Shown here: positions 1 through 59,386 of the stretch, one piece after another
How positions within the stretch are numbered: position 1 is the stretch's first letter
Layout: every line of letters begins with the position of its first letter
Assembly (NCBI GenBank): GCA_041687695.1
Contig: JAWLBL010000039.1
Span: forward strand, 1-59,386
Origin: Myxococcota bacterium
GTDB lineage: Bacteria > Myxococcota_A > UBA9042 > PHBI01 > JAWLBL01
DNA: 59,386 nt
Reading direction: 5' to 3'
Position numbers and translations under genes: made by a program
The notes under the pieces: generated by a model
Told to the model about the DNA's origin: nothing
Databases searched by the model: none
Seen by the model: only the letters and a program-made list of their open reading frames with translations

Positions 1-685
1 ACACTTCCCCTTCTACAGGGACCCGGTGGCCCTCGCACCCCCAGCCAGGCTGGTGACGCTCGGGCCGAGCCTCATACACCACGGGTTGGGACTCTATCCG
101 CAGAGCGTCCGCTTCGGTGTCCGACACCAACACCTGAAACTCCGGCGGAGCGACGATCTCCACCCGCAGCGCCACCCGGGTCCGCCCTCCTCCCATCGCG
201 CCACCAGCAGCCGCGCGTTCCCAGGCCGCGAGCCCGTGCTCCAACCCCACGAGCAGGACCTGCGAGCGTGGGAGTCCATGGAGCAGGCGCCAGGTGCTCC
301 CCGGCGGCTTCGGTGGAACATGGTAGGTTCGCTCGACCGCCAAGCCGGTCTTGCTCTCCTGGTCCGGTCCGGCGGTCATGGGCTCGGGTTCTTCGCCCCA
401 GCGGTGCCACCGGCCCCGGAGCTGCTCGGTCTTTGCCAGCCTCCGCTCACTCCGCGCGAACGCGCCGGTCAGGGTGGTCTTCGCGTGGACGTCGAGTCCC
501 AGGTCGCGCCGGACCTCGATCCGTAGGTCCTCGCGCCAGATGTGGCGTGGCTCGGCCGCTCGGCTCGAACCCGGTAGCCAGGCGAGGAGCACGGCCGCGA
601 TCGCCATCACCGGGAGCCATTGGCAGCTCCAGGGCGTGGCGAGCCGACTCGAAGAGGTCTTCAGCTTGATCGAAGGGGCGCCCAT
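1..685 (-). CDS. Putative secreted hypothetical protein, running off the left window edge
   Basis: Manual translation from ATG 685 (alternative 607) is stop-free to base 2: MGAPSIK...VMAIAAVLLAWLPGSSRAAEPRHIWREDLRIEV..., with a signal-peptide-like segment. It is absent from the ORF track because there is no stop in the window. Confidence 0.5.
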   Translation of the reverse strand, partial: MGAPSIKLKTSSSRLATPWSCQWLPVMAIAAVLLAWLPGSSRAAEPRHIWREDLRIEVRRDLGLDVHAKTTLTGAFARSERRLAKTEQLRGRWHRWGEEPEPMTAGPDQESKTGLAVERTYHVPPKPPGSTWRLLHGLPRSQVLLVGLEHGLAAWERAAAGGAMGGGRTRVALRVEIVAPPEFQVLVSDTEADALRIESQPVVYEARPERHQPGWGCEGHRVPVEGEV

Positions 686-741
686 CGGAGCAAGGTTATG
701 CAGAGCGCGGCGGGCCCGCAATGCGGCCGAGCGACCAGCAC

Positions 742-770
742 TGGAAACGCCGCGGTGCACCCTTTAGTGT
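742..770 (+). promoter_or_regulatory. Candidate sigma70-type promoter for the mph leader
   Basis: TGGAAA (742-747), 17 nt, TAGTGT (765-770); the ATG at 778 lies 7 nt downstream, consistent with a leaderless start. Confidence 0.4.
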
Positions 771-777
771 ACGGGCC

Positions 778-804
778 ATGTTGCTGTTCGACCGGCTGCG
801 CTGA
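778..804 (+). CDS. Putative macrolide-sensing leader peptide MLLFDRLR
   Basis: atg ttg ctg ttc gac cgg ctg cgc tga; R-L-R at codons 6-8 as in ErmDL (MTHSMRLR); ends 163 nt before mph. Confidence 0.65.
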   Translation: MLLFDRLR

Positions 805-967
805 GGCCGCCGCCCCCCGGCTGGGGGGTGGCCGCTGAGCTCTGTTCCGCCCTCTCTTCTCTCCGAGAGGCCCGGGCCGGGGTTCGTGCGCCGGATGCTG
901 GACGCGACGTGCCGCGACGGGCGAGCGAAGCCGTGGCCCTGGGCCCTTCCGACCCAGGAGCTGTTCC

Positions 968-1885
968 ATGACGCGTGTTCCTACCTTGAATGAGCTGCTC
1001 GCCGAGGCCCGGGCGCATGGCCTCGCGCTGACGCCGACCACCGAGCTGGGGGGCTTCGGCCTGGACTTCGCGGTCGCGCAGGCGGCCGAGGCCGACGGGA
1101 CCGTCTGGATGCTGCGGACGCCGCGGCGCGACGACGTTTATGCGACGACGTTGGTCGAGGCGCGCGTGCTGGCGCTGGTGCGGCCGCACCTGTCGGCCGC
1201 GGTGCCGGAGTGGCGCGTGCACACGTCGTCGCTCATCGCCTATCCGCGGCTGTCGGGGACGCCGGCGGTGGTCATCGAGGACGGCGCGCCGCGCTGGCAG
1301 GTCATCGATCCGGCGGCGCCCTGCGAGCCGTTCCTGCGCTCGTACGCGCAGCTGCTGGCGGGGCTGCAGCGCGTGCCGCTCGAGGCCGCCGCGGCCGCCG
1401 CGGTCCCGGTCAAGGCCATCGCCGACGTGCGCGACGAGCACGCCCGCGCCATGGACCTCAACCGGGCCACGCTCGAAGTGCCGGAGCGGCTGTGGGCCCG
1501 CTGGCAGCGCTGGCTCGAAGACGACGCGCTGTGGCCGCCGTTCCTGGCGCTGGTGCACGCCGACCTGCACGCCGCGCACCTGCTGCTCGACGACGCGGGC
1601 CACGTCACCGGCGCCCTGGACTGGACCGAGGCCCACGTCGGCGACCCGGGCACCGACTTCGCCATGGCGTTCGGCACCTTCGGCCGCGCCGCGACCGAGC
1701 GCCTGGTGGCCGAGTTCGAGGCCACCGGCGGCCGCACCTGGCCACGCCTCATCGACCACGCCGCCGAGCGCTGGGCCGCCTTCCCGGCCCTGGGCGCCGA
1801 GTGGGCGCGCCGCACCGGCAACGACTTCGTCATGGACATGGTGCGCCAACGGGTCGCGACCACCGCGGCCGAGATGGCCGCGTGA
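968..1885 (+). CDS. mph: Macrolide 2'-phosphotransferase (Mph family, APH/kinase fold)
   Basis: Mph-typical motifs GLDF, WMLRTPRR, LWARWQRWLEDDALWP, HADLHAAH, LDWTEAHVGDP, GGRTWPRL; SD caggag upstream. Confidence 0.88.
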   Translation: MTRVPTLNELLAEARAHGLALTPTTELGGFGLDFAVAQAAEADGTVWMLRTPRRDDVYATTLVEARVLALVRPHLSAAVPEWRVHTSSLIAYPRLSGTPAVVIEDGAPRWQVIDPAAPCEPFLRSYAQLLAGLQRVPLEAAAAAAVPVKAIADVRDEHARAMDLNRATLEVPERLWARWQRWLEDDALWPPFLALVHADLHAAHLLLDDAGHVTGALDWTEAHVGDPGTDFAMAFGTFGRAATERLVAEFEATGGRTWPRLIDHAAERWAAFPALGAEWARRTGNDFVMDMVRQRVATTAAEMAA

Positions 1886-1936
1886 GGCAGGCCGGTCGGC
1901 GGGCGTCCCCGAGGCCCCGCCGACCGGCGCGCTGCA

Positions 1937-4780
1937 TCAGTCGAAGATGTAGTACCTGACGTCGTGGACCCAGGTGTCGCCGAGCACCGAGCCGTCGAAG
2001 CCGCCGAACAGGACGACCTCCTGGTTGGCCGCGTCGTAGGCGAAGCCCTTGACGTCACGCGGCGTGAAGACGTTGGCGGCCAGGGCCGGCGTCACGTCGA
2101 GCCACACGTCGCCGTCGAGCTCCCAGACGGCGGAGGTGAAGGTCGGCGAGACGCCGTCGCGCCCGCCGAACAGCACGAAGCGCCGGCCGATGGGGTCATA
2201 GACCAGGCCCGCGCGGTCCAGGACGCCGGGGGCGCTGGTCGCCGAGACCTCGTCCCAGGCGCCGGTGTCGACGTCGAGCTGCCAGGTGTCCTCGAACTGG
2301 TTGCCGGCCAGATCGACGCCGCCGTACATGAGCACGACCCGCTGCTCGGGATCCCAGGCCATCACGGCGTTCTGCCGGGCCGCCGGCCACGGGCCGACCT
2401 GCGGGACCTGATACCAGGCGCCGTCGTAGACGCGCAGGTCGTCGAAGACCTGCAGGCCGTTTTCGCCGCCGAAGACGACCAGCTCGCCGTCGGTCGCGAC
2501 CATCGCGGCGTTGCCGCGAGCCGCCGGCCAGGCCGGCCCGGGGAAGCCCGGCGTCAGGTCCGTCCAGTCGGTGCCGTCCCAGTGCCAGAGATCCCGCTGG
2601 TACGAGCCCCCGCTCAGGCCGCCGAACAAGTAGGCGCCGTCGCCGTCGTAGGCGTCGGCCATCGCGTGCCGCGTGCGGCCGCCGGGGTCCGTCGCGGTGG
2701 CCGAGCAGCTCCAGGCCGCCCCATCGAACAGGCACGTGTCCGGGGCCAGCACGCCGCCGCCGTCGCGCCCGCCGAACATCACGACCTCGCCGCGGTCCGC
2801 GTCGTAGGCCATGGCGTGCATCCGGCGCGCGGCCGGCTGCGCGCCGGTGACCTCCGTCCAGCGTCGGGTCGTGTGGAGCGTGCGCGTGCCGCCCAGGACC
2901 GGCGACATCAGGTCGCTGAACGCGAGATCCACGGTGTGTTCGCCGGCCGTGGTGGTCGCGAAGATCGGCTCGGGGTACTGCTGGTCGACGCCGTCGACGG
3001 TCCACTGGTACAGCACGAGGTCTCCGTCGGCGTCGGTGGCCTCGGCCGTCAGGCGAAACCGCCTGCACGTCTTCGGCGAGGCGCAGTTCACGCTGGGCTG
3101 CAGCCGCTCGGCCGTGGCGGAGACGAAGACCGGCGCCGAGTTGACCGGCACACCGCCGGACAGCGGCCAGGCGGGCGCCAGGGTCACGCCGCCGCGCCGA
3201 TCCGAGACGACCAGCACGACCCGGTCACCGACCCGGCTGGTGGTCATCGACGCGCCCCAGGCGAAGTCGGTCGGGTCGTAGGTCGCGTCCGTCCCGATGC
3301 GCCAGAAGTACAGGGGCGCCTCGGGGTCGTCGTCGGTCGCGGTCGCCGTGCAGGTCAGGTCGACGCCGGCCGCGCACGCCACACCCGTGATGGTGGGTCG
3401 GGTGTTGGCGGGGAGGAACGGACCGCGGCGCACCGCGACCTCGGCCCAGTCGGCGGTCGCGTCGACGACGCTGATGTACAGCTCCTCGTCGGGGTCCGAG
3501 TAGACGCGGTGAGGCAACAGAGCGCTGTCCTTCGAGTTCTTGGTGGGCGTCTCCTTGGTCGCGTCGACGACTTCGTTACCCCCGCCGCTGACCCGCTTGA
3601 CCATCACGCCTTCGCGCAGGATGCCCGGGATGTTTCCGTCGAAGGTGCCTCCGTCGCGCCGCGCCTCGACGTAGTAGGACTCGCCCGAGGCCAGCTCGAC
3701 CTTCACCCCCTTGCGCTCGTCCTCGTTGCGCGCCAGCGCGTAGACGGTGCCATCCCAGGACGTGGTGGCCGTGTCCACGAGGTCGACGTGCGTGGCCTCG
3801 AGCCAATCCAGGCGCAGCTTCTGCTTGACGCTGAAGTGACCGCGGTTGGCGGCGGCCCCCATCGTGTCGGTGAGATCGCCGTACTCGACGACTTCGCCAT
3901 CGATGGAGCTGATGTGGCTCGAGTGACCCAGCCCACCGGTGCCGCCTGGCAGGGCGTGGCCGATCTCGTGGACGAAGGTGCCCATCTTCGAGTTGCTGAA
4001 CGTGTCGAAGTTCTTCACCCACATGTAGTTGGTCTTCAGAGCGATGGCCGTGACGCAGTCGCTGGGGTCCGGGACGTTTTCGGTGAGCATGTCGCAGGCG
4101 CCGCCGAGGTCACCGGTGGGGCCCGAGCGCGCCATGGCGATGATGTTGTAGCCGGTGAAGTCGGGCGCGTGGTCGCCGCAGACGTCGGTCAGCACGCCCC
4201 AGTTGGCCCAGCCGGGCTTGCCCCAGACGTAGCGGTACCAGTGGCCGCCGGGCTTGGCGAACAGATCGATGTCGACGACCAGACGCCCATAGGAGGCCTC
4301 GCCGAACCAGTCGCGCATGTGCCCTTCGAGCGTCGCGTGGATGAGCGCCGTGTCATGGGCCCCGACGGCGCCGACGTCGGGATCGGCCGGCGAGTTGGCG
4401 CCGGACAGGTCGTGGAAGCCGTCCGCGTCGGCGTCGTCCGAGATCCCGTCGCCGTCCTCGTCCAGCGAGGGGTCGGGCTGCTCGTTGTTGAGCAGGACCA
4501 CGGCGATGCGGGTCCGCTCGCACCAGGTCCCGTTGCCGAGGGTCATCCCGCTGAGGGTGTAGCACTCGGGGGTGTCGGTCGGCGGCGGGGTGGGGTCGGC
4601 CGCGAGCGCCTCCTCGCAGCTCGTCGGGAGCGGCCACAGGAAGGTTGCGCCGGTGCAGGCGTGGGTGATGGGCGCGGCGAGCGCCGCGGTGGACCAGGTG
4701 ACGCCGACGGTCGCGGCGAGGGCCATCAGGCCCCCGAGCCGGCGGCGCGGTGAAACGCGAAGGGATCGATGCACGAACAT
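1937..4780 (-). CDS. Secreted M11/gametolysin-like zinc metalloprotease with Ig-like domains and a C-terminal Kelch beta-propeller
   Basis: Signal peptide (..TWSTAALA); HEIGH...GLGH and EYGDLTDTMG; six Kelch repeats (R..HAMAYD..VVMFGG..DT/W). Start is 4780 or 4726. Confidence 0.75.
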   Translation of the reverse strand: MFVHRSLRVSPRRRLGGLMALAATVGVTWSTAALAAPITHACTGATFLWPLPTSCEEALAADPTPPPTDTPECYTLSGMTLGNGTWCERTRIAVVLLNNEQPDPSLDEDGDGISDDADADGFHDLSGANSPADPDVGAVGAHDTALIHATLEGHMRDWFGEASYGRLVVDIDLFAKPGGHWYRYVWGKPGWANWGVLTDVCGDHAPDFTGYNIIAMARSGPTGDLGGACDMLTENVPDPSDCVTAIALKTNYMWVKNFDTFSNSKMGTFVHEIGHALPGGTGGLGHSSHISSIDGEVVEYGDLTDTMGAAANRGHFSVKQKLRLDWLEATHVDLVDTATTSWDGTVYALARNEDERKGVKVELASGESYYVEARRDGGTFDGNIPGILREGVMVKRVSGGGNEVVDATKETPTKNSKDSALLPHRVYSDPDEELYISVVDATADWAEVAVRRGPFLPANTRPTITGVACAAGVDLTCTATATDDDPEAPLYFWRIGTDATYDPTDFAWGASMTTSRVGDRVVLVVSDRRGGVTLAPAWPLSGGVPVNSAPVFVSATAERLQPSVNCASPKTCRRFRLTAEATDADGDLVLYQWTVDGVDQQYPEPIFATTTAGEHTVDLAFSDLMSPVLGGTRTLHTTRRWTEVTGAQPAARRMHAMAYDADRGEVVMFGGRDGGGVLAPDTCLFDGAAWSCSATATDPGGRTRHAMADAYDGDGAYLFGGLSGGSYQRDLWHWDGTDWTDLTPGFPGPAWPAARGNAAMVATDGELVVFGGENGLQVFDDLRVYDGAWYQVPQVGPWPAARQNAVMAWDPEQRVVLMYGGVDLAGNQFEDTWQLDVDTGAWDEVSATSAPGVLDRAGLVYDPIGRRFVLFGGRDGVSPTFTSAVWELDGDVWLDVTPALAANVFTPRDVKGFAYDAANQEVVLFGGFDGSVLGDTWVHDVRYYIFD

Positions 4781-5120
4781 CCTCACTCTCGCAGCCCGTT
4801 TGCTGCGCTGCAGTCGAGCGAACCCCGAAGCCGCGCCACACTCGTGAGCGCAACGGCTCGCCCTCTCGGTCGTTGGGACCGGAGGGGCGCCCGCGCCTGT
4901 CAACGCGCTCGCAGTGGACCCGCTGGGGCCCGCGCCGTTCGGGCGTCATCGGTCCTTACACGGCGTAACAGCGGGCGCGTCGAAGCGACGAGGCAACGCG
5001 AGCTCGAGCCCGTGTGTGGGTTCGCGCACAGTGCGTGCCACCCACCCACCCTTCGCAGAGGACGCGATGCACGAAGCCAAGCCGCAGGCCGTGATCGCGG
5101 ACTACCGCCGCAAGCGCTGA

Positions 5121-6140
5121 TCAGCGCGAGGCCTCGACCCGCCAGGTGCCCTCGCCCAGGTCGGTCAGGGTGAAGCGCGTCGGCAGAAAGCGCTGCGCGA
5201 CCTCGAGGTTGGTCGTCAGGTGGCTGGAGGGGCGGACGGTCGTGAAGCGGCCGCCGCCCGCCATCGCCAGCGGCAGCACCAGCTGGTCGGCCAGGTGCTC
5301 CTCGACCGCGGCCTCGCTCTCGAGCCACCGCTCCGCCGCGCCCGCGGCCTCGTCCGCGACCGCCTCGGCCGGCACGCCCCGCCGCCCGAAGCCCACGAAC
5401 ACCGCGGTCGGCGCGTCCGACTCGGCCTCGATGAACAGCGTGTTGCCCGCCGAGACGCTGTCGCGCGTGTGCTCGACCGTCCCCTCGACCTCGGGGCCGA
5501 GCCGCTCGGCGACCCGCGCCAGCTCGCGCCGGCCGATGTCCATCGGCAGATGCGCCAGATAGGCGCGGGCGCGCAAACGCCGCACTTCGCCGCGCTGCGT
5601 CAGGTCCAGCGGCCGCAGCCCACCCGCAGGCGGCACCACGTTCAGCACCAGCCGGCCGCCGCCGGCCGGGTAGAAGCCCGGCCGCTCCATGGTCAGCGTG
5701 ACCTCGGCGCCCATCCGCGCCAGCGCCGGCAGGAACGAGCGCGCGACGAAGTCGTAGGGCGGCGCGTGCTCGTTGTGGGTGCCGCCCTCGAGCACCACCC
5801 GCGAGGGCCCCGAGGCCGCCAGCAGCGGCGGCAGCACGGTCTGCATCACCAACGTCGCGCTGCCGGCGGTCCCGATCGCGAACCGGTACTCGCCCGGCCG
5901 CACCTCGCCGGGGTGGAAGGTCAGCGCGGTCGACCGCAGCTCGGCGCCCTCGACCCGCCCGCCGCAGATGGCCGCCGCGGCCTCCACCGCGGTCAGGTGC
6001 TGGCGCGCCAGGCCCGGCTTGGACCGGTTGGCCCGGATGCGCTCGATGCGGAAGGGCCGCCCGGTCAGGATGGACAGCGACAGCGACGAGCGCAGGATCT
6101 GCCCGCCGCCCTCGCCCATCGCGCCGTCTAGGATCAACAT
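5121..6140 (-). CDS. rtcA: RNA 3'-terminal phosphate cyclase
   Basis: MLILDGAMGEGGGQILRSSLSLS, IRANRSKPGLARQHL, GGTHNEHAPP, GFYPAGGG, EHLADQL, SHLTTN. Confidence 0.97.
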   Translation of the reverse strand: MLILDGAMGEGGGQILRSSLSLSILTGRPFRIERIRANRSKPGLARQHLTAVEAAAAICGGRVEGAELRSTALTFHPGEVRPGEYRFAIGTAGSATLVMQTVLPPLLAASGPSRVVLEGGTHNEHAPPYDFVARSFLPALARMGAEVTLTMERPGFYPAGGGRLVLNVVPPAGGLRPLDLTQRGEVRRLRARAYLAHLPMDIGRRELARVAERLGPEVEGTVEHTRDSVSAGNTLFIEAESDAPTAVFVGFGRRGVPAEAVADEAAGAAERWLESEAAVEEHLADQLVLPLAMAGGGRFTTVRPSSHLTTNLEVAQRFLPTRFTLTDLGEGTWRVEASR

Positions 6141-6192
6141 GGTTCGGCTCCGGTCTTCGTGTCCGCCGCAGGTTAGTAGCACGCGCCGACCT

Positions 6193-6208
6193 TGCACGCG
6201 CCATGCCA
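6193..6208 (-). promoter_or_regulatory. sigma54 (-24/-12) promoter of rtcA
   Basis: Minus strand TGGCATGGCGCGTGCA = GG-N10-GC, about 50 nt upstream of the ATG. Confidence 0.75.
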
Positions 6209-6281
6209 GCCCGCCAGGCCACGGGGTTCGCCGCCCAGAGCGGTCGCAAAGTCGCCAATGGATTCGCCACGCCTCGCGTCC

Positions 6282-6423
6282 AGCGCGGCGAGCCGCGCTA
6301 CGCCGGAGCACGAGCGAGCTCGTGCAGTCCGGTCGTCGCTCTCTGAGGTGGATCCTTGGCGGCGAGTGTTGACGGACTGCCCCAGCTCGCTGGGGCTCGA
6401 GGGCCCGCGCAGCTCGCTGCGCG
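6282..6423. repeat. Inverted doublet of double-hairpin REP-like elements (CGGACT head)
   Basis: Minus copy 6282-6331 and plus copy 6373-6423; each is CGGACT-stem8-TC-stem8, a linker, then a second hairpin; related copies at 23477-23603 and 52261-52309. Confidence 0.8.
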
Positions 6424-6479
6424 CAACGCTCGACGGACTTTGCGATGGCCCTGGTTCGCCGCCGGGCCGGGCGCGCTGG

Positions 6480-6503
6480 TATCCCCTGGGATAATGGTCT
6501 ATC
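6480..6503. promoter_or_regulatory. Candidate RtcR upstream activator or autoregulatory site
   Basis: TATC-ccctgg-GATA-atggtc-TATC; same spacing as 9601-9624. Confidence 0.55.
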
Positions 6504-6512
6504 ACCTGGGCC

Positions 6513-8135
<1,623 letters not shown>

Positions 8136-8214
8136 CCGCCGCCCTCGGACACCGGGAGCTGCGCCGACCGGAGAGGACGCACGCACGCGCGCGCGCTCCG
8201 GCCGGCGACCGCCC

Positions 8215-9444
8215 TCACCCCTTCACGCAGAGCACCTGGCGCAGCGTGTGCACGACGTCGACGAGATCCGCCTGGGCGGCCATCACGGCGTCGATGGGCT
8301 TGTAGGCCCCGGGCGTCTCGTCGATGACCTCGGCGTCTTTACGGCACTCGACGCCGGCGGTCGCCGCCGCGTGCTCCTCGAGCGTGAAGCGCTTTCGCGC
8401 CGCCGTCCGGCTCATCAGCCGCCCGGCGCCGTGGCTGCAGCTGTGGAAGCTGTCGGGGTTGCCTCGCCCGCGCACGATGAACGACCGCGCGCCCATGCTG
8501 CCGGGGATGATGCCCAGCTCGCCCTCGCGCGCCCGCACCGCGCCCTTGCGCGTCACCCAGACGTTCTCGCCGAAGTGGTGCTCGCGCGACACGTAGTTGT
8601 GGTGGCAGTTGACCGCCTCGACCCGCGCCTCGAAGGGCCGCAGCTCGCCCGAGCCGGCCAGCGCCCCCAGCACGGCCGCCATCATCACCTCGCGGTTGTG
8701 CATGGCGAAGTCCTGCGCCCAGGCCACCGCCTCGACGTAGGCGCCGAAGTGCTGCGACCCCTCGGGCAGGTAGGCGAGGTCGCGGTCCGGCAGCTGCACG
8801 TGCCAGCGCTCCATCTCGCGCCGCGCCAGCTCGATGAAGGTCGTCCCGATGCGGTTGCCCACCCCGCGCGACCCGCTGTGCAGCATCACCCACACGCGCT
8901 CGGCCTCGTCCAGGCACAGCTCGATGAAGTGGTTGCCGGTCCCGAGCGTGCCCAGGTGCTGCGCCGTGTTGGCCTGCGCCAGCTTCGGATACCGCTCCAC
9001 CAGCGCCCGGAAGCCCGGCTCGAGCCCCTTCCACACCTCGGCCACCGCGTCGGGCACCTCGCCCCAGGCGCCCCGGTCGCCGCGGCCGCCGTGGTGGGTC
9101 CGCCCGTGCGGCACCGCGCGCTCGATGGCCGCTCGCAGCCCGCCCAGCGCGTCCGGCAGGTCCGCCGCGCCGAGGCTGGTCCGCACGGCCATCATCCCGC
9201 AGCCGATGTCGACCCCGACCGCCGCCGGGATGATCGCCTTGCGGGTCGGCACCACCGACCCGACCGTCGCCCCGAGGCCCACGTGCACGTCCGGCATCGC
9301 CGCGACCCACCCGTGCACGAACGGCAGCGACGCCGTCCGCTCCAGCTGCTCCATCGCCTTCGGCTCGACCGGCACGCCCCGCGTCCAGGCCTTGATCATC
9401 CCCGCGCCGCGGCGCAGGACCTCGTGAGAGTTCGTCGTGCTCAT
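8215..9444 (-). CDS. rtcB: RNA-splicing/repair ligase RtcB
   Basis: AMPDVHVGLGATVGSV, AVGVDIGCGM, LGTLGTGNHFIE, LHSGSRG, NCHHNY, IPGSMG, SCSHGAGR, DETPGAYK, LCVKG. Confidence 0.98.
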   Translation of the reverse strand: MSTTNSHEVLRRGAGMIKAWTRGVPVEPKAMEQLERTASLPFVHGWVAAMPDVHVGLGATVGSVVPTRKAIIPAAVGVDIGCGMMAVRTSLGAADLPDALGGLRAAIERAVPHGRTHHGGRGDRGAWGEVPDAVAEVWKGLEPGFRALVERYPKLAQANTAQHLGTLGTGNHFIELCLDEAERVWVMLHSGSRGVGNRIGTTFIELARREMERWHVQLPDRDLAYLPEGSQHFGAYVEAVAWAQDFAMHNREVMMAAVLGALAGSGELRPFEARVEAVNCHHNYVSREHHFGENVWVTRKGAVRAREGELGIIPGSMGARSFIVRGRGNPDSFHSCSHGAGRLMSRTAARKRFTLEEHAAATAGVECRKDAEVIDETPGAYKPIDAVMAAQADLVDVVHTLRQVLCVKG

Positions 9445-9496
9445 CGTCTCGTCCCGTTCCTCATCGGTCGCCCCAACCGGCGACGCAGGGCTACAA

Positions 9497-9512
9497 AGCA
9501 CGGGGCGTGCCA
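9497..9512 (-). promoter_or_regulatory. sigma54 promoter of rtcB
   Basis: Minus strand TGGCACGCCCCGTGCT, a near-consensus match to TGGCACG-N4-TTGC. Confidence 0.85.
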
Positions 9513-9600
9513 ACGCTCGGAGACGGCGTCGCCACCTTGGCATGCTGGGCCTTGGTGTCGGCAGGCCGGCCTCTCGGCCGATCCCGCGACGGCAGGAAAC

Positions 9601-9624
9601 TAGCCATGAAGATAGCTATGTATC
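9601..9624. promoter_or_regulatory. Candidate RtcR upstream activator site for rtcB
   Basis: TAGC-catgaa-GATA-gctatg-TATC, about 90-110 nt upstream of the -24 element; an AT-rich patch in GC-rich DNA. Confidence 0.55.
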
Positions 9625-9808
9625 CACACGACTCGTCGCGAGTCACCCACCGCGCAGGTGGTGCCCTCGTAGGGGGGCGCAACGCCGGTTGTTGGCCTCC
9701 TTGGCCACGAACCTGGGTGAGAGCGGGCTTGCATCGGACCGACTGGCGCTCACAAGATGCCGCCCCGCGGCGGACCCCTTCGTCGCCGTCCGCCCGAGGA
9801 GCCCGCCG

Positions 9809-12031
9809 ATGCGCCGCCGCCTGCTGTCCCTGTGTCTCGCCCCCGCGCTCGCCCTCGCCGCCTGCGGCGACGAGCCCGCCACGACGCCCGATGCCGCGGA
9901 CGCGGCCGCCGAGGTCGACGTGACGGAGCCCGACGCGGACGGGGACGTCCCCAGCGAGGACGACACCGGCGCCGACGCGACCGAGGATGTCGAGGCTGAG
10001 ACCACGGCGGACGTCGAGGCGGACGTCGACCCCGGCCCGCCGGCGTTGGTCCTGCAGGCGACCATCGCCGCGCCGGCCGCCGACCCGTTGACCGACGCCG
10101 AGGTCGTCAGCTGCCCGGTCTACCTGGACGAGCGCTGCGAGGACGGCCAGCGGCTGCGCTGCGACCTGTACGACACGGGCGCCGCGAGCTGGGCGGACGC
10201 GCCCGACCCGCTGCTGCGGCGCGCCTACCTGTACGACCGCTGGTACGACCGCTTCAGCTCGCCCGACGGGCAGACGGCCGAGCGCCTGTTCAAGGTCGCG
10301 ATGCCCGGCGACGCCCCCGAGGAGGTCTGGACCAGCGCCGAGGCCTTCGCCGGCTGGGCGGGCGAGGGCGACTCGGCCATCTGGACGGGCGCGGCGCTGA
10401 ACGCGGCCATCTACCGCTACGCCGCGACCGGGACCGAGGCCGACTACGCGCGCATGGAGGCCAAGGTCCGCGATCTGGTGCTGAAGTTCGACGTGACCGG
10501 CATCCCCGGCTACCTGGCGCGCTACCACTTCCTGCTGATGCCCCCCGGCGGCCCGCAGAGTGACCAGCACGTGCTGCGCCACGAGGACACGTCGCCGCCC
10601 AAGCCGCGCGACAACCCCATCGAGGCGCCCGAGGCCATCGCGGGCCTGCCGGCCGCCTACCTGGACGGCGTCCCGGACTCGGAGGGCACGCTGGTGAAGG
10701 GCGTGCCCTACTGGAACGGGCACCCGTCCATCGACCAGTACTCCGGGCCGATGATGACCTTCCCCATCGCCTGGCACCTGGTGAAGGACGAGGCGCTCAA
10801 GGGGCGCATGGCCCACCACCTGACCTGCTACCTCAAGCGTCTCGAGCGGCTGGAGATCATCAACCTGCAGGCCAACCCCGAGGTGCTGGAGGCGATGACC
10901 AGCTACTTCGGTGGCGGCGTGCTGCAGCTCGACCCGGACGACGTCGACCTCACCCAGATCGACCGCATCGTCGGCTACTACCACGCGGGCTTCAACGCCA
11001 AGAACGCCGACACCTTCGACCGGACCTGCCCCGACACGCTGCCGACCACGCCGACGCGCGTCCTCGACGCCGCCAGCGACAGCTTCTTTCTGGACATGAT
11101 CGACCTGGCCTCGGATCTCCAGGAGACGCAGGTCCGCCCCGGTCAAATCGACCACTTCTACGCGCCCAGCGTCCGCGGCGGCGACGCCAGCCACATGATC
11201 CACCTGGCCGTCATGGCGTTCATGATGACCGGCGACGAGCAGTACCGGAGCTTCCTGTTCGACGAGCTGGTCGATGAGGTCGGCGCCCTCGAGGTGGCGC
11301 GCACCATGATGGCGTTCCGGCTGCCCGACTGGTGTTTCAAGTTCTACGGCGACCACATCACCTACACGACGCACTGGCAGCTCATCACCATGCTGGCCGA
11401 CTCGCCCCTGCGCGACGCGATGGTCGAGGTGATGGCCGGCGAGGCCTGGGACAAGGCGCTGAAGACCCACCACAGCGCCCTGTTCGGCGTGATGTTCGGC
11501 TCGAGCGTCACGCCCGAGCAGCACCCCGACGTGCCGACCGCCATCGCGCAGGCGGTGGCGCAGCTGCAGGCCTTCGGCGGCAACGACGGCGTGCTCGACG
11601 CCCCGCGGCGCACCTACACGCGCACGCGCCAGGAGATCATCGACGCGCTGCCCGAGGGGCTCACCCTGCGCTGCCCCACCGAGGAGGAGCGCACCCAATG
11701 CGAGGACGGCGGGGATCTCTTCGGCATCCCGCTCGAGTCCAAGCCCATCACCTTCACCTGCGACGGCCGCCCCGGCGAGTGCGTCATGGCCGACGGCAAG
11801 TGCGCCAACGCCCTCGCCTCCCACGGCCTGCCGCCCGACCTGCGCATCTACGGCGATTTCCAGTGGCAGCGCAGCCCCTTCGACATCGGCGACCTGGCCG
11901 GCCTGCAGGGCGCCAAGCAGTCCCCCGGCCGCGATCTGGCCGAGCCCTACTGGATGGCCCGCCACTACGGCTTCATCACCGAGGGCGCCGGCACCGTCCT
12001 CGCCTGGCGCCCCGCCGGCGACTGCGAGTGA
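9809..12031 (+). CDS. Hypothetical lipoprotein, about 740 aa
   Basis: Lipobox LAAC after MRRRLLSLCLAPALA; acidic linker; GC3-biased frame; SD gaggag. Confidence 0.8.
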   Translation: MRRRLLSLCLAPALALAACGDEPATTPDAADAAAEVDVTEPDADGDVPSEDDTGADATEDVEAETTADVEADVDPGPPALVLQATIAAPAADPLTDAEVVSCPVYLDERCEDGQRLRCDLYDTGAASWADAPDPLLRRAYLYDRWYDRFSSPDGQTAERLFKVAMPGDAPEEVWTSAEAFAGWAGEGDSAIWTGAALNAAIYRYAATGTEADYARMEAKVRDLVLKFDVTGIPGYLARYHFLLMPPGGPQSDQHVLRHEDTSPPKPRDNPIEAPEAIAGLPAAYLDGVPDSEGTLVKGVPYWNGHPSIDQYSGPMMTFPIAWHLVKDEALKGRMAHHLTCYLKRLERLEIINLQANPEVLEAMTSYFGGGVLQLDPDDVDLTQIDRIVGYYHAGFNAKNADTFDRTCPDTLPTTPTRVLDAASDSFFLDMIDLASDLQETQVRPGQIDHFYAPSVRGGDASHMIHLAVMAFMMTGDEQYRSFLFDELVDEVGALEVARTMMAFRLPDWCFKFYGDHITYTTHWQLITMLADSPLRDAMVEVMAGEAWDKALKTHHSALFGVMFGSSVTPEQHPDVPTAIAQAVAQLQAFGGNDGVLDAPRRTYTRTRQEIIDALPEGLTLRCPTEEERTQCEDGGDLFGIPLESKPITFTCDGRPGECVMADGKCANALASHGLPPDLRIYGDFQWQRSPFDIGDLAGLQGAKQSPGRDLAEPYWMARHYGFITEGAGTVLAWRPAGDCE

Positions 12032-12034
12032 CCC

Positions 12035-12072
12035 GGCCCAAGCAGCGCTCCGTCGTCTTCGAGTAGCGGCGG
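12035..12072 (+). repeat. 38-bp perfect direct repeat, copy 1 (copy 2 at 12671-12708)
   Basis: ggcccaagcagcgctccgtcgtcttcgagtagcggcgg occurs at both positions. Confidence 0.9.
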
Positions 12073-12162
12073 GTCGGGCCGGGACGCGGCGTGGGCCAGA
12101 CATTGGCGGCGACCGGGAGGGGAGCCATGGGAGGGCCGCAGCCGGAGCCGGCCAACCTGCGG

Positions 12163-12439
12163 TCACATGAGCGGCGGACCCAGCCCGAGCGGCTCGATGG
12201 CGCGGAGGAACGGGTTGACGACCTCCAAGCCATCGATCCGGACTCCGTCCTGCAGGTCCTCGGTCAAGAGGGCTTCGCAACGGGATTGCAGGGCCGCGCT
12301 CACGCTCAGGGCATCCCACCAGGAGTCACCCAATCGGTCCTCGATTGAGGACGGCGTTGGCACGGTCGCGTTTGCGAGGCTCATCGACGTCATGTCGGTA
12401 CACCAGAACGTTGGTGTCGACGAAGAAGGGGCCACTCAC
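12163..12439 (-). pseudogene. PIN/VapC toxin pseudogene (internal deletion and frameshift)
   Basis: N-terminal FFVDTNVLVYRHDVDEPRKRDRA and C-terminal SWWDALSVSAALQSRCEALLTEDLQDG..VVNPF lie in different frames; the middle of the PIN domain is missing. Confidence 0.8.
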
Positions 12440-12441
12440 CG

Positions 12442-12555
12442 CTAGCCCTCGAGGACCTCGCCCACGAACCGTGAGACGCTCATCTCGCGTTCGGCGGCCG
12501 CGCGTCTCGCCCACCGGGCCACATCCTCGTCCATGGTGATCGTCAGGTTCTTCAT
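12442..12555 (-). pseudogene. Truncated RHH/CopG antitoxin (37 aa)
   Basis: MKNLTITMDEDVARWARRAAAEREMSVSRFVGEVLEG*: RHH intact, C-terminal part absent; palindrome CCACGA-ggt-TCGTGG at 12573-12587 upstream. Confidence 0.75.
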
Positions 12556-12670
12556 GGCACGAAATTGGAGCCCCACGAGGTTCGTGGCAACGAGGGGAGC
12601 CGGCGTCGGTGCGTCGGATCAGCGCCGGTCGCGGAGGCGCCGGCGACGGCGCGGGCAATCCATCGGAGCA

Positions 12671-12708
12671 GGCCCAAGCAGCGCTCCGTCGTCTTCGAGT
12701 AGCGGCGG
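12671..12708 (+). repeat. 38-bp perfect direct repeat, copy 2
   Basis: Identical to 12035-12072. Confidence 0.9.
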
Positions 12709-12767
12709 CCGTGGCATGGACCGAGGGGCGGTGCTAACGTCCGCGCGTTCCGAACAGGGGTGACGCG

Positions 12768-14198
12768 ATGCGGACGTGGGCCGGGTTGGCGCGTGGGGTC
12801 GTGGCTGGGGCGATCGTGGCCTCGGGGTGGGGCTGCGCGGCGGGGGGGCAGGTGAAGGACTCCTTGCCCGTGGCCGAGGCGCCGGCAGAGGCGCCGACAG
12901 AGGCGCCCGTCGAGGTAGCGCCGGCGGCCGAGCCGGTCGCGAGGGCCGCGGCGCCTGCGTTCGACCTGGGGTTCGACATCCTGCCGCCGGACCCGCCGGC
13001 CAAGGCCTTCAAGGCCAACACGGCCGGGCTCAAGCGGCACGAGGCGGGCGACTGGGCGGCGTCGAAGGCCCTGTTCGCCGAGGCGGTGGGTGTCGCGGCC
13101 GAGTACGACCTGGCGCGCTACAACCTGGCGTGCGCGCACGCGCGGCTGGGCGAGCTGGACGCGGCCGCGGCCGAGCTCAGGACGGTGCTGGAGCGCGACC
13201 TGCCGCGCTTTCGGCGGCGCTGGGACGAGGACCAGGACCTGGTGGCGCTGCGGCGCTCACCGCAGGGCGAGGCGCTGAGGCTGCACCTCGAGGCGCTCGA
13301 GCAGGCCTGGGTGGCGGCGGTGCGGGGAGGCGTTCCGGCGGTGCTGGTGCGCGAGCAGCTCCACGCGGTCACGGGCACCAGAGCCGTGGGCCAGGTGCGG
13401 CCGGGGGTGTGGAACCACGGCCTGCGGCGCTTCATCCCGACCATGGACGAGCTCGAGGACTCGTTCAGCGCGCTGACCGACCCGGTGCACGGGCAGGCCA
13501 TCACGCTGATCGCGACGCCGGACTTCAACGACGGCGCCAAGCTGGTGACCGCTTCGGTGGCCGTGGCGCCGCTGGACCCGCCCGGCGTGCCGCCGCGCAT
13601 CACCAGGCTGGGTGACGAGGCCCTGGACGCGGTCGAGCTGCACGCCATCGCCCAGGGCGCGCGCGTCCGGACCAACGGCGTCCGGACGGCGTGGCGTGAG
13701 CTGCGGGCGGGCGGGCTGGTGCGGTCTCCGACGCAGGACGGCCCCGACCGGCCCGTGTTGAAGGTGAACGCCGACGGCACCTTGCTGTTCCAGCCCCCGC
13801 CGTCCGGGTTCAGCGTCAAGGGAGCCAAGCTGTTCGCGCCCGGCGCCGCCGTCGGCATCGCGCTGCAGCGCCGGCACGGCGTCTCGCCGCTGCACTCGGT
13901 CCTGACGACCGGGGACGGGGCGGTCGCCATCGTCACCTCGATGCGCGCGAAGTGCCACGACGGCGAGTCGGTGCTGCGCCACGTCATCGACCGCGTGGAC
14001 CTGCGGGCGCGCTCGGCCGAGCCGCTGAGCGACGACAAGGGCCAGGGCGCCGCCGCGCTGGGCCCCGACGGCGCGCTGTACCTGCAGATCGGCGACACCG
14101 TGCACCGCTACGCGACCGTCACCGCGACCAGCCACGAGAAGCTGCCCGACGGGGTCCGCCTGGTCGCCCCGATGGGCGAGCCGACCTGCGCGGACTAG
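12768..14198 (+). CDS. TPR-containing lipoprotein
   Basis: Lipobox GWGC; TPR-like RYNLACAHARLGELDAAAAEL...DQDLVALR. Confidence 0.75.
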   Translation: MRTWAGLARGVVAGAIVASGWGCAAGGQVKDSLPVAEAPAEAPTEAPVEVAPAAEPVARAAAPAFDLGFDILPPDPPAKAFKANTAGLKRHEAGDWAASKALFAEAVGVAAEYDLARYNLACAHARLGELDAAAAELRTVLERDLPRFRRRWDEDQDLVALRRSPQGEALRLHLEALEQAWVAAVRGGVPAVLVREQLHAVTGTRAVGQVRPGVWNHGLRRFIPTMDELEDSFSALTDPVHGQAITLIATPDFNDGAKLVTASVAVAPLDPPGVPPRITRLGDEALDAVELHAIAQGARVRTNGVRTAWRELRAGGLVRSPTQDGPDRPVLKVNADGTLLFQPPPSGFSVKGAKLFAPGAAVGIALQRRHGVSPLHSVLTTGDGAVAIVTSMRAKCHDGESVLRHVIDRVDLRARSAEPLSDDKGQGAAALGPDGALYLQIGDTVHRYATVTATSHEKLPDGVRLVAPMGEPTCAD

Positions 14199-14235
14199 AC
14201 GGGGCGACGAGGGGAGCCGGCGTCGGGCGTGGCAG

Positions 14236-14991
14236 TCAGCGCCGGTCGCGGGGGCGGATGCCGACGACGGCGCGCTCGATCCAGCGGACGAGGCCGTGGG
14301 CGGCGCGGAGCTCGGCCTTGGTAGGCTGGGCGCGGGCGAGCATGCGGCGGACGCGGGCGCGCATGTGCTCGATCTTGGGGTCGCCCTCGCGGAAGGCCTG
14401 CAGGCCCGCCAGGGTCGACCACAGGCGGTCGACGTAGGCGTCGATGGCGCCGCGGGACTCGGGCGGGTCGTCGGTCGAGGCCGGCTCGGGGGCGCCGGAG
14501 GCCTCTTGGCGCGCGCGCAAGAGCTCGTAGGAGGCCACCTGCACGGCGGCGGCCAGGTTCAGCGACGACAGCTCGGGGCCGGTGGGGATCCAGGCGGTCG
14601 CGTGGCAGTGGGTCAGCTCGTCGTTGTTCAGGCCGGTGCGCTCGTTGCCGAAGACGACGGCGACCGGACCGGAGGCGGCGTGGCGGACGGCCTCGCGGGC
14701 GGCGTCGGCGATGTCCATCGAGGGCGGCCCCTCGTGACGGTTGCGGGCGCTGAGGCCGACGACCCACACGCAGTCGTCGATGGCGGACGCCAGGTCGCGG
14801 TGGACGCGGGCGCGCTCGAGCACGTCCACGGCGCCCGAGGCGCGGATGGTCGCCTCCTCGCTGGGGTGCTGGGCCGGGGCGGCCAGGGCGAGGTCGGTGA
14901 GCCCCATGACCTTCATCGCGCGGGCGGCGGCGCCGATGTTGCCGGGGTGACTTGGGCGGCAGAGGACGATTCGCACGGGCGGAGAGTGCAT
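14236..14991 (-). CDS. trmJ: tRNA (cytidine/uridine-2'-O)-methyltransferase TrmJ (SPOUT)
   Basis: RIVLCRPSHPGNIGAAARAMKVMGL, VFGNERTGLNNDEL, SSLNLAAAVQVASYE. Confidence 0.92.
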   Translation of the reverse strand: MHSPPVRIVLCRPSHPGNIGAAARAMKVMGLTDLALAAPAQHPSEEATIRASGAVDVLERARVHRDLASAIDDCVWVVGLSARNRHEGPPSMDIADAAREAVRHAASGPVAVVFGNERTGLNNDELTHCHATAWIPTGPELSSLNLAAAVQVASYELLRARQEASGAPEPASTDDPPESRGAIDAYVDRLWSTLAGLQAFREGDPKIEHMRARVRRMLARAQPTKAELRAAHGLVRWIERAVVGIRPRDRR

Positions 14992-15032
14992 CAGGGGTGC
15001 GGCGGGCGCAACGCGCGTCTACGATGGCGGGC

Positions 15033-15734
15033 ATGAAGGACGGGGACGCGGCGGCCGTGGCCGGCTACTACGACCGGGTCGCCGGCAGCTACCTGTCGGG
15101 CACCCGGCGGACCCTGCACTACGAACCGGCGGCGCGGGCGTGGGTGCGGGCCGAGGCCCAGCGGGTGAGCGCGGAGGGCCGGACGCCGCGGGTGCTGGAC
15201 GTGGGGTGCGGGCCGGGGCAGGTGACGGGCGACCTGCCGGGCGGGGTCGAGGTGGTGGGCTGCGACGTCAGCCGAGGCATGGTGGCGCGGGCGCGGCAGG
15301 CGCGGCCGGACGGGCGCTACTTCGAGCACGACTATCACGAGCCGCTGCCGGCCATGGCGCCGGTCGACGTGGCGCTGGCGGTCGGGTGCTTCGAGTTCTG
15401 CCGGGACCTGGCGCGGGTGCTGGGCCACCTGGGTCGGGTGATGCGGCCGGGCGGGCGGCTGCTGATGAGCGTGGTCGAGCGGCGGGCGGGCCTGGAGGGG
15501 CACGAGGTCGAGCGGGTGGTCCTGTCGCGGCGGCGTGAGGGGACGCTGGAACTGCGGCTGTTCGGACTGGCCGAGGTGGCGGGGGCCGCGGCCAAGGCGG
15601 GCTGGCAGCCGGTCGCCTATCGGCTGCAGCGCGGGTGGTCGGAGGCCGGGCACACCTGGCACTACGGAATGTGGGAGCTGGTCTGGCCCGACGCGCCGCT
15701 GTACACGCTGCGGGCGGGCTGGCCGGCCGGCTGA
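15033..15734 (+). CDS. Class I SAM-dependent methyltransferase
   Basis: [40 protein letters not shown]. Confidence 0.85.
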
Positions 15735-15823
15735 CGTCGGAGCGCGTCCGCCAAACGCCTGGTTCCTTGGCCCGACGCGCCGTAGGTTGGACAACCTTGC
15801 GACCTGCCGACCCGAGGTGTCCC

Positions 15824-16960
15824 ATGAAGACCAAGGCCGCCGTCGCGACCGCGCCCGGCAAACCGCTGGAGATCCTGGAGCTGGACCTGGACGGCCCGCG
15901 CGAGGGCGAGGTCCTCGTCGAGGTGCGCGCGACCGGCGTGTGCCACACCGACGCCTACACGCTGAGCGGCGACGACCCCGAGGGGATCTTCCCGTCGGTG
16001 CTCGGCCACGAGGGCGGCGGCGTGGTGGTCGACGTGGGCAAGGGCGTGACGTCGTTGAAGAAGGGCGACCACGTCATCCCGCTGTACACGCCCGAGTGCC
16101 GCGAGTGCGAGTACTGCCTGAACCCCAAGACCAACCTGTGCCAGCGCATCCGCGCGACCCAGGGCAAGGGGCTGATGCCGGACGGGACCAGCCGCTTCCG
16201 CTACGGCCGCGAGGTCATCCACCACTACATGGGGACCTCGACCTTCTCGCAGTACACGGTGCTGCCGGAGATCGCGGTGGCGAAGATCCGCCAGGACGCT
16301 CCCCTGGACAAGGTCTGCCTGCTGGGCTGCGGGGTCACGACCGGCCTCGGCGCGGTGATTCGGACCGCCAAGGTCGAGCCCGGCTCGAACGTGGTCGTCT
16401 TCGGGCTGGGTGCCATCGGCCTCAACGTCATCCAGGGCGCGAAGATGGTGGGCGCCGACATGATCGTCGGGGTCGACATCAACCCGAAGAAGGAGGCCGA
16501 GGGGCGGCGCTACGGGATGACCCACTTCGTGAACCCCAAGGACGTGCAGGGCGACCTGGTGGCGCACCTGGTCGAGCTGACGCGCGGCGGGGCGGACTAC
16601 AGCTTCGAGTGCGTGGGCAACGTGAAGCTGATGCGGCAGGCGCTCGAGTGCGCGCACAAGGGCTGGGGCGAGAGCATCATCATCGGCGTCGCCGGGGCCG
16701 GGCAGGAGATCGCGACCCGCCCCTTCCAGCTGGTCACCGGGCGGTCGTGGCGCGGCAGCGCCTTCGGCGGCATGCGCGGGCGGACCGACGTGCCGAAGCT
16801 GGTCGACTGGTACATGGACGGCAAGATCGAGGTGGACGCCCAGGTGACCTTCGAGTTCGGCCTGGACGACATCAACCAGGCCTTCCACGAGATGCACGCG
16901 GGAGAGGCGGTCCGGAGCGTCATCCACATGCACGGCCACACGCACGGGGCGCCGGCGTGA
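15824..16960 (+). CDS. frmA: S-(hydroxymethyl)glutathione dehydrogenase / class III alcohol dehydrogenase
   Basis: [51 protein letters not shown]. Confidence 0.97.
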
Positions 16961-17796
16961 GCGGGGCGAAGATCGTCAGCGAGTGGAAGAGCTTCGGCGG
17001 ACGGCAGCTGGTGGTCGAGCACGCCTCCGAGGCGTGCGGCGTGCCGATGCGGTTCTCGCTGTACCTGCCGCCCGGGGTGACGCGCCCGCCGGTCCTGACC
17101 TTCCTGTCGGGGCTGACCTGCACCTGGGAGAACGTCACGACCAAGGCCGGGTTCCAGCGGTGGGCCGCCGAGGCCGGCCTGGCGGTCGTGGCGCCCGACA
17201 CCAGCCCGCGCGGACAGGGCGTCCCCGACGCCGAGGGCCGCTGGGACCTGGGCGTGGGCGCGGGGTTCTACGTGAACGCGACGCACGAGCCCTGGGCGCG
17301 GCACTACCAGATGGACCGCTACGTCACGGACGAGCTGCCGCAGGTGCTGGCCGGCTTCGACCTGGATCTGGAGCGACAGGGCCTGATGGGCCACTCGATG
17401 GGCGGCCACGGCGCGCTGGTCTTCGGGCTGCGGCACCCCGAGCGCTATCGGTCGGTGTCGGCCTTCTCGCCCATCGTGGCGCCGACCCAGGTGCCGTGGG
17501 GCCAGCAGGCGTTTTCGGCCTATCTGGGCGACGACCGCGCGGCCTGGAGCCGGTACGACGCGACCGAGCTGGTGCGCCAGCGGCCGCGGCGCGACATCAC
17601 CCTCCTCGTCGACCAGGGGTCGCAGGACGGCTTCCTGGACGAGCAGCTGCGCCCCGAGCTGTTCGAGCAGGCCTGCCGGCAGGCCGGGCAGCCGCTGAGG
17701 CTCGACATGCGCGACGGCTACGACCACTCGTACTACTTCATCGCGAGCTTCATGGAGGACCACGTCGCGCACCACGCGCGGGCGCTCTGCGGCTGA
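16957..17796 (+). CDS. fghA: S-formylglutathione hydrolase
   Basis: GTG start overlaps the frmA stop (GTGA); [36 protein letters not shown]. Confidence 0.96.
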
Positions 17797-17813
17797 GGGA
17801 GGCTGAGCGGCGC

Positions 17814-18530
17814 TCAGGCGTCCAGCGCGCGGGCGCGGCGCGCGATCTCGGCGTCGGGCGCGCCGCCGTCGACGCGCGCCGCGGCGAACCAGCTGGCGCC
17901 GTCGTCGGTCAGCGGCTCGGTGTCCGGCGCGTGCAGGAGCAGCCGGCGCGAGGCGCCGAGCGTGGCCTGCTCGACCGACCAGTCGACGTGGCCCTCGATG
18001 AGGTCCGGGGCGAGCGAGGTCGAGCGCAGCGCGGTCCAGGCGCGTTGCACGACGTAGAGCTCGCCAGAGAGCACGCCGTGCACCCGCACCGTCAGGCCGG
18101 GCTCGCCGTCCTGGTCGGGGTCGCGCACGCGCGGGTCGTCGGGCCGGCGCGGCAGCGGGTCCTGGTGGGGGTCGGCCAGCGTCGCGCCCATCACCGCGGC
18201 GGCCCGGGGCAGCACCAGGGTCGGGCCGGGCTCGAGGCGGGCCACGCGGTCGAGCGGGTCGATGCCCTCGAGCGCCTCGCGCGGCACCTCGGCGCGCGCC
18301 AGGCGCGAGCCCGAGTCGATCTCGAGGTCGAGCACCCGCCAGCGCACGGACAGCGTGGCCGGCGAGTCCCCCGGCCACACGTCCACACGCGCCGCGCTGG
18401 TCGTCACCGTGGTCACGCGCCCGACGCGCGCCACGCGGGCTCGCGCGCGCAAGACCTGGAAGAAGGCCCAGGCGCCGGTCAGGTCCGGCGCCGCGTCCTT
18501 CGGCTCGTCCGATCGGGGAGTCCCGCTCAT
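17814..18530 (-). CDS. Hypothetical protein
   Basis: GC3-biased frame filling the gap; contains DPDQDGEPGLTV. Confidence 0.65.
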   Translation of the reverse strand: MSGTPRSDEPKDAAPDLTGAWAFFQVLRARARVARVGRVTTVTTSAARVDVWPGDSPATLSVRWRVLDLEIDSGSRLARAEVPREALEGIDPLDRVARLEPGPTLVLPRAAAVMGATLADPHQDPLPRRPDDPRVRDPDQDGEPGLTVRVHGVLSGELYVVQRAWTALRSTSLAPDLIEGHVDWSVEQATLGASRRLLLHAPDTEPLTDDGASWFAAARVDGGAPDAEIARRARALDA

Positions 18531-18609
18531 GCCGACAACCGTAGGCGTGGACGGCGGCGCGGCAATCGCCGACCGCGCAGGCGCCGGAGGTCGTGCTACG
18601 GTGCGCAAC

Positions 18610-19599
18610 ATGCGCGCCGTGCGACTGAGGGCCTATGGGCCGCCCGAGCAGCTGAGCGTCGAGGAGGTGCCCGAGCCGCGGCTCGAGCGGCCGACCGACG
18701 TGCGGGTCGCGGTGCGGGCGGCGGGGGTGAACCCGATCGACTGGAAGATCCGGGCGGGCGGGCAGCGCGGGGCGATTCGGCTGAAGCTGCCGTGGACGCT
18801 GGGGCTGGACGTGTCCGGGGTGGTGACCGAGGTCGGCCCAGGGGTGAGGCGCTTTTCGGTGGGCGACGAGGTCTATGGCTGCCCCGACCATCGGCGGCCG
18901 GGCAGCTACGCCGAGCAGTGCGTCGTCGCCGAGGCGAACCTGGCGAAGAAGCCGCGGACGGTGAGCCATGTCGAGGCGGCGTCGCTGCCGCTGGTGGGGC
19001 TGACCGCGTGGCAGTGCCTGCTGCCGCGGCTGGCGCGGCGGCCCGGGCAGCGGGTGCTGGTGCAGGCGGGCAGCGGCGGGGTGGGGACCTTCGCGATTCA
19101 GCTGGCCAAGCACCACGGGGCGTGGGTGGCGACGACGTGTTCCAAGAGGAACCACGCGCTGGTGCGGTCGGTGGGGGCCGACCTGGCCATCGACTATCAC
19201 GAGCAGCGCTGGGAGGAAGCAGCGGGGGACGTGGACGTGGTGCTGGAGGCGGTCGGGGAGCGGGAGCGGGCGCTGAGGCACGTGGGGCGCGGGGCGCGGG
19301 TGGCGTCGATCGTCAGCGGGCTGCCCGAGCGCACCGAGCGGTATGGGCCGAACCTGGGGCTGGTGGTGACGGCGCTGGGGGTGGCGGGGTTCTGGCTGCG
19401 TGGGCGGCTGCGGGGCGTGGACGCGGTGACGGTGGTCAAGCGCAACGACCCCGGGCAGCTCGAGGCCATCGCGGGTCTGGTCGAGGCGGGGGCCATCCGG
19501 CCGGTGGTCGACCGGGTGTACCCGCTGGCCGAGGCGGCCGAGGCGCATCGGTACGGGCAGACGGGGCGGTCGCGCGGCAAGATCGTGCTCGAGACCTGA
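18610..19599 (+). CDS. NADP-dependent oxidoreductase (MDR/quinone reductase family)
   Basis: AAGVNPIDWKIRAG, LGLDVSG, AASLPLVGLTAWQ, GSGGVGTFAIQLAK, GKIVL. Confidence 0.92.
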   Translation: MRAVRLRAYGPPEQLSVEEVPEPRLERPTDVRVAVRAAGVNPIDWKIRAGGQRGAIRLKLPWTLGLDVSGVVTEVGPGVRRFSVGDEVYGCPDHRRPGSYAEQCVVAEANLAKKPRTVSHVEAASLPLVGLTAWQCLLPRLARRPGQRVLVQAGSGGVGTFAIQLAKHHGAWVATTCSKRNHALVRSVGADLAIDYHEQRWEEAAGDVDVVLEAVGERERALRHVGRGARVASIVSGLPERTERYGPNLGLVVTALGVAGFWLRGRLRGVDAVTVVKRNDPGQLEAIAGLVEAGAIRPVVDRVYPLAEAAEAHRYGQTGRSRGKIVLET

Positions 19600-19620
19600 A
19601 CAGGCGCTATCTTGCGCGCC

Positions 19621-20790
19621 ATGCGCGAGCTGTTGGGCGACATCGAGCGGCAGACGGAGGCGGTGGGGCCGGCGGGGCCGGCGGGTGCGCCCACGGCTGT
19701 GGATGGGGCTTTGAAGGAGGCCGTCGATGCCGCGCGGCCGTCCGCGTGGGGGCTGCTGCCGCGGGACCTGGCGCGGCTGGGGTGCCCGGGGTCGGCGGAC
19801 AACGCCTTCGGGCGGCTGCAGCGACCGTGGGCCTGGGAGCGCGAGACGCCGAAGCTGGGGCCGGCGGTGCGGGCGTTCCTGCGCGAAGCGACGGCGCTGG
19901 GGTTGCCGCGGCTGGTCGAGCAGGCGCCGTCCAGCGACGGCACGACCCGGGTAGTGCTGGCGGTGCGGGACGGCCGGCGGGTCGAGGCCGTGCACATGCC
20001 GCGCGACGTGGGGCGGGCGCCGCGGGTGACCTTGTGCCTGTCGAGCCAGGTGGGCTGCGCGATGGGGTGCACGTTCTGCGCGACGGCCAGCATGGGGCTC
20101 GTGCGGCAGCTCGAGGCGGGTGAGATCGTCGGGCAGGTGCTGGCGCTGATGCGGGCGCTGGGGCCCGCGCGGGCGAGCCAGCTGAACCTGGTCTTCATGG
20201 GGATGGGCGAGCCGCTGCACAACCCGGACGCGCTGGAGCAGGCGCTGCGGGTGCTGTGTCACCCGCTGGGGCTGGGTCTGTCGCCGCGGCGCATCACGGT
20301 CTCGACCTCGGGCCTGGTCCCGGGCATCGAGCGCCTGGGCCGCCTCGAGGTGCGCCCGCGCCTGGCGCTGAGCCTGAACGCGACCACCGACGCCCGCCGC
20401 TCGGCGCTGATGCCGGTCAACCGCAAGTGGGACCTGGCGGCGCTCAAGCAGGCCCTGCTGGCCTGGCCGGCCGACCCGCGCGAGCGCATCCTCATCGAGT
20501 ACGTGCTGCTCGAGGGCGAAAACGACCACCCCGAGGACGCCGACCGCCTCATCGCCTGGCTCGACGGGCTGCCCCACCACCTCAACGTCATCCCGTTCAA
20601 CCCCCACCCCCACGCCGGGTTCCGCCCCAGCGCCGAGGCGCGCCAGCAGGCCTTCGTCCAGCGGCTGCTCGCGGCCGGTCGCATGGTCACGACCCGCCAG
20701 ACCCGCGGCCGCGACGTGCGCGGCGCCTGCGGGCAGCTGGTGCAGGCCGCCGAACGCCGCCGTCCGGCCGCCCAGCCCGCCCAGCGGTAG
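19621..20790 (+). CDS. rlmN: RlmN-family radical SAM RNA methyltransferase
   Basis: LCLSSQVGCAMGCTFCAT, FMGMGEPLHN, RITVSTSG, SLNA, EYVLL, GACGQL. Confidence 0.85.
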   Translation: MRELLGDIERQTEAVGPAGPAGAPTAVDGALKEAVDAARPSAWGLLPRDLARLGCPGSADNAFGRLQRPWAWERETPKLGPAVRAFLREATALGLPRLVEQAPSSDGTTRVVLAVRDGRRVEAVHMPRDVGRAPRVTLCLSSQVGCAMGCTFCATASMGLVRQLEAGEIVGQVLALMRALGPARASQLNLVFMGMGEPLHNPDALEQALRVLCHPLGLGLSPRRITVSTSGLVPGIERLGRLEVRPRLALSLNATTDARRSALMPVNRKWDLAALKQALLAWPADPRERILIEYVLLEGENDHPEDADRLIAWLDGLPHHLNVIPFNPHPHAGFRPSAEARQQAFVQRLLAAGRMVTTRQTRGRDVRGACGQLVQAAERRRPAAQPAQR

Positions 20791-20799
20791 GCCGCACCG

Positions 20800-22428
20800 A
20801 TGCCCGCCTTCGAGAGCGTCTTCGAGCAGATCGCGGCCATCCTGGCCCTGGCCGCGCTGTTCGGCGGCGTCTCGCTCGTCCTGCGCCAGCCGCCCATCGT
20901 CAGCTTCATCGCCCTCGGCGTCGTGCTGGGGCCGTCCGTCCTCGGCTGGACCGCCGCCGACGACGAGGTCCACCTGCTCGCCCAGGTCGGCGTCTCGGTG
21001 CTGCTGTTCCTGGTCGGCCTCGACCTCGATCTCGCGCTGGTCAAGCGCACCGGCCCCGTCGCGGTCGCCACGGGGCTCGGGCAGGTCGTCTTCACCTCGG
21101 CCTTCGGTTACCTGCTCGCCCTCGCCTTCGGCCTGACCCCCATCCCGGCGCTGTACGTCGCCGTCGCCCTGACGTTCTCCAGCACGATCATCATCGTCAA
21201 GCTGCTCAGCGACAAGCGCGAGCTCGAGGCCCTGCACGGCCGCATCGCCGTCGGCTTCCTCATCGTCCAGGATCTGCTGGTCATCCTGGTCATGGTCGCC
21301 CTGACCGCCCTCGCCAACCCCTCCGGCGGCCCCGACCTCGCCGCCTTCGCCCTCGGCAGCCTCGCCTTCCTGCTGGGCGTCCTCGTCAGCGCCCGCTGGC
21401 TGCTCCCCCCGCTGGTCCGCGCCCTGTCGCGCTCCTCCGAGCTGCTCGTCTTCCTGGCCCTCGCCTGGGCGGTCCTGCTCTCCGTCGTCGCCGAGCGCAT
21501 CGGCCTCAGCCGCGAAATAGGCGCCTTCCTCGGCGGCGTCTCCCTGGCCAGCTCGCCCTTCCGCGACGCCATCGGCGCCCGCCTGGTCGGCATCCGCGAC
21601 TTCCTGCTGCTCTTCTTCTTCATCGACCTCGGCGCCCTCATCGATCTGTCGGCCCTGGGCCCCGACCTCGGCGCCGCCCTGACCCTGTCCGCCTTCGTCC
21701 TCATCGGCAACCCCCTCATCGTCATCCTCATCATGGGCGCGATGGGCTACCGCAGCCGCGTCTCCTTCCTGGCGGGGCTGACGGTCGCCCAGATCAGCGA
21801 GTTCTCCCTCATCCTCGTCACCCTCGGCGCCCAGCTCGGCCACGTCGACCGCGACGTCGTCGGCCTCGTCACCGCGGTCGGCCTGGTCACCATCGCGCTG
21901 TCGAGCTACCTCATCCTGTACTCCCACCCGCTGTACGAGCGCCTCGCCCCCTTGCTGCGCGTCTTCGAGCGCGCGCCCACCTCGCGCTCGCCTCGCGAGC
22001 CCGCCACCGGCCCCAAGCCCGAGGTCCTGGTCTTCGGCCTCGGCCGCTACGGCGGCCGCATCGCCGACGGCCTCGCTCGCCTCGGCCGCACCGTCGTCGG
22101 CTTCGACCACGACCCCGCCGCGGTCGATCGCGCCCAGGCCCGCGGCCTGAGCGCCCGCTACGCCGACGTCGCCGACCCCCACCTCATGGAGCACCTGCCC
22201 CTGGCCGAGGCGCGCGTCGTCGTGTGCGCGCTGCCCGAGCCGCTGGCCGCGCGCCGCCTGGTCACGGAGCTGCGCCGCCAGGGCTTCCGCGGGCTGGTCG
22301 TCGCCCGCGTCGACGCCACGGGCGCATGCGAGCAGCTCCAGGCGGCCGGTGTCGATCGCTTCCTCGAGCCCTTCGAGGCCGCCGCCGACGTCGCCATCGC
22401 CGAGCTGGCGGAGCTGTCGGCCGCCTGA
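20800..22428 (+). CDS. CPA2 cation:proton antiporter with C-terminal TrkA-N/RCK domain
   Basis: Many TM helices; FSSTIIIVKLL, LIVQD, QISEFSLIL, FGLGRYG. Confidence 0.9.
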   Translation: MPAFESVFEQIAAILALAALFGGVSLVLRQPPIVSFIALGVVLGPSVLGWTAADDEVHLLAQVGVSVLLFLVGLDLDLALVKRTGPVAVATGLGQVVFTSAFGYLLALAFGLTPIPALYVAVALTFSSTIIIVKLLSDKRELEALHGRIAVGFLIVQDLLVILVMVALTALANPSGGPDLAAFALGSLAFLLGVLVSARWLLPPLVRALSRSSELLVFLALAWAVLLSVVAERIGLSREIGAFLGGVSLASSPFRDAIGARLVGIRDFLLLFFFIDLGALIDLSALGPDLGAALTLSAFVLIGNPLIVILIMGAMGYRSRVSFLAGLTVAQISEFSLILVTLGAQLGHVDRDVVGLVTAVGLVTIALSSYLILYSHPLYERLAPLLRVFERAPTSRSPREPATGPKPEVLVFGLGRYGGRIADGLARLGRTVVGFDHDPAAVDRAQARGLSARYADVADPHLMEHLPLAEARVVVCALPEPLAARRLVTELRRQGFRGLVVARVDATGACEQLQAAGVDRFLEPFEAAADVAIAELAELSAA

Positions 22429-22502
22429 GCCGAGCCGCGGCCGCGGGCTGGCGCGGGCGTGCCTCGGGACTACGGTCCCGGGGGAACGGCACGGGAGGCG
22501 GC

Positions 22503-23405
22503 ATGGACGCGGACGTGGCGATCGTCGGCGGCGGGCCGGCGGGGCTCAGCGCGGCGCTGGTGCTGGCGAGGGCGCGGCGGCGGGTCGTGGTGTTCGACGA
22601 CGGGCGGCCGCGCAACGCGCGGGCGAGGGCGGTGCACGGGCTGCTCGGGCGCGAGGGGATGGCGCCGGCCGAGCTGCTGCGCCTGAGCCGCGAGCAGGTC
22701 GAGGCCTTCCCGACGGCGCGCATCGAGCGGTCGCGCATCGTCGACGCGGCGCGGGAGGAGACGGGCTTCCGGTTGGTCGACGACCATGGCCGCGAGCACC
22801 GGGCGCGGCGGCTGGTGTTGGCGACCGGCGTGCGGGACCTGCTGCCGCCCATCGAGGGGCTCGAGCCCCTGTACGGGACCAGCGTGTTCCACTGCCCGTA
22901 CTGCGACGGCTGGGAGGCGCGCGACCGGCCCATCGCGGTGTGGGGCTGGAGCGACGCGTGCGGCGGCGAGCTTGCGCTCGAGCTGACGCAGTGGAGCCGC
23001 GACGTCGTCTTGCTGACCGGCGGGTCGCCCGCGTTCAGCCCCGAGCTGCGGGCGCGGCTGGGACGGCACGGCGTGGGCGTGCGCGGCGAACGCATCGCGC
23101 GCGTCGAGGGGCACCGGGGCCAGCTGGCGCGGGTCGTGTTCTCCGAGGGGCCGCCGCTGGCGCGCGAGGTGCTGTTCTTCTACACGCGCCGCCAGCAGGC
23201 GAGCGATCTGGCCGATCGCCTGGGCTGCGAGGCGTGCGCGCAGGACGGCTGCCGGGTCGAGCCCAGCGGGCGCACCAACGTCGCCGGGTGCTACATCGTC
23301 GGCGACGCCAGCAAGGACGTGCTGCAGGTGTCGGTGGCCATCGCCGACGGGGTCAAGGCGGCCGTCGCCATCAACCGCGAGCTGCTGGACGAGGACCTCC
23401 GCTGA
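22503..23405 (+). CDS. TrxB-like NAD(P)/FAD-dependent oxidoreductase
   Basis: DVAIVGGGPAGLSAAL, LVLATG, FHCPYCDGWE, TNVAGCYIVGDA. Confidence 0.9.
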   Translation: MDADVAIVGGGPAGLSAALVLARARRRVVVFDDGRPRNARARAVHGLLGREGMAPAELLRLSREQVEAFPTARIERSRIVDAAREETGFRLVDDHGREHRARRLVLATGVRDLLPPIEGLEPLYGTSVFHCPYCDGWEARDRPIAVWGWSDACGGELALELTQWSRDVVLLTGGSPAFSPELRARLGRHGVGVRGERIARVEGHRGQLARVVFSEGPPLAREVLFFYTRRQQASDLADRLGCEACAQDGCRVEPSGRTNVAGCYIVGDASKDVLQVSVAIADGVKAAVAINRELLDEDLR

Positions 23406-23476
23406 GCGCGCAGCGGTCGGCCAGGGCCGGCGGATCGCCGCAGACGTCAGAGCGATCGAGTTCTAGTTCGGGCCAC

Positions 23477-23603
23477 CGGACTGCACGAGCTCGCTCGTGC
23501 TCCGGCATGGCGCAGCTCGCTGCGCCCGCGAGGCGACAGTCCCATGCCTCCCCGCGCAGCCAACTGCGCGGGCCCTCGAGCCCGAGCGAGCCCGGGCAGT
23601 CCG
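23477..23603. repeat. Inverted doublet of CGGACT double-hairpin REP-like elements
   Basis: Plus copy 23477-23526 and minus copy 23551-23603; homologous to the 6282-6423 units but in the opposite relative arrangement. Confidence 0.8.
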
Positions 23604-23745
23604 ACACGCCCGTAGCCAGAACGCGATGACCCTGGCCGCAAGCGTCGGCAGGCTGACGCCGCGGTGCCGGATCTGGTATGGGTGCCGCCCCCCCTGGCGC
23701 GAGGGCGCCGGGCATGGAACGCGACGACCACGGTTAGCGGGAAAC

Positions 23746-24327
23746 GTGAGCCTGCCGAGCGCCATCGACCGACGAAGCCATCCGCCCCTGGCGGCCGACG
23801 ACCGGCCGGCGCCGCTCGGCCGCGCCGAGGTGCTGGTGGTGCTGTGGGCCACGCTGGGGGTGCTGATCATCGTCGGGCGGGCGCTCGCCTCGGTCACGCC
23901 CTGGGCCGTCGAGGCGCTCCAGAGCGATCTCAGCCCGCTTCAGTGGGTCGTGCTGGTCGGCTGGACCGGCGTGATGGGCGTGCTGGAGGGCTATCGAGGC
24001 TTCCAGCTGCGCTTTTCGCCGCGGGTCGTGCAGCGCGCGCTGCACCTGGCGCAGCACCGGCGGCCGCTGCACGTGCTGCTGGCGCCCCTGTTCGCGATGG
24101 GGCTGTTCCACGCCTCGCGCAAGCGCCTGGCCACCTCGTGGGGCATGATCGGCGGCATCGCGCTGCTGGTGCTGGGGGTGCGCTACCTGCCGCAGCCGTG
24201 GCGCGGCATCGTCGACCTGGGCGTGGTGGTCGGGCTGACCTGGGGGCTGGCCAGCCTCCTGTGGCTGGTCGCGCGGGCGCTGCGCGGGCGGGCCCCGGGC
24301 GTCGACCCCGAGCTGCCCGCCCGCTGA
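23746..24327 (+). CDS. Hypothetical membrane protein
   Basis: About 4-5 TM segments; EGYRGFQLRFSPRVV, LAPLFAMG, LPQPWRGIVD; start uncertain. Confidence 0.7.
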   Translation: MSLPSAIDRRSHPPLAADDRPAPLGRAEVLVVLWATLGVLIIVGRALASVTPWAVEALQSDLSPLQWVVLVGWTGVMGVLEGYRGFQLRFSPRVVQRALHLAQHRRPLHVLLAPLFAMGLFHASRKRLATSWGMIGGIALLVLGVRYLPQPWRGIVDLGVVVGLTWGLASLLWLVARALRGRAPGVDPELPAR

Positions 24328-24334
24328 GCCGGAC

Positions 24335-26008
24335 TCAGGGGGCCGCGCAGGCGGCGAGCGCTTCGTCGCAGGCGCCGGTCGCCAGGATGGGGCTGACGCA
24401 GGCGCGCAGGGCCGCGTAGTCGTCGGGGCACTCGGCGCGCATGCACGTGTCCAGGTCTCCGCCCAACACCGCGCAGGGGGTGACGCACTCGCGGATGGGC
24501 AGCAGCTGGAGGGCGCAGGCCGGCACGGCGCACTTGCCGAAGGCCTGGGCCGAGCAGATGCCGCAGCCGGGGCGGTCGCCGACGCACGACAGCAGGCACG
24601 CCGTGGGGTCGGCGTCGGGCTCGCACTGGGCGCGGCAGGCGTCGCGCGCCTCCGTGCAGGCGTAGGGCGTCAGGGGCTCGTAGGGCCGCTCGATGGTGAC
24701 GTAGCCCAGGCACATCTCGTCGCGCGTCCCCTCGCCCCAGGCGACGTCGGCCGGCGCGACCTGCTCGCCGTTGACGGTGGGCTGGTTCTCGGACGAGTTG
24801 TCCCAGCGGCACCGCAGGCGCAGGCCGTCGCCCGGCGCGACGTCGGTGAAGTCGTCGCCCGCGAAGCGCAGGCCGCCCTGCCAGTTGAAGTCCCACCTGG
24901 GGATGTCCATCAGGCACACGTCGTCGCCGCCGCCGGCGGGCTCGAGGTCGATGGAGATGGCCTCGCCGAGCAGGTGCATGTGGCCCATGGCGCCGATGAC
25001 GCGCATGGGGGCCGAGCGGTAGCTGGTGAAGAGGCGCTCGTAGCGGGCGTCGGGGTCGCCGGCGGCGATGGTGAGGTCCTTGCCGGGCAGGGGCAGGGTC
25101 TCGACCAGGCGCTCGGGGGGCGTGGTGGTCGCGGTCATGGCGAAGGCGGTGAGGTCGGGCTCGGGGTCGGCGGTCAGGGTGTTGTAGTGGACCTGCATGA
25201 CCAGGCGGGAGCCCTTGGGGATGGCGATGGCGGCGCCGTCGCGCTGGACGACCGGGTCCATGCCCGGGACCCAGGTGCCGAGGGGGCTGAAGGTGCCGGC
25301 GCCGGTGTCGCCGAAGCACGGGTAGCCAGGCTCGGCGGACTGGGCGTCGAGGGCCTCGAGGGTGGGCAGCGAGTCGGGCGTGACCAGGTAGATCAGGACG
25401 TGGTGGACCAGAGGGCCGGCGCCGGGGACCACCCAGCTGGCGGTGACGAAGGTGTCCTCGTCGAAGGTCGCGTCGAGCAGCAGGCAGCGGTAGTCGTCGG
25501 GGGCGGTGTCGTCGGGGACGTAGGCCTCGGCCGGCGTGGCGACCAGGGTGGGGGTGGGGGTGACGATCGGGGCGGCGGAGGGCGGCGGGGCGTCGGCCGG
25601 GTCGCCTTCGGGGGTGCCGGCGTCCAGCCAGGCGCGCAGGGCGGCCTCGTCGGCCTCGGGGACGATGCGCTCGCCCTCGTAGCTGCGGCAGTCGGGGTCG
25701 GCCTGCCAGGGCGGCATGCGGCCGGCTTCGACCGCGGCGACCGAGGGGCCGGCCATGAGCTTGGCCGTGGCGTAGGCGTCGAGCGCGAAGGGCGCCGCGC
25801 CGCCGGCCTGGTGGCAGGGGACGCAGTGCCGGGCCAGCAGCGGCTGGATGTCGCGGTGCCAGGTCGGCGCGTCCGTCTTGGCCGCGTCGTCCGAGGCGTC
25901 GGCGGCGTCTTGCGCTGCGTCATGGGTCGTGCCGGGCGCCTGGTCGGCGTCGCAGGCGGGCGTGAGCAGGCCGAGGGCGGCCAGGAGCGCGAGGGGGGTG
26001 GTTCTCAT
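24335..26008 (-). CDS. Lipoprotein with a c-type heme domain, a PHM/DBH-like copper monooxygenase domain and a Cys-rich tail
   Basis: Lipobox TPAC; CVPCH..MPPW; HHVL, MQVHYN, GHMHLLG, WDFNWQ, GEGTRDEMC. Confidence 0.8.
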   Translation of the reverse strand: MRTTPLALLAALGLLTPACDADQAPGTTHDAAQDAADASDDAAKTDAPTWHRDIQPLLARHCVPCHQAGGAAPFALDAYATAKLMAGPSVAAVEAGRMPPWQADPDCRSYEGERIVPEADEAALRAWLDAGTPEGDPADAPPPSAAPIVTPTPTLVATPAEAYVPDDTAPDDYRCLLLDATFDEDTFVTASWVVPGAGPLVHHVLIYLVTPDSLPTLEALDAQSAEPGYPCFGDTGAGTFSPLGTWVPGMDPVVQRDGAAIAIPKGSRLVMQVHYNTLTADPEPDLTAFAMTATTTPPERLVETLPLPGKDLTIAAGDPDARYERLFTSYRSAPMRVIGAMGHMHLLGEAISIDLEPAGGGDDVCLMDIPRWDFNWQGGLRFAGDDFTDVAPGDGLRLRCRWDNSSENQPTVNGEQVAPADVAWGEGTRDEMCLGYVTIERPYEPLTPYACTEARDACRAQCEPDADPTACLLSCVGDRPGCGICSAQAFGKCAVPACALQLLPIRECVTPCAVLGGDLDTCMRAECPDDYAALRACVSPILATGACDEALAACAAP

Positions 26009-26123
26009 GGGGGCGAAAGCTACCACCCGGGGCGGAGTTCGCAACTGCCGTAGCGCGGGGCTTGCGCCGGGTGCGTCGGCGCGCCAAGCTGCCGGCCCCC
26101 TCGTTTGCTGCTGGAGGAGATCG

Positions 26124-27977
26124 ATGGCCCTCGACGTCACCACGCTCTCGGAGTTGCTGCCGGCGCGCGCGCGCACGAGCCCGGGCAAGGTCGGCCTCCG
26201 CCGCAGGGAGGGCGATCGCTGGGTGGACCGCACCTGGGGCCAGCTGTGGGAGCGCGCCGACCGCATCGCCGCCGGGCTGCTGACGGCGACCGAGCTGCGC
26301 GACGGCGACGTGGTCGGGCTGCTCGGGCAGACCAGCGAGGACTGGATCGTCAGCGACTTCGGGGCGCTGTCGGTGGGCCTGCAGACCGTGCCCATCTACG
26401 CCTCGGTGACCCCCGAGGAGGTCGGCTACGCCCACGTCGACACGGGCATCGCCGTGGTGATCGTCGACGACGCGGCGCAGCTCGCCAAGATCCGCGAGAT
26501 GCGCGGCGGCTTCCGCTTCTTCGAGGTGGACTACACCCCGGAGCAGCTGCGCCTCGCCCACGTGGTCGTCATCAACCCCGCCGGCCTCGAGCCTGCCGAC
26601 GACTGGGAGAGCCTCGCCGACCTCGAGGCCCGCGGCGCCGCCCGCCTCGCCGACACCGCCGCCGACCGCGAGCGCCGCCGCGCCGCCGCCCGTCCCGACC
26701 AGACGGCCACCTACACCTACACCTCGGGCACCACCGGCCCGCCCAAGGCCGTCATCCAGACCCACGACAACCACCTGTCGATGGTCCGCTCGGTCGAAAA
26801 GGCCCACGTCATCGACCCGCGCACCATGAGCGACGGCGGCCTGTTCCTCTTCCTGCCCCTCGCCCACTCCTTCGGCCGCCTGATGCAGTTCGCCGGGCCC
26901 TGGTTCGACCTCCCGCTGGTCGTCAGCGGCGTCCCCACCCTGGCCGACGACCTCAAGGCCACCCGCCCCTCCTTCTTCCCGGGCGCCCCGCGCGTGTTCG
27001 AGAAGATGAAGTCCAAGGTGCAGCAGACCCTGGCCGCCGCCCCGCCGCTGCGCCAACGCCTGGTCCAGGCCGCGCTCTCGGCCGGCTACGCGACCATCCC
27101 CTACCGCAGCACGGGCCGCCCGCTGCCCCTGCCGCTGAAGATCGGCTACCGCCTCGCCGACAAGGTCATCCTCGGCAAGCTGCGCGCCGCCCTCGGCTTC
27201 GACCGCGCCCGCGTCCTGCTGTCCGGCTCGGCGCCCCTCGACCCCGAGGTCCACCGCTTCTTCCTGGCCTGCGGCCTCGAGCTCATCGAGGCCTACGGCC
27301 TGACCGAGACCTGCCCCGGCCTCAGCGCCAACCTGCCCGGCGACTTCCGCGTCGGCACCGTCGGCCGGCCCCTGCCGGGCGTCGAGATCCGCATCGCCCC
27401 CGACGGCGAGATCCTCGCCCGCGGCCCCAACATCACCAAGGGCTACCTCAACCGCCCCGACGCCAACGCCGACGCCTTCGAGGACGGCTGGTTCAAGACC
27501 GGCGACCTCGGCGCCCTCGACCCTGACGGCTTCCTGAAGATCACCGGCCGCAAAAAGGAGCTCATCAAGACCTCCGGCGGCAAGTACGTCGCGCCCGCCC
27601 GCCTCGAGGGCCGCCTCAAGAACCACCCCATCATTCAGGAGGCCGTCGTCATTGGCGACCGGCGCCACTACGTCGTCGCGCTCGTCGCCCTCGACCCCGA
27701 GGAGCTCGAGACCTGGGCCCGCGCCAAGGGCGCCTCTCCCGACCCGCGGGACGCCCGCGTCCAGGGCGAGGTCGAGGCCCACGTCCGCGCGGTCAACCAG
27801 GACCTCGCCCGCTTCGAGACCGTCAAGTACTTCCGGCTGCTCCCCGAGCCCCTCAGCATCGCCAACGGCCTGCTCACGGCCTCGCTCAAGGTCAAGCGCA
27901 ACGTCGTCGAGGACCGCTATGCCCACCTCATCGACGAGATGTACCAGGCCGGCGGCGGCCCCAGCAACGGCGACTGA
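26124..27977 (+). CDS. Long-chain fatty acid--CoA ligase (AMP-binding)
   Basis: YTSGTTGPPK, FLPLAHSF, EAYGLTET, GWFKTGDLG, GRKKELIKTSGGKYVAP, LTASLKVKR. Confidence 0.92.
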   Translation: MALDVTTLSELLPARARTSPGKVGLRRREGDRWVDRTWGQLWERADRIAAGLLTATELRDGDVVGLLGQTSEDWIVSDFGALSVGLQTVPIYASVTPEEVGYAHVDTGIAVVIVDDAAQLAKIREMRGGFRFFEVDYTPEQLRLAHVVVINPAGLEPADDWESLADLEARGAARLADTAADRERRRAAARPDQTATYTYTSGTTGPPKAVIQTHDNHLSMVRSVEKAHVIDPRTMSDGGLFLFLPLAHSFGRLMQFAGPWFDLPLVVSGVPTLADDLKATRPSFFPGAPRVFEKMKSKVQQTLAAAPPLRQRLVQAALSAGYATIPYRSTGRPLPLPLKIGYRLADKVILGKLRAALGFDRARVLLSGSAPLDPEVHRFFLACGLELIEAYGLTETCPGLSANLPGDFRVGTVGRPLPGVEIRIAPDGEILARGPNITKGYLNRPDANADAFEDGWFKTGDLGALDPDGFLKITGRKKELIKTSGGKYVAPARLEGRLKNHPIIQEAVVIGDRRHYVVALVALDPEELETWARAKGASPDPRDARVQGEVEAHVRAVNQDLARFETVKYFRLLPEPLSIANGLLTASLKVKRNVVEDRYAHLIDEMYQAGGGPSNGD

Positions 27978-28127
27978 GCCCGCCGGCATCGCGCAGCCAC
28001 CTGAAATCGTTGGGCTTACCGGCGTTGCCGCCGCGCCGCGCCCTCTGCTAGCATCCGCCCCCATGAGCGCGCGCCCCGACCGCAGCCGGCCGCAGCCACG
28101 GGCCTCCGACGCCTCCCGGAGCCCCGC

Positions 28128-30143
28128 GTGACGGCGCTGCTCGCCCTCCTCTCGCTGCTGGCGAGCGCCCTCGCCCCCATCGACGTCCCGGTCCCCCCCG
28201 GCAGCGACGCCCGCGTCCTGGCCCTGTTCGCGCCGTTCACCCCCGGCCAGCCCATCGACGGCGGCCCCTTCCGCTTCGACGACGTCCACATCGCCGCCCG
28301 GACGGTCGAGGCCACGGTCACCGACGCCGACGAGCGCCTGCTCGCGACCATCCACCTCGACCTGCCCGCGCGCGGCGTCCGCATCGTCCCGGCCCCCGGC
28401 GCCTCCGCCGACGCCCTGGCCGACGCCCAGCGGGTCGCCGAGGTCGCCCGCACCCACCTCGCCCAGGTCGAGCTGGTCATCCGCGAGCCCACCCCGGCGC
28501 CCAGCCGCCCCGGCGCGGGCCGCCCCGGCTCCCACGCCGCCACATTCGCCCGCCCCCCGCCGCCCCTGCTGCTCGCCCTGCTCGCCCTGGCCCTGGCCCT
28601 CGCCTTCGCCCGCCGCCGCCTCGGCCTCCCCTCCGCGCCGCGCGCCACCTGGCTCGCCGTCGCCGCCCTCACCGCCGCCCTCGCCGTCGCCCTCGCCCTG
28701 CTCGACGACGTCGTCGGCCACCCCAACGCCCACGGCTGGGACACCGTCCGCGCCCTCGTCGGCCCCTCCGGCAGCCCCTACCGCGCCTTCCAGCCCTACG
28801 GCCTCTTCGACGTCGCCCTCGCCGCCGTCCTCGGCGCCCCCGCCGCCGCCGGCCACGAGACCTTCCTCGCCTCCCGCGTCGCCGCCACCCTCTGTGTCCC
28901 GCTCACCTTCCTCTTCGCCCTCGCCGCCACCGCCCGCCCGCGCGTCGCCCTCGCCGCCGCCGCCCTTTACGCCACCCACCCCGCCCTCCTCTACTCGGGC
29001 CGCGCCGAGTCCGTCACCACCCCCGGCGTCGCCCTGCTCCTCGTCACCGCCCTCGTCGCCACCCTCGCCGCCCGCCGCCGCGACCCGCGCCTGCTCGCCG
29101 CCGCCGCCCTGTCCCTGGGCGTCCTCGCCAACTTCCGCCTCATGGGCCTCGTCCTCGCCCCCCTCGTCGCCCTCCTGCTCCTCCTCCCCGCCGCCGACCC
29201 TCCACAGCCCGCCGCGCCGCCCGCCGCGCCCCCCCGCCGCTGGTGGCCCCGCGTCCTCGCCGCCTGGGCCGTCGGGGCCGCCATCGCCGTGCCCCACGGC
29301 CTCGCCATCCTCGCCCTCTTCGGCCAGGGCACCGAGCCGCGCACCCTCCACCCCGAGCTGAACGTCCTCACCTCGCCCCTGTGGACCGCCCCGGCCCTGC
29401 TCGCCCTCGCCGCCACCGGCGCCCTGTGGCTGCTCCGCCGCCGCCCGCTGCTCGCCGCCATCGCCCTCGCCTGGACCCTGGCCGCCGTCATCGCCCCCAG
29501 CGCCGCCACCAGCAGCTGGCAGGACCAGGCCCGCTACCACGGCTTCGGCCTGCCCGCCTTCGCCCTGCTCGCCGGCGCCGCCTTCGACCTCCCCCTCGCC
29601 CGCCTCCCCCGCGGCGCCGCCGCGGCCCTGGTCGCCCTCGTCGCCGCCTGGTTCGTCCACGGCGCCGTCCTCCCCTGGCGCGCCCAGGCCAACGGCAACA
29701 TCGACACCGCCCAGCTGCACCTGTGGCGCGAGGCCGCCGCCGCCCTCCCCCGCGACGCCGTCCTCGTCGTCCCGGTCCGCCTCGGCAACAAGAACCGCGC
29801 CTCGCTGCCCGACACCGAGCTGCTCGCCGCCCGCCCCGACGTGCGCGTGCTCGACCTCCGCGCCCTCGAGCGCCCCGCCGCCGGCGCCCCCCCGCGCCCC
29901 ACCTTCTGGTTCCGCTCGGTCGCCTGCCACCTCGAGGACCTCGACCCGGCCGCCGCCCCCGACTCCGACTGCCGCGCCGCCGAGGCCACCCTGCGCCTGA
30001 GCCCCGTCCTGGTCCGCCCGCTCTCCGACGCGCTCGACCCGGCCATCACCGCGCAGCTCGACGGCGGCTACGGCTGGAGCTTCTACCGCCTGCCCGACGC
30101 CTCGCTGCCCGTCGGCCTGTACCGCGTCGACGGCTGGCGCTGA
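28128..30143 (+). CDS. Polytopic membrane protein, possibly GT-C glycosyltransferase-like
   Basis: Many hydrophobic helices; HPALLYSGRAES and QARY motifs; soluble C-terminal domain. Confidence 0.6.
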   Translation: MTALLALLSLLASALAPIDVPVPPGSDARVLALFAPFTPGQPIDGGPFRFDDVHIAARTVEATVTDADERLLATIHLDLPARGVRIVPAPGASADALADAQRVAEVARTHLAQVELVIREPTPAPSRPGAGRPGSHAATFARPPPPLLLALLALALALAFARRRLGLPSAPRATWLAVAALTAALAVALALLDDVVGHPNAHGWDTVRALVGPSGSPYRAFQPYGLFDVALAAVLGAPAAAGHETFLASRVAATLCVPLTFLFALAATARPRVALAAAALYATHPALLYSGRAESVTTPGVALLLVTALVATLAARRRDPRLLAAAALSLGVLANFRLMGLVLAPLVALLLLLPAADPPQPAAPPAAPPRRWWPRVLAAWAVGAAIAVPHGLAILALFGQGTEPRTLHPELNVLTSPLWTAPALLALAATGALWLLRRRPLLAAIALAWTLAAVIAPSAATSSWQDQARYHGFGLPAFALLAGAAFDLPLARLPRGAAAALVALVAAWFVHGAVLPWRAQANGNIDTAQLHLWREAAAALPRDAVLVVPVRLGNKNRASLPDTELLAARPDVRVLDLRALERPAAGAPPRPTFWFRSVACHLEDLDPAAAPDSDCRAAEATLRLSPVLVRPLSDALDPAITAQLDGGYGWSFYRLPDASLPVGLYRVDGWR

Positions 30144-30203
30144 CCGACCGCGGCCGGCCCGCCGCCCCTTCCCTTGACCGCCGCGCCCGCTATGATGCCG
30201 CCC

Positions 30204-30617
30204 ATGTCCGGTTCCACCCGATTCGAAGAGCGCGTTCGCAACCCCGGCGGCACCCGGGGCGGCTTCGGCGAGTTCCTGCTGGGCTTCGCCTTTCTCTGCG
30301 CCGGCGGCTACATGCTGCTCCAGCGCACCATCGTCACCGGGGGCTTCTGGGACTTCTTCGGCTGGGGCAGCCAGAGCTTCGGCTTCACCCTCGTCCCGCT
30401 GTGCATCGGCCTGGGCTTCCTGTTCTTCGACTCACGCTCCTTCGTCGGCAAGCTGCTGGTGCTGGCCTCGTCCATCTTCATCTTCGTCGGCATCCTCCTC
30501 AGCCTGCGCATCCACTTCCAGGCGACCAGCCTCTTCGGCCTCATCACCATGCTGGTCCTGCTCTTCGGCGGCGTCGGCCTGATGGCCCGCTCCTTCCGCG
30601 ACCACGACCGGCGCTGA
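30204..30617 (+). CDS. Small 4-TM hypothetical membrane protein
   Basis: GGTRGGFGEFLLG followed by four hydrophobic segments. Confidence 0.75.
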   Translation: MSGSTRFEERVRNPGGTRGGFGEFLLGFAFLCAGGYMLLQRTIVTGGFWDFFGWGSQSFGFTLVPLCIGLGFLFFDSRSFVGKLLVLASSIFIFVGILLSLRIHFQATSLFGLITMLVLLFGGVGLMARSFRDHDRR

Positions 30618-30634
30618 CCCCCGCAGGAGGCCCC

Positions 30635-31597
30635 ATGGGCGGCGGACGCTACGACCTCGAGGCCCACCAGGCCCTCACCCTGGCGCGCGCCCAGCGCCCC
30701 GCCGAGCAGGTCTTCGGCCAGCGCGCCTGCCACCCCGAGCTGGACCCGCACGGGGTGCGCTTTCGCGAGAGCCGGGACAGCGCGGCGCACCCCGACTCGG
30801 TGGGCGTCGTCTTCGCCCTCGACGTCAGCGGCTCGATGGGTCAGATCCCGCACCAGCTCGCGACCAGGACCCTGCCCTCGTTCATGGAGGCCGTGCTGCC
30901 CATCCTCCCGGACGCCCAGGTCCTCTTCATGGCCTTCGGCAACGTCTACGCCGACCGCTCGCCGCTGCAGGTCGGGCAGTTCGAGAGCGAGGCCGCCCTC
31001 ATCGACCGCTGGCTGTCGCTCACCCACCTCGAAGGCGGCGGCGGGGGCCTCGGCGAGTCGTACGACCTTGCCATGTTCTTCGCCGCCTACCACACGGTCA
31101 CGGACGGCTTCGTCAAGCGCGGCCGCAAGGGCTACTTCTTCATGACCGGCGACGAGGTCCCCTTCGTCGCGCTCGACCCGGCCCGCACCCAGACCCTGCT
31201 CGGCGGGCCCGAGCCCCAGCGCCTGGCCATCCACGAGCTCGCCCACGCGCTCGAGCGCACCTACCACCCCTTCTTCCTCATCCCGGACCCGGGCCGCGCC
31301 CAGGCCTACCGGACCGAGGCCACCTGGCGCCAGCTGTGGGACGCCCGCGTGGTCGTGCTCGCCGACCCCGAGGACACCGCCTACGCCTGCGCCCTGCTGG
31401 TCGCCATCGAGGAGGGCGTCATGAAGGACCGCGAGGGGCTGTCCCGCTTCGCCCACGAGCGCTTCGCCCTGACCGGCGCCGCCCTCGACCGCCTGGTCGA
31501 CGCGGTGGCCCCCTACGCCGAGGCCCGCGCCCGCGGCCCCCTGCCCGCGCCGCGCCCCCTTGGCGTCCGCAAAGACCCCGAGGTCGTCAAGGGCTGA
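30635..31597 (+). CDS. vWA-domain protein
   Basis: MIDAS DVSGSMG; RESRDSAAHP, LQVGQFES, GGGGLGESY, KGYFFMTGDE; SD aggagg. Confidence 0.85.
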   Translation: MGGGRYDLEAHQALTLARAQRPAEQVFGQRACHPELDPHGVRFRESRDSAAHPDSVGVVFALDVSGSMGQIPHQLATRTLPSFMEAVLPILPDAQVLFMAFGNVYADRSPLQVGQFESEAALIDRWLSLTHLEGGGGGLGESYDLAMFFAAYHTVTDGFVKRGRKGYFFMTGDEVPFVALDPARTQTLLGGPEPQRLAIHELAHALERTYHPFFLIPDPGRAQAYRTEATWRQLWDARVVVLADPEDTAYACALLVAIEEGVMKDREGLSRFAHERFALTGAALDRLVDAVAPYAEARARGPLPAPRPLGVRKDPEVVKG

Positions 31598-31728
31598 CGC
31601 TCCGCGCCCCCTCCGGCGCGCCGCGCAAGCCGCCGTCGCGCGCGCCTCCTTCGGCACCGTGGACGGCGCCCCGGACCGGTCTTATGCTCCGCCCTCATCG
31701 GCGCCTGCCGCGCCTCGAGGCCCCCCGG

Positions 31729-33492
31729 ATGCACTACGACGAATCCCGCCGCATCACCGGCCCCACGCTCGTCACCGACGGCTTCGGCGCCGCCATCGAG
31801 CTGCACTTCGAGCCCGACGAGCCGCCCGAGCTGCGCGCCTCGGTGCTGGCCGCCTGGCAGGGCGCCGTGCTGCACCTGCACCACCGGCTGGGCTGGCCCG
31901 CGCCGACCCTGTTCCGCCGCGACTTCGGCCGCGGCGTGACCCTGGGCTTCCGCGCCCGCCCCGATGTCCTGTACGCGGCCTGCGAGCTGAACGAGTGGGC
32001 CCTGCGCACGGCCCTGCACGGCCACGGGCTGCTCGACGACGGCGCCGGCCCGCCCAGCGCCGAGGACGAGGCCGTCACCACCCTCGCCGAAGCGGTCGCC
32101 ACCGAGCAGAACCCCGCGCTGCTGGCCTTGATGGCCGCGGCCGACACCCACGGCGCCCCCTGGCTGGTCTGCGACGACTGGTTCTCGCTCGGCTACGGCG
32201 TCCACGCCCGCACCTGGCCCGTGCGCCAGCTGCCCAGCCCCGACGCGGTCGACTGGTCCGCCCACGGCCGCGTCCCGCTGGTCATGCTGACCGGCACCAA
32301 CGGCAAGACCACGTCGTCGCGCCTGCTGGTCCGCATCCTGATGGCCGCCGGCCACCGCGTCGGCGGCACCTCGACCGACGCCATCACCCTGGACGGGCAG
32401 GTGCTCGACGCCGGCGACTGGACCGGACCCGGCGCCGCCCGCACCATCCTGCGCGACCCCCGCGTCACCGCCGCCGTCCTCGAGACCGCCCGCGGCGGCA
32501 TCCTGCGCCGAGGCCTGGCCCTGTCGGGGCACGACGTCGCCCTGGTCACCAACGTCGCCGCCGACCACATGGGCGACTGGGGCATCGACGACCTCGACGC
32601 CATGGCCCGCGCCAAGCTGACCGTCGCCCGCCACGTGCGCCCGGACGGCGCGGTCGTCCTGAACGCCGACGACGCCAACCTGGTCCGCCTGGCCGATCAG
32701 GCCGGCGCCCCCATCATCTGGTCCACGCTGCAGCCGGACGGCGCCTTGGTCACGGCCCACCTGGCGGCCGGCGGGCGCGCCGTGTTCGTCCAGGACGGCC
32801 AGCTGGTGCTGGCCCACGGCGCCGAGCGACTCGCCGTCCTGCCGGTCGCCGACGTCCCCATCACCTTCGGCGGGGCCGCGGCCTTCAACGTCGCCAACGC
32901 CCTGGGCGCCGCCGCCAGCGCCTGGGGGCTGGGGGTCGCCCCCGACGCCATCGCCGCCGGCCTGCGGGCCTTCCGCCCGACCGAGCAGGACAACCCCGGC
33001 CGCTCGAACCTGTGGCGCCTGGGCGGCGTCACGCTGATGGCCGACTTCGCGCACAACCCGCACGGCGTACGCGCGGTCTTCGACTTCGTGAACCGCGCCC
33101 ATCCGACCGGGCGCCGGGTCATCACGCTGGGCCAGGCGGGCGACCGCGACGACGAGGCCCTGCGCGCGCTGGCCGCGACCATCCACGAGGGCGGCGTCCA
33201 CCACGCGATCCTGCGCCCGCTGCACAAGTACCTGCGCGGCCGCGCCGAGTTCGAGGTGCCCGAGGTGCTGGCCGCCGCCTTCCGGCGGCTGGGGCTGCCG
33301 GACGAGGCCGTCGAGATCGCCCCCGACGAGCTGGGCGCCCTCGACCGGGCGCTGGCCGCCGCGCGGCCCGGCGATCTGGTGCTGCTGTTCCTGACCATCG
33401 AGCGCGAGGCCGTGCGCGCGCGCATCGAGGCGCTGGGCGGCCACGCGATCGAGGCGCTCGGCGCGCCCGGAACGCGAGCGGACGCCACGTGA
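31729..33492 (+). CDS. Mur-ligase protein resembling the C-terminal module of cyanophycin synthetase
   Basis: TGTNGKTT, GDWTGPGAAR, AVLETARGGILRRGL, TNVAADH, NPGRSN, DFAHNPHG, GQAGDR; no ATP-grasp segment. Confidence 0.85.
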   Translation: MHYDESRRITGPTLVTDGFGAAIELHFEPDEPPELRASVLAAWQGAVLHLHHRLGWPAPTLFRRDFGRGVTLGFRARPDVLYAACELNEWALRTALHGHGLLDDGAGPPSAEDEAVTTLAEAVATEQNPALLALMAAADTHGAPWLVCDDWFSLGYGVHARTWPVRQLPSPDAVDWSAHGRVPLVMLTGTNGKTTSSRLLVRILMAAGHRVGGTSTDAITLDGQVLDAGDWTGPGAARTILRDPRVTAAVLETARGGILRRGLALSGHDVALVTNVAADHMGDWGIDDLDAMARAKLTVARHVRPDGAVVLNADDANLVRLADQAGAPIIWSTLQPDGALVTAHLAAGGRAVFVQDGQLVLAHGAERLAVLPVADVPITFGGAAAFNVANALGAAASAWGLGVAPDAIAAGLRAFRPTEQDNPGRSNLWRLGGVTLMADFAHNPHGVRAVFDFVNRAHPTGRRVITLGQAGDRDDEALRALAATIHEGGVHHAILRPLHKYLRGRAEFEVPEVLAAAFRRLGLPDEAVEIAPDELGALDRALAAARPGDLVLLFLTIEREAVRARIEALGGHAIEALGAPGTRADAT

Positions 33493-34151
33493 GCAAGTCC
33501 AAGGCCACGCGTTCCCGGAAGTTCAGCCCCGAGCGGCCGCTGGTCGTGCAGGGGCAGGTGCCGGCGGTCGAGACCGTGCCGGGCCGCTGGGCCTGGGCGG
33601 CCGGCCCGCTCGACGCGGTGGCCGCGTGGGTGCCGGCCACCAAGGGCACGCGGGCGGGCGAGCGCTTCCGGCGGGCCTGGAAGATCGGCTTCGGCGCGGT
33701 CGCCGTCTTGTTCGCCTCCTACGCGCGCCAGGACCTCGGCTGGGTGGTGCCGTCGCTGCTCGCGGTGGCGCTCGCGGTCCTCCTGCCCATCAGCGACATC
33801 CGCCGCGCGCGCTGGCGCCGGGCGGCCCAGGGCCTGGCCGCGGGACGCCAGGTGTCCCAGCCGGCGGCGGCCGAGGTCACCTGGGACGGCACGCGCCTGA
33901 TGGTGCGCGCCGAGGCCCGGCAGTTCAGCGTCCGCCCCGCCGAGGCCGCCGCCGCGGTGGGGCGAGACGACCAGGGCGCCTGGCTGGCCCTGGCGCCCGG
34001 CGGCCGCGGCAAGCAGGCCCTGGCCTTCCGCGCCGCCGCCGTCGACCGCCCCCTGCCCTCGCGCCCCTGCCCCGCGTCCCCCGACCGCGTCGTCACCGTC
34101 GCCGCCCCCGACTGGGACGAGCTGACCCAGGCCCTGGCCCCGCGGGTCTGA
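33489..34151 (+). CDS. Hypothetical membrane protein
   Basis: GTG overlaps the upstream stop; two TM helices. Confidence 0.6.
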   Translation: MSKSKATRSRKFSPERPLVVQGQVPAVETVPGRWAWAAGPLDAVAAWVPATKGTRAGERFRRAWKIGFGAVAVLFASYARQDLGWVVPSLLAVALAVLLPISDIRRARWRRAAQGLAAGRQVSQPAAAEVTWDGTRLMVRAEARQFSVRPAEAAAAVGRDDQGAWLALAPGGRGKQALAFRAAAVDRPLPSRPCPASPDRVVTVAAPDWDELTQALAPRV

Positions 34152-34184
34152 CCCCGCTCCGGCCGGCTTCCATGGGGCCCGGCG

Positions 34185-34860
34185 CCTGCGATCGCCGGCT
34201 TCCAGAAGGCGTCGTATCCATGCTGGCATGAGCAGCCTTGGAGTGCTCCGGCTTGCCGGAGCCCAGGCCCCGGCGGCTTGCCGCCGGGATCCGGTCGCCA
34301 AACCCGGCGCAGCAAGCTGCGCCGGATGGGGGCTCCACCAAGGTGGAGCACTCCGGTTGGCCTTCTGCGACATCCCCTTCCAGCCGGCCGGCCGCCCCGC
34401 CCATCCCAGCGCCCACCGTCCTGGGACCGCCGGCTTCCAGAGGGTGTCGTATTGATGCCGGCGGAGGCGGCCCTGGAGTGCTCCGGCTTGCCGGAGCCCC
34501 GGCCCCGGCGGCTTGCCGCCGGGATCTGGTCGCCAAACCCGGCGCAGCAAGCTGCGCCGGATGGGGGCTCCACCAAGGTGGAGCACTCCGGTTGGCCTTC
34601 TGCGACATCCCCTTCCAGCCGGCCGGCCGCCCCGCCCATCCCAGCGCCCACCGTCCTGCGACCGCCGGCTTCCAGAGGGTGTCGTATTGATGCCGGCGAA
34701 GGCGGCCCTGGAGTGCTCCGGCTTGCCGGAGCCCCGGCCCCGGCGGCTTGCCGCCGGGATCTGGCCGCCAAACCCGGCGCAGCAAGCTGCGCCAGATGGG
34801 TGCTCCACCAAGGTGGAGCACTCCGGTTGGGCTCTTGCGACACCCTCTTCCAGCCGGCCG
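34185..34860. repeat. Tandem array of 235-bp palindrome-rich units (about 2.9 copies; BIME/REPIN-like)
   Basis: cgccggcttccag recurs at 34193, 34428 and 34663; each unit has GGAGT-gctccggc-tt-gccggagc and an inverted gctccacc-aa-ggtggagc-ACTCC. Confidence 0.92.
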
Positions 34861-34889
34861 ACCCGGACGCCCTCGAGACGCGCCGGCTG

Positions 34890-35471
34890 TCAGGGCCGCG
34901 GCCCCTCGCAGGTGCCCAGGCCCTCCTGGCAGGTGCCCTCGACGCAGACCCCGCCCGCCGCGCAGCCGCCGTCGGAGGCGCAGGCGCGGCGCACGCAGCC
35001 GTGGTCCAGCTCGTGGCGGCTGCCGCACAGCCCCGGGACCTCGCACGGGGCCCGCCCCTCGGCGGCCGCGGGGTCACAGACGGTGTGCGCCGGGCAGGCG
35101 AAGCCCTCGTCGCACGGCACCGGCTCGCACCCGCGCCCGACCGCCTTGCAGCGGTAGCCCTCGCCGCAGACCGCGTCGTCCGCGCACGCCGGCTTGCAGG
35201 CCGTGCTGAGCTGGCCGTCCTGCCCGCAGCACGGCCCCAGATAGGCCAGGCACAGTAGCTCGCCCGCGCAGTCATCGTCGCTGGCGCACTCGGTCGACAC
35301 GCTGCACCCCATCCCGCACAGCGGCGGCGCGTCCCCCGGCCGCACCGGCGCCACGCAGCCCTCGCCCGAGGCGCACTCGCTCGACGAGCGACAGCCGTCC
35401 CCTCCGGCGACGTCGCCGTCGCAGCCCATCGCGGCCCACCCCACACACCCGATCACCAGCAAGGCCCTCAT
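34890..35471 (-). CDS. Cys-rich lipoprotein
   Basis: MRALLVIGCVGWAAMGC; repeated C.SD.DC..G..C motifs. Confidence 0.75.
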   Translation of the reverse strand: MRALLVIGCVGWAAMGCDGDVAGGDGCRSSSECASGEGCVAPVRPGDAPPLCGMGCSVSTECASDDDCAGELLCLAYLGPCCGQDGQLSTACKPACADDAVCGEGYRCKAVGRGCEPVPCDEGFACPAHTVCDPAAAEGRAPCEVPGLCGSRHELDHGCVRRACASDGGCAAGGVCVEGTCQEGLGTCEGPRP

Positions 35472-35506
35472 TCGCTGCTCCCGTGTTGCGCCCGGACCTG
35501 GAGTTC

Positions 35507-35522
35507 TGCACCGACCGTGCCA
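35507..35522 (-). promoter_or_regulatory. sigma54 promoter of the Cys-rich lipoprotein gene
   Basis: Minus strand TGGCACGGTCGGTGCA (GG-N10-GC), 35 nt upstream of the ATG. Confidence 0.7.
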
Positions 35523-35586
35523 CCCCGCCCGCGCTCGCAGCGACGCCCCGCCGCCCGCTCCAAATGCGCAAGCGCGCCTCACCCCG

Positions 35587-37122
35587 TCAACCCGCTTGCC
35601 ACCCCGGGACCGCCCCGCCCTCGAACGGCGGCAGGACCGCCCGCCCCGCCAGGTACACCAGCCCCATCGGACGCTCGATCGTCATCTCCATGGGCGGGTT
35701 CAGGAGCTCGCGGCCGTCCCGCTGGCGAACCCCCAGCACCAGCACGTCGTAGCGCCCCTTGGCCCACGCCGCCACGTCGCAGAAGCGCCCCGGGACCGGC
35801 GCGTCCTCGGGCAGGTCGCCCAGGTACAGGTTCTGGGTGCTGGTCACGGCCACCCGGCTGATGACCGCCGCCGAGCCGGGCGCGCGCACGGCGTGGGCCA
35901 GCAGCGAGAACCCCAGCTGGGTGGTCTCGATGACCTCGTCGGCGCCGGCGGTGCGGGCGTGGGCGACGTTCTCGGCGTCCAGGATCTCGGCGACGACGTA
36001 CAGCGGACGGCGCCGCTGGCCGTGCGGCTTGTGGCGCGCCATGTAGCTGCGCAGCGTGAACAGGGTCAGCAGGGTCAGCGCGTCGGCACGCGCCGGCTCG
36101 AGGTTGCGCTGCCCCACCACGATCACGGCCGCGGCGTGGGTCAGGCGCACCTTGTCCAGCTCGCTCTCCTTGGTCGGGTCGCCGCCGACCCAGCCGAACT
36201 CGGGCGGCAGGTCTTGCGGGCGCTCGCCGGGCGCGAACAGGACCAGCTCGGGGCGCGGCTCGGCCGGGAACTCGGCCAGCAGCACGGGCAGCAGCATGCG
36301 CGCCCCGGCGCCGTAGCCGCAGACGACGATGTGGCCGACGTTTCCGGTCATGCGGAAGTCCTCTTCGCGGACGCTCAGGACGCTGGTCAGCAGGGTGCGG
36401 CCGATGATGCCGGCGAACAGGGCCAGGGTGAAGAGGCCTCCGACCATGACGGCCGCGCCGACCAGCCGGCCCAGCTCGGTCACCGGCGCGATGTCGCCGA
36501 AGCCGACCGTGGTCAGAGTGACCAGGGCCCACCACAGCGCGTCGGAGACCGAGCCGATGTCGGGGTTTCGCCCGCCCTCGACCAGGTACATGGTGACGCC
36601 GCCGACCAGCACCGCCGTGCCCAGCACCGAGAAGGCGAACAGGAACAGGACGCTGTTCTCCTCGAAGGCGCGGACCAGCCCGTGCAGCGGGTTGGCGTAG
36701 CGGAAGATGCCGGCCTTGCGGGCCAGGCGGAACAGCCGGAGCACGCGCAGGCCGCGCAGGCCAGGCACGATGGCGACCACCGCCAGCAGATCCAGCACGT
36801 TGAGCGGCTCGAGGGCGTAGCGGACGCGGGCCCAGACGTGCGTCAGCAGCCGACGGGCCGGCGACAGCGCGAAGAAGGCCAGCTCGGGAGGGCGCCAGCT
36901 GAGGATGCGCAGGGCGATCTCGACGGTGAACACCGCCAGGACCGCCCGGTCGAGGGCCAGCAAGGTCTCGCGCGTCTCCGGCGAGACGAACAGCTCGGCG
37001 ACCAGCAGGACCAGCGACGCCAGGATGAGCGCATAGACCGCGCTGTGGACGGCGCGGTACAGGCGCGTGTCGGGCCTGTGGAAGGCCGCGTGGACCCGCT
37101 CGCGCAGCGCGCCGGCGAGCAA
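35587..37122 (-). CDS. 6TM potassium channel with RCK domain
   Basis: S4-like LRGLRVLRLFRLAR; pore WWALVTLTTVGFGD; GHIVVCGYG. Confidence 0.9.
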   Translation of the reverse strand: MLAGALRERVHAAFHRPDTRLYRAVHSAVYALILASLVLLVAELFVSPETRETLLALDRAVLAVFTVEIALRILSWRPPELAFFALSPARRLLTHVWARVRYALEPLNVLDLLAVVAIVPGLRGLRVLRLFRLARKAGIFRYANPLHGLVRAFEENSVLFLFAFSVLGTAVLVGGVTMYLVEGGRNPDIGSVSDALWWALVTLTTVGFGDIAPVTELGRLVGAAVMVGGLFTLALFAGIIGRTLLTSVLSVREEDFRMTGNVGHIVVCGYGAGARMLLPVLLAEFPAEPRPELVLFAPGERPQDLPPEFGWVGGDPTKESELDKVRLTHAAAVIVVGQRNLEPARADALTLLTLFTLRSYMARHKPHGQRRRPLYVVAEILDAENVAHARTAGADEVIETTQLGFSLLAHAVRAPGSAAVISRVAVTSTQNLYLGDLPEDAPVPGRFCDVAAWAKGRYDVLVLGVRQRDGRELLNPPMEMTIERPMGLVYLAGRAVLPPFEGGAVPGWQAG

Positions 37123-37126
37123 GCCG

Positions 37127-37723
37127 CTACCTCCGGGCTGCCCAGCGGGCCATGGCCTCGAGGGTGGACTTGAGGACCCGCGAGGCGGCGACGTCGGCGC
37201 CGGTGGTGAGGGCCTTCCACTTCAAAAAGCCCACGTCGTCGCGCTTGGGCGCCGAGCCCAGGGCATAGCCCAGCACGCCGGGGGCGGCGAGCCACAGGCC
37301 GTGGCTGTAGTCGCTGCGGAAGCCGTCGCGCTTGGACAGGGCGTCGGTCTCCTTGGGCAGGATCTCCCAGCCGGCGGCCTGGTAGCCCTGCTGCTCGCCG
37401 AGGCGGCGCAGGACCAGCTCGTGGTGGACGGCGCCCAGCAGGGGCAGGTCGACCTTCTGGTAGAAGCGGACGGCCTCGGGCGGGGTGAAGCGGGGGTCGG
37501 AGATGCTGCGGCACACGCTGACGTGGTCCAGGTTGCCGACGTAGTGGTCGACGTCCATCACGGCGTCGATGACCTTGTCGGGCTCCACGTTCGACACGGG
37601 CATCAGGGCGAAGCCTTCGTCGGTGGGGCGGCCGCCGTGGTTCCAGTGGGTGAAGGTGAAGGCCGAGGGCGGGGTCGCCGGCAGACGCTGCAGCACGCGC
37701 TGAAGGAAGGCCTGAAGTTCCAT
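37127..37723 (-). CDS. Hypothetical protein (possibly START/SRPBCC-like)
   Basis: Clean GC3-biased ORF with SD ggag; the fold is a guess. Confidence 0.7.
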   Translation of the reverse strand: MELQAFLQRVLQRLPATPPSAFTFTHWNHGGRPTDEGFALMPVSNVEPDKVIDAVMDVDHYVGNLDHVSVCRSISDPRFTPPEAVRFYQKVDLPLLGAVHHELVLRRLGEQQGYQAAGWEILPKETDALSKRDGFRSDYSHGLWLAAPGVLGYALGSAPKRDDVGFLKWKALTTGADVAASRVLKSTLEAMARWAARR

Positions 37724-37832
37724 GGACGGGGGCTCCGGAGGGTGGAGGGAGAGCTAGAAGTTCAAGGGGTGGCGGTACGGTGCCACAAGCCGCGGGGGAC
37801 GGCGACATCGGTGGCGTCTTCGCCCAGAGCTG

Positions 37833-37869
37833 ATAGGCATGCGCTATCACACTGCTCGCAAGTTTCGAT
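37833..37869 (+). promoter_or_regulatory. OxyR-type LysR box upstream of dps
   Basis: ATAG-N7-CTAT-N7-ctcg-N7-CGAT. Confidence 0.6.
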
Positions 37870-37926
37870 TGGCCTCGCCGCGCTGCCGTGCGGAAGATCG
37901 GCCCGAGTCCAGACTTGGAGGATCCC

Positions 37927-38418
37927 ATGACCTACCAGCATCCGACCCGAAGCGACCTGCCCGAGACCACCCGCGCCCAGGTGGCGGACCTGCTCAACGC
38001 CTCGCTCGCCACCGCGATCGATCTCGCGCTGCAGGCCAAGCAGGCCCACTGGAACGTCAAGGGCCCGTCGTTTGCGGCCCTGCACGCCCTGTTCGACCAG
38101 GTCCACGCCGACGCGAGCGGCTGGGTCGACACCCTGGCCGAGCGCGCCGTGCAGCTGGGCGGCGTCGCCCAGGGCACCCTGCAGGCGGTCGGCGACCGCA
38201 CCGCCCTCGCCGTCTACCCGCTCGACCTCGTCGACGGCCGCGCCCACGTCGACGCGCTGGCCTCGGCCATGGCGCGCTTCGCCGCCGGGACCCGCGCCGC
38301 CATCGAGCGCACCGCCACCGCGGGCGACGCCGTGACGTCGGACCTCTTCACCGGCCTGACCTCGGCCGCCGACAAGACCCTGTGGCTGCTCGAGGCGCAC
38401 CTGCAGTCGGACCGGTAG
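37927..38418 (+). CDS. dps: DNA starvation/stationary phase protection protein Dps
   Basis: KQAHWNVKGPSF..LHALFD, DTLAERAVQLGG, DKTLWLLEAHL. Confidence 0.96.
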   Translation: MTYQHPTRSDLPETTRAQVADLLNASLATAIDLALQAKQAHWNVKGPSFAALHALFDQVHADASGWVDTLAERAVQLGGVAQGTLQAVGDRTALAVYPLDLVDGRAHVDALASAMARFAAGTRAAIERTATAGDAVTSDLFTGLTSAADKTLWLLEAHLQSDR

Positions 38419-38428
38419 CCTTTCGAAA

Positions 38429-38466
38429 CGCCCGCGCCCCGGCCACTCGGGACCGGGGCGCGGGCG
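38429..38466. terminator. 14-bp GC hairpin between convergent genes
   Basis: cgcccgcgccccgg-N10-ccggggcgcgggcg; only weak U tracts. Confidence 0.55.
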
Positions 38467-38480
38467 CCTTCGGGCCGCGC

Positions 38481-39458
<978 letters not shown>

Positions 39459-39601
39459 CTTGGGTTCCTCTTGATCGCGAAGGGGTGAAGGTCACCGGTC
39501 ACGGGCTGCTCGACGGGCCAGCTTGTGGCATGTTCTGTGTCGCCCGATGTCCTCGGATGTCCCGTCCAGGACCGGGCGCCGGTCCCCCCACCAGGACATC
39601 G

Positions 39602-42490
39602 ATGCCCCCGACCCTCGACCGCCCGCCCGCCGCGCCTGCCCTCCGGCCCTCGCTGCCCCTGGCCCACCGCCTGCCCAACCCGCCGCCGGTCTTCGTCGGC
39701 CGCGACGACGAGGCGCGCGCCCTGGCCGAGCTCGTCACCCGCGCCCCGGTCACCCACGTCCAGGGCCTGGGCGGCCTCGGCAAGTCGGCCCTGGTCGCCC
39801 ACACCCTGCACCGCCTCCTCCCCGACCGCGCCGCCCGCTGCTTCGTCGTCCGCCTGCGCCCCGGCGCCGACCTCCGCGCCGTCCTGGTCGACGTCGTCCG
39901 CGCCCTCGCCGCCGCCGAGGGCGTCCACCTCAGCGACTGGCAGGCCCACCTCTCCGAGCCCGACCTCGCCCTCGCCACCGCCCTCGACCACGCCGACGCC
40001 GGCCGCTGGACCGTCGTCCTCGAAGACCTCCACCACCTGCCCGCCCCCGCCGACCGCGCCGCCCTGCTCGAGCCGCTGGCCACCTACGCCCGCGACGCCC
40101 GCTGGATCGCCACCAGCCGCGAGGCCCCGCCCGCCGGCCTCCTCCCCGGCCAGGAGCTGACCCTCGGCCCCCTCTCCCCCGCCGGCCTCACCGCCCTCGC
40201 CGCCCACTGGGCCCCCGACCGCCCCGACGCCGACCGCCGCGCCGCCGTCGCCGACAGCGCCGGCGCCCCCTGGCGCCTCCGCCAGGCCCTCTTCGGCCAG
40301 CCCCTCGCCCCCGCCACCCCGGCCGAGCGCGACCCCCTCGGCGGCCTCTCCCCCGACGCCCGCGCCGCCCTGGGCGTCCTCGCCCTGCTCGACCGCCCGC
40401 TGCCCGAGGCCACCCTCGCCACCCTCCCGCAGGTCTCCCGCCCGGCCCTCGACCTCCTGCTCCGCAGCGGCCACCTCGAGACCACCGGCGGGGGCCTCGC
40501 CGCCCACGGCCTCAGCCGCTCCCTCGCCACCGAGCACACCCCCGCCCCGGCCCGCGCCGCCCTGGCCCGCGCCCTGGTCGCCCCGCTCGCCGCCGCCCCC
40601 GCGCCCGAGGCCCAGCTCGAGGCCCTGCGCCTCTCCGCCCGCCACGCCCCCGACGCCCTGCCGGCCACCGCGCTCGCCGTGACCCCGACCCTGGTCGCCG
40701 AGGGCTTCGCCCCCGAGGCCTGGGCCCTGCTCGCCTCGGCCGACGCCGCCCTGCCGCTGGCGCTGCGCCTGCGCCTGGCCCTGGACGCTGGCGACCTCGA
40801 CGCCGCCGTCGCCCTCGGCCCGCTCCCCGACGCCGCCCCGCCCGAGGCCGAGCTGGCCTGGGTGCGGGTCCTGTACGCGACCAACCGCTTCCCCGACGCC
40901 GCCCGCCGCGGCGCCCAGCTCGCCGCGACCGCGCCCCCCGATCTGGCCAACGAGGCCGCCCTGTTCGCCGGCCGCGCCTCCCTCGTCCTCGGCCAGGCCG
41001 CCGACGCCCTGGCCCTGGTCGACCCGCCGCGCCCCGCGCCCGACCCGACCACCCGCCTCTTGCTCGAGGACATCCGCATCTGCGCCTGCAACGCCCTGGG
41101 CCGCGCCGCCGAGGCGCGCGCCCTCGCCCGCGGCGCCATGGCCGAGTTCGAGACCGCCACGCCGCGCGTCCGCCGCCAGGTCGGCCACTACCTGGTCCGC
41201 AGCCTCTACATGCTGGGCCTGCTCCCCGAGGCCTCGCGCCTGCTCGCCCGCACCCTCGACGAGCTCGGCCCCCGCGCCCTCAGCCTGCAGGTCGGCCGCG
41301 GGGCCCTGTTCAGCGAGGCGGTCATCAGCCTCGAGAACGGCCGCCTCGCCGCCGCCGCCGCCGCCACCGAGCGCCTGCCCGCCTACTTCCCGCCCTCGGC
41401 CGGCGCCTGGCGCGCCATGGTCGACGCCCTGGCCCTGCAGGTCACCCTCTTCTCCTACGCCTTCGCCCCCGCCCGCATCGCCGACGTCATGGCGGCTGGC
41501 GAGCGCTTCGGCGCCCGCTCCATCGTCGCCGCCGCCCGCATGCAGCAGGCCCGCTGGGCCCTCGAGACCGGCGCCCCCCTGAGCTGGGACGACCAGGCGC
41601 TGGCCGGCGACGACCCGCACAACGTCATCGCGCGCGGCTGGAAGCAGGTCCACGCCGCCCGCCACGGTCAGGCCGACCCCGCGGCCCTGCAGGCGCCCTC
41701 GGACGCCGCCGGCGAGGCCGCCTTCCTGCGCCGCCTGGCCAGCGCCGCCGCCGCCTTCGTGGCGGGCGACGTCGCCTCGGCGGCCGCCCAGGCCCGCGAG
41801 ACCGCCGAGCTTGCGGACACCCAGGGCTACGGCCTGCTCGCCCCCGAGGCCTTCGAGCTGCTCGCCTGGACCGACGCCGCCCAGGGTCGCCTCGACGCCC
41901 TCGAGGCCGCCGCCGCCCGCCTGCTGGCCACCACCGAGGCCATGCCCGCCCCGCGCCTGGCCGCCCGCGCCCGCCTCCTCCTCGCCGCCGCCCGCGGCGA
42001 CCTCCCGGCCCTCTTCGCCCTGGCCCAGCGCCCCGACTGCGCCGCCGCCCGCCGCGCCCGCGCCCTGCTCGGCGCCCCCGCCCCGCTCGACCGCGCCGAG
42101 CAGCGCCTGATCCAGGCCCTGCGCCCCCTCCTGCCCACCCCCGCCCCGGCCTGGCTGGGCCCCACCGACGGCCCCCCCGACTGGCTGCTCGACCTCCCCG
42201 CCGGCCGCGTCCTCCCCGCTGCCGGTGATCCCATCGACCTGACCCGCACCCCGCAGCTCCTCCGCTTCCTCTCCGCCCTGGCCGACGCCGGCGGCGAGGC
42301 CTCCAAGGAGACCCTCGTCGGCGCCGCCTGGGACATCGCCGACTACCACCCCCTGCACCACGACAACCGCCTGCGCATCGCCGCCCGCAAGCTCCGCCAG
42401 CTCATCGAGCCCGACCCGACCGCCCCGACCCGCCTCCTCACCACCGAGGACGGCTACCGCCTCGGCGGCCGCGTCCTCGTCCTCTCCTGA
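39602..42490 (+). CDS. STAND-like P-loop ATPase with helical repeats and a C-terminal OmpR-type winged HTH
   Basis: FVGRDDE, GLGGLGKS, VVLEDLH, TSRE; C-terminal KETLV..AWD..DNRLRIAARKLRQLIE..LLTTEDGYRL. Confidence 0.8.
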   Translation: MPPTLDRPPAAPALRPSLPLAHRLPNPPPVFVGRDDEARALAELVTRAPVTHVQGLGGLGKSALVAHTLHRLLPDRAARCFVVRLRPGADLRAVLVDVVRALAAAEGVHLSDWQAHLSEPDLALATALDHADAGRWTVVLEDLHHLPAPADRAALLEPLATYARDARWIATSREAPPAGLLPGQELTLGPLSPAGLTALAAHWAPDRPDADRRAAVADSAGAPWRLRQALFGQPLAPATPAERDPLGGLSPDARAALGVLALLDRPLPEATLATLPQVSRPALDLLLRSGHLETTGGGLAAHGLSRSLATEHTPAPARAALARALVAPLAAAPAPEAQLEALRLSARHAPDALPATALAVTPTLVAEGFAPEAWALLASADAALPLALRLRLALDAGDLDAAVALGPLPDAAPPEAELAWVRVLYATNRFPDAARRGAQLAATAPPDLANEAALFAGRASLVLGQAADALALVDPPRPAPDPTTRLLLEDIRICACNALGRAAEARALARGAMAEFETATPRVRRQVGHYLVRSLYMLGLLPEASRLLARTLDELGPRALSLQVGRGALFSEAVISLENGRLAAAAAATERLPAYFPPSAGAWRAMVDALALQVTLFSYAFAPARIADVMAAGERFGARSIVAAARMQQARWALETGAPLSWDDQALAGDDPHNVIARGWKQVHAARHGQADPAALQAPSDAAGEAAFLRRLASAAAAFVAGDVASAAAQARETAELADTQGYGLLAPEAFELLAWTDAAQGRLDALEAAAARLLATTEAMPAPRLAARARLLLAAARGDLPALFALAQRPDCAAARRARALLGAPAPLDRAEQRLIQALRPLLPTPAPAWLGPTDGPPDWLLDLPAGRVLPAAGDPIDLTRTPQLLRFLSALADAGGEASKETLVGAAWDIADYHPLHHDNRLRIAARKLRQLIEPDPTAPTRLLTTEDGYRLGGRVLVLS

Positions 42491-42617
42491 CCGCGCCAGT
42501 CGCGACAGAGGACGCCGCTCTCAGAGTCCAGCCTCGCAGCCACTGCCCCTTGCTCCATGCCGAGCGATGACCCATCCTTGCCATGGGCCGCGACGCGGCC
42601 ACCGTCGGAGTACGCTC

Positions 42618-44018
42618 GTGCCCACACCCGCTCAGAACATCGAGTCGTCACGTCGCCGTTCAGGGCTCAGCCTCAATCACCTGGCCGCCCTCGCTGGCCT
42701 CGAGCCCGCGCGGTTACAGGCGCTCGAGGCCGGTCACGACGAACCGACGCCCTCTGAGCTGGACGCCGTGGCGCGCGTCTTCGGCCTGCCCATGCGCGAG
42801 TTCCTGGCTGGACTCGGGGACGAGACTCCGCTGGGCCAGCTCTTCCTGCGAAACCAGGAGCTTCTCGAAGCCGGGGCGGGTGATGCCTTGCTCGAGCTGT
42901 GTCAGTACGGGGCCCAGCAGGTCCTGGGCGAGTTCGTTCGGTGCGTCCATTACCTGCACCGACTGATCCCGAGCGCCGCTTCGGATGTGACGACGCTCTT
43001 TCCCGGGCAACCCCTCGACGCGGCTCCCCCCTTCGGAATGGATCGCTTCGCTGCCGGGGTGCGACGCATGCTGGCCATCGCGCCCGACGCACCGATCGAG
43101 TCGATGCGAGGCGTCATGGATCGGCTCGGCATCGAGGTCTTCTTCGTCAGCGAAGACGTCCTCTCGGCGCCCTTCGACGGCGCCTCCGTCGCCTCGCCGC
43201 GGCCGGCCGTCCTCGTCAATCTGGTGGGCGGACCGAGTTGTTGGTGGCGTATTCGGATGACGCTGGCCCATGAACTGGGGCACATCCTGCTGGATCACCG
43301 CAGCCGGGAACACGATGTCGCCATCATCAGCCCCCGGCCTGGCGAGCGCAGGTCACGCTGGAACTTCTTCGACGGTCACGAGGCCGTCGAGCGTCGCGCC
43401 AATGCCTTCGCCGCCCACTTCCTCGCTCCGGCGGAGGCCATCATGGCCCTGGTCGACGCCGGAGATCCGACCGCCGAGGCGTCGGTCACCGCCGTCTGTC
43501 AGCAGTTCCAGATCGGCAGGACGACGGCCATCTATCGTCTGGCACACACGTTCCGGTTGGACGTCCGCACCCGCACCCGGATGCTCGCCCGCGACCCGGG
43601 CGAGGTGCACGGGCCGCTCCACGTGGACGCCGTCAGCATCTCCGAGATCGGCCTCAGGGCCGGCCGGCTGAGGGAGGCCGTCGTCGGCGCCTTGCTCGCA
43701 GGGCGCGTCAGCCGGGTCGAAGCGCGCGAGATGCTGGGATTGGGGCTCTCCGACGCGCTCCCCGACGATCCCAGATTGTCCGAAGCGGATCGGAGGCCGC
43801 TGCGCGACCCGGTGCAACGGGTGTTGTCGGCCGCGCGAGCATTTCTCGGAGACAGCCCGGACACACGCGATTTCGAACCCGTCCGAGCGCGGCCTGCGCC
43901 GGGAGGCTGGCGGGTCGAGCTCGTGCGCTATCTCGACGTGAACGAAGTCGAGCCGAGGCCCGACGTGGCGCTTCGCGTCACCTACGACCTCTCTCAGGTC
44001 TCCTGGATGAACGCGTGA
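42618..44018 (+). CDS. XRE-HTH + ImmA/IrrE metallo-endopeptidase with an extra C-terminal domain
   Basis: RRRSGLSLNHLAALAG..LEAG..PTPSELDAVARVFG; FDGAS; RMTLAHELGH; ERRANAFAAHFLAP. The GTG at 42618 follows ggag (the track starts at 42567). Confidence 0.88.
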   Translation: MPTPAQNIESSRRRSGLSLNHLAALAGLEPARLQALEAGHDEPTPSELDAVARVFGLPMREFLAGLGDETPLGQLFLRNQELLEAGAGDALLELCQYGAQQVLGEFVRCVHYLHRLIPSAASDVTTLFPGQPLDAAPPFGMDRFAAGVRRMLAIAPDAPIESMRGVMDRLGIEVFFVSEDVLSAPFDGASVASPRPAVLVNLVGGPSCWWRIRMTLAHELGHILLDHRSREHDVAIISPRPGERRSRWNFFDGHEAVERRANAFAAHFLAPAEAIMALVDAGDPTAEASVTAVCQQFQIGRTTAIYRLAHTFRLDVRTRTRMLARDPGEVHGPLHVDAVSISEIGLRAGRLREAVVGALLAGRVSRVEAREMLGLGLSDALPDDPRLSEADRRPLRDPVQRVLSAARAFLGDSPDTRDFEPVRARPAPGGWRVELVRYLDVNEVEPRPDVALRVTYDLSQVSWMNA

Positions 44019-44539
44019 GCTCCGAGGCGAGCCGGGCAGCGCCGGCTCACGAGGTCCAGATCGCAGAGAACGCTTGCGTCCTCGCCTCGATCTGCATGGT
44101 CCTTCGAGCTCATGGTTCCCCGACGAGCCAGCAAACCCTGCGGGAGCGCCTCGTCGGCACACGCCGTGGCTACTCGCTGCGCGACGCGGCCACGCTGGTC
44201 AGCGGACGCTACCTGGAGCCGGACATCGACGACCCTTCGGCCATCGAGTGGCTCCGGGCGCAGTCGAACTCCGGCCGCCTGCTGATCCTGCAGATGTTCG
44301 CGGCCCGACTTCACCAGCTGGCTCTCGCCCGAGGACGAGATTCAGGCCCGTTCGGACCGCTGCCATCGAGCCCAGGCTTTCTTCACGCCATCGTCGTCGT
44401 CGGGACCCGGGACAGGGACTTCCTCTACCTCGATCCCTGGTTCGAGGGTGCCGACCAGCCGTTCAGCATCGGCGAAGATGCGTTGGCCGAGGCCTGGCAG
44501 GCCGGAGTCCTGGTGGTCTACGGACCGCCCGTCCCCTGA
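44015..44539 (+). CDS. Stand-alone C39-like papain-fold cysteine peptidase
   Basis: Q...NAC(VLASICMVL), HAIVVVG, YLDPW, LAEAW; GTGA overlap with the upstream stop. Confidence 0.75.
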   Translation: MSSEASRAAPAHEVQIAENACVLASICMVLRAHGSPTSQQTLRERLVGTRRGYSLRDAATLVSGRYLEPDIDDPSAIEWLRAQSNSGRLLILQMFAARLHQLALARGRDSGPFGPLPSSPGFLHAIVVVGTRDRDFLYLDPWFEGADQPFSIGEDALAEAWQAGVLVVYGPPVP

Positions 44540-44671
44540 GGGCTGGCAGACCTCGACCCACGCGCCTCCGAGCTGGGGCAAGCCCGGCCCATGAGCTTGA
44601 GGCTTCGGCCGCTCGCTTGGCGCCCCTCGGAGCGGTGCTACGATGCGCCGCACCCGACCCGGAGCGTGCCC

Positions 44672-46047
<1,376 letters not shown>

Positions 46048-46051
<4 letters not shown>

Positions 46052-47559
46052 TCCGCGGCAGCCTCGCCTCCCTGGCCTCCCTGACCGTCCTCGGCCTCGC
46101 CTCCTCGGCCCTCGGCGCCCCGCCCGCCGACGGCCCGGCCCTCGAGGTCGTCGCCCTGCCCAGCCCCGGCGCCAGCGCGGTCGACGTCCGCGTCCTGTTC
46201 CGCGTCGGCTCGGTCGACGACCCGCCGGGCAAGGCGGGCCTGGCCGCCCTGACCGCCCGCATGCTGGGCGACGCGGCCACCGCCAAGCGCAGCCAGCAGG
46301 CCCTGAAAGAGGCCCTGTACCCGATGGCCGCCGACTGGTCGGTCCTGGCCGACAAGGAGGCCACGACCTTCATCGGCCGGGTCCACCAGGACCACCTGCA
46401 GGCCTACACCGATCTGTTGCTCGAGGCCCTGCTGCAGCCCGGCTTCCGCGACGAGGACCTGGCCCGCCACAAGGACCAGCTGCGCGCCTTTCTGACGACC
46501 ACCCTCAAGGCCGCCAGCGACGAGCTGCTGGGCTTCGAGACGCTCAACACCGTCGCCTTCCAGGGCCACCCCTACGGCACCCCGGTCCAGGGCACGCTCT
46601 CGGGCCTGGACGCCATCACCATGGACGACGTCCGCCAGTTCTACCGCACCCACTACACCCGGCCGCGCACACTGCTGGGCCTCGCCGGCGGCTTCACGCC
46701 CGAGTACCAGTCCCGCCTGGCCGGCCGCCTGGCCGAGGGCCTCCCCGCGACCGGCGCCACCCGCCCGGACCTGCCCGCGCCTCCGCCGGTCACCGGCCGC
46801 CACGTCACCCTGGTCGAAAAGCCCACCGACTCGACCGGCATCCACTTCGCCAGGCCCATCCCGGTCCGCCCCGGCCACCCCGACTACCTGCCGCTGGCGG
46901 TCGCGGCCAGCTTCCTGGGCGAGCACCGCACCTTCCACGGCCGCCTGATGCAGCAGCTGCGCGGCCTGCGCGGCCTCAACTACGGCGACTACGCCTACGT
47001 CGAGCACTACCACAACCCGCCCGGCACCTCGCAGCCCACCCCCGGCGTCGCCCGGCAGCAGCAGCTCTTCACCGTCTGGGTCCGCCCGGTCGCCCCCGAC
47101 AAGGCCCACTTCGCCCTGCGCGCGGCCCTCTTCTACACCGACCAGCTGGTCCGCGAGGGCCTGACCCAGGCCCAGCTCGACCTCACCCGCGACTTCCTGA
47201 TGCGCTACGCCCAGCTGTGGCGCCAGACCGCCTCTCGCCGCCTCGGCTTCGCCATGGACGGCCGCCTGTACGGCATCGACTCGGTCATCGACGCCCTGGT
47301 CCAGGGCCTGCCCGCCCTGACCCTCGACCAGGTCAACGCCGCCATCCGCCGCCACCTGACCACGGCCGACCTGCACGTCGTCATGGTCACCCGCGACGCC
47401 CAGCCCCTGGCCACCGCCCTGAAAGCCGACACCCCCAGCCCCATCACCTACGACAGCCCCGTCCCCCCCGAGGTCACCGCCGACGACGCCCTCATCCAGA
47501 CCTACCCGGTCACCCCGGCCTCGGTCCGCGTCGTCCCCGTCGACCAGCTCTTCCGCTGA
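46048..47559 (+). CDS. M16B peptidase, non-catalytic partner subunit
   Basis: GSVDDPPGKAGLAALTA without HxxEH; HPYG; LRGLRGLNYG; ATGA overlap. Confidence 0.9.
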
Positions 47560-47615
47560 CCCCAGCGCGGTGTGGGGTTCGCGCTGCTGCGCGCCCGCCT
47601 TGCGTCGCCCCCGAC

Positions 47616-47645
47616 GGTTGATATCATGTGGAACAGGTTGATATC
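47616..47645 (+). promoter_or_regulatory. Putative TA operator
   Basis: GGTTGATATC occurs twice with a 20-bp period (palindromic GATATC cores) just before the antitoxin. Confidence 0.55.
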
Positions 47646-47657
47646 GCAGAGGGCGCC

Positions 47658-47900
47658 ATGGTCCGCACGGTCATCTCCCTGGACGAGGAAGACAAGCGCT
47701 GGCTGGACGAGCGCGCCGAGCGCGAGGGTGTTCCCATGACGGAGCTCGTGCGCCGAGCGGTTCGTCTCCTTCGCGCCTCGGAGTCCGAGCCGAGCTTCGA
47801 GGAGCTGCTGGAGTCCGTCCGCGGCACCTGGACGCGAGGAGATGGCCTCGAGTGGCAGACGCGGCTCCGGCAGGAGTGGGATGAACGTCCTCCTCGATAG
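47658..47900 (+). CDS. RHH/CopG antitoxin (VapB-like)
   Basis: MVRTVISLDEEDKRWL..MTELVRRAV..RLRQEW; overlaps the toxin start. Confidence 0.85.
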   Translation: MVRTVISLDEEDKRWLDERAEREGVPMTELVRRAVRLLRASESEPSFEELLESVRGTWTRGDGLEWQTRLRQEWDERPPR

Positions 47901-48252
47901 CGTGATCCTCATCGATCTCCTGAACGGATCGAAGCCGGCCGCCAACTACGTCCGCGAGCTCGGCCCAAGCGCCTTCGTCTCTCCGATCACCCGGGCCGAG
48001 GTCCTCAGCGGACTGGACCCCGAGTCCGCAGCGGCGCCGCGAGCCTTCCTGAACCGGTTCCAGTCGGTGGACATCGACTCCACCACCGCCGACCTGGCGG
48101 CCAGCCTCCGGCGAACGCACCGTTGGAAGCTCCCTGACGCCTTCCAGGCCGCCCTCGCGCAGCAGCACGGCCTCGTGCTGGCCACGCGCAACACCCGGGA
48201 CTTCGACCCAAAGCGCCATGCCTTCGTGACCGTGCCCTACGCTGCGCCGTAG
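47881..48252 (+). CDS. vapC: PIN-domain VapC toxin
   Basis: LLDSVILID, SPITRAEV, KLPDAFQAA, LATRNTRDF. Confidence 0.9.
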   Translation: MNVLLDSVILIDLLNGSKPAANYVRELGPSAFVSPITRAEVLSGLDPESAAAPRAFLNRFQSVDIDSTTADLAASLRRTHRWKLPDAFQAALAQQHGLVLATRNTRDFDPKRHAFVTVPYAAP

Positions 48253-48364
48253 CCGCTCTCACTGGCGATGGAGCAGGGAGTCTCACCTGTCTCAGATGCC
48301 TCGTCGGCGCAGCGATGCACAACTTCGCCAGCTGACGATGACATCGTATCGCAAAGATGGGACA

Positions 48365-48779
48365 TCGACTCGATGCGCTCTCGCGCCGAAGGCGCTGTGG
48401 AGCGCGCCGGCCATGCCGGCGCTATATGGGGCTGCGATCAGCAACGCGCTTGGCACGTCCCCGTCGCCGACCTGGCCGGCGCCCTGCGACCTGCAGGACC
48501 AGCAAACGAAACGTCGGCGCGATGCGCTCTCGCGCCGAAGGCGCTGTGGAGCGCGCCGGCCATGCCGGCGCTATGGGGCCGCGATCAGCTACGCGCTTGG
48601 CACGTCCACGGCGCCGACCTGGCCGGCGCACCGCGACCTGCAGGACCAGCAAACGAGGCGTCGACTCGATGCGCTCTCGCGCCGAAGGCGCTGTGGAGCG
48701 CGCCGGCCATGCCGGCGCTATGAAGCTGCGATCAGCTATGCGCTTGGCACGTCCCCGGCGCCGAAAAGACCGGCGCGCT
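48365..48779. repeat. 147-149-bp tandem array, left part (about 2.8 units)
   Basis: gatgcgctctcgcgccgaagg at 48372, 48521 and 48668; each unit carries GGAGC-gcgccggc-cat-gccggcgc and a degenerate inverted copy. Confidence 0.92.
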
Positions 48780-48890
48780 CACCGGTGTCTTCCAAAGCCG
48801 CCCCTGGCGGCGGAAGCAACCGCAGCGACACTGCGAGGGTCCTCGTGGAAGTGGACTGGAGCGGCGAGGGGGTCGGGGCGCTCGGCGTCT

Positions 48891-49241
48891 TCAGGTCGGA
48901 CCCAGCCCGAGGTAGAGTGAGAGCCCCGTGTCGATGGCGGCCAACTCGTCCGGCGCGACGACCCCGTACACGCGACGGAGGCGCCGCTTGTCGATGGAAC
49001 GCAGCTGGTCGACAAGGGCCCAGGATGGCTTGACGAGGCCGCTCTTGCCGGGCTGAAGCGCGGGGTAGAGCGCCCCGTGACCAGCCGTCCCGGTGACGGG
49101 GACGACGGCCACCAGGGGAAACCGCTGGTGCCCGATGACGTCCGGGTCACTCACCACCACACAGGGTCGGAGGCCGCGCTGCTCGTGGCCCAGGGTCGGG
49201 TCGAGTTCGGCCTGGACGACCGTACCGCGGACGAGGTTCAC
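48891..49241 (-). CDS. mazF: PemK/MazF-family endoribonuclease toxin
   Basis: RGTVVQAELDPTLGHEQRGLRPCVVVS, VVPVT, SWALVDQLRSIDKRRL. Confidence 0.92.
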   Translation of the reverse strand: MNLVRGTVVQAELDPTLGHEQRGLRPCVVVSDPDVIGHQRFPLVAVVPVTGTAGHGALYPALQPGKSGLVKPSWALVDQLRSIDKRRLRRVYGVVAPDELAAIDTGLSLYLGLGPT

Positions 49242-49543
49242 GACGCCTCCTCGACCCAACCTTCGCCGGGGACCCACCGGACCGGCCGGCCGGCGGCGGG
49301 GTCCAGCAGATCGTCGTCGCCCTCCGCGGCGGCGGCCATCCACTCGCCGAGCCCCGCGGCGGCCAGCTCGTCCGTCTCGGGATGCGGATTCACCAGCGAC
49401 GCCTCCAGCGCGTCGCGCCGACGGCGGTCCAGCTCGTGCGCGATGGCTTCGGAGATGAAGCGGCTGCGGTTGCTCGCGAGGCGGTCGATGCGCTCGACCA
49501 GCTCTGCGGGCAGGGTCACGGTGACTCGCGCGGTGGCCGACAT
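49238..49543 (-). CDS. RHH antitoxin
   Basis: RVTVTLPAELVERID..NRSRFISEAI; GTGA overlap with the toxin; TCATAC repeats upstream (about 49573-49589). Confidence 0.85.
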   Translation of the reverse strand: MSATARVTVTLPAELVERIDRLASNRSRFISEAIAHELDRRRRDALEASLVNPHPETDELAAAGLGEWMAAAAEGDDDLLDPAAGRPVRWVPGEGWVEEAS

Positions 49544-49649
49544 GACATCCTCCAGCGGCGGCGGGGGCGGAGTATGATCATCGTATGAGCGCAGGCGGCC
49601 GTCATCAATGCCCAGCCTGCGGGAGGTGGCGGGCTCGAGCGCTCGGTCC

Positions 49650-49962
49650 GCGACCTGCAGGACCAGCAATCGAGGCGTCGACTCGATGCGCTCTCGCGCC
49701 GAAGGCGCTGTGGAGCGCGCCGGCCATGCCGGCGCTATGGGGCTGCGATCCGCCAAGCGGTCGGCAGGTCCAAGGCGCCGACGTGGCCGGCGCGCTGCGA
49801 CCTGCAGGACCAGCAAACGAAGCGTCGACTCGATGCGCTCTCGCGCCGAAGGCGCTGTGGACCGCGCCGGCCATGCCGGCGCTATGGGGCTGCGATCAGC
49901 TACGCGCTTGGCACGTCCCCGGCGCCGACGTGGCCGGCGCTCTGCGACCTGCAGGCCCAGCA
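49650..49962. repeat. 147-bp tandem array, right part (about 2.1 units)
   Basis: The same unit occurs at 49685 and 49832. Confidence 0.92.
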
Positions 49963-49979
49963 GCCGTGCCCTCCTCGCC

Positions 49980-52133
49980 TCACCCGGCGGGGGCGGGGCG
50001 GAGCGGGACGCGGTGGTGACCGTCGGTGAGGGCCGGCGGGCTGACGGGGAGGCGGCCCTTGGGGCCGAACAGGCCCAGATAGACCTGCAGGGCGTCGGCG
50101 CGCGCGGTCGCCGGGAGGTCGAATCGGACGGTGTCGCGGACCAGCTCGCGCGGGCGCCAGCGCTGGGGCGGGTGCAGGCCGTGGGTCAGCGGGTGGTCGG
50201 CCAGGGCGACACGGCGGCCGCGGGCGTCGTGGACGTGGACGAAGACGTCTGGGGCCTCGTTGGTGGGCCGGTCGACGGACCAGTAGCAGGTCAGCTCGTA
50301 GCGGGTGGGCGGGTCGGCGAGCTGCGTGAGCGGCTCGCAGCCGTGCAGGGCGAAGGGGCCGAGGCGCGCCGGGCCGCCGCTCAGGGCCGGGGGAGCCGCC
50401 GGGACGGTCAGAGGGCGGGCGCCGTCGAGCAGGCGCTCGAGGTGGGCCAGGCGGGACAGCACCGCGCCGCCGACCGACTCGCCGTACAGGGTCGCGACCA
50501 GGAAGGCGCTGGGCAGGCGATCGGCGGCGCGGCGGTAGCGGGCCAGGACCTGCTCGGGCGTGGGCGGGGCGGTGTCGCGCAGCAGCAGGCGGCGCGGAGC
50601 GCTGCGGGGGCCCTGGGTGACCAGGTAGGGGGCCAGCGCGGAGCCGGCGCGGCCGAAGTCGGCGGCCCACTCGTAGGGGTGCAGGGCGACCGGGCGCCGG
50701 GCGAGCGCTACGGCGATGAGGGCGTCGCTGGCGCGGTGGCTCTGTCGCCAGGTGCTGTCGGCGGCGGCGGCGGGCGTGAACAGGCCCAGGGTGTCGAAGA
50801 CGCGCGCCGGGGCCAGCCAGCCGATGCGGCCGATGTCGCGGCCGACGTACCAGCTGTCCTCGAGCGGGTCGGCCGAGGCCTCGAGCAGGTCGAACAGGTC
50901 CTCGATCATGCCCATGCGGCCCTGCCTCATGGCGGCGACGTGCTGGGGCGGGACGCCGCGCAGCGAGTCCCAGGCGTCGGCCAGCCGCTGGATGGTCTTG
51001 GGGCGGCGCCACTCGACGCCGCGGCCGTGGGTGCGGTGGTCGTAGATGGAGTAGCGGGCGTCGAGGCGGGCCAGCTGCACGCTGGTCGCGGCCAGCAGGA
51101 CCAGGGCGGCGGCGACGGAGGCGACACGCGCCGCTCGGTGCGGCAGGCCGGCGAGTCGGCCGACGCCCCAGCCCCAGCCGAGCGAGGCGGCGACCCACAG
51201 CGGCAGGGCGTGGCGCTGGTTGGGCATCCAGTCGACGTGGGCGGTGGCGACGAAGAAGAGGTTGGTGAGGGCGAGGGCCAGCGGGACGAAGCGGCGGCGG
51301 GCGGCCAGGGCGACCAGGAAGGCGAGGCCGAGGGCCAGGAAGGCGACCTCGAGCGGGCCGGCGCCCTGGGAGACCAGCGGGGCCAGGTTGGACAGCGAGG
51401 TGCCGTCGCCGGGCTTGGCGGCGAAGGTGTGGGGGAACCAGGCGCCGTAGTACAGGCGGCGAGCGAGCAGCAGGCCGGCGGCGACGGCGGCGACCGGGAG
51501 GGCGACAGGCAGGGTCTGGCGGAGGCGGGCCAGCGGTTGGGGGCGCTCGAGCAGGGCGGCCAGGGCGAGCGTCAGGACGTACAGGGGCGCCTCGGGGCGG
51601 GTGGTCGCCAGGGCCAGGGTGAGGGCGCCGAGGACAAGCCCGCTGCGGCGGCTGGGCGCGTCGAACCAGGCGTGGAGCGCCCAGGCGTAAGCGACCAGCA
51701 GCGCCAGGAACGAGGGGGTCTCGAGGCCTTGCAGGGCCCAGAAGGCGACGTAGCTGTTGGCGGCGAGCAGCAGGAGCGGGACGACCGCCAGGGCCGGGGT
51801 CAGGCGCAGGGCGCGGCGGGCGTAGGCGAAGCAGGCGGCGAAGAGGCCGGCCATGCTGACGAGGCCCAGGCCCTTGGTGAAGGTCACGCCGTCGGCGCCG
51901 AGGGTGAGGCCGAGCGCCTGCAGTAACACCCACAGCGGGTTCGAGAAGCCCTCGACGCGCTCGCCTGGGTTGTAGACCAGGCCGTGGCCCTGGGTGAGGT
52001 GCTCGGCGTAGCGCAGCGAGATGTACATGTCGTCCACGGTGCGCGGGGCGTAGTAGACGAGGTGGGCGAGGGTCGCGAGGGCGGCGAGGGCGAGCAGGGC
52101 GGGGGCGAGGCGGGGGCGGGCGAGGTGAGGCAT
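49980..52133 (-). CDS. GT-C-type membrane glycosyltransferase-like protein
   Basis: DDMYISLRYA..GHGLVYNPGERVEGFSNPLW, GLETP, TRPEA, FPHTFAAK; C-terminal Ig-like domain (VFVH..DH..W). Confidence 0.78.
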   Translation of the reverse strand: MPHLARPRLAPALLALAALATLAHLVYYAPRTVDDMYISLRYAEHLTQGHGLVYNPGERVEGFSNPLWVLLQALGLTLGADGVTFTKGLGLVSMAGLFAACFAYARRALRLTPALAVVPLLLLAANSYVAFWALQGLETPSFLALLVAYAWALHAWFDAPSRRSGLVLGALTLALATTRPEAPLYVLTLALAALLERPQPLARLRQTLPVALPVAAVAAGLLLARRLYYGAWFPHTFAAKPGDGTSLSNLAPLVSQGAGPLEVAFLALGLAFLVALAARRRFVPLALALTNLFFVATAHVDWMPNQRHALPLWVAASLGWGWGVGRLAGLPHRAARVASVAAALVLLAATSVQLARLDARYSIYDHRTHGRGVEWRRPKTIQRLADAWDSLRGVPPQHVAAMRQGRMGMIEDLFDLLEASADPLEDSWYVGRDIGRIGWLAPARVFDTLGLFTPAAAADSTWRQSHRASDALIAVALARRPVALHPYEWAADFGRAGSALAPYLVTQGPRSAPRRLLLRDTAPPTPEQVLARYRRAADRLPSAFLVATLYGESVGGAVLSRLAHLERLLDGARPLTVPAAPPALSGGPARLGPFALHGCEPLTQLADPPTRYELTCYWSVDRPTNEAPDVFVHVHDARGRRVALADHPLTHGLHPPQRWRPRELVRDTVRFDLPATARADALQVYLGLFGPKGRLPVSPPALTDGHHRVPLRPAPAG

Positions 52134-52260
52134 GCCCGGCGCGATTGCAAGGTGAGGGCCAGCGGGCGGAGCCGCGTCCGCGCTGGGGGCGCAGGCCTAC
52201 TGCGTGTGGAATCCGTGCCCGGCGGGTGGAGGTGCGTCAACCAGGTTGACGGTGGGCGGC

Positions 52261-52309
52261 CGGACTGCACGAGCTTGCTCGTGCTCGTGGTCGCGTAGCT
52301 CGCTACGCG
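52261..52309 (+). repeat. Single CGGACT double-hairpin REP-like element
   Basis: cggact-gcacgagc-tt-gctcgtgc-tcgtggtc-gcgtagc-tc-gctacgc. Confidence 0.75.
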
Positions 52310-52339
52310 GGGGCCTCGCAGGAAGAGGGCGCCCAAGCG

Positions 52340-53215
52340 TCAGGGCGCGGGGTCGGCGGGGGCAGTCAGGGCGCTGCCGAGGGAGGCGGCGATGACGCAG
52401 GCGATGGCGAGCCATTGGGTGGACGCCAGGTGCTCGCCGAGGAAGGCGAGGCCGGAGAGGGCGGCGATGGCGGGCTCGAGGCTCATCAGGACGCCGAAGG
52501 ACTGAGCGGGGAGGCGGCGCAGGGCGAGCATCTCGAGGGAGTAGGGGAGCGCGCTGGAGAGGACGCCGACCGCGAGGCCGAGGGGGAGCAGGGCCGGGGC
52601 GAGGAGCGACGCGCCGGCGTGGGCTAGGCCGACCGGCAGGGTGACGAGGGCGGCGACGACCATGCCGAGGGCGGCGGCGGTGGGGCCGGGGACCGAGGCG
52701 CCGGCCTTTTGGCCGAAGAGGATGTAGGCGGCCCAGAAGGCGCCGGCGGCCAGGGCGAAGGCGGCGCCGAGGGGGTCGACGGCGCGCGAGGCGAGGTCGT
52801 CGCCGATGGGCAGGATGAGCAGCAGGCCGACCACGGCGAGCAGCGCCCACAGGAGATCGGCGCGGCGGCGCGAGGCGAAGACGGCGATGGCCAGGGGGCC
52901 GGTCAGCTCGAGGGCGACGGCGAGGCCCAGCGGGATGCGGTCGATGGCGAAGTAGAAGGACAGGTTCATGGCGCCGAGGGAGGCGCCGTAGACGGCGATG
53001 GTGCGCCACTGCGGGGCGGTCAGGCGGGCGCGCCAGGGGCGGAAGAGGGCGCAGACGACCAGGGCGGCGAGGGCGAGGCGCAGGGTGGTCGCGCCGGCGG
53101 CGCCGACGGCCGGGAAGAGCTGCTTGGCGAGCGAGGCGCCGCTCTGGATGGAGACCATCGCGACCAGGACGGCGGCGAGGGCGCCCGCGCGGCCGGAGCC
53201 CACGGGGGCGCTCAA
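52340..53215 (-). CDS. rhtA: EamA/DMT transporter, RhtA-like threonine/homoserine exporter
   Basis: SIQSGASLAKQLFP, MNLSFYFAIDRIPLGLAVALELTGPL, SSALPYSLEM, MSLEPA; start uncertain. Confidence 0.85.
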   Translation of the reverse strand: MSAPVGSGRAGALAAVLVAMVSIQSGASLAKQLFPAVGAAGATTLRLALAALVVCALFRPWRARLTAPQWRTIAVYGASLGAMNLSFYFAIDRIPLGLAVALELTGPLAIAVFASRRRADLLWALLAVVGLLLILPIGDDLASRAVDPLGAAFALAAGAFWAAYILFGQKAGASVPGPTAAALGMVVAALVTLPVGLAHAGASLLAPALLPLGLAVGVLSSALPYSLEMLALRRLPAQSFGVLMSLEPAIAALSGLAFLGEHLASTQWLAIACVIAASLGSALTAPADPAP

Positions 53216-53516
53216 GGCGCGCGGCGGGGGGCGAGGCAGGGCGGGGCGGGGCGCGGCGGCTTCATCGGGCGGCCTCGGGGCGGCGGTGCGCGCGAGGCAT
53301 AGCCCAGCGGACGGCCCGGGTCCAGCGCGCTGCCCCACCCGGGGCTTCGGCCCGCGGGGGGGGGGGGGGGGATGGCGAGCACTGACGCCGACCGTCGACG
53401 ATCGACGAGGCGGCGAGAACGCTTGCTCCGAGAAGCGCCAGAAGCCATGGCTGCGCCACGGGTGGAGACAGGGCCGGGCGGGGCGCAGGTGCGGGGACCT
53501 CGCCTCGACGAACCAG

Positions 53517-53585
53517 AGGTGTCAGGGTTCCCCATTTCCCACTTTGCGCCACAGAGAATATGGGAATTGGGGAACCCTGACACCT
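53517..53585. repeat. Inverted-repeat element with GTGTCAGGGTTC ends
   Basis: Arms aggtgtcagggttccccatttccca / tgggaattggggaaccctgacacct match at 24 of 25 positions. Confidence 0.85.
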
Positions 53586-53606
53586 ACATCCCGACGCCAC
53601 CGACCC

Positions 53607-54005
53607 TCACAGCCCCATGATGTCATCCTTGAGCGACCACGAGATGGCGAGGACATCCTTCTTGACATCATCCCCGAGGCCGTGGCGCCCGAGCACCGCG
53701 AGGATGTCGTCGACCGCCGCCACGAACTCGGCGGCGCTGATGTTCATGCCGCGGTGGGTCTCCGGCATGGTGCGGCCCGCGTACGTCTGCGGGCCGCCGC
53801 TGCCGGCGCAGAGGAACGCGCACAGGTGCCCCTTGATCGCGCCGAGGCGCTCCGGCTCCGCGGCGTACGGCAGGAAGCGGGCCTTGATGATCGCGTTGCC
53901 CATGTGCGCCTCGACGATATCGTCGACCAGCATCGTAATCGCCTCACTGCCTCCGAGGCGCTGATAGAGGGAGCTCGTGTGGTGTGGGGCGGCTGCGGTT
54001 TCCAT
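53607..54005 (-). CDS. Group I truncated hemoglobin (trHbN-like)
   Basis: SLYQRLGG, FLCAGSGGPQTYAGRTM..THRGMNIS..EF. Confidence 0.9.
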   Translation of the reverse strand: METAAAPHHTSSLYQRLGGSEAITMLVDDIVEAHMGNAIIKARFLPYAAEPERLGAIKGHLCAFLCAGSGGPQTYAGRTMPETHRGMNISAAEFVAAVDDILAVLGRHGLGDDVKKDVLAISWSLKDDIMGL

Positions 54006-54033
54006 GGAAATCTCCTGGGGTCGAGCGGATGAA

Positions 54034-54049
54034 CAGACCGGTCGGTCTA
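54034..54049. promoter_or_regulatory. NemR-type TetR operator upstream of the globin
   Basis: CAGACC-ggtc-GGTCTA, matching TAGACC-N4-GGTCTA. Confidence 0.75.
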
Positions 54050-54075
54050 GCTCTGGGACAAAAAAAAGGAACCAG

Positions 54076-54666
54076 CTACCTGTCTCCGCGTCCGCTCTCG
54101 GCGGCGCCGAAGTAGAAGTCGAGCATCGCCTGGAGTGGAGCCGGATCCCTGCGGAGGCGGGTCCGCAGGGCGGCCCCCTCCCAGCAGTCGATGAGGAGCT
54201 CGGCCAGCCGCTGGGGATCCGGACCCGGCGGCAGCTCGCCGCGCTCCTGGGCGAGCGCCAGGCAGCGGGCGACGCGCTGCCCGATTTGATCGAGGCACCA
54301 GTCGATCTTCTTGCGAAACACCTCGCTCGCCCCGGACAGCTCCTGGCCCACGCCTCCGAGCAGGCAGCCGAGGTAGCCCTCGCCCCGGTACTTCTCACGG
54401 GTCGCCTCGAAGAAGTTTCGGACGCGCTGGAGGGGCGGGCAGCCCTCGTCTCCGAGGCACGCATCGAGCCCGGCGTGGACCTCGACCATGTAGGCGTCGA
54501 TGACCTGCAGGGCGAAGTCCTCCTTGCTCGCGAAGTGGTGATAGAACGAGCCCTTCGGCACGCCGGTAGCGTCGAGCAGCGCTTGGATGCCTAAATCGCT
54601 GTAGCCGCGCTCGAGCAGCATCTTGAGCCCGGCGTCGAGCAGGCGCTGTTTGGTGGCGTGAGTCAT
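54076..54666 (-). CDS. TetR-family repressor, NemR-like
   Basis: GVPKGSFYHHFASKEDF, GCLLG..GQELS, WEGAALR. Confidence 0.9.
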   Translation of the reverse strand: MTHATKQRLLDAGLKMLLERGYSDLGIQALLDATGVPKGSFYHHFASKEDFALQVIDAYMVEVHAGLDACLGDEGCPPLQRVRNFFEATREKYRGEGYLGCLLGGVGQELSGASEVFRKKIDWCLDQIGQRVARCLALAQERGELPPGPDPQRLAELLIDCWEGAALRTRLRRDPAPLQAMLDFYFGAAESGRGDR

Positions 54667-54679
54667 GGGCGTGGAGGAT

Positions 54680-54695
54680 TGGACCGTTCGGTCTA
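54680..54695. promoter_or_regulatory. NemR-type operator, autoregulatory
   Basis: TGGACC-gttc-GGTCTA, 13 nt upstream of the TetR start. Confidence 0.7.
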
Positions 54696-55043
54696 GAGGC
54701 ACCATGACAGGACGCCTGGCCCGGGTCAAGGCGCTGGTCGCGCCAGACCCTTCGACCCCGATCCTCAGGCGGTCGCACCGCAGACCGCCGGGGCGCACGC
54801 CGGGAACTCGAAGTGGAGGCGGCACGCGCCCTCGCTGCACGCGAGTAAGCACGGCTCGCCCAGCCTGGAAACACCGAGGTCAAGCCTAGGAGGCTGTAGT
54901 GGCTGTAGTGAATGAGCTGATTCGCCGGCTCCGGCCGATCACGGCCCGGGTCCAGCGCGCTGACCCCGCTGGCCGGGTGCCTACAGGTTGCGGTCGGGGA
55001 GTCGCCGTCGCGCGAAGCGACGACAGAGCGCGGAGGGGGAGCG

Positions 55044-55952
55044 ATGCGCGTCCACCACATCAACTGCATCTCGACCTGCCCCATCGGCGGCAAGCTGATG
55101 GACGGCGAGTCCGCGCGCGCGATCCGCGGCCACCTAGCGTGCCACTGCCTGCTGGTCGAGGCGGGCGACCAGCTGGTCCTGGTCGACACCGGCTTCGGGC
55201 TGCGGGACGTGCACGACCCGTACAGCCGCCTGAGCCGCTTCTTCATGGCGCTGCTGAGCCCACGCTTTCGCGAGGACATGACCGCCATCCGGTCCATCCA
55301 GCGCCTGGGGTTCGACCCGCGCGACGTGCGGCACATCGTGCTGACGCACCTGGACTTCGACCACGCGGGGGGCCTGGACGACTTCCCGTGGGCGACGGTG
55401 CACCTGATGGCCGACGAGCGCGAGGCCGCCTTCGCGCAGCGCACGCTGCTGGACCGCATGCGCTATCGGCCGCAGCAGTGGTCGACCCGCAACAGCTGGC
55501 GCGTCTACGCGAGCGACTCGGGCGAGCCCTGGTACGGCTTCGACGCGGTGAGGGATCTCGTGGGCCTGCCGCCCGACCTCCTGATGGTCCCGCTGGTCGG
55601 CCACACGCTGGGGCACGCGGGCGTGGCCGTGCGGACCGGGCCGGGCTGGAAGCTGCTGGCCGGCGACGCCTACTTCTGGCACGCCGAGCTGCACCCGACG
55701 CGCCCGCGGTGCACGCCTGGCCTGAAACTCTACCAGTGGATGATGGACAAGGATCGGCCGTGCCGCCTGTGGAACCAGCGGCGCCTGCGCGAGCTGCGCC
55801 GGGACCACGCGGACGAGGTCCTGGTCTTCAGCTCGCACGACCCGCGCGAGTTCGAGTGGCTGGCGCGCCGCGCCCTGATGGAGCCGGTGCCGCCGGTCCG
55901 CACCCTGCGCCCCCGGCCGCCGAGCTTCGAGCCGACACCGCAGTGGGTCTAG
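55044..55952 (+). CDS. Metallo-beta-lactamase-fold hydrolase
   Basis: LVDTGFG, THLDFDHAGG, GHTLGH, AGDAY, SHD. Confidence 0.92.
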   Translation: MRVHHINCISTCPIGGKLMDGESARAIRGHLACHCLLVEAGDQLVLVDTGFGLRDVHDPYSRLSRFFMALLSPRFREDMTAIRSIQRLGFDPRDVRHIVLTHLDFDHAGGLDDFPWATVHLMADEREAAFAQRTLLDRMRYRPQQWSTRNSWRVYASDSGEPWYGFDAVRDLVGLPPDLLMVPLVGHTLGHAGVAVRTGPGWKLLAGDAYFWHAELHPTRPRCTPGLKLYQWMMDKDRPCRLWNQRRLRELRRDHADEVLVFSSHDPREFEWLARRALMEPVPPVRTLRPRPPSFEPTPQWV

Positions 55953-56053
55953 CCCACGACCGCCCGAGGGGGCGGCCGGCGCTCGTGCTGGGCACGGCGC
56001 TCGCCGCCAACCTCCAAGCGGCGCCAACGACCGCCGGGGCCGTCTGGCCTCCC

Positions 56054-56204
56054 CGGTTGCCCAAGCGCCCCTGTGGAGTGCCCCCGCTCGCGCGGGCTCG
56101 CTGGATCGCCCCGCTCGCGGCGCCATGCCCGCCGCGGTTGCCCAAGCGCCCCCGTGGAGTGCCCGCGCTCGCGCGGGCTCGCTGGATCGCGCCGCTCGCG
56201 GCGC
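56054..56204 (+). repeat. Two tandem 81-bp units with a GGAGT double-hairpin REP
   Basis: cggttgcccaagcgcccc at 56054 and 56135; tggagt-gcccgcgc-tc-gcgcgggc-tc. Confidence 0.85.
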
Positions 56205-56369
56205 TCTGCCCTCGAACGGACCTCGACGCGAGGTCTCGGCCGTCCGCGCCTCATCCGCCGAGACCTGACCCCTGGTGCGGTATCTGGACCCTTGGTGCAA
56301 TATCTGCGCGTTGCAGGATGTGCCCGGACTCGCTATCCTCTTCGGCCATCTCAAACCGAAGGTTCGTCC

Positions 56370-56918
56370 ATGCGCATGATGCTGTTCGCCGCCCTGTGGC
56401 CGATCGTCCTGCACGGCTGTGACAGTCCGCCGGCCTCAGAACCGTCCATGGTCTTCAAGATGCGCGGCCCGCAGCGGATCGACATCCCCGCCCTCGACTT
56501 CGTCACCCGCCAGACCTTCACCCCCTCGAAGACCTTCTGGCAAAAGCCCGCGCCGGTCCGACTGGGCCTGTTCTGGCCTGATACCGTCGAAGTGACGGAG
56601 CTGGGTCCACTGATCACGGCCCAGACCTTCGCCGAGGTCATGGACGCGATGGCTCTGCGGGGCGGCGTCACTTTCGAGATCGCCGAAGGCGAGGTGTTCG
56701 CGGCCCTCGGCGGCTGGAAGCGGCTGGACTCGGATGACTGGTACGGCACCGCGACCCTCTTCCTCTACCTCGACCTCGACGGGTCCGAGACCGTCGCGCT
56801 CACCCGATTGGGCGAGGGAGACTACGCCGGCGGCCTGCTGGGCGAGCCCGTCATCGGCATCGCCGAGTCCCACCCCCTGATTCTGACCTCCACGGGTTGG
56901 ACCTTCCGCAGGGCATAG
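56370..56918 (+). CDS. Hypothetical lipoprotein, possibly frameshifted near the 3' end
   Basis: MRMMLFAALWPIVLHGC lipobox-like start; LYLDLDGS motif. Confidence 0.55.
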   Translation: MRMMLFAALWPIVLHGCDSPPASEPSMVFKMRGPQRIDIPALDFVTRQTFTPSKTFWQKPAPVRLGLFWPDTVEVTELGPLITAQTFAEVMDAMALRGGVTFEIAEGEVFAALGGWKRLDSDDWYGTATLFLYLDLDGSETVALTRLGEGDYAGGLLGEPVIGIAESHPLILTSTGWTFRRA

Positions 56919-57177
56919 CGGATGCGGAAGAACTTCGTGGTGGTGGTCGGGAACTGACCATCCAGGGCGTTGCCGGCCGGGATCACGTGCTCGCCGACGG
57001 CGGTCCCGTGAGGTAGGGGGAGCGATCAGAATAACCTGCCCACCTCGCCGGCGGATCCACCGCACTGGACACGCCGGCCAAAGCTCGGAGTATCCAGATA
57101 CACCTTCGCTTCGGCCGGCGCGCCCAGCACGGCGCCTCCTTGGCGATCTGAACAGTTTATTCTGAACGCGCCCCTAG

Positions 57178-57383
57178 GTGTCAGGGTTCGTCACTTTCCA
57201 TTTTTCCCCCGGACCCAAACATGAACGGTGATGAACCCTGACACTTGGACTTTGAAGAGGAGTCTGCCCGGAGCTGATGAGGACGGCCGGTCATCGGCGC
57301 TTCACGCTACCGGGAGCGCTTCGGACAGACCCCGCCCTTCCAATGCTCTGTGCTCGAAAATGGGAAATGGGGAACCCTGACAC
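57178..57383. repeat. GTGTCAGGGTTC-family inverted repeat (57178-57244) plus a lone arm (57361-57383)
   Basis: gtgtcagggttcgtcac...gtgatgaaccctgacac; tgggaaatggggaaccctgacac. Confidence 0.85.
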
Positions 57384-57659
57384 GTGTCGTCTTGTGTGAG
57401 CCCAGCGGCGCGAGGGGCGTGATGGGGAAGTGGTGCAATCTGTTGCAACGGTCGCGACACGACGGGGCGGGCACGGGGGGACCGCCCGTACGGCGGCGGA
57501 GGCGATCGCGGCGCGCGGAGGAGCGGGACGACGGTACCGGGCGATGGCCGACGGGGGACGTGTGTTGGCGCGAGACTTGCTACTCCGTGGCCATGCTCAT
57601 CGGGCGCTCACCGCCGGTCAGGCGCCGGGCGCTGCCGCACCTTCATCGCCGAGGGCTTC

Positions 57660-58043
57660 ATGTCGAGTTCGCAAATCCTGTTCGCAATGCTTCTGGTTGT
57701 GGTCGTCGTCCTGGGGCTCCGGAGCTCACGGGCCCAGAGCGCGGACGCCGTCAGCGGCGACAGCGCGCGCGTTCTCGTCGACGATGGCGCGCTGCTGCTC
57801 GACGTCCGGACGCCCGCGGAGTTCGCAGCGGGTCACATCGACGGGGCGGTCAACCTGCCGGTCGATGCGTTGCTCGCGGGCGCAGCCATCCCGGCCGCCG
57901 ACGGGCAGTCTATCGTAGTGTACTGTCGGAGCGGCCAGCGCAGCGCCATCGCCGCGTCGAGACTTCGAGAGCGTGGCTATACGAGCGTGTACGACCTCGG
58001 CCCCATGTCGGCGTGGGCGCCGCGGACGGCGACGGCGCGGTAG
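57660..58043 (+). CDS. Membrane-anchored rhodanese-domain protein
   Basis: N-terminal TM; LLDVRTPAEFAAGHIDGAVNLP, VYCRSGQRS. Confidence 0.9.
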   Translation: MSSSQILFAMLLVVVVVLGLRSSRAQSADAVSGDSARVLVDDGALLLDVRTPAEFAAGHIDGAVNLPVDALLAGAAIPAADGQSIVVYCRSGQRSAIAASRLRERGYTSVYDLGPMSAWAPRTATAR

Positions 58044-58253
58044 CCCCCACGTAACGGCGGCCTCCGAAACCCGACCCTCGGTGCGGTATCTCTGCTGCAT
58101 GGGATGAGCCGCTCGCGGTGGCGGGCTCGGAGGGTGGAGAGACCGGATGCGAACTCGACGTCCTGGTGGGCTCGCCGACGATGGCGGCTGTGGAGAAGAC
58201 GACCGGGTGGGGCCTGCCCCTCGAGCCGACGCCGCATCGACGGCCGGCGACGA

Positions 58254-58463
58254 TCACCTCAGGGCCGCGCTCCAATCCTCGAGGAAGTCCCAGACCGCGA
58301 CGACGCGCGGCGTGTGGCGGCTGGCGGCGTGGCCCACCAGGTAGACCACCTGGGGCTCGGGCGCGGGGTGGGGGGTGGGCACGCGCACCAGGTCGGGCGA
58401 CTGGTGGCCGATGACGTCAGCGATGACGCCCACCCCCAAGCCCTGGCGGAGCGCGGCGGCCTC
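58254..58463 (-). pseudogene. C-terminal remnant of a LysR-type regulator
   Basis: AAALRQGLGVGVI..LVRV..VYLVGHAASRHTPRVVAVWDFL; no HTH; the similarity starts at the inverted-repeat edge. Confidence 0.7.
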
Positions 58464-58559
58464 AGGGGTCAAGTCCCAACTTACAAACAACTTGAAGGTG
58501 GACGGGTACTTCGAGCGAGGCGGACGATAGCAATGTATGTAAGTTGGGACTTGACCCCT
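58464..58559. repeat. 96-bp inverted-repeat element with GGGGTCAAGTC ends
   Basis: aggggtcaagtcccaacttacaaaca / tgtatgtaagttgggacttgacccct match at 25 of 26 positions. Confidence 0.9.
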
Positions 58560-58560
58560 C

Positions 58561-58704
58561 GGCCTTCGCAGGCAGAACGACGCCATCCGCGCCTACCTCA
58601 GCAGCCGCCGCAACGTCGTCGACGTCAACCCCTCCACCGGCGAGGAGCTCACCGACGAGCCCCCGGTCGCGCCGACCGCGCCCGTCCCCGATCCGGTCGC
58701 CTGA
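58561..58704 (+). pseudogene. Start-less 3' remnant of an unknown gene
   Basis: GLRRQNDAIRAYLSSRRNVVDVNPSTGEELTDEPP..VA* with strong GC3 bias; an in-frame TGA at 58552 precedes it. Confidence 0.5.
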
Positions 58705-58749
58705 CCCCCAAGTCTCCGCGTCCCCCGACGCGAGGACACGTCGCTTCCT

Positions 58750-59215
58750 GGAGGGGGTTCGACCCCCTCCAGGCCGACCTCGCATCCCCTCCGAGGGGGT
58801 TGGACCCCCTCCAGGCCGACCTCGCATCCCCTCCGAGGGCGTTCGACCCCCTCCCCACCCGACCTTGAGTCGCCTTTGAGGGGGTTCGACCCCCTCACGA
58901 GCTGACCTCGCATCCCCTTCGCAGAGGTTCGACCCCCTCCCCACCCGACCTCGCATCCCCGCCCGTCCTCCATTCGCCGACCACGATCGACCCGGCATCC
59001 CCCGAGCACCAGGTCCGACCCCCTCACCTGCCGACCTCGCATCGCCTTCAAAGCCGTCCGACCCCCTCCACGCCCGACCTCAGGTCGCTCGAGTCGAGGT
59101 CCGACCCCCTCCTGACCCGACCTCACATCACCCCACGCCCGCCCCCGCGCCCTCCTCGTCCGACCTCCCATCGCCCCATGCCCGGCCCCGCGCCCTCCTC
59201 GCCCGACCTCGCATC
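58750..59215 (+). repeat. Degenerating tandem array of 42-43-bp hairpin units (about 10 copies)
   Basis: gacccc cores at 58761, 58803, 58845, 58888, 58931, 59017, 59060 and 59103; hairpin gaggggg-ttcga-ccccctc. Confidence 0.88.
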
Positions 59216-59386
59216 ACCCGGCGTCGGCCAGCGAACTACTCTGGCGTCCAACCCTCACCTGCCAATTGGTGCACCTCTCGCTCCCCCGTGTTACCGCGCA
59301 GGGTTGCTGATGGGGATGCGGACCGGGTGGTTGATGGGCATCGCTGGGGTGACGGGGTTATGGCACGGGGCGATGGACATCGGTCG

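What the first reader, a model, noticed from the sequence alone, without database searches (positions are those of the whole stretch)
742..970. Hidden RLR leader peptide and alternative hairpins: a probable macrolide-induced attenuator for mph
Seen: an 8-codon uORF MLLFDRLR* (778-804), too short for the ORF track, whose ATG sits 7 nt after a TAGTGT -10-like box. A 10-bp GC hairpin follows (809-832). The segment cctggg (938-943) can pair with cccagg (953-958), covering part of the mph SD, or alternatively 926-945 can pair with 869-886. Established: macrolides stall ribosomes at Arg/Lys-X-Arg/Lys motifs, and ErmDL (MTHSMRLR) has RLR at the same codons 6-8; enterobacterial mphA is instead controlled by the repressor MphR. 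Inference: this mph, with no mphR nearby, is induced by ribosome stalling on a probably leaderless uORF.
Basis: partly seen in the sequence, partly recalled or inferred. Interest (0 to 1): 0.8.

Follow-up and report, generated by a model that had tools for sequence, protein, structure and literature searches.

The report
Macrolide-sensing leader peptide before mph
A tiny eight-codon gene ending in Arg-Leu-Arg-stop sits in front of a macrolide-inactivating kinase gene and recurs in most of its closest relatives, so it is very probably a ribosome-stalling drug sensor of a known kind, here on a gene family and a group of bacteria (myxobacteria) where it seems undescribed, though this copy may be a weakened one.

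Summary
The uORF MLLFDRLR* (778-804), the promoter-like boxes and the hairpins are present as described. The downstream gene (968-1885) is a true Mph homologue, with no MphR(A) match in the genome. A start-x3-8-R[LFR]R-stop uORF precedes the first gene in 34 of 80 homologous loci (27 of 63 clusters; 24 of 30 scorable rows of the window's clade). Controls: 23 of 5372 genes of this genome, 0 of 30 housekeeping hflX loci. In HflX-Mph fusions it moves ahead of the fusion start (12 of 13). A -10-like box lies 6-7 nt before the start in 14 of 23 clusters, supporting a leaderless uORF. Masking the uORF flips the modelled fold as proposed, but the gain in SD access (about 2 kcal/mol) is not clearly beyond shuffles (8 of 80). 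Missed caveat: this copy alone (1 of 27) has Asp before RLR, a change that weakens ErmDL stalling. Verdict: an RLR-class macrolide leader like Mef(E)L/ErmDL in a new setting (stand-alone mph, myxobacteria, probably leaderless, probably translational). Nothing was shown experimentally; no RNA run was listed. The scan already found this leader family on other DNA (e1-6869913).

The parts
742..747 (+). -35-like hexamer TGGAAA, 17 nt before the -10-like box
   Evidence: Weak alone (one search finds no promoter). 9 of 23 homologue clusters have a TT-starting -35 at 17-18 nt from a -10-like box placed 6-7 nt before the uORF.
765..770 (+). -10-like hexamer TAGTGT, 7 nt before the uORF ATG; implies a start at about 778 (leaderless uORF; inferred)
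   Evidence: nAnnnT lies 6-7 nt before the start in 14 of 23 clusters against a mean of 1.06 at 16 other offset pairs. Genome-wide, TAnnnT peaks 6-9 nt before ATG (59, 70, 44, 32 against 1-13 at other offsets; 5435 ATG candidates).
778..804 (+). uORF MLLFDRLR*, with the +X+ arrest motif at codons 6-8 and the stop directly after
   Evidence: Asp5 is unique among 27 clusters.
805..833 (+). segments A and B: the GC hairpin (809-818:823-832) just after the stop; its 5' arm lies at the edge of a stalled ribosome's footprint
   Evidence: A helix at the same place in 15 aligned leaders is 79.8% paired, with two-sided changes at 2 of 6 pairs; the window's own row is out of register there.
835..860 (+). 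segment C (pyrimidine-rich): pairs with D in the unmasked fold and with B when A is masked
   Evidence: expected pairs C:D about 17 unmasked, 2-7 masked; B:C 0 unmasked, up to 8.6 masked. B:C is not supported across homologues.
   Evidence: D:E about 1 pair unmasked, 13-17 masked. It aligns with a conserved GGAAG..GGGCGCGG block of homologous leaders.
926..949 (+). segment E (anti-SD arm, includes CCTGGG 938-943)
   Evidence: In homologues E pairs with either D (81.1% of cells) or the SD (88.0%).
953..960 (+). segment F: CCCAGG and the mph Shine-Dalgarno AGGAG (956-960)
   Evidence: E:F is 6.2-6.5 expected pairs unmasked and 0.1-2.1 masked.
968..1885 (+). mph-like macrolide 2'-phosphotransferase, 305 aa
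   Evidence: Solved MphA E 1e-58. NCBIfam Mph models score 166-213 bits, all below their cut-offs. Pfam APH. The HxD...H...D motif aligns with MphA.

Best explanation
A drug-sensing translational attenuator. Transcription starts at or next to the A of 778 (inferred), so a ribosome initiates on a leaderless 8-codon uORF. Without drug it finishes and leaves at once, and the leader folds as A:B, C:D, E:F, with the anti-SD arm E closing the mph SD. A macrolide- or ketolide-bound ribosome stalls with Leu7 in the P site and Arg8 in the A site (inferred from ErmDL). It covers the uORF and the 5' edge of A, the fold shifts to D:E, and the SD is loosened so that Mph is made and phosphorylates the drug. 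Shown here: the anatomy, the conservation, the absence of an MphR(A) match and the direction of the modelled switch. Inferred: start site, translation, stalling, induction and enzyme activity.
For: Conservation: 34 of 80 loci, 27 of 63 clusters, against 1 of 80 reverse complements, 0.62 expected from shuffles, 0 of 46 downstream windows, 23 of 5372 own-genome genes and 0 of 30 housekeeping hflX loci. The uORF sits before the fusion start in 12 of 13 fetched hflX-mph loci. It is present in 24 of 30 scorable rows of the window's clade (SH-aLRT 100, quick tree). The Arg and Leu codons vary synonymously across clusters, and stops are TGA 21, TAA 3, TAG 3. The MphA-like clade lacks the leader, and the five non-plasmid MphR matches (L021, L022, L044, L179, L180) all lie there. 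Leaderless spacing. Fold flip. Conserved alternative helices: 83.4% and 81.1% of cells paired against 41-65% for slid partners; covariation score reached by 2 and 10 of 500 shuffles. No intrinsic terminator. RLR stalling at codons 6-8 of ErmDL (PMC8298421 section 6); Mef(E)L is 8 codons ending RLR and its Arg8 is needed for induction (PMC4335068).
Against: Asp at position 5 is found in 1 of 27 clusters. In ErmDL, Met5 to Asp or Glu lowers telithromycin stalling, position 4 tolerates only Ser, Ala or Gly with erythromycin, and a frameshifted N-terminus abolishes stalling. The cost of opening the SD falls only from 7.2 to 4.8 kcal/mol (or 9.0 to 7.5 with coding sequence), and 8 of 80 shuffled leaders do as well. 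The SD stays mostly paired in the masked model (unpaired probability 0.01-0.23). Across 27 leaders the release exceeds 1 kcal/mol in 13-14 and goes the wrong way by more than 1 in 4-8. A local SD hairpin beats shuffles (z > 1.64) in only 5 of 27. The helices were picked by eye from the same 15 sequences, which are related. In held-out loci the pattern was found in 2 of 7 scorable ones (2 of 3 within the clade).
Confidence: 0.55

Rival explanations
1. A weakened or decayed sensor: the element descends from the family's RLR attenuator, but with Phe4-Asp5 this copy stalls little or only with some drugs, so mph is poorly inducible or runs at a fixed low level.
For: Asp5 is unique among 27 clusters; the others are Ile 18, Met 3, Leu 2, Val 2, Ala 1. 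ErmDL scan data. The window's Mph is on a long branch (0.61) and is the only match in 107 genomes of its class. A decayed leader ending IRQP-stop exists at L134.
Against: Start codon, promoter spacing, RLR, stop and the alternative helices are all intact. Phe or Tyr at position 4 is natural in 14 of 27 clusters, so ErmDL context rules do not transfer simply. The mph frame is intact with GC3 0.95.
Confidence: 0.22
2. The same sensor with another output: stalling controls Rho-dependent termination or mRNA stability rather than SD access.
For: The modelled SD release is small. Mef(E)L and hflXr leaders act on transcription, and stalled ribosomes stabilise the mef mRNA. A pyrimidine-rich tract lies at about 839-865.
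Against: No intrinsic terminator. The leader has no C-over-G skew (62 C, 62 G) and the pyrimidine tract is paired in the model. An anti-SD helix is kept across homologues (88.0% paired).
Confidence: 0.17
3. The conserved uORF senses something other than macrolides, such as general translation stress or arginyl-tRNA shortage.
For: HflX is fused to Mph in many homologues, and Listeria hflXr responds to lincomycin as well as erythromycin.
Against: The regulated gene is a macrolide kinase homologue. Arg codons are mostly common ones (CGC, CGG). The peptides resemble Mef(E)L and the leader before msr(E)-mph(E).
Confidence: 0.04
4. A chance short ORF in GC-rich DNA.
For: Arg codons are frequent at 73% GC; the promoter and the fold are not significant on their own.
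Against: The background rate is 0.43% of genes, against the conservation shown.
Confidence: 0.02

Closest known systems
Mef(E)L / MefAL leader of mef/mel(msrD), Streptococcus (PMC4335068; passages and Table 3 read)
   Same: 8 codons, RLR at 6-8, stop directly after; upstream of a macrolide resistance gene. Homologue L067 differs from it at one residue.
   Different: Mef(E)L has its own SD and controls a Rho-independent terminator. Here there is no SD before the uORF, no terminator, and the target is a kinase gene in a myxobacterium. Table 3 of the paper lists no mph gene.
ErmDL of ermD/ermK, Bacillus (PMC8298421; passages and sections 6, 8 and first part of 11 read)
   Same: RLR at codons 6-8; the model for the stall (Leu7 in P, Arg8 in A).
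   Different: ErmDL continues past RLR in its 14-codon form, has Ser4-Met5 where this has Phe4-Asp5, and controls an rRNA methylase.
Leaders of msr(A)-mph(C) and msr(E)-mph(E) operons
   Same: A short +X+-stop uORF lies 230 nt before msr(A) and 275 nt before msr(E) on the plasmids fetched. The msr(E) one, MHSIRIR*, differs by one residue from the Sorangium So ce56 mph leader. So mph genes can already sit under such leaders as second genes.
   Different: There the leader precedes an ABC-F gene and mph follows; no such uORF lay directly before mph(C), mph(E), mph(A) or mphM.
rli80 leader of Listeria hflXr (PMC6310831; abstract and passages read; SI Table S3 not readable)
   Same: RLR uORF ahead of an hflX paralogue, paralleling the hflX-mph fusions in the homologues.
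   Different: 14 codons, transcriptional attenuation, no Mph fusion.
mph(A)-mrx-mphR(A) repressor system
   Same: An Mph enzyme, about 40% identical.
   Different: Controlled by a TetR-type repressor. MphR(A) has no match in this genome, and loci with MphR homologues lack the leader.

Membership tests
RLR (+X+) macrolide leader peptides (ErmDL, Mef(E)L, Msr(A)L) | short uORF in the 5' leader of a macrolide resistance gene | tested here: met
   stop is 163 nt before an mph homologue.
RLR (+X+) macrolide leader peptides | Arg/Lys-X-Arg/Lys motif a few codons after the start | tested here: met
   Codons 6-8; same register as ErmDL and Mef(E)L.
RLR (+X+) macrolide leader peptides | motif conserved ahead of homologous genes | tested here: met
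RLR (+X+) macrolide leader peptides | N-terminal context that permits stalling (modulating rather than defining) | tested here: inconclusive
   Phe4-Asp5 is unfavourable by the ErmDL scan; Phe4 is common in homologues, Asp5 is 1 of 27.
RLR (+X+) macrolide leader peptides | mutually exclusive RNA folds linking the stall to expression | tested here: inconclusive
   The modelled flip is present and helices are conserved, but energies are not clearly beyond shuffles.
RLR (+X+) macrolide leader peptides | uORF translated; drug-dependent stall; induction of the gene | not testable with these tools
   Needs toeprinting, ribosome profiling or reporters.
Mef(E)L / hflXr-type transcriptional attenuators | intrinsic terminator between uORF and gene | tested here: not met
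   0 terminator-like sites in 1-2500.
Mef(E)L-type leaders | Shine-Dalgarno before the leader ORF | tested here: not met
   none in the 7 nt between the -10-like box and the ATG.
MphR(A)-repressed mph operons | mphR gene beside mph | tested here: not met
   No tblastn match of MphR(A) in the genome at E 0.01; the only TetR_N match on this contig is at about 54,500.
Mph macrolide 2'-phosphotransferases | APH-family sequence with the catalytic and metal-binding motifs | tested here: met
named Mph families (A, B, C, E, F, G, L, M) | NCBIfam curated cut-off | tested here: not met
   166-213 bits against cut-offs of 500-650.
Mph macrolide 2'-phosphotransferases | phosphorylates macrolides | not testable with these tools
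   Needs an enzyme assay.

The most novel reading that the evidence does not exclude
Myxobacteria carry their own macrolide-response module: a leaderless minimal RLR-stop uORF and a multi-hairpin translational cascade that control either a stand-alone Mph or an HflX-Mph fusion (ribosome splitter plus drug kinase in one chain), as the alternative to MphR repression. The natural spread of residues before RLR (27 clusters, including this Asp5 outlier) tunes which macrolides or ketolides induce each locus, so this copy would be a sensor with shifted drug range rather than a decayed one.
Probability: 0.25. Interest if true: 0.65.

Novelty: new variant of a known kind. Interest (0 to 1): 0.45.

Why it matters
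It would extend ribosome-stalling induction from erm, mef, msr and hflXr genes to direct control of a drug-inactivating kinase, in environmental myxobacteria, and on a leaderless message. It suggests that mph genes split between two control schemes by clade: stalling leader or MphR repressor. The 27 natural leader variants are a ready panel for an open question, why ribosomes stall at some +X+ motifs and not others. The mechanism class itself is well known, which caps the surprise.

Tried and rejected
Direct pairing of the uORF with the downstream leader as the general switch: it appears in the window's lowest-energy fold, but only 3 of 27 leaders beat shuffles and the window's duplex was no better than any of 40 shuffles; rejected as a general claim. 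A B:C helix as a conserved relay: 71.9% paired but no covariation (416 of 500 shuffles as high); kept for the window's model only. RNAalifold on the 15-leader alignment gave only 6 pairs. Rfam: no match at E 5 for 600-1100. Consensus promoter and terminator scan: none. Sequencing runs: no RNA holder listed, so no reads were laid. The genome's two hflX genes have no RLR leader. The careful tree did not finish; the quick tree is used. Literature searches (listings seen) showed no title or abstract start on a stalling leader directly before mph, on myxobacterial mph control, or on HflX-Mph fusions. Ramu 2009 and Sothiselvam 2014 and 2016 were not held, and SI Table S3 of PMC6310831 could not be read. 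These compile leader peptides, and I recall that the 2009 review lists putative leaders for mph(B) and mph(C); that is unverified and could lower the novelty.

Full report
Observation. The 305-aa ORF is an Mph homologue: E 1e-58 to solved MphA, 166-213 bits on eight Mph models but below every cut-off, with the catalytic motif aligned. Its closest named relatives are 52-58% identical proteins from Sorangium, Polyangium, Labilithrix, Pendulispora and Nannocystis. The genome shares its phylum with these but is the only one of 107 genomes in its class with a match. Its Mph falls inside a myxobacterial clade (SH-aLRT 100; quick tree, careful search unfinished). Horizontal gain of gene plus leader is a fair inference, not a tested one.

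Conservation. The pattern (ATG/GTG/TTG, 3-8 codons, R-[L/F/R]-R, stop) was defined after seeing the first hits. It lies within 450 nt of the first gene in 34 of 80 loci, or 27 of 63 clusters at 85% identity. These counts include the window. Of 88 loci, 8 were dropped for having under 250 nt upstream and no uORF, and 3 with under 250 nt were kept because they had one; without those 3 the count is 31 of 77. Controls: 1 of 80 reverse complements, 0.62 expected from shuffles, 0 of 46 downstream windows, 23 of 5372 gene-like ORFs of the own genome, and 0 of 30 housekeeping hflX loci. Seventeen loci are in-frame HflX-Mph fusions (Pfam on one of them). In 12 of the 13 re-fetched with more flank, the uORF has moved ahead of the fusion start, so it belongs to the transcription unit. 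In the window's clade 24 of 30 scorable rows have it. Loci fetched later as a held-out set gave 2 of 7 scorable, 2 of 3 inside the clade. It also occurs in a second myxobacterial clade (L043, L127) and in lower-GC loci with a normal SD before the uORF (L063, L071, L075). Kin are not independent, so these are not p-values.

Regulator. MphR(A) finds nothing in the own genome. It does match beside five homologues, L021, L022, L044, L179 and L180, all in or next to the MphA clade and all without the leader. Flanks were mostly 1.5 kb, so mphR may be missed at other loci.

Leaderless start. The window's promoter is weak by consensus. In homologues an nAnnnT hexamer sits 6-7 nt before the uORF start in 14 of 23 GC-rich clusters, against about 1 at other offsets, and 9 of these also have a TT-starting -35 at 17-18 nt. 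Genome-wide, TAnnnT peaks 6-9 nt before ATG codons, so this layout is normal for the organism. I put a leaderless start at about 0.8. It is inferred; no RNA run was available.

RNA switch. An alignment of 15 leaders shows matching blocks. The OFF set is 83.4% paired and the D:E helix 81.1%, against 41-65% for slid partners, with covariation scores reached by 2 and 10 of 500 shuffles. These helices were chosen by eye from the same related sequences, and the window's row is partly out of register. Against the reading: the SD opening cost drops only about 2 kcal/mol and 8 of 80 shuffles match that; SD occlusion is typical for this genome; the SD re-pairs with early coding sequence in the masked model; across 27 leaders the release is over 1 kcal/mol in 13-14 and reversed in 4-8; direct uORF pairing and B:C are not general. 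The direction of the switch is plausible; its strength is not shown.

The Asp5 caveat. The residue before RLR is Ile, Met, Leu, Val or Ala in 26 of 27 clusters and Asp only here. In the ErmDL scan, Asp or Glu at this position lowered telithromycin stalling, only small residues at position 4 kept erythromycin stalling, and a frameshifted N-terminus with RLR intact did not stall (PMC8298421, sections 6, 8 and first part of 11). Phe or Tyr at position 4 is common in this family (14 of 27), so the rules do not transfer directly, but this copy may be weaker or retuned. I could not check the codon against reads.

Known relatives. Mef(E)L has the same length and RLR-stop end but its own SD and an intrinsic terminator (PMC4335068, passages and Table 3; also bioRxiv 10.1101/2021.11.29.470318, passages). 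Listeria hflXr has an RLR leader (PMC6310831, abstract and passages). On fetched plasmids, +X+-stop uORFs precede msr(A)-mph(C) and msr(E)-mph(E), while none lies directly before mph(A), mph(C), mph(E) or mphM. Rfam has no match. PMC11264731 (passages) lists stalling-regulated resistance genes without mph; PMC13410324 (passages) added nothing on mph. Ten searches (listings only) showed no paper on this arrangement. Three key papers and one supplementary table were not available, so novelty in print is provisional. This scan had already reported the leader before an hflX-mph fusion in another genome (e1-6869913) and a leaderless +X+ uORF before erm(38) (e1-2651501).

Verdict. It works like an RLR-class macrolide leader and meets the sequence features of that class; functional membership is untested. 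It is not a Mef(E)L-type terminator attenuator and not an MphR system. That the element descends from such a sensor: about 0.95. That this copy works as a translational attenuator as described: 0.55. New variant of a known kind; interest 0.45.

Noticed in passing
L116-L128, L051, L052, L102, L103 (also L181-L183): In-frame HflX-Mph fusion proteins of about 750-830 aa open frame in several myxobacterial lineages; Pfam HflX domains plus APH on L117. They occur in two separate Mph clades. Searches showed no paper on them.
   Followed up: partly
L143:668-691 (plasmid NZ_CP044447.1): An unannotated 7-codon uORF MHSIRIR* 275 nt before msr(E)-mph(E), one residue from the Sorangium So ce56 mph leader. 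A search for msrE, mphE and leader peptide found 0 papers.
   Followed up: partly
own genome, all contigs: TAnnnT is strongly enriched 6-9 nt before ATG codons, suggesting that leaderless genes are common in this myxobacterium.
   Followed up: partly
G000:C16, about 21,000-22,300 (L140): A second hflX, closer to the fusion-type HflX (41-46% identity) than to housekeeping HflX, stands without Mph and without an RLR leader, right after another gene.
   Followed up: partly
window 5121-9447: rtcA, rtcR and rtcB (RNA repair cluster) lie 3 kb from mph; no link tested.
   Followed up: no
window 2-685, minus strand: Divergent ORF of at least 228 codons, GC3 0.82, no Pfam match, running off the contig end; it shares the 686-777 intergenic stretch with the mph promoter.
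   Followed up: partly
window 1937-4783, minus strand: Large convergent protein with a weak M6 metalloprotease match and repeated C-terminal units that look kelch-like (label recalled, not tested).
   Followed up: no
L134, about 3764-3796 on the mph strand: A leader-like uORF ending IRQP-stop with the family's post-stop motif, apparently a decayed copy.
   Followed up: no
L063, L071, L075: SD-led RLR-stop leaders before mph in lower-GC metagenome contigs, followed by hairpin and T-run sequences that look like terminators (not scanned).
   Followed up: no
L021, L022, L044, L179, L180: MphA-like genes with MphR homologues in Myxococcota genomes, without the leader.
   Followed up: partly
L175, just upstream of mph: No short leader; the upstream gene ends in RLRR-stop overlapping the mph start. 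Probably coincidence.
   Followed up: no

Follow-up and report, generated by a model that had tools for sequence, protein, structure and literature searches.

Organization of the locus

The window analysed here, the whole stretch of 59,386 nt, belongs to a genome with 73% GC and contains two genes on the plus strand, gene 1 and gene 2, joined by a GTGA overlap of start and stop codons. These genes and their features are located as follows:

42607..42610, plus strand: GGAG, the likely ribosome-binding site of gene 1, 7 nt 5' of its GTG start; homologues share the start position
42618..44018, plus strand: gene 1, a fusion of an XRE-HTH and an M78 (ImmA/IrrE, COG2856) domain with a C-terminal tail, 466 aa, GTG start; proposed antitoxin-repressor
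42651..42803, plus strand: XRE helix-turn-helix, residues 12–62 (Pfam); residues 41–49 and 59–63 contact the peptidase in the complex model
42846..42851, plus strand: L77-R78, putative M78 self-cleavage site directly behind the HTH
43035..43553, plus strand: M78 zinc-peptidase domain, approximately residues 140–312, with H218-E219-x-x-H222 and E258 (from invariance and Foldseek)
43662..43751, plus strand: terminal helical motif, residues 349–378 (structure model); main peptidase anchor in the complex model
43785..44015, plus strand: tail, residues 390–466, a helix and a four-stranded sheet in a putative cystatin/PepSY-like arrangement (structure models); part of the predicted interface
44015..44018, plus strand: GTGA overlap (translational coupling), seen in the sequence; intergenic gaps range from -4 to +28 nt in the 32 loci measured, out of 32
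44015..44539, plus strand: gene 2, a stand-alone C39-type cysteine peptidase, 174 aa (Q15, C21, H124, D140); proposed toxin

The two-gene unit and its overlap had been pointed out in an initial annotation, together with a higher use of A/T-ending codons than in the neighbours, and both observations hold: the overlap lies at 44015–44018, and the GC3 values of genes 1 and 2 are 0.82 and 0.81, against 0.96–0.99 for seven neighbouring genes at 35.6–47.6 kb. Further on, GC3 is 0.885 in the PIN gene at 47860 and 0.78 in the ORF at 49980, the latter value depending on a called reading frame that may be wrong. At the 19 loci of the pair compared, both genes always had a GC3 below the median of their Pfam-named neighbours, although neighbour calls favour high GC3. 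The motifs that had been quoted for gene 1 are all present in its translation. Within the window, the pair is flanked by a STAND-like regulator and two M16 peptidases (Pfam), none of which recurred at other loci of the pair in a scan of 109 proteins around 23 loci, and no convincing candidate for an operator or a flanking repeat was found at the pair.

Gene 1 is an XRE-M78 fusion related to RmrA

Pfam comparisons identified HTH_3 at residues 12–62 (E 1.5e-7) and Peptidase_M78 at residues 213–308 (E 2e-8) of gene 1, both above cut-off, in agreement with its earlier reading as an HTH plus an M78-type peptidase, whereas NCBIfam matches were far under cut-off. Its best PADLOC profile was RmrA, the RosmerTA antitoxin (E 2.7e-16), followed by CapP. 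The structure model (pLDDT 92, pTM 0.88) places, in this order, the HTH, a helical linker, the M78 domain, the terminal helical motif, a helix and four strands; its best Foldseek matches were CapP and IrrE, with CapP aligned over 191 columns only. Searches with gene 1 returned 62 proteins, about 50 of which form a tight family of 440–550 aa. H218, E219, H222, E258 and R78 are invariant in the 48 aligned members, and the M78 catalytic residues are also invariant in the 27 rows of a second alignment; gene 1 is thus an XRE HTH fused to an M78 domain that keeps HExxH and a third ligand Glu.

In the M78 switches described in the literature, CapP cuts CapH at Phe82-Arg83 and IrrE cuts DdrO at Leu106-Arg107 (bioRxiv 10.1101/2022.04.27.489752; PMC12828697). 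Gene 1 likewise has a hydrophobic-Arg bond behind its HTH, L77-R78, a candidate here as against the proven cut sites of CapP-CapH and IrrE-DdrO: R78 is kept in all 23 rows with a residue at that position, and L or F precedes it in 20 of the 23. This L/F-R motif may also be structural. Besides the M78 fold, the zinc ligands are shared with CapP-CapH, IrrE-DdrO and ImmA-ImmR; in contrast to these, the HTH and the peptidase are here part of one chain, and the unit has one small enzyme gene in its own orientation instead of diverging from an immune operon. CapP and IrrE are also described as binding ssDNA in a groove with a C-terminal GAF domain, a domain that was neither found in gene 1 by Pfam nor listed among the fold matches of its tail, so its trigger may differ from that of CapP and IrrE.

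Gene 2 is a stand-alone C39-type peptidase

Gene 2 matches Peptidase_C39 (PF03412) at residues 14–57 with 27.8 bits, over a cut-off of 22, and the same family matches 13 of 27 members of the peptidase family at E 0.1. Despite identities of only 17–36%, residues Q15, C21, H124, D140, Q148 and P149 are invariant in all 27 aligned peptidases, which confirms the Q/C/H/D catalytic residues recognized initially; a 20-residue insert precedes the catalytic His in most members. The alignment likewise supports the claimed lack of a signal peptide, as judged without a predictor, because in 27 of 27 sequences the catalytic Gln is found no further in than residue 20, with no space left for one.

A single-sequence search with gene 2 retrieved nothing but itself among 781 candidates, and the family emerged only through the neighbours of gene 1 and a profile built from them. 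This profile gathers 222 clusters (50% identity) at E 1e-10, and 148 of the best 150 relatives have at most 197 aa, indicating that the enzyme is stand-alone. Against the PDB, the profile gave weak matches to 9l5u (E 0.004) and to 8ssm, 12aj and 8ssk (E 0.035–0.26), with similar values in the same search for AvrRpt2 (E 0.097) and for C39 domains of ABC transporters (E 0.4–0.6). Entries 8SSK, 8SSM and 12AJ are described as the C39 toxin StbD (bioRxiv 10.64898/2026.05.07.723447), and chain 9l5u_A is taken as Cpe1, since five residues named in PMC12136450 fit its numbering. No PADLOC family matched at E 1e-5 any of the four peptidases scanned, and no RmrT toxin profile matches gene 2.

Unlike the C39 domains of ComA, LahT or PCAT, gene 2 has neither a fused nor an adjacent ABC exporter, as had been noticed for this locus: a scan of 109 proteins encoded around 23 loci detected no ABC-transporter family. 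Neither were there PAAR, VgrG, Rhs or CdiA delivery families in the same set, where the peptidase genes stand alone. Cleavage after a double glycine is characteristic of C39 peptidases, and we also considered G204-G205 of gene 1 as a C39 cleavage site, a candidate that was rejected because it is replaced in many members with an intact peptidase.

Both genes form a conserved and sporadic pair

To evaluate co-occurrence, 178 loci were scanned with core, tail and peptidase profiles, the latter seeded from 12 of these same loci. The peptidase was found directly downstream in 40 of the 45 rows with a core score of at least 164 bits and, after removing five duplicates, at 35 of 40 distinct loci. Of the five loci without it, three stop at the edge of their contig, so 35 of the 37 distinct loci with downstream DNA carry it. 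All 41 loci with a peptidase match, out of 178, follow this arrangement, the broken member L039 among them. The reverse approach, searching for the peptidase first, yielded seven matches in 6 of 401 genomes: two in the genome studied here, the known locus L026, three new intact pairs and one remnant. Six of the matches lie behind an intact gene 1 with tail, and the remnant has only HTH fragments before a broken peptidase. The genes therefore pair widely, so that a lack of co-occurrence, named at the outset among the grounds for refutation, was not observed, and an intact peptidase without gene 1 was never seen in the 39 loci inspected or in the 401 genomes of the reverse search.

The distribution is sparse: apart from this genome, a peptidase match was obtained in 5 of the 400 genomes sampled from the phylum. 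The genome studied here has a second copy of the pair whose products are 36% and 27% identical to gene 1 and gene 2, respectively, and which lies immediately next to a type IIG restriction-modification gene. Among hosts with a name, Myxococcota predominate; one record bears the title Acidobacteria and another Alphaproteobacteria. In another record, P0081, the M78, tail and C39 peptidase are fused in one chain, although this fusion comes from one contig, and read-through by error might explain it. Related loci are not independent, but their low identities and the lack of relation between their flanks speak against a single recent dissemination. In viral contigs, a search with a single gene 1 protein found no relative, and one with an alignment found 24 distant XRE-M78 loci, none with the tail or the peptidase. 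Judging from these sequence comparisons, the two genes almost certainly constitute a conserved mobile pair.

A clear defence neighbour was present at 5 of 21 loci, a raw count with no background: L028 lies within a BREX cluster, L019, L038 and L115 adjoin restriction genes, and L027 adjoins an XRE-M78/PIN pair. Most of the other loci sit among housekeeping genes.

Decay of the pair is asymmetric. In 39 loci, the peptidase alone was broken in seven, gene 1 alone in none, both genes in one, and one locus was cut by the contig end; gene 1 is about 2.7 times longer than the peptidase and yet was never broken alone. The peptidase-only breaks, in L022 (a complete genome), L101, L103, L108, L109, L114 and L119, occur at differing positions. 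This count includes six loci that show only part of gene 1 and comes from loci found through gene 1, and some of the breaks may be assembly errors. The asymmetry would also be expected if gene 1 were a useful regulator and the peptidase an accessory that can be lost.

Gene 1 and the peptidase are predicted to form a complex

We modelled full-length gene 1 with the peptidase, using a 27-row alignment for each. The ipSAE values of the three runs were 0.82, 0.82 and 0.81, while the best of three controls reached 0.00. Among complexes of known structure, 116 of 157 attain the mark applied to this score, as do 2 of 215 mismatched pairs; both counts are rough with alignments of our own. To our knowledge there is no similar solved complex, and effects of likeness on the score are possible. 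The runs share at least 90% of their contacts, and the partner pLDDT is at least 84. The complex that had been proposed as a check of the initial annotation is therefore predicted, and a direct complex between both proteins is, according to these models, very probable.

On gene 1, the interface comprises residues 1–4, 41–49 and 59–63 (HTH), 365–378 (helical motif) and 395–444 (tail), and on the peptidase, residues 18–19, 49–51, 64–88, 119–121, 134 and 153–167. The 25 contact pairs with the lowest error involve the XRE helix at 44–49, the terminal helical motif at 365–377 and residue 395, and about 18 tail residues (395–444) fall within the confident interface. No residue of the M78 domain (140–312) is listed in the modelled interface. 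Catalytic residues C21 and H124 are not listed in it either, although 18–19 and 119–121 flank them; by elimination, and not from coordinates, the tail would be the part that covers these two loops.

The tail is a divergent domain of possible cystatin/PepSY-like arrangement

The tail consists of 77 residues, with one helix and four strands, and is modelled on its own with a pLDDT of 91. It had been likened by eye to the alpha-beta-beta-beta pattern of PepSY and Imm35 domains; the pattern stands, as a helix and four strands in a cystatin/PepSY-like arrangement, but not the membership of either Pfam family. Imm35 (PF15567) matched 0 of 34 tails at E 1 and nothing else in the genome, and PepSY (PF03413) matched 0 of 34 tails, its sole match in the genome being on another contig. 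In profile-profile comparisons, the tail reached a probability of 1.1% against an alignment of eight Imm35 sequences (scoring 14.3 across 33 columns, against at most 10.5 in 29 shuffles), and a score of 13.0 against PepSY, with a best shuffle of 13.2.

Structural comparisons by VIA-align against 48,161 chains gave no match at Z 8. The top rows, with Z 5.3–6.2 and rmsd 2.8–5.2 Å over 59–70 residues, include a designed cystatin fold, YebF, the C-terminal domain of YpeB, YpmB and tarocystatin, a likeness that, with Z under 8, may reflect a common arrangement; neither Cpi1 nor StbI was among the 50 matches listed. Foldseek likewise returned no match at E 0.001, a designed cystatin fold being its top row, the best match of the tail profile among PDB sequences was a designed beta-sheet protein (E 0.024), and the ESM Atlas yielded no usable match. 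At most, the tail works like a member of the cystatin/PepSY fold class, and we do not assign it to either family. With cystatin, PepSY and Imm35 folds it may share a helix on a curved antiparallel sheet (Z 5.3–6.2), but those domains are secreted or stand-alone, whereas the tail is fused to a cytoplasmic regulator.

Of the first 51 gene 1 proteins, 49 exceed 20 bits with the tail profile, the other two being a fragment and a divergent member, and the tail was seen only in the clade partnered with the peptidase. It is the fastest-evolving part of gene 1 (mean distance of 2.34, versus 0.92 for the M78 core), with no invariant column in its alignment, and its co-divergence with the peptidase beyond that of the M78 core was not significant (partial rho 0.11, permutation p 0.10, 22 pairs). 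Locus L025 has only 27 residues after the core, without the tail sheet, and its peptidase is intact and coupled; the closest relatives of L025 keep the tail.

The initial annotation also held that the tail restrains the peptidase, and this view of the tail as the inhibitor is only partly supported: the tail adds to the predicted interface, but the best contacts lie elsewhere and L025 lacks most of it. In light of the models, a composite clamp describes the restraint better than a stand-alone inhibitor domain does, and it is somewhat doubtful that the tail is needed for neutralization.

Distant relatives of gene 1 have other partners

More distant relatives of gene 1 are followed by ORFs of which 25 out of 60 join an iterated PIN profile, although only 3 of the 60 are PIN-like by Pfam alone; single matches to the AbiEii and Gp49 families were also found. 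Weaker relatives whose alignment reaches the core's end terminate within approximately 10–40 residues of it. A quick tree of 75 cores places the 33 that are partnered with C39, together with four rows whose tail is different, on a single branch (SH-aLRT 99). Here, PIN labels were assigned by eye and afterwards checked with the PIN profile, and L116 and L117, whose partner genes are cut off, were ascribed by their tails to a subclade with a His...Cys partner. In this subclade, exemplified by L035 and L036, the tail has about 130 residues of helical-looking sequence and the partner is a protein of 240 aa, with a conserved His followed by a conserved Cys, that is unrelated to the C39 profile and matches 25 unnamed Atlas clusters. 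From the order of these motifs, in our reading, the partner would be a permuted papain-like enzyme. As L035 and L036 switch tail and partner together, the type of tail follows the type of partner.

Discussion

Our results indicate that the pair is a real, conserved and sporadic cassette of the RosmerTA/XRE-COG2856 kind, with a protease in the toxin slot. As these systems are described (Makarova 2009, PMC2701414; Millman 2022, bioRxiv 10.1101/2022.05.11.491447; Ernits 2023, PMC10440598), they share with it the HTH-M78 fusion, the two-gene unit and a swappable partner, and RmrA is presented as pairing with diverse toxins (PMC10440598). The pair differs from them in that the partner is a C39 cysteine peptidase instead of a PIN, RelE or membrane toxin, and in the added tail of 75–100 residues of gene 1; moreover, a confident complex is predicted here, while no reliable one is reported for the Kita RmrTA (PMC10440598). 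No description of an XRE-M78 fusion paired with a C39 peptidase was found in the literature searched, which left most subscription papers outside its scope and included PMC10318531 and bioRxiv 10.64898/2026.05.16.725639; this agrees with the initial impression that no such system had been described. The pair looks like an undescribed toxin-antitoxin system whose toxin would be a protease, not the usual RNA-cutting enzyme.

Free C39 domains are reported as proven cytoplasmic antibacterial toxins that are blocked at exosites, with Cpi1 and StbI binding away from the catalytic centre (PMC12136450; bioRxiv 10.64898/2026.05.07.723447). Gene 2 resembles the toxins of Cpe1-Cpi1 (T6SS) and StbD-StbI (CDI), as described there, in its cytoplasmic Cys/His/Asp C39 fold and in a partner predicted to bind off the catalytic centre. 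Cleavage of GyrB and ParE, which marks the Cpe1/StbD toxins, is for gene 2 no more than a possibility in view of its weak PDB matches to them (E 0.004–0.26). Unlike Cpe1 and StbD, it has no delivery domain, and its partner is a repressor-protease encoded upstream, whereas theirs is an immunity gene downstream. The peptidase is probably toxic and neutralized by gene 1, and we lean, somewhat less firmly, towards a type II toxin-antitoxin cassette, mobile and RosmerTA-like, whose toxin is a cytoplasmic cysteine protease of the C39 type in place of the usual PIN nuclease. An anti-phage role falls slightly short of an even chance.

In the mechanism that we propose, gene 1 would grip the peptidase through a composite surface made of the N-terminal HTH, the terminal helical motif and the tail, with the zinc site left outside, as modelled. 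This grip might keep the peptidase off its substrate by an exosite-type block, as for Cpi1 and StbI, and the HTH would meanwhile repress the operon. The M78 site could then be activated by stress, which by analogy may be damage to DNA or an infecting phage, and would cut its own chain at L77-R78; such a cut would part the HTH from the C-terminal anchor and, in one step, both lift repression and free the peptidase. The freed enzyme would cut an essential host protein and growth would stop. Release by M78 self-cleavage is the more tentative part of this scheme and, on the whole, we doubt it. Still less likely is the complete scheme, a toxin-antitoxin or abortive infection system acting as a relay of two proteases, in which the stress-sensing self-cut of M78 would split the clamp, C39 would destroy an essential protein and the tail would be an inhibitor module that is exchanged along with the toxin. 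Such swaps would, in this reading, associate the cystatin-like tail with C39, the helical tail with the His...Cys enzyme and no tail with PIN.

The pair might instead be a non-toxic switch of two proteases, in which the docked C39 enzyme would cut the gene 1 protein or one regulatory target, so changing transcription. The predicted binding and the invariance of both active sites suit an enzyme with its substrate equally well, and the tail-less L025 with an intact peptidase exists. Nevertheless, the peptidase occupies the slot that PIN, AbiEii-like and RelE-like toxins have in relatives, no intact peptidase lacking gene 1 was encountered, no conserved regulated gene adjoins the pair, and G204-G205, the sole double-glycine candidate for a cut in gene 1, is not kept with the peptidase, all of which makes a non-toxic switch improbable.

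A toxin-antitoxin pair in which the peptidase is held by the HTH and the helical motif, and the tail serves as a sensor where a phage or stress protein would bind and displace the enzyme, appears more improbable still. A sensor would be in keeping with the fast evolution of the tail and its lack of invariant columns, with the location of the best-scored contacts outside the tail, except for residue 395, and with the survival of L025 without it; against it, about 18 tail residues belong to the confident interface, the type of tail switches with that of the partner in L035 and L036, and the fold, though the match is weak, is one used by cysteine-protease inhibitors. Finally, neutralization by destruction, in which the M78 site would continuously cut the C39 toxin and its block would release toxicity, is very unlikely because a stable and confident complex is predicted with the M78 domain outside the interface, in spite of the invariance of the M78 catalytic residues and of the room for enzymatic neutralization left by the Kita RosmerTA, a protease antitoxin for which no reliable complex model is reported (PMC10440598).

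XRE-M78 fusions are described as common beside toxins (PMC2701414; PMC10440598), and a LexA-like role was proposed for XRE-COG2856 fusions by Makarova et al. (PMC2701414); how such varied partners are neutralized and what the fusion's own protease cuts are the questions addressed by this pair. With its complex modelled confidently, a putative bond for self-cleavage and a variant that naturally lacks the tail, the clade makes both questions testable by point mutants. Imm35 had been proposed as an inhibitor of the papain-like Tox-PL1 (PMC3482391). The peptidase family is not small, with its 222 clusters, though few of the genomes sampled from the phylum have a match. If gene 2 proves toxic, a protease would join the toxin classes of two-gene toxin-antitoxin modules, and the pair would link secreted C39 weapons, such as Cpe1 and StbD, to self-directed defence.

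Surroundings of the pair in the window and in a second copy

The genome of the window contains a divergent second copy of the pair:

G000:C1:123514-125468 (about 10009-11969 of locus L019): divergent second copy of the gene 1/gene 2 pair

A type IIG (MmeI-like) restriction-modification gene lies 5 nt from the end of this copy, and the ORF upstream of the copy, of 273 aa, has no Pfam match. In the window itself, the surroundings of the pair include the following features:

39602-42490, + strand: large STAND-like NTPase, immediately upstream of the pair
47661-48252, + strand: ordinary toxin-antitoxin pair, RHH and PIN
48339-48779 and 49503-50090: a 147-nt repeat containing internal palindromes, forming one array in each interval
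48891-49651, - strand: ordinary toxin-antitoxin pair, RHH and MazF/PemK

The STAND-like NTPase, which shows a weak C-terminal winged-helix match, has a GC3 of 0.99 and is therefore native and not part of the cassette. Both ordinary toxin-antitoxin pairs lie 3-5 kb downstream of the gene 1/gene 2 pair, and the repeat arrays are situated on both sides of the RHH-MazF pair.

Neighbourhoods of the pair at other loci

At one locus the pair is found within a phage-defence cluster of the BREX type:

L028:138-14378: pair within a BREX cluster, in the order BrxC, PglX, an AbiEii-like gene with an HTH gene, the pair, PglZ and BrxD

Elsewhere, the pair is near an XRE-M78/PIN (DUF4411) unit (L027:4998-6679) or a 609-aa M78 protein (L023:449-2275). 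At one of 21 loci (L032:9834-14254), genes for the B and A subunits of a type II topoisomerase adjoin its end, an arrangement that is probably due to chance; type II topoisomerases are the target class of the C39-fold toxins Cpe1 and StbD.

Variants of the peptidase and of gene 1

A 20-residue insert precedes the catalytic His in 23 of the 27 aligned peptidases, and the four members lacking it (L037, L030, L027 and L120) may have a different substrate from the others. Gene 1 also varies in architecture:

L025:7983-9712: naturally tail-less gene 1 with an intact, coupled peptidase
L035:8001-10233, L036:7935-10210 and L117:4808-6343: subclade with a 130-residue tail and a 240-aa His...Cys partner

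Additionally, protein P0081, whose sole source is one 6.7-kb contig, joins M78, tail and C39 in a single chain without the HTH. By eye, a protein resembling the His...Cys partner follows a distant XRE-M78 gene (L016:206-871). The partner of the subclade is uncharacterised, matching unnamed Atlas clusters, and is a candidate for a second protease-toxin family.
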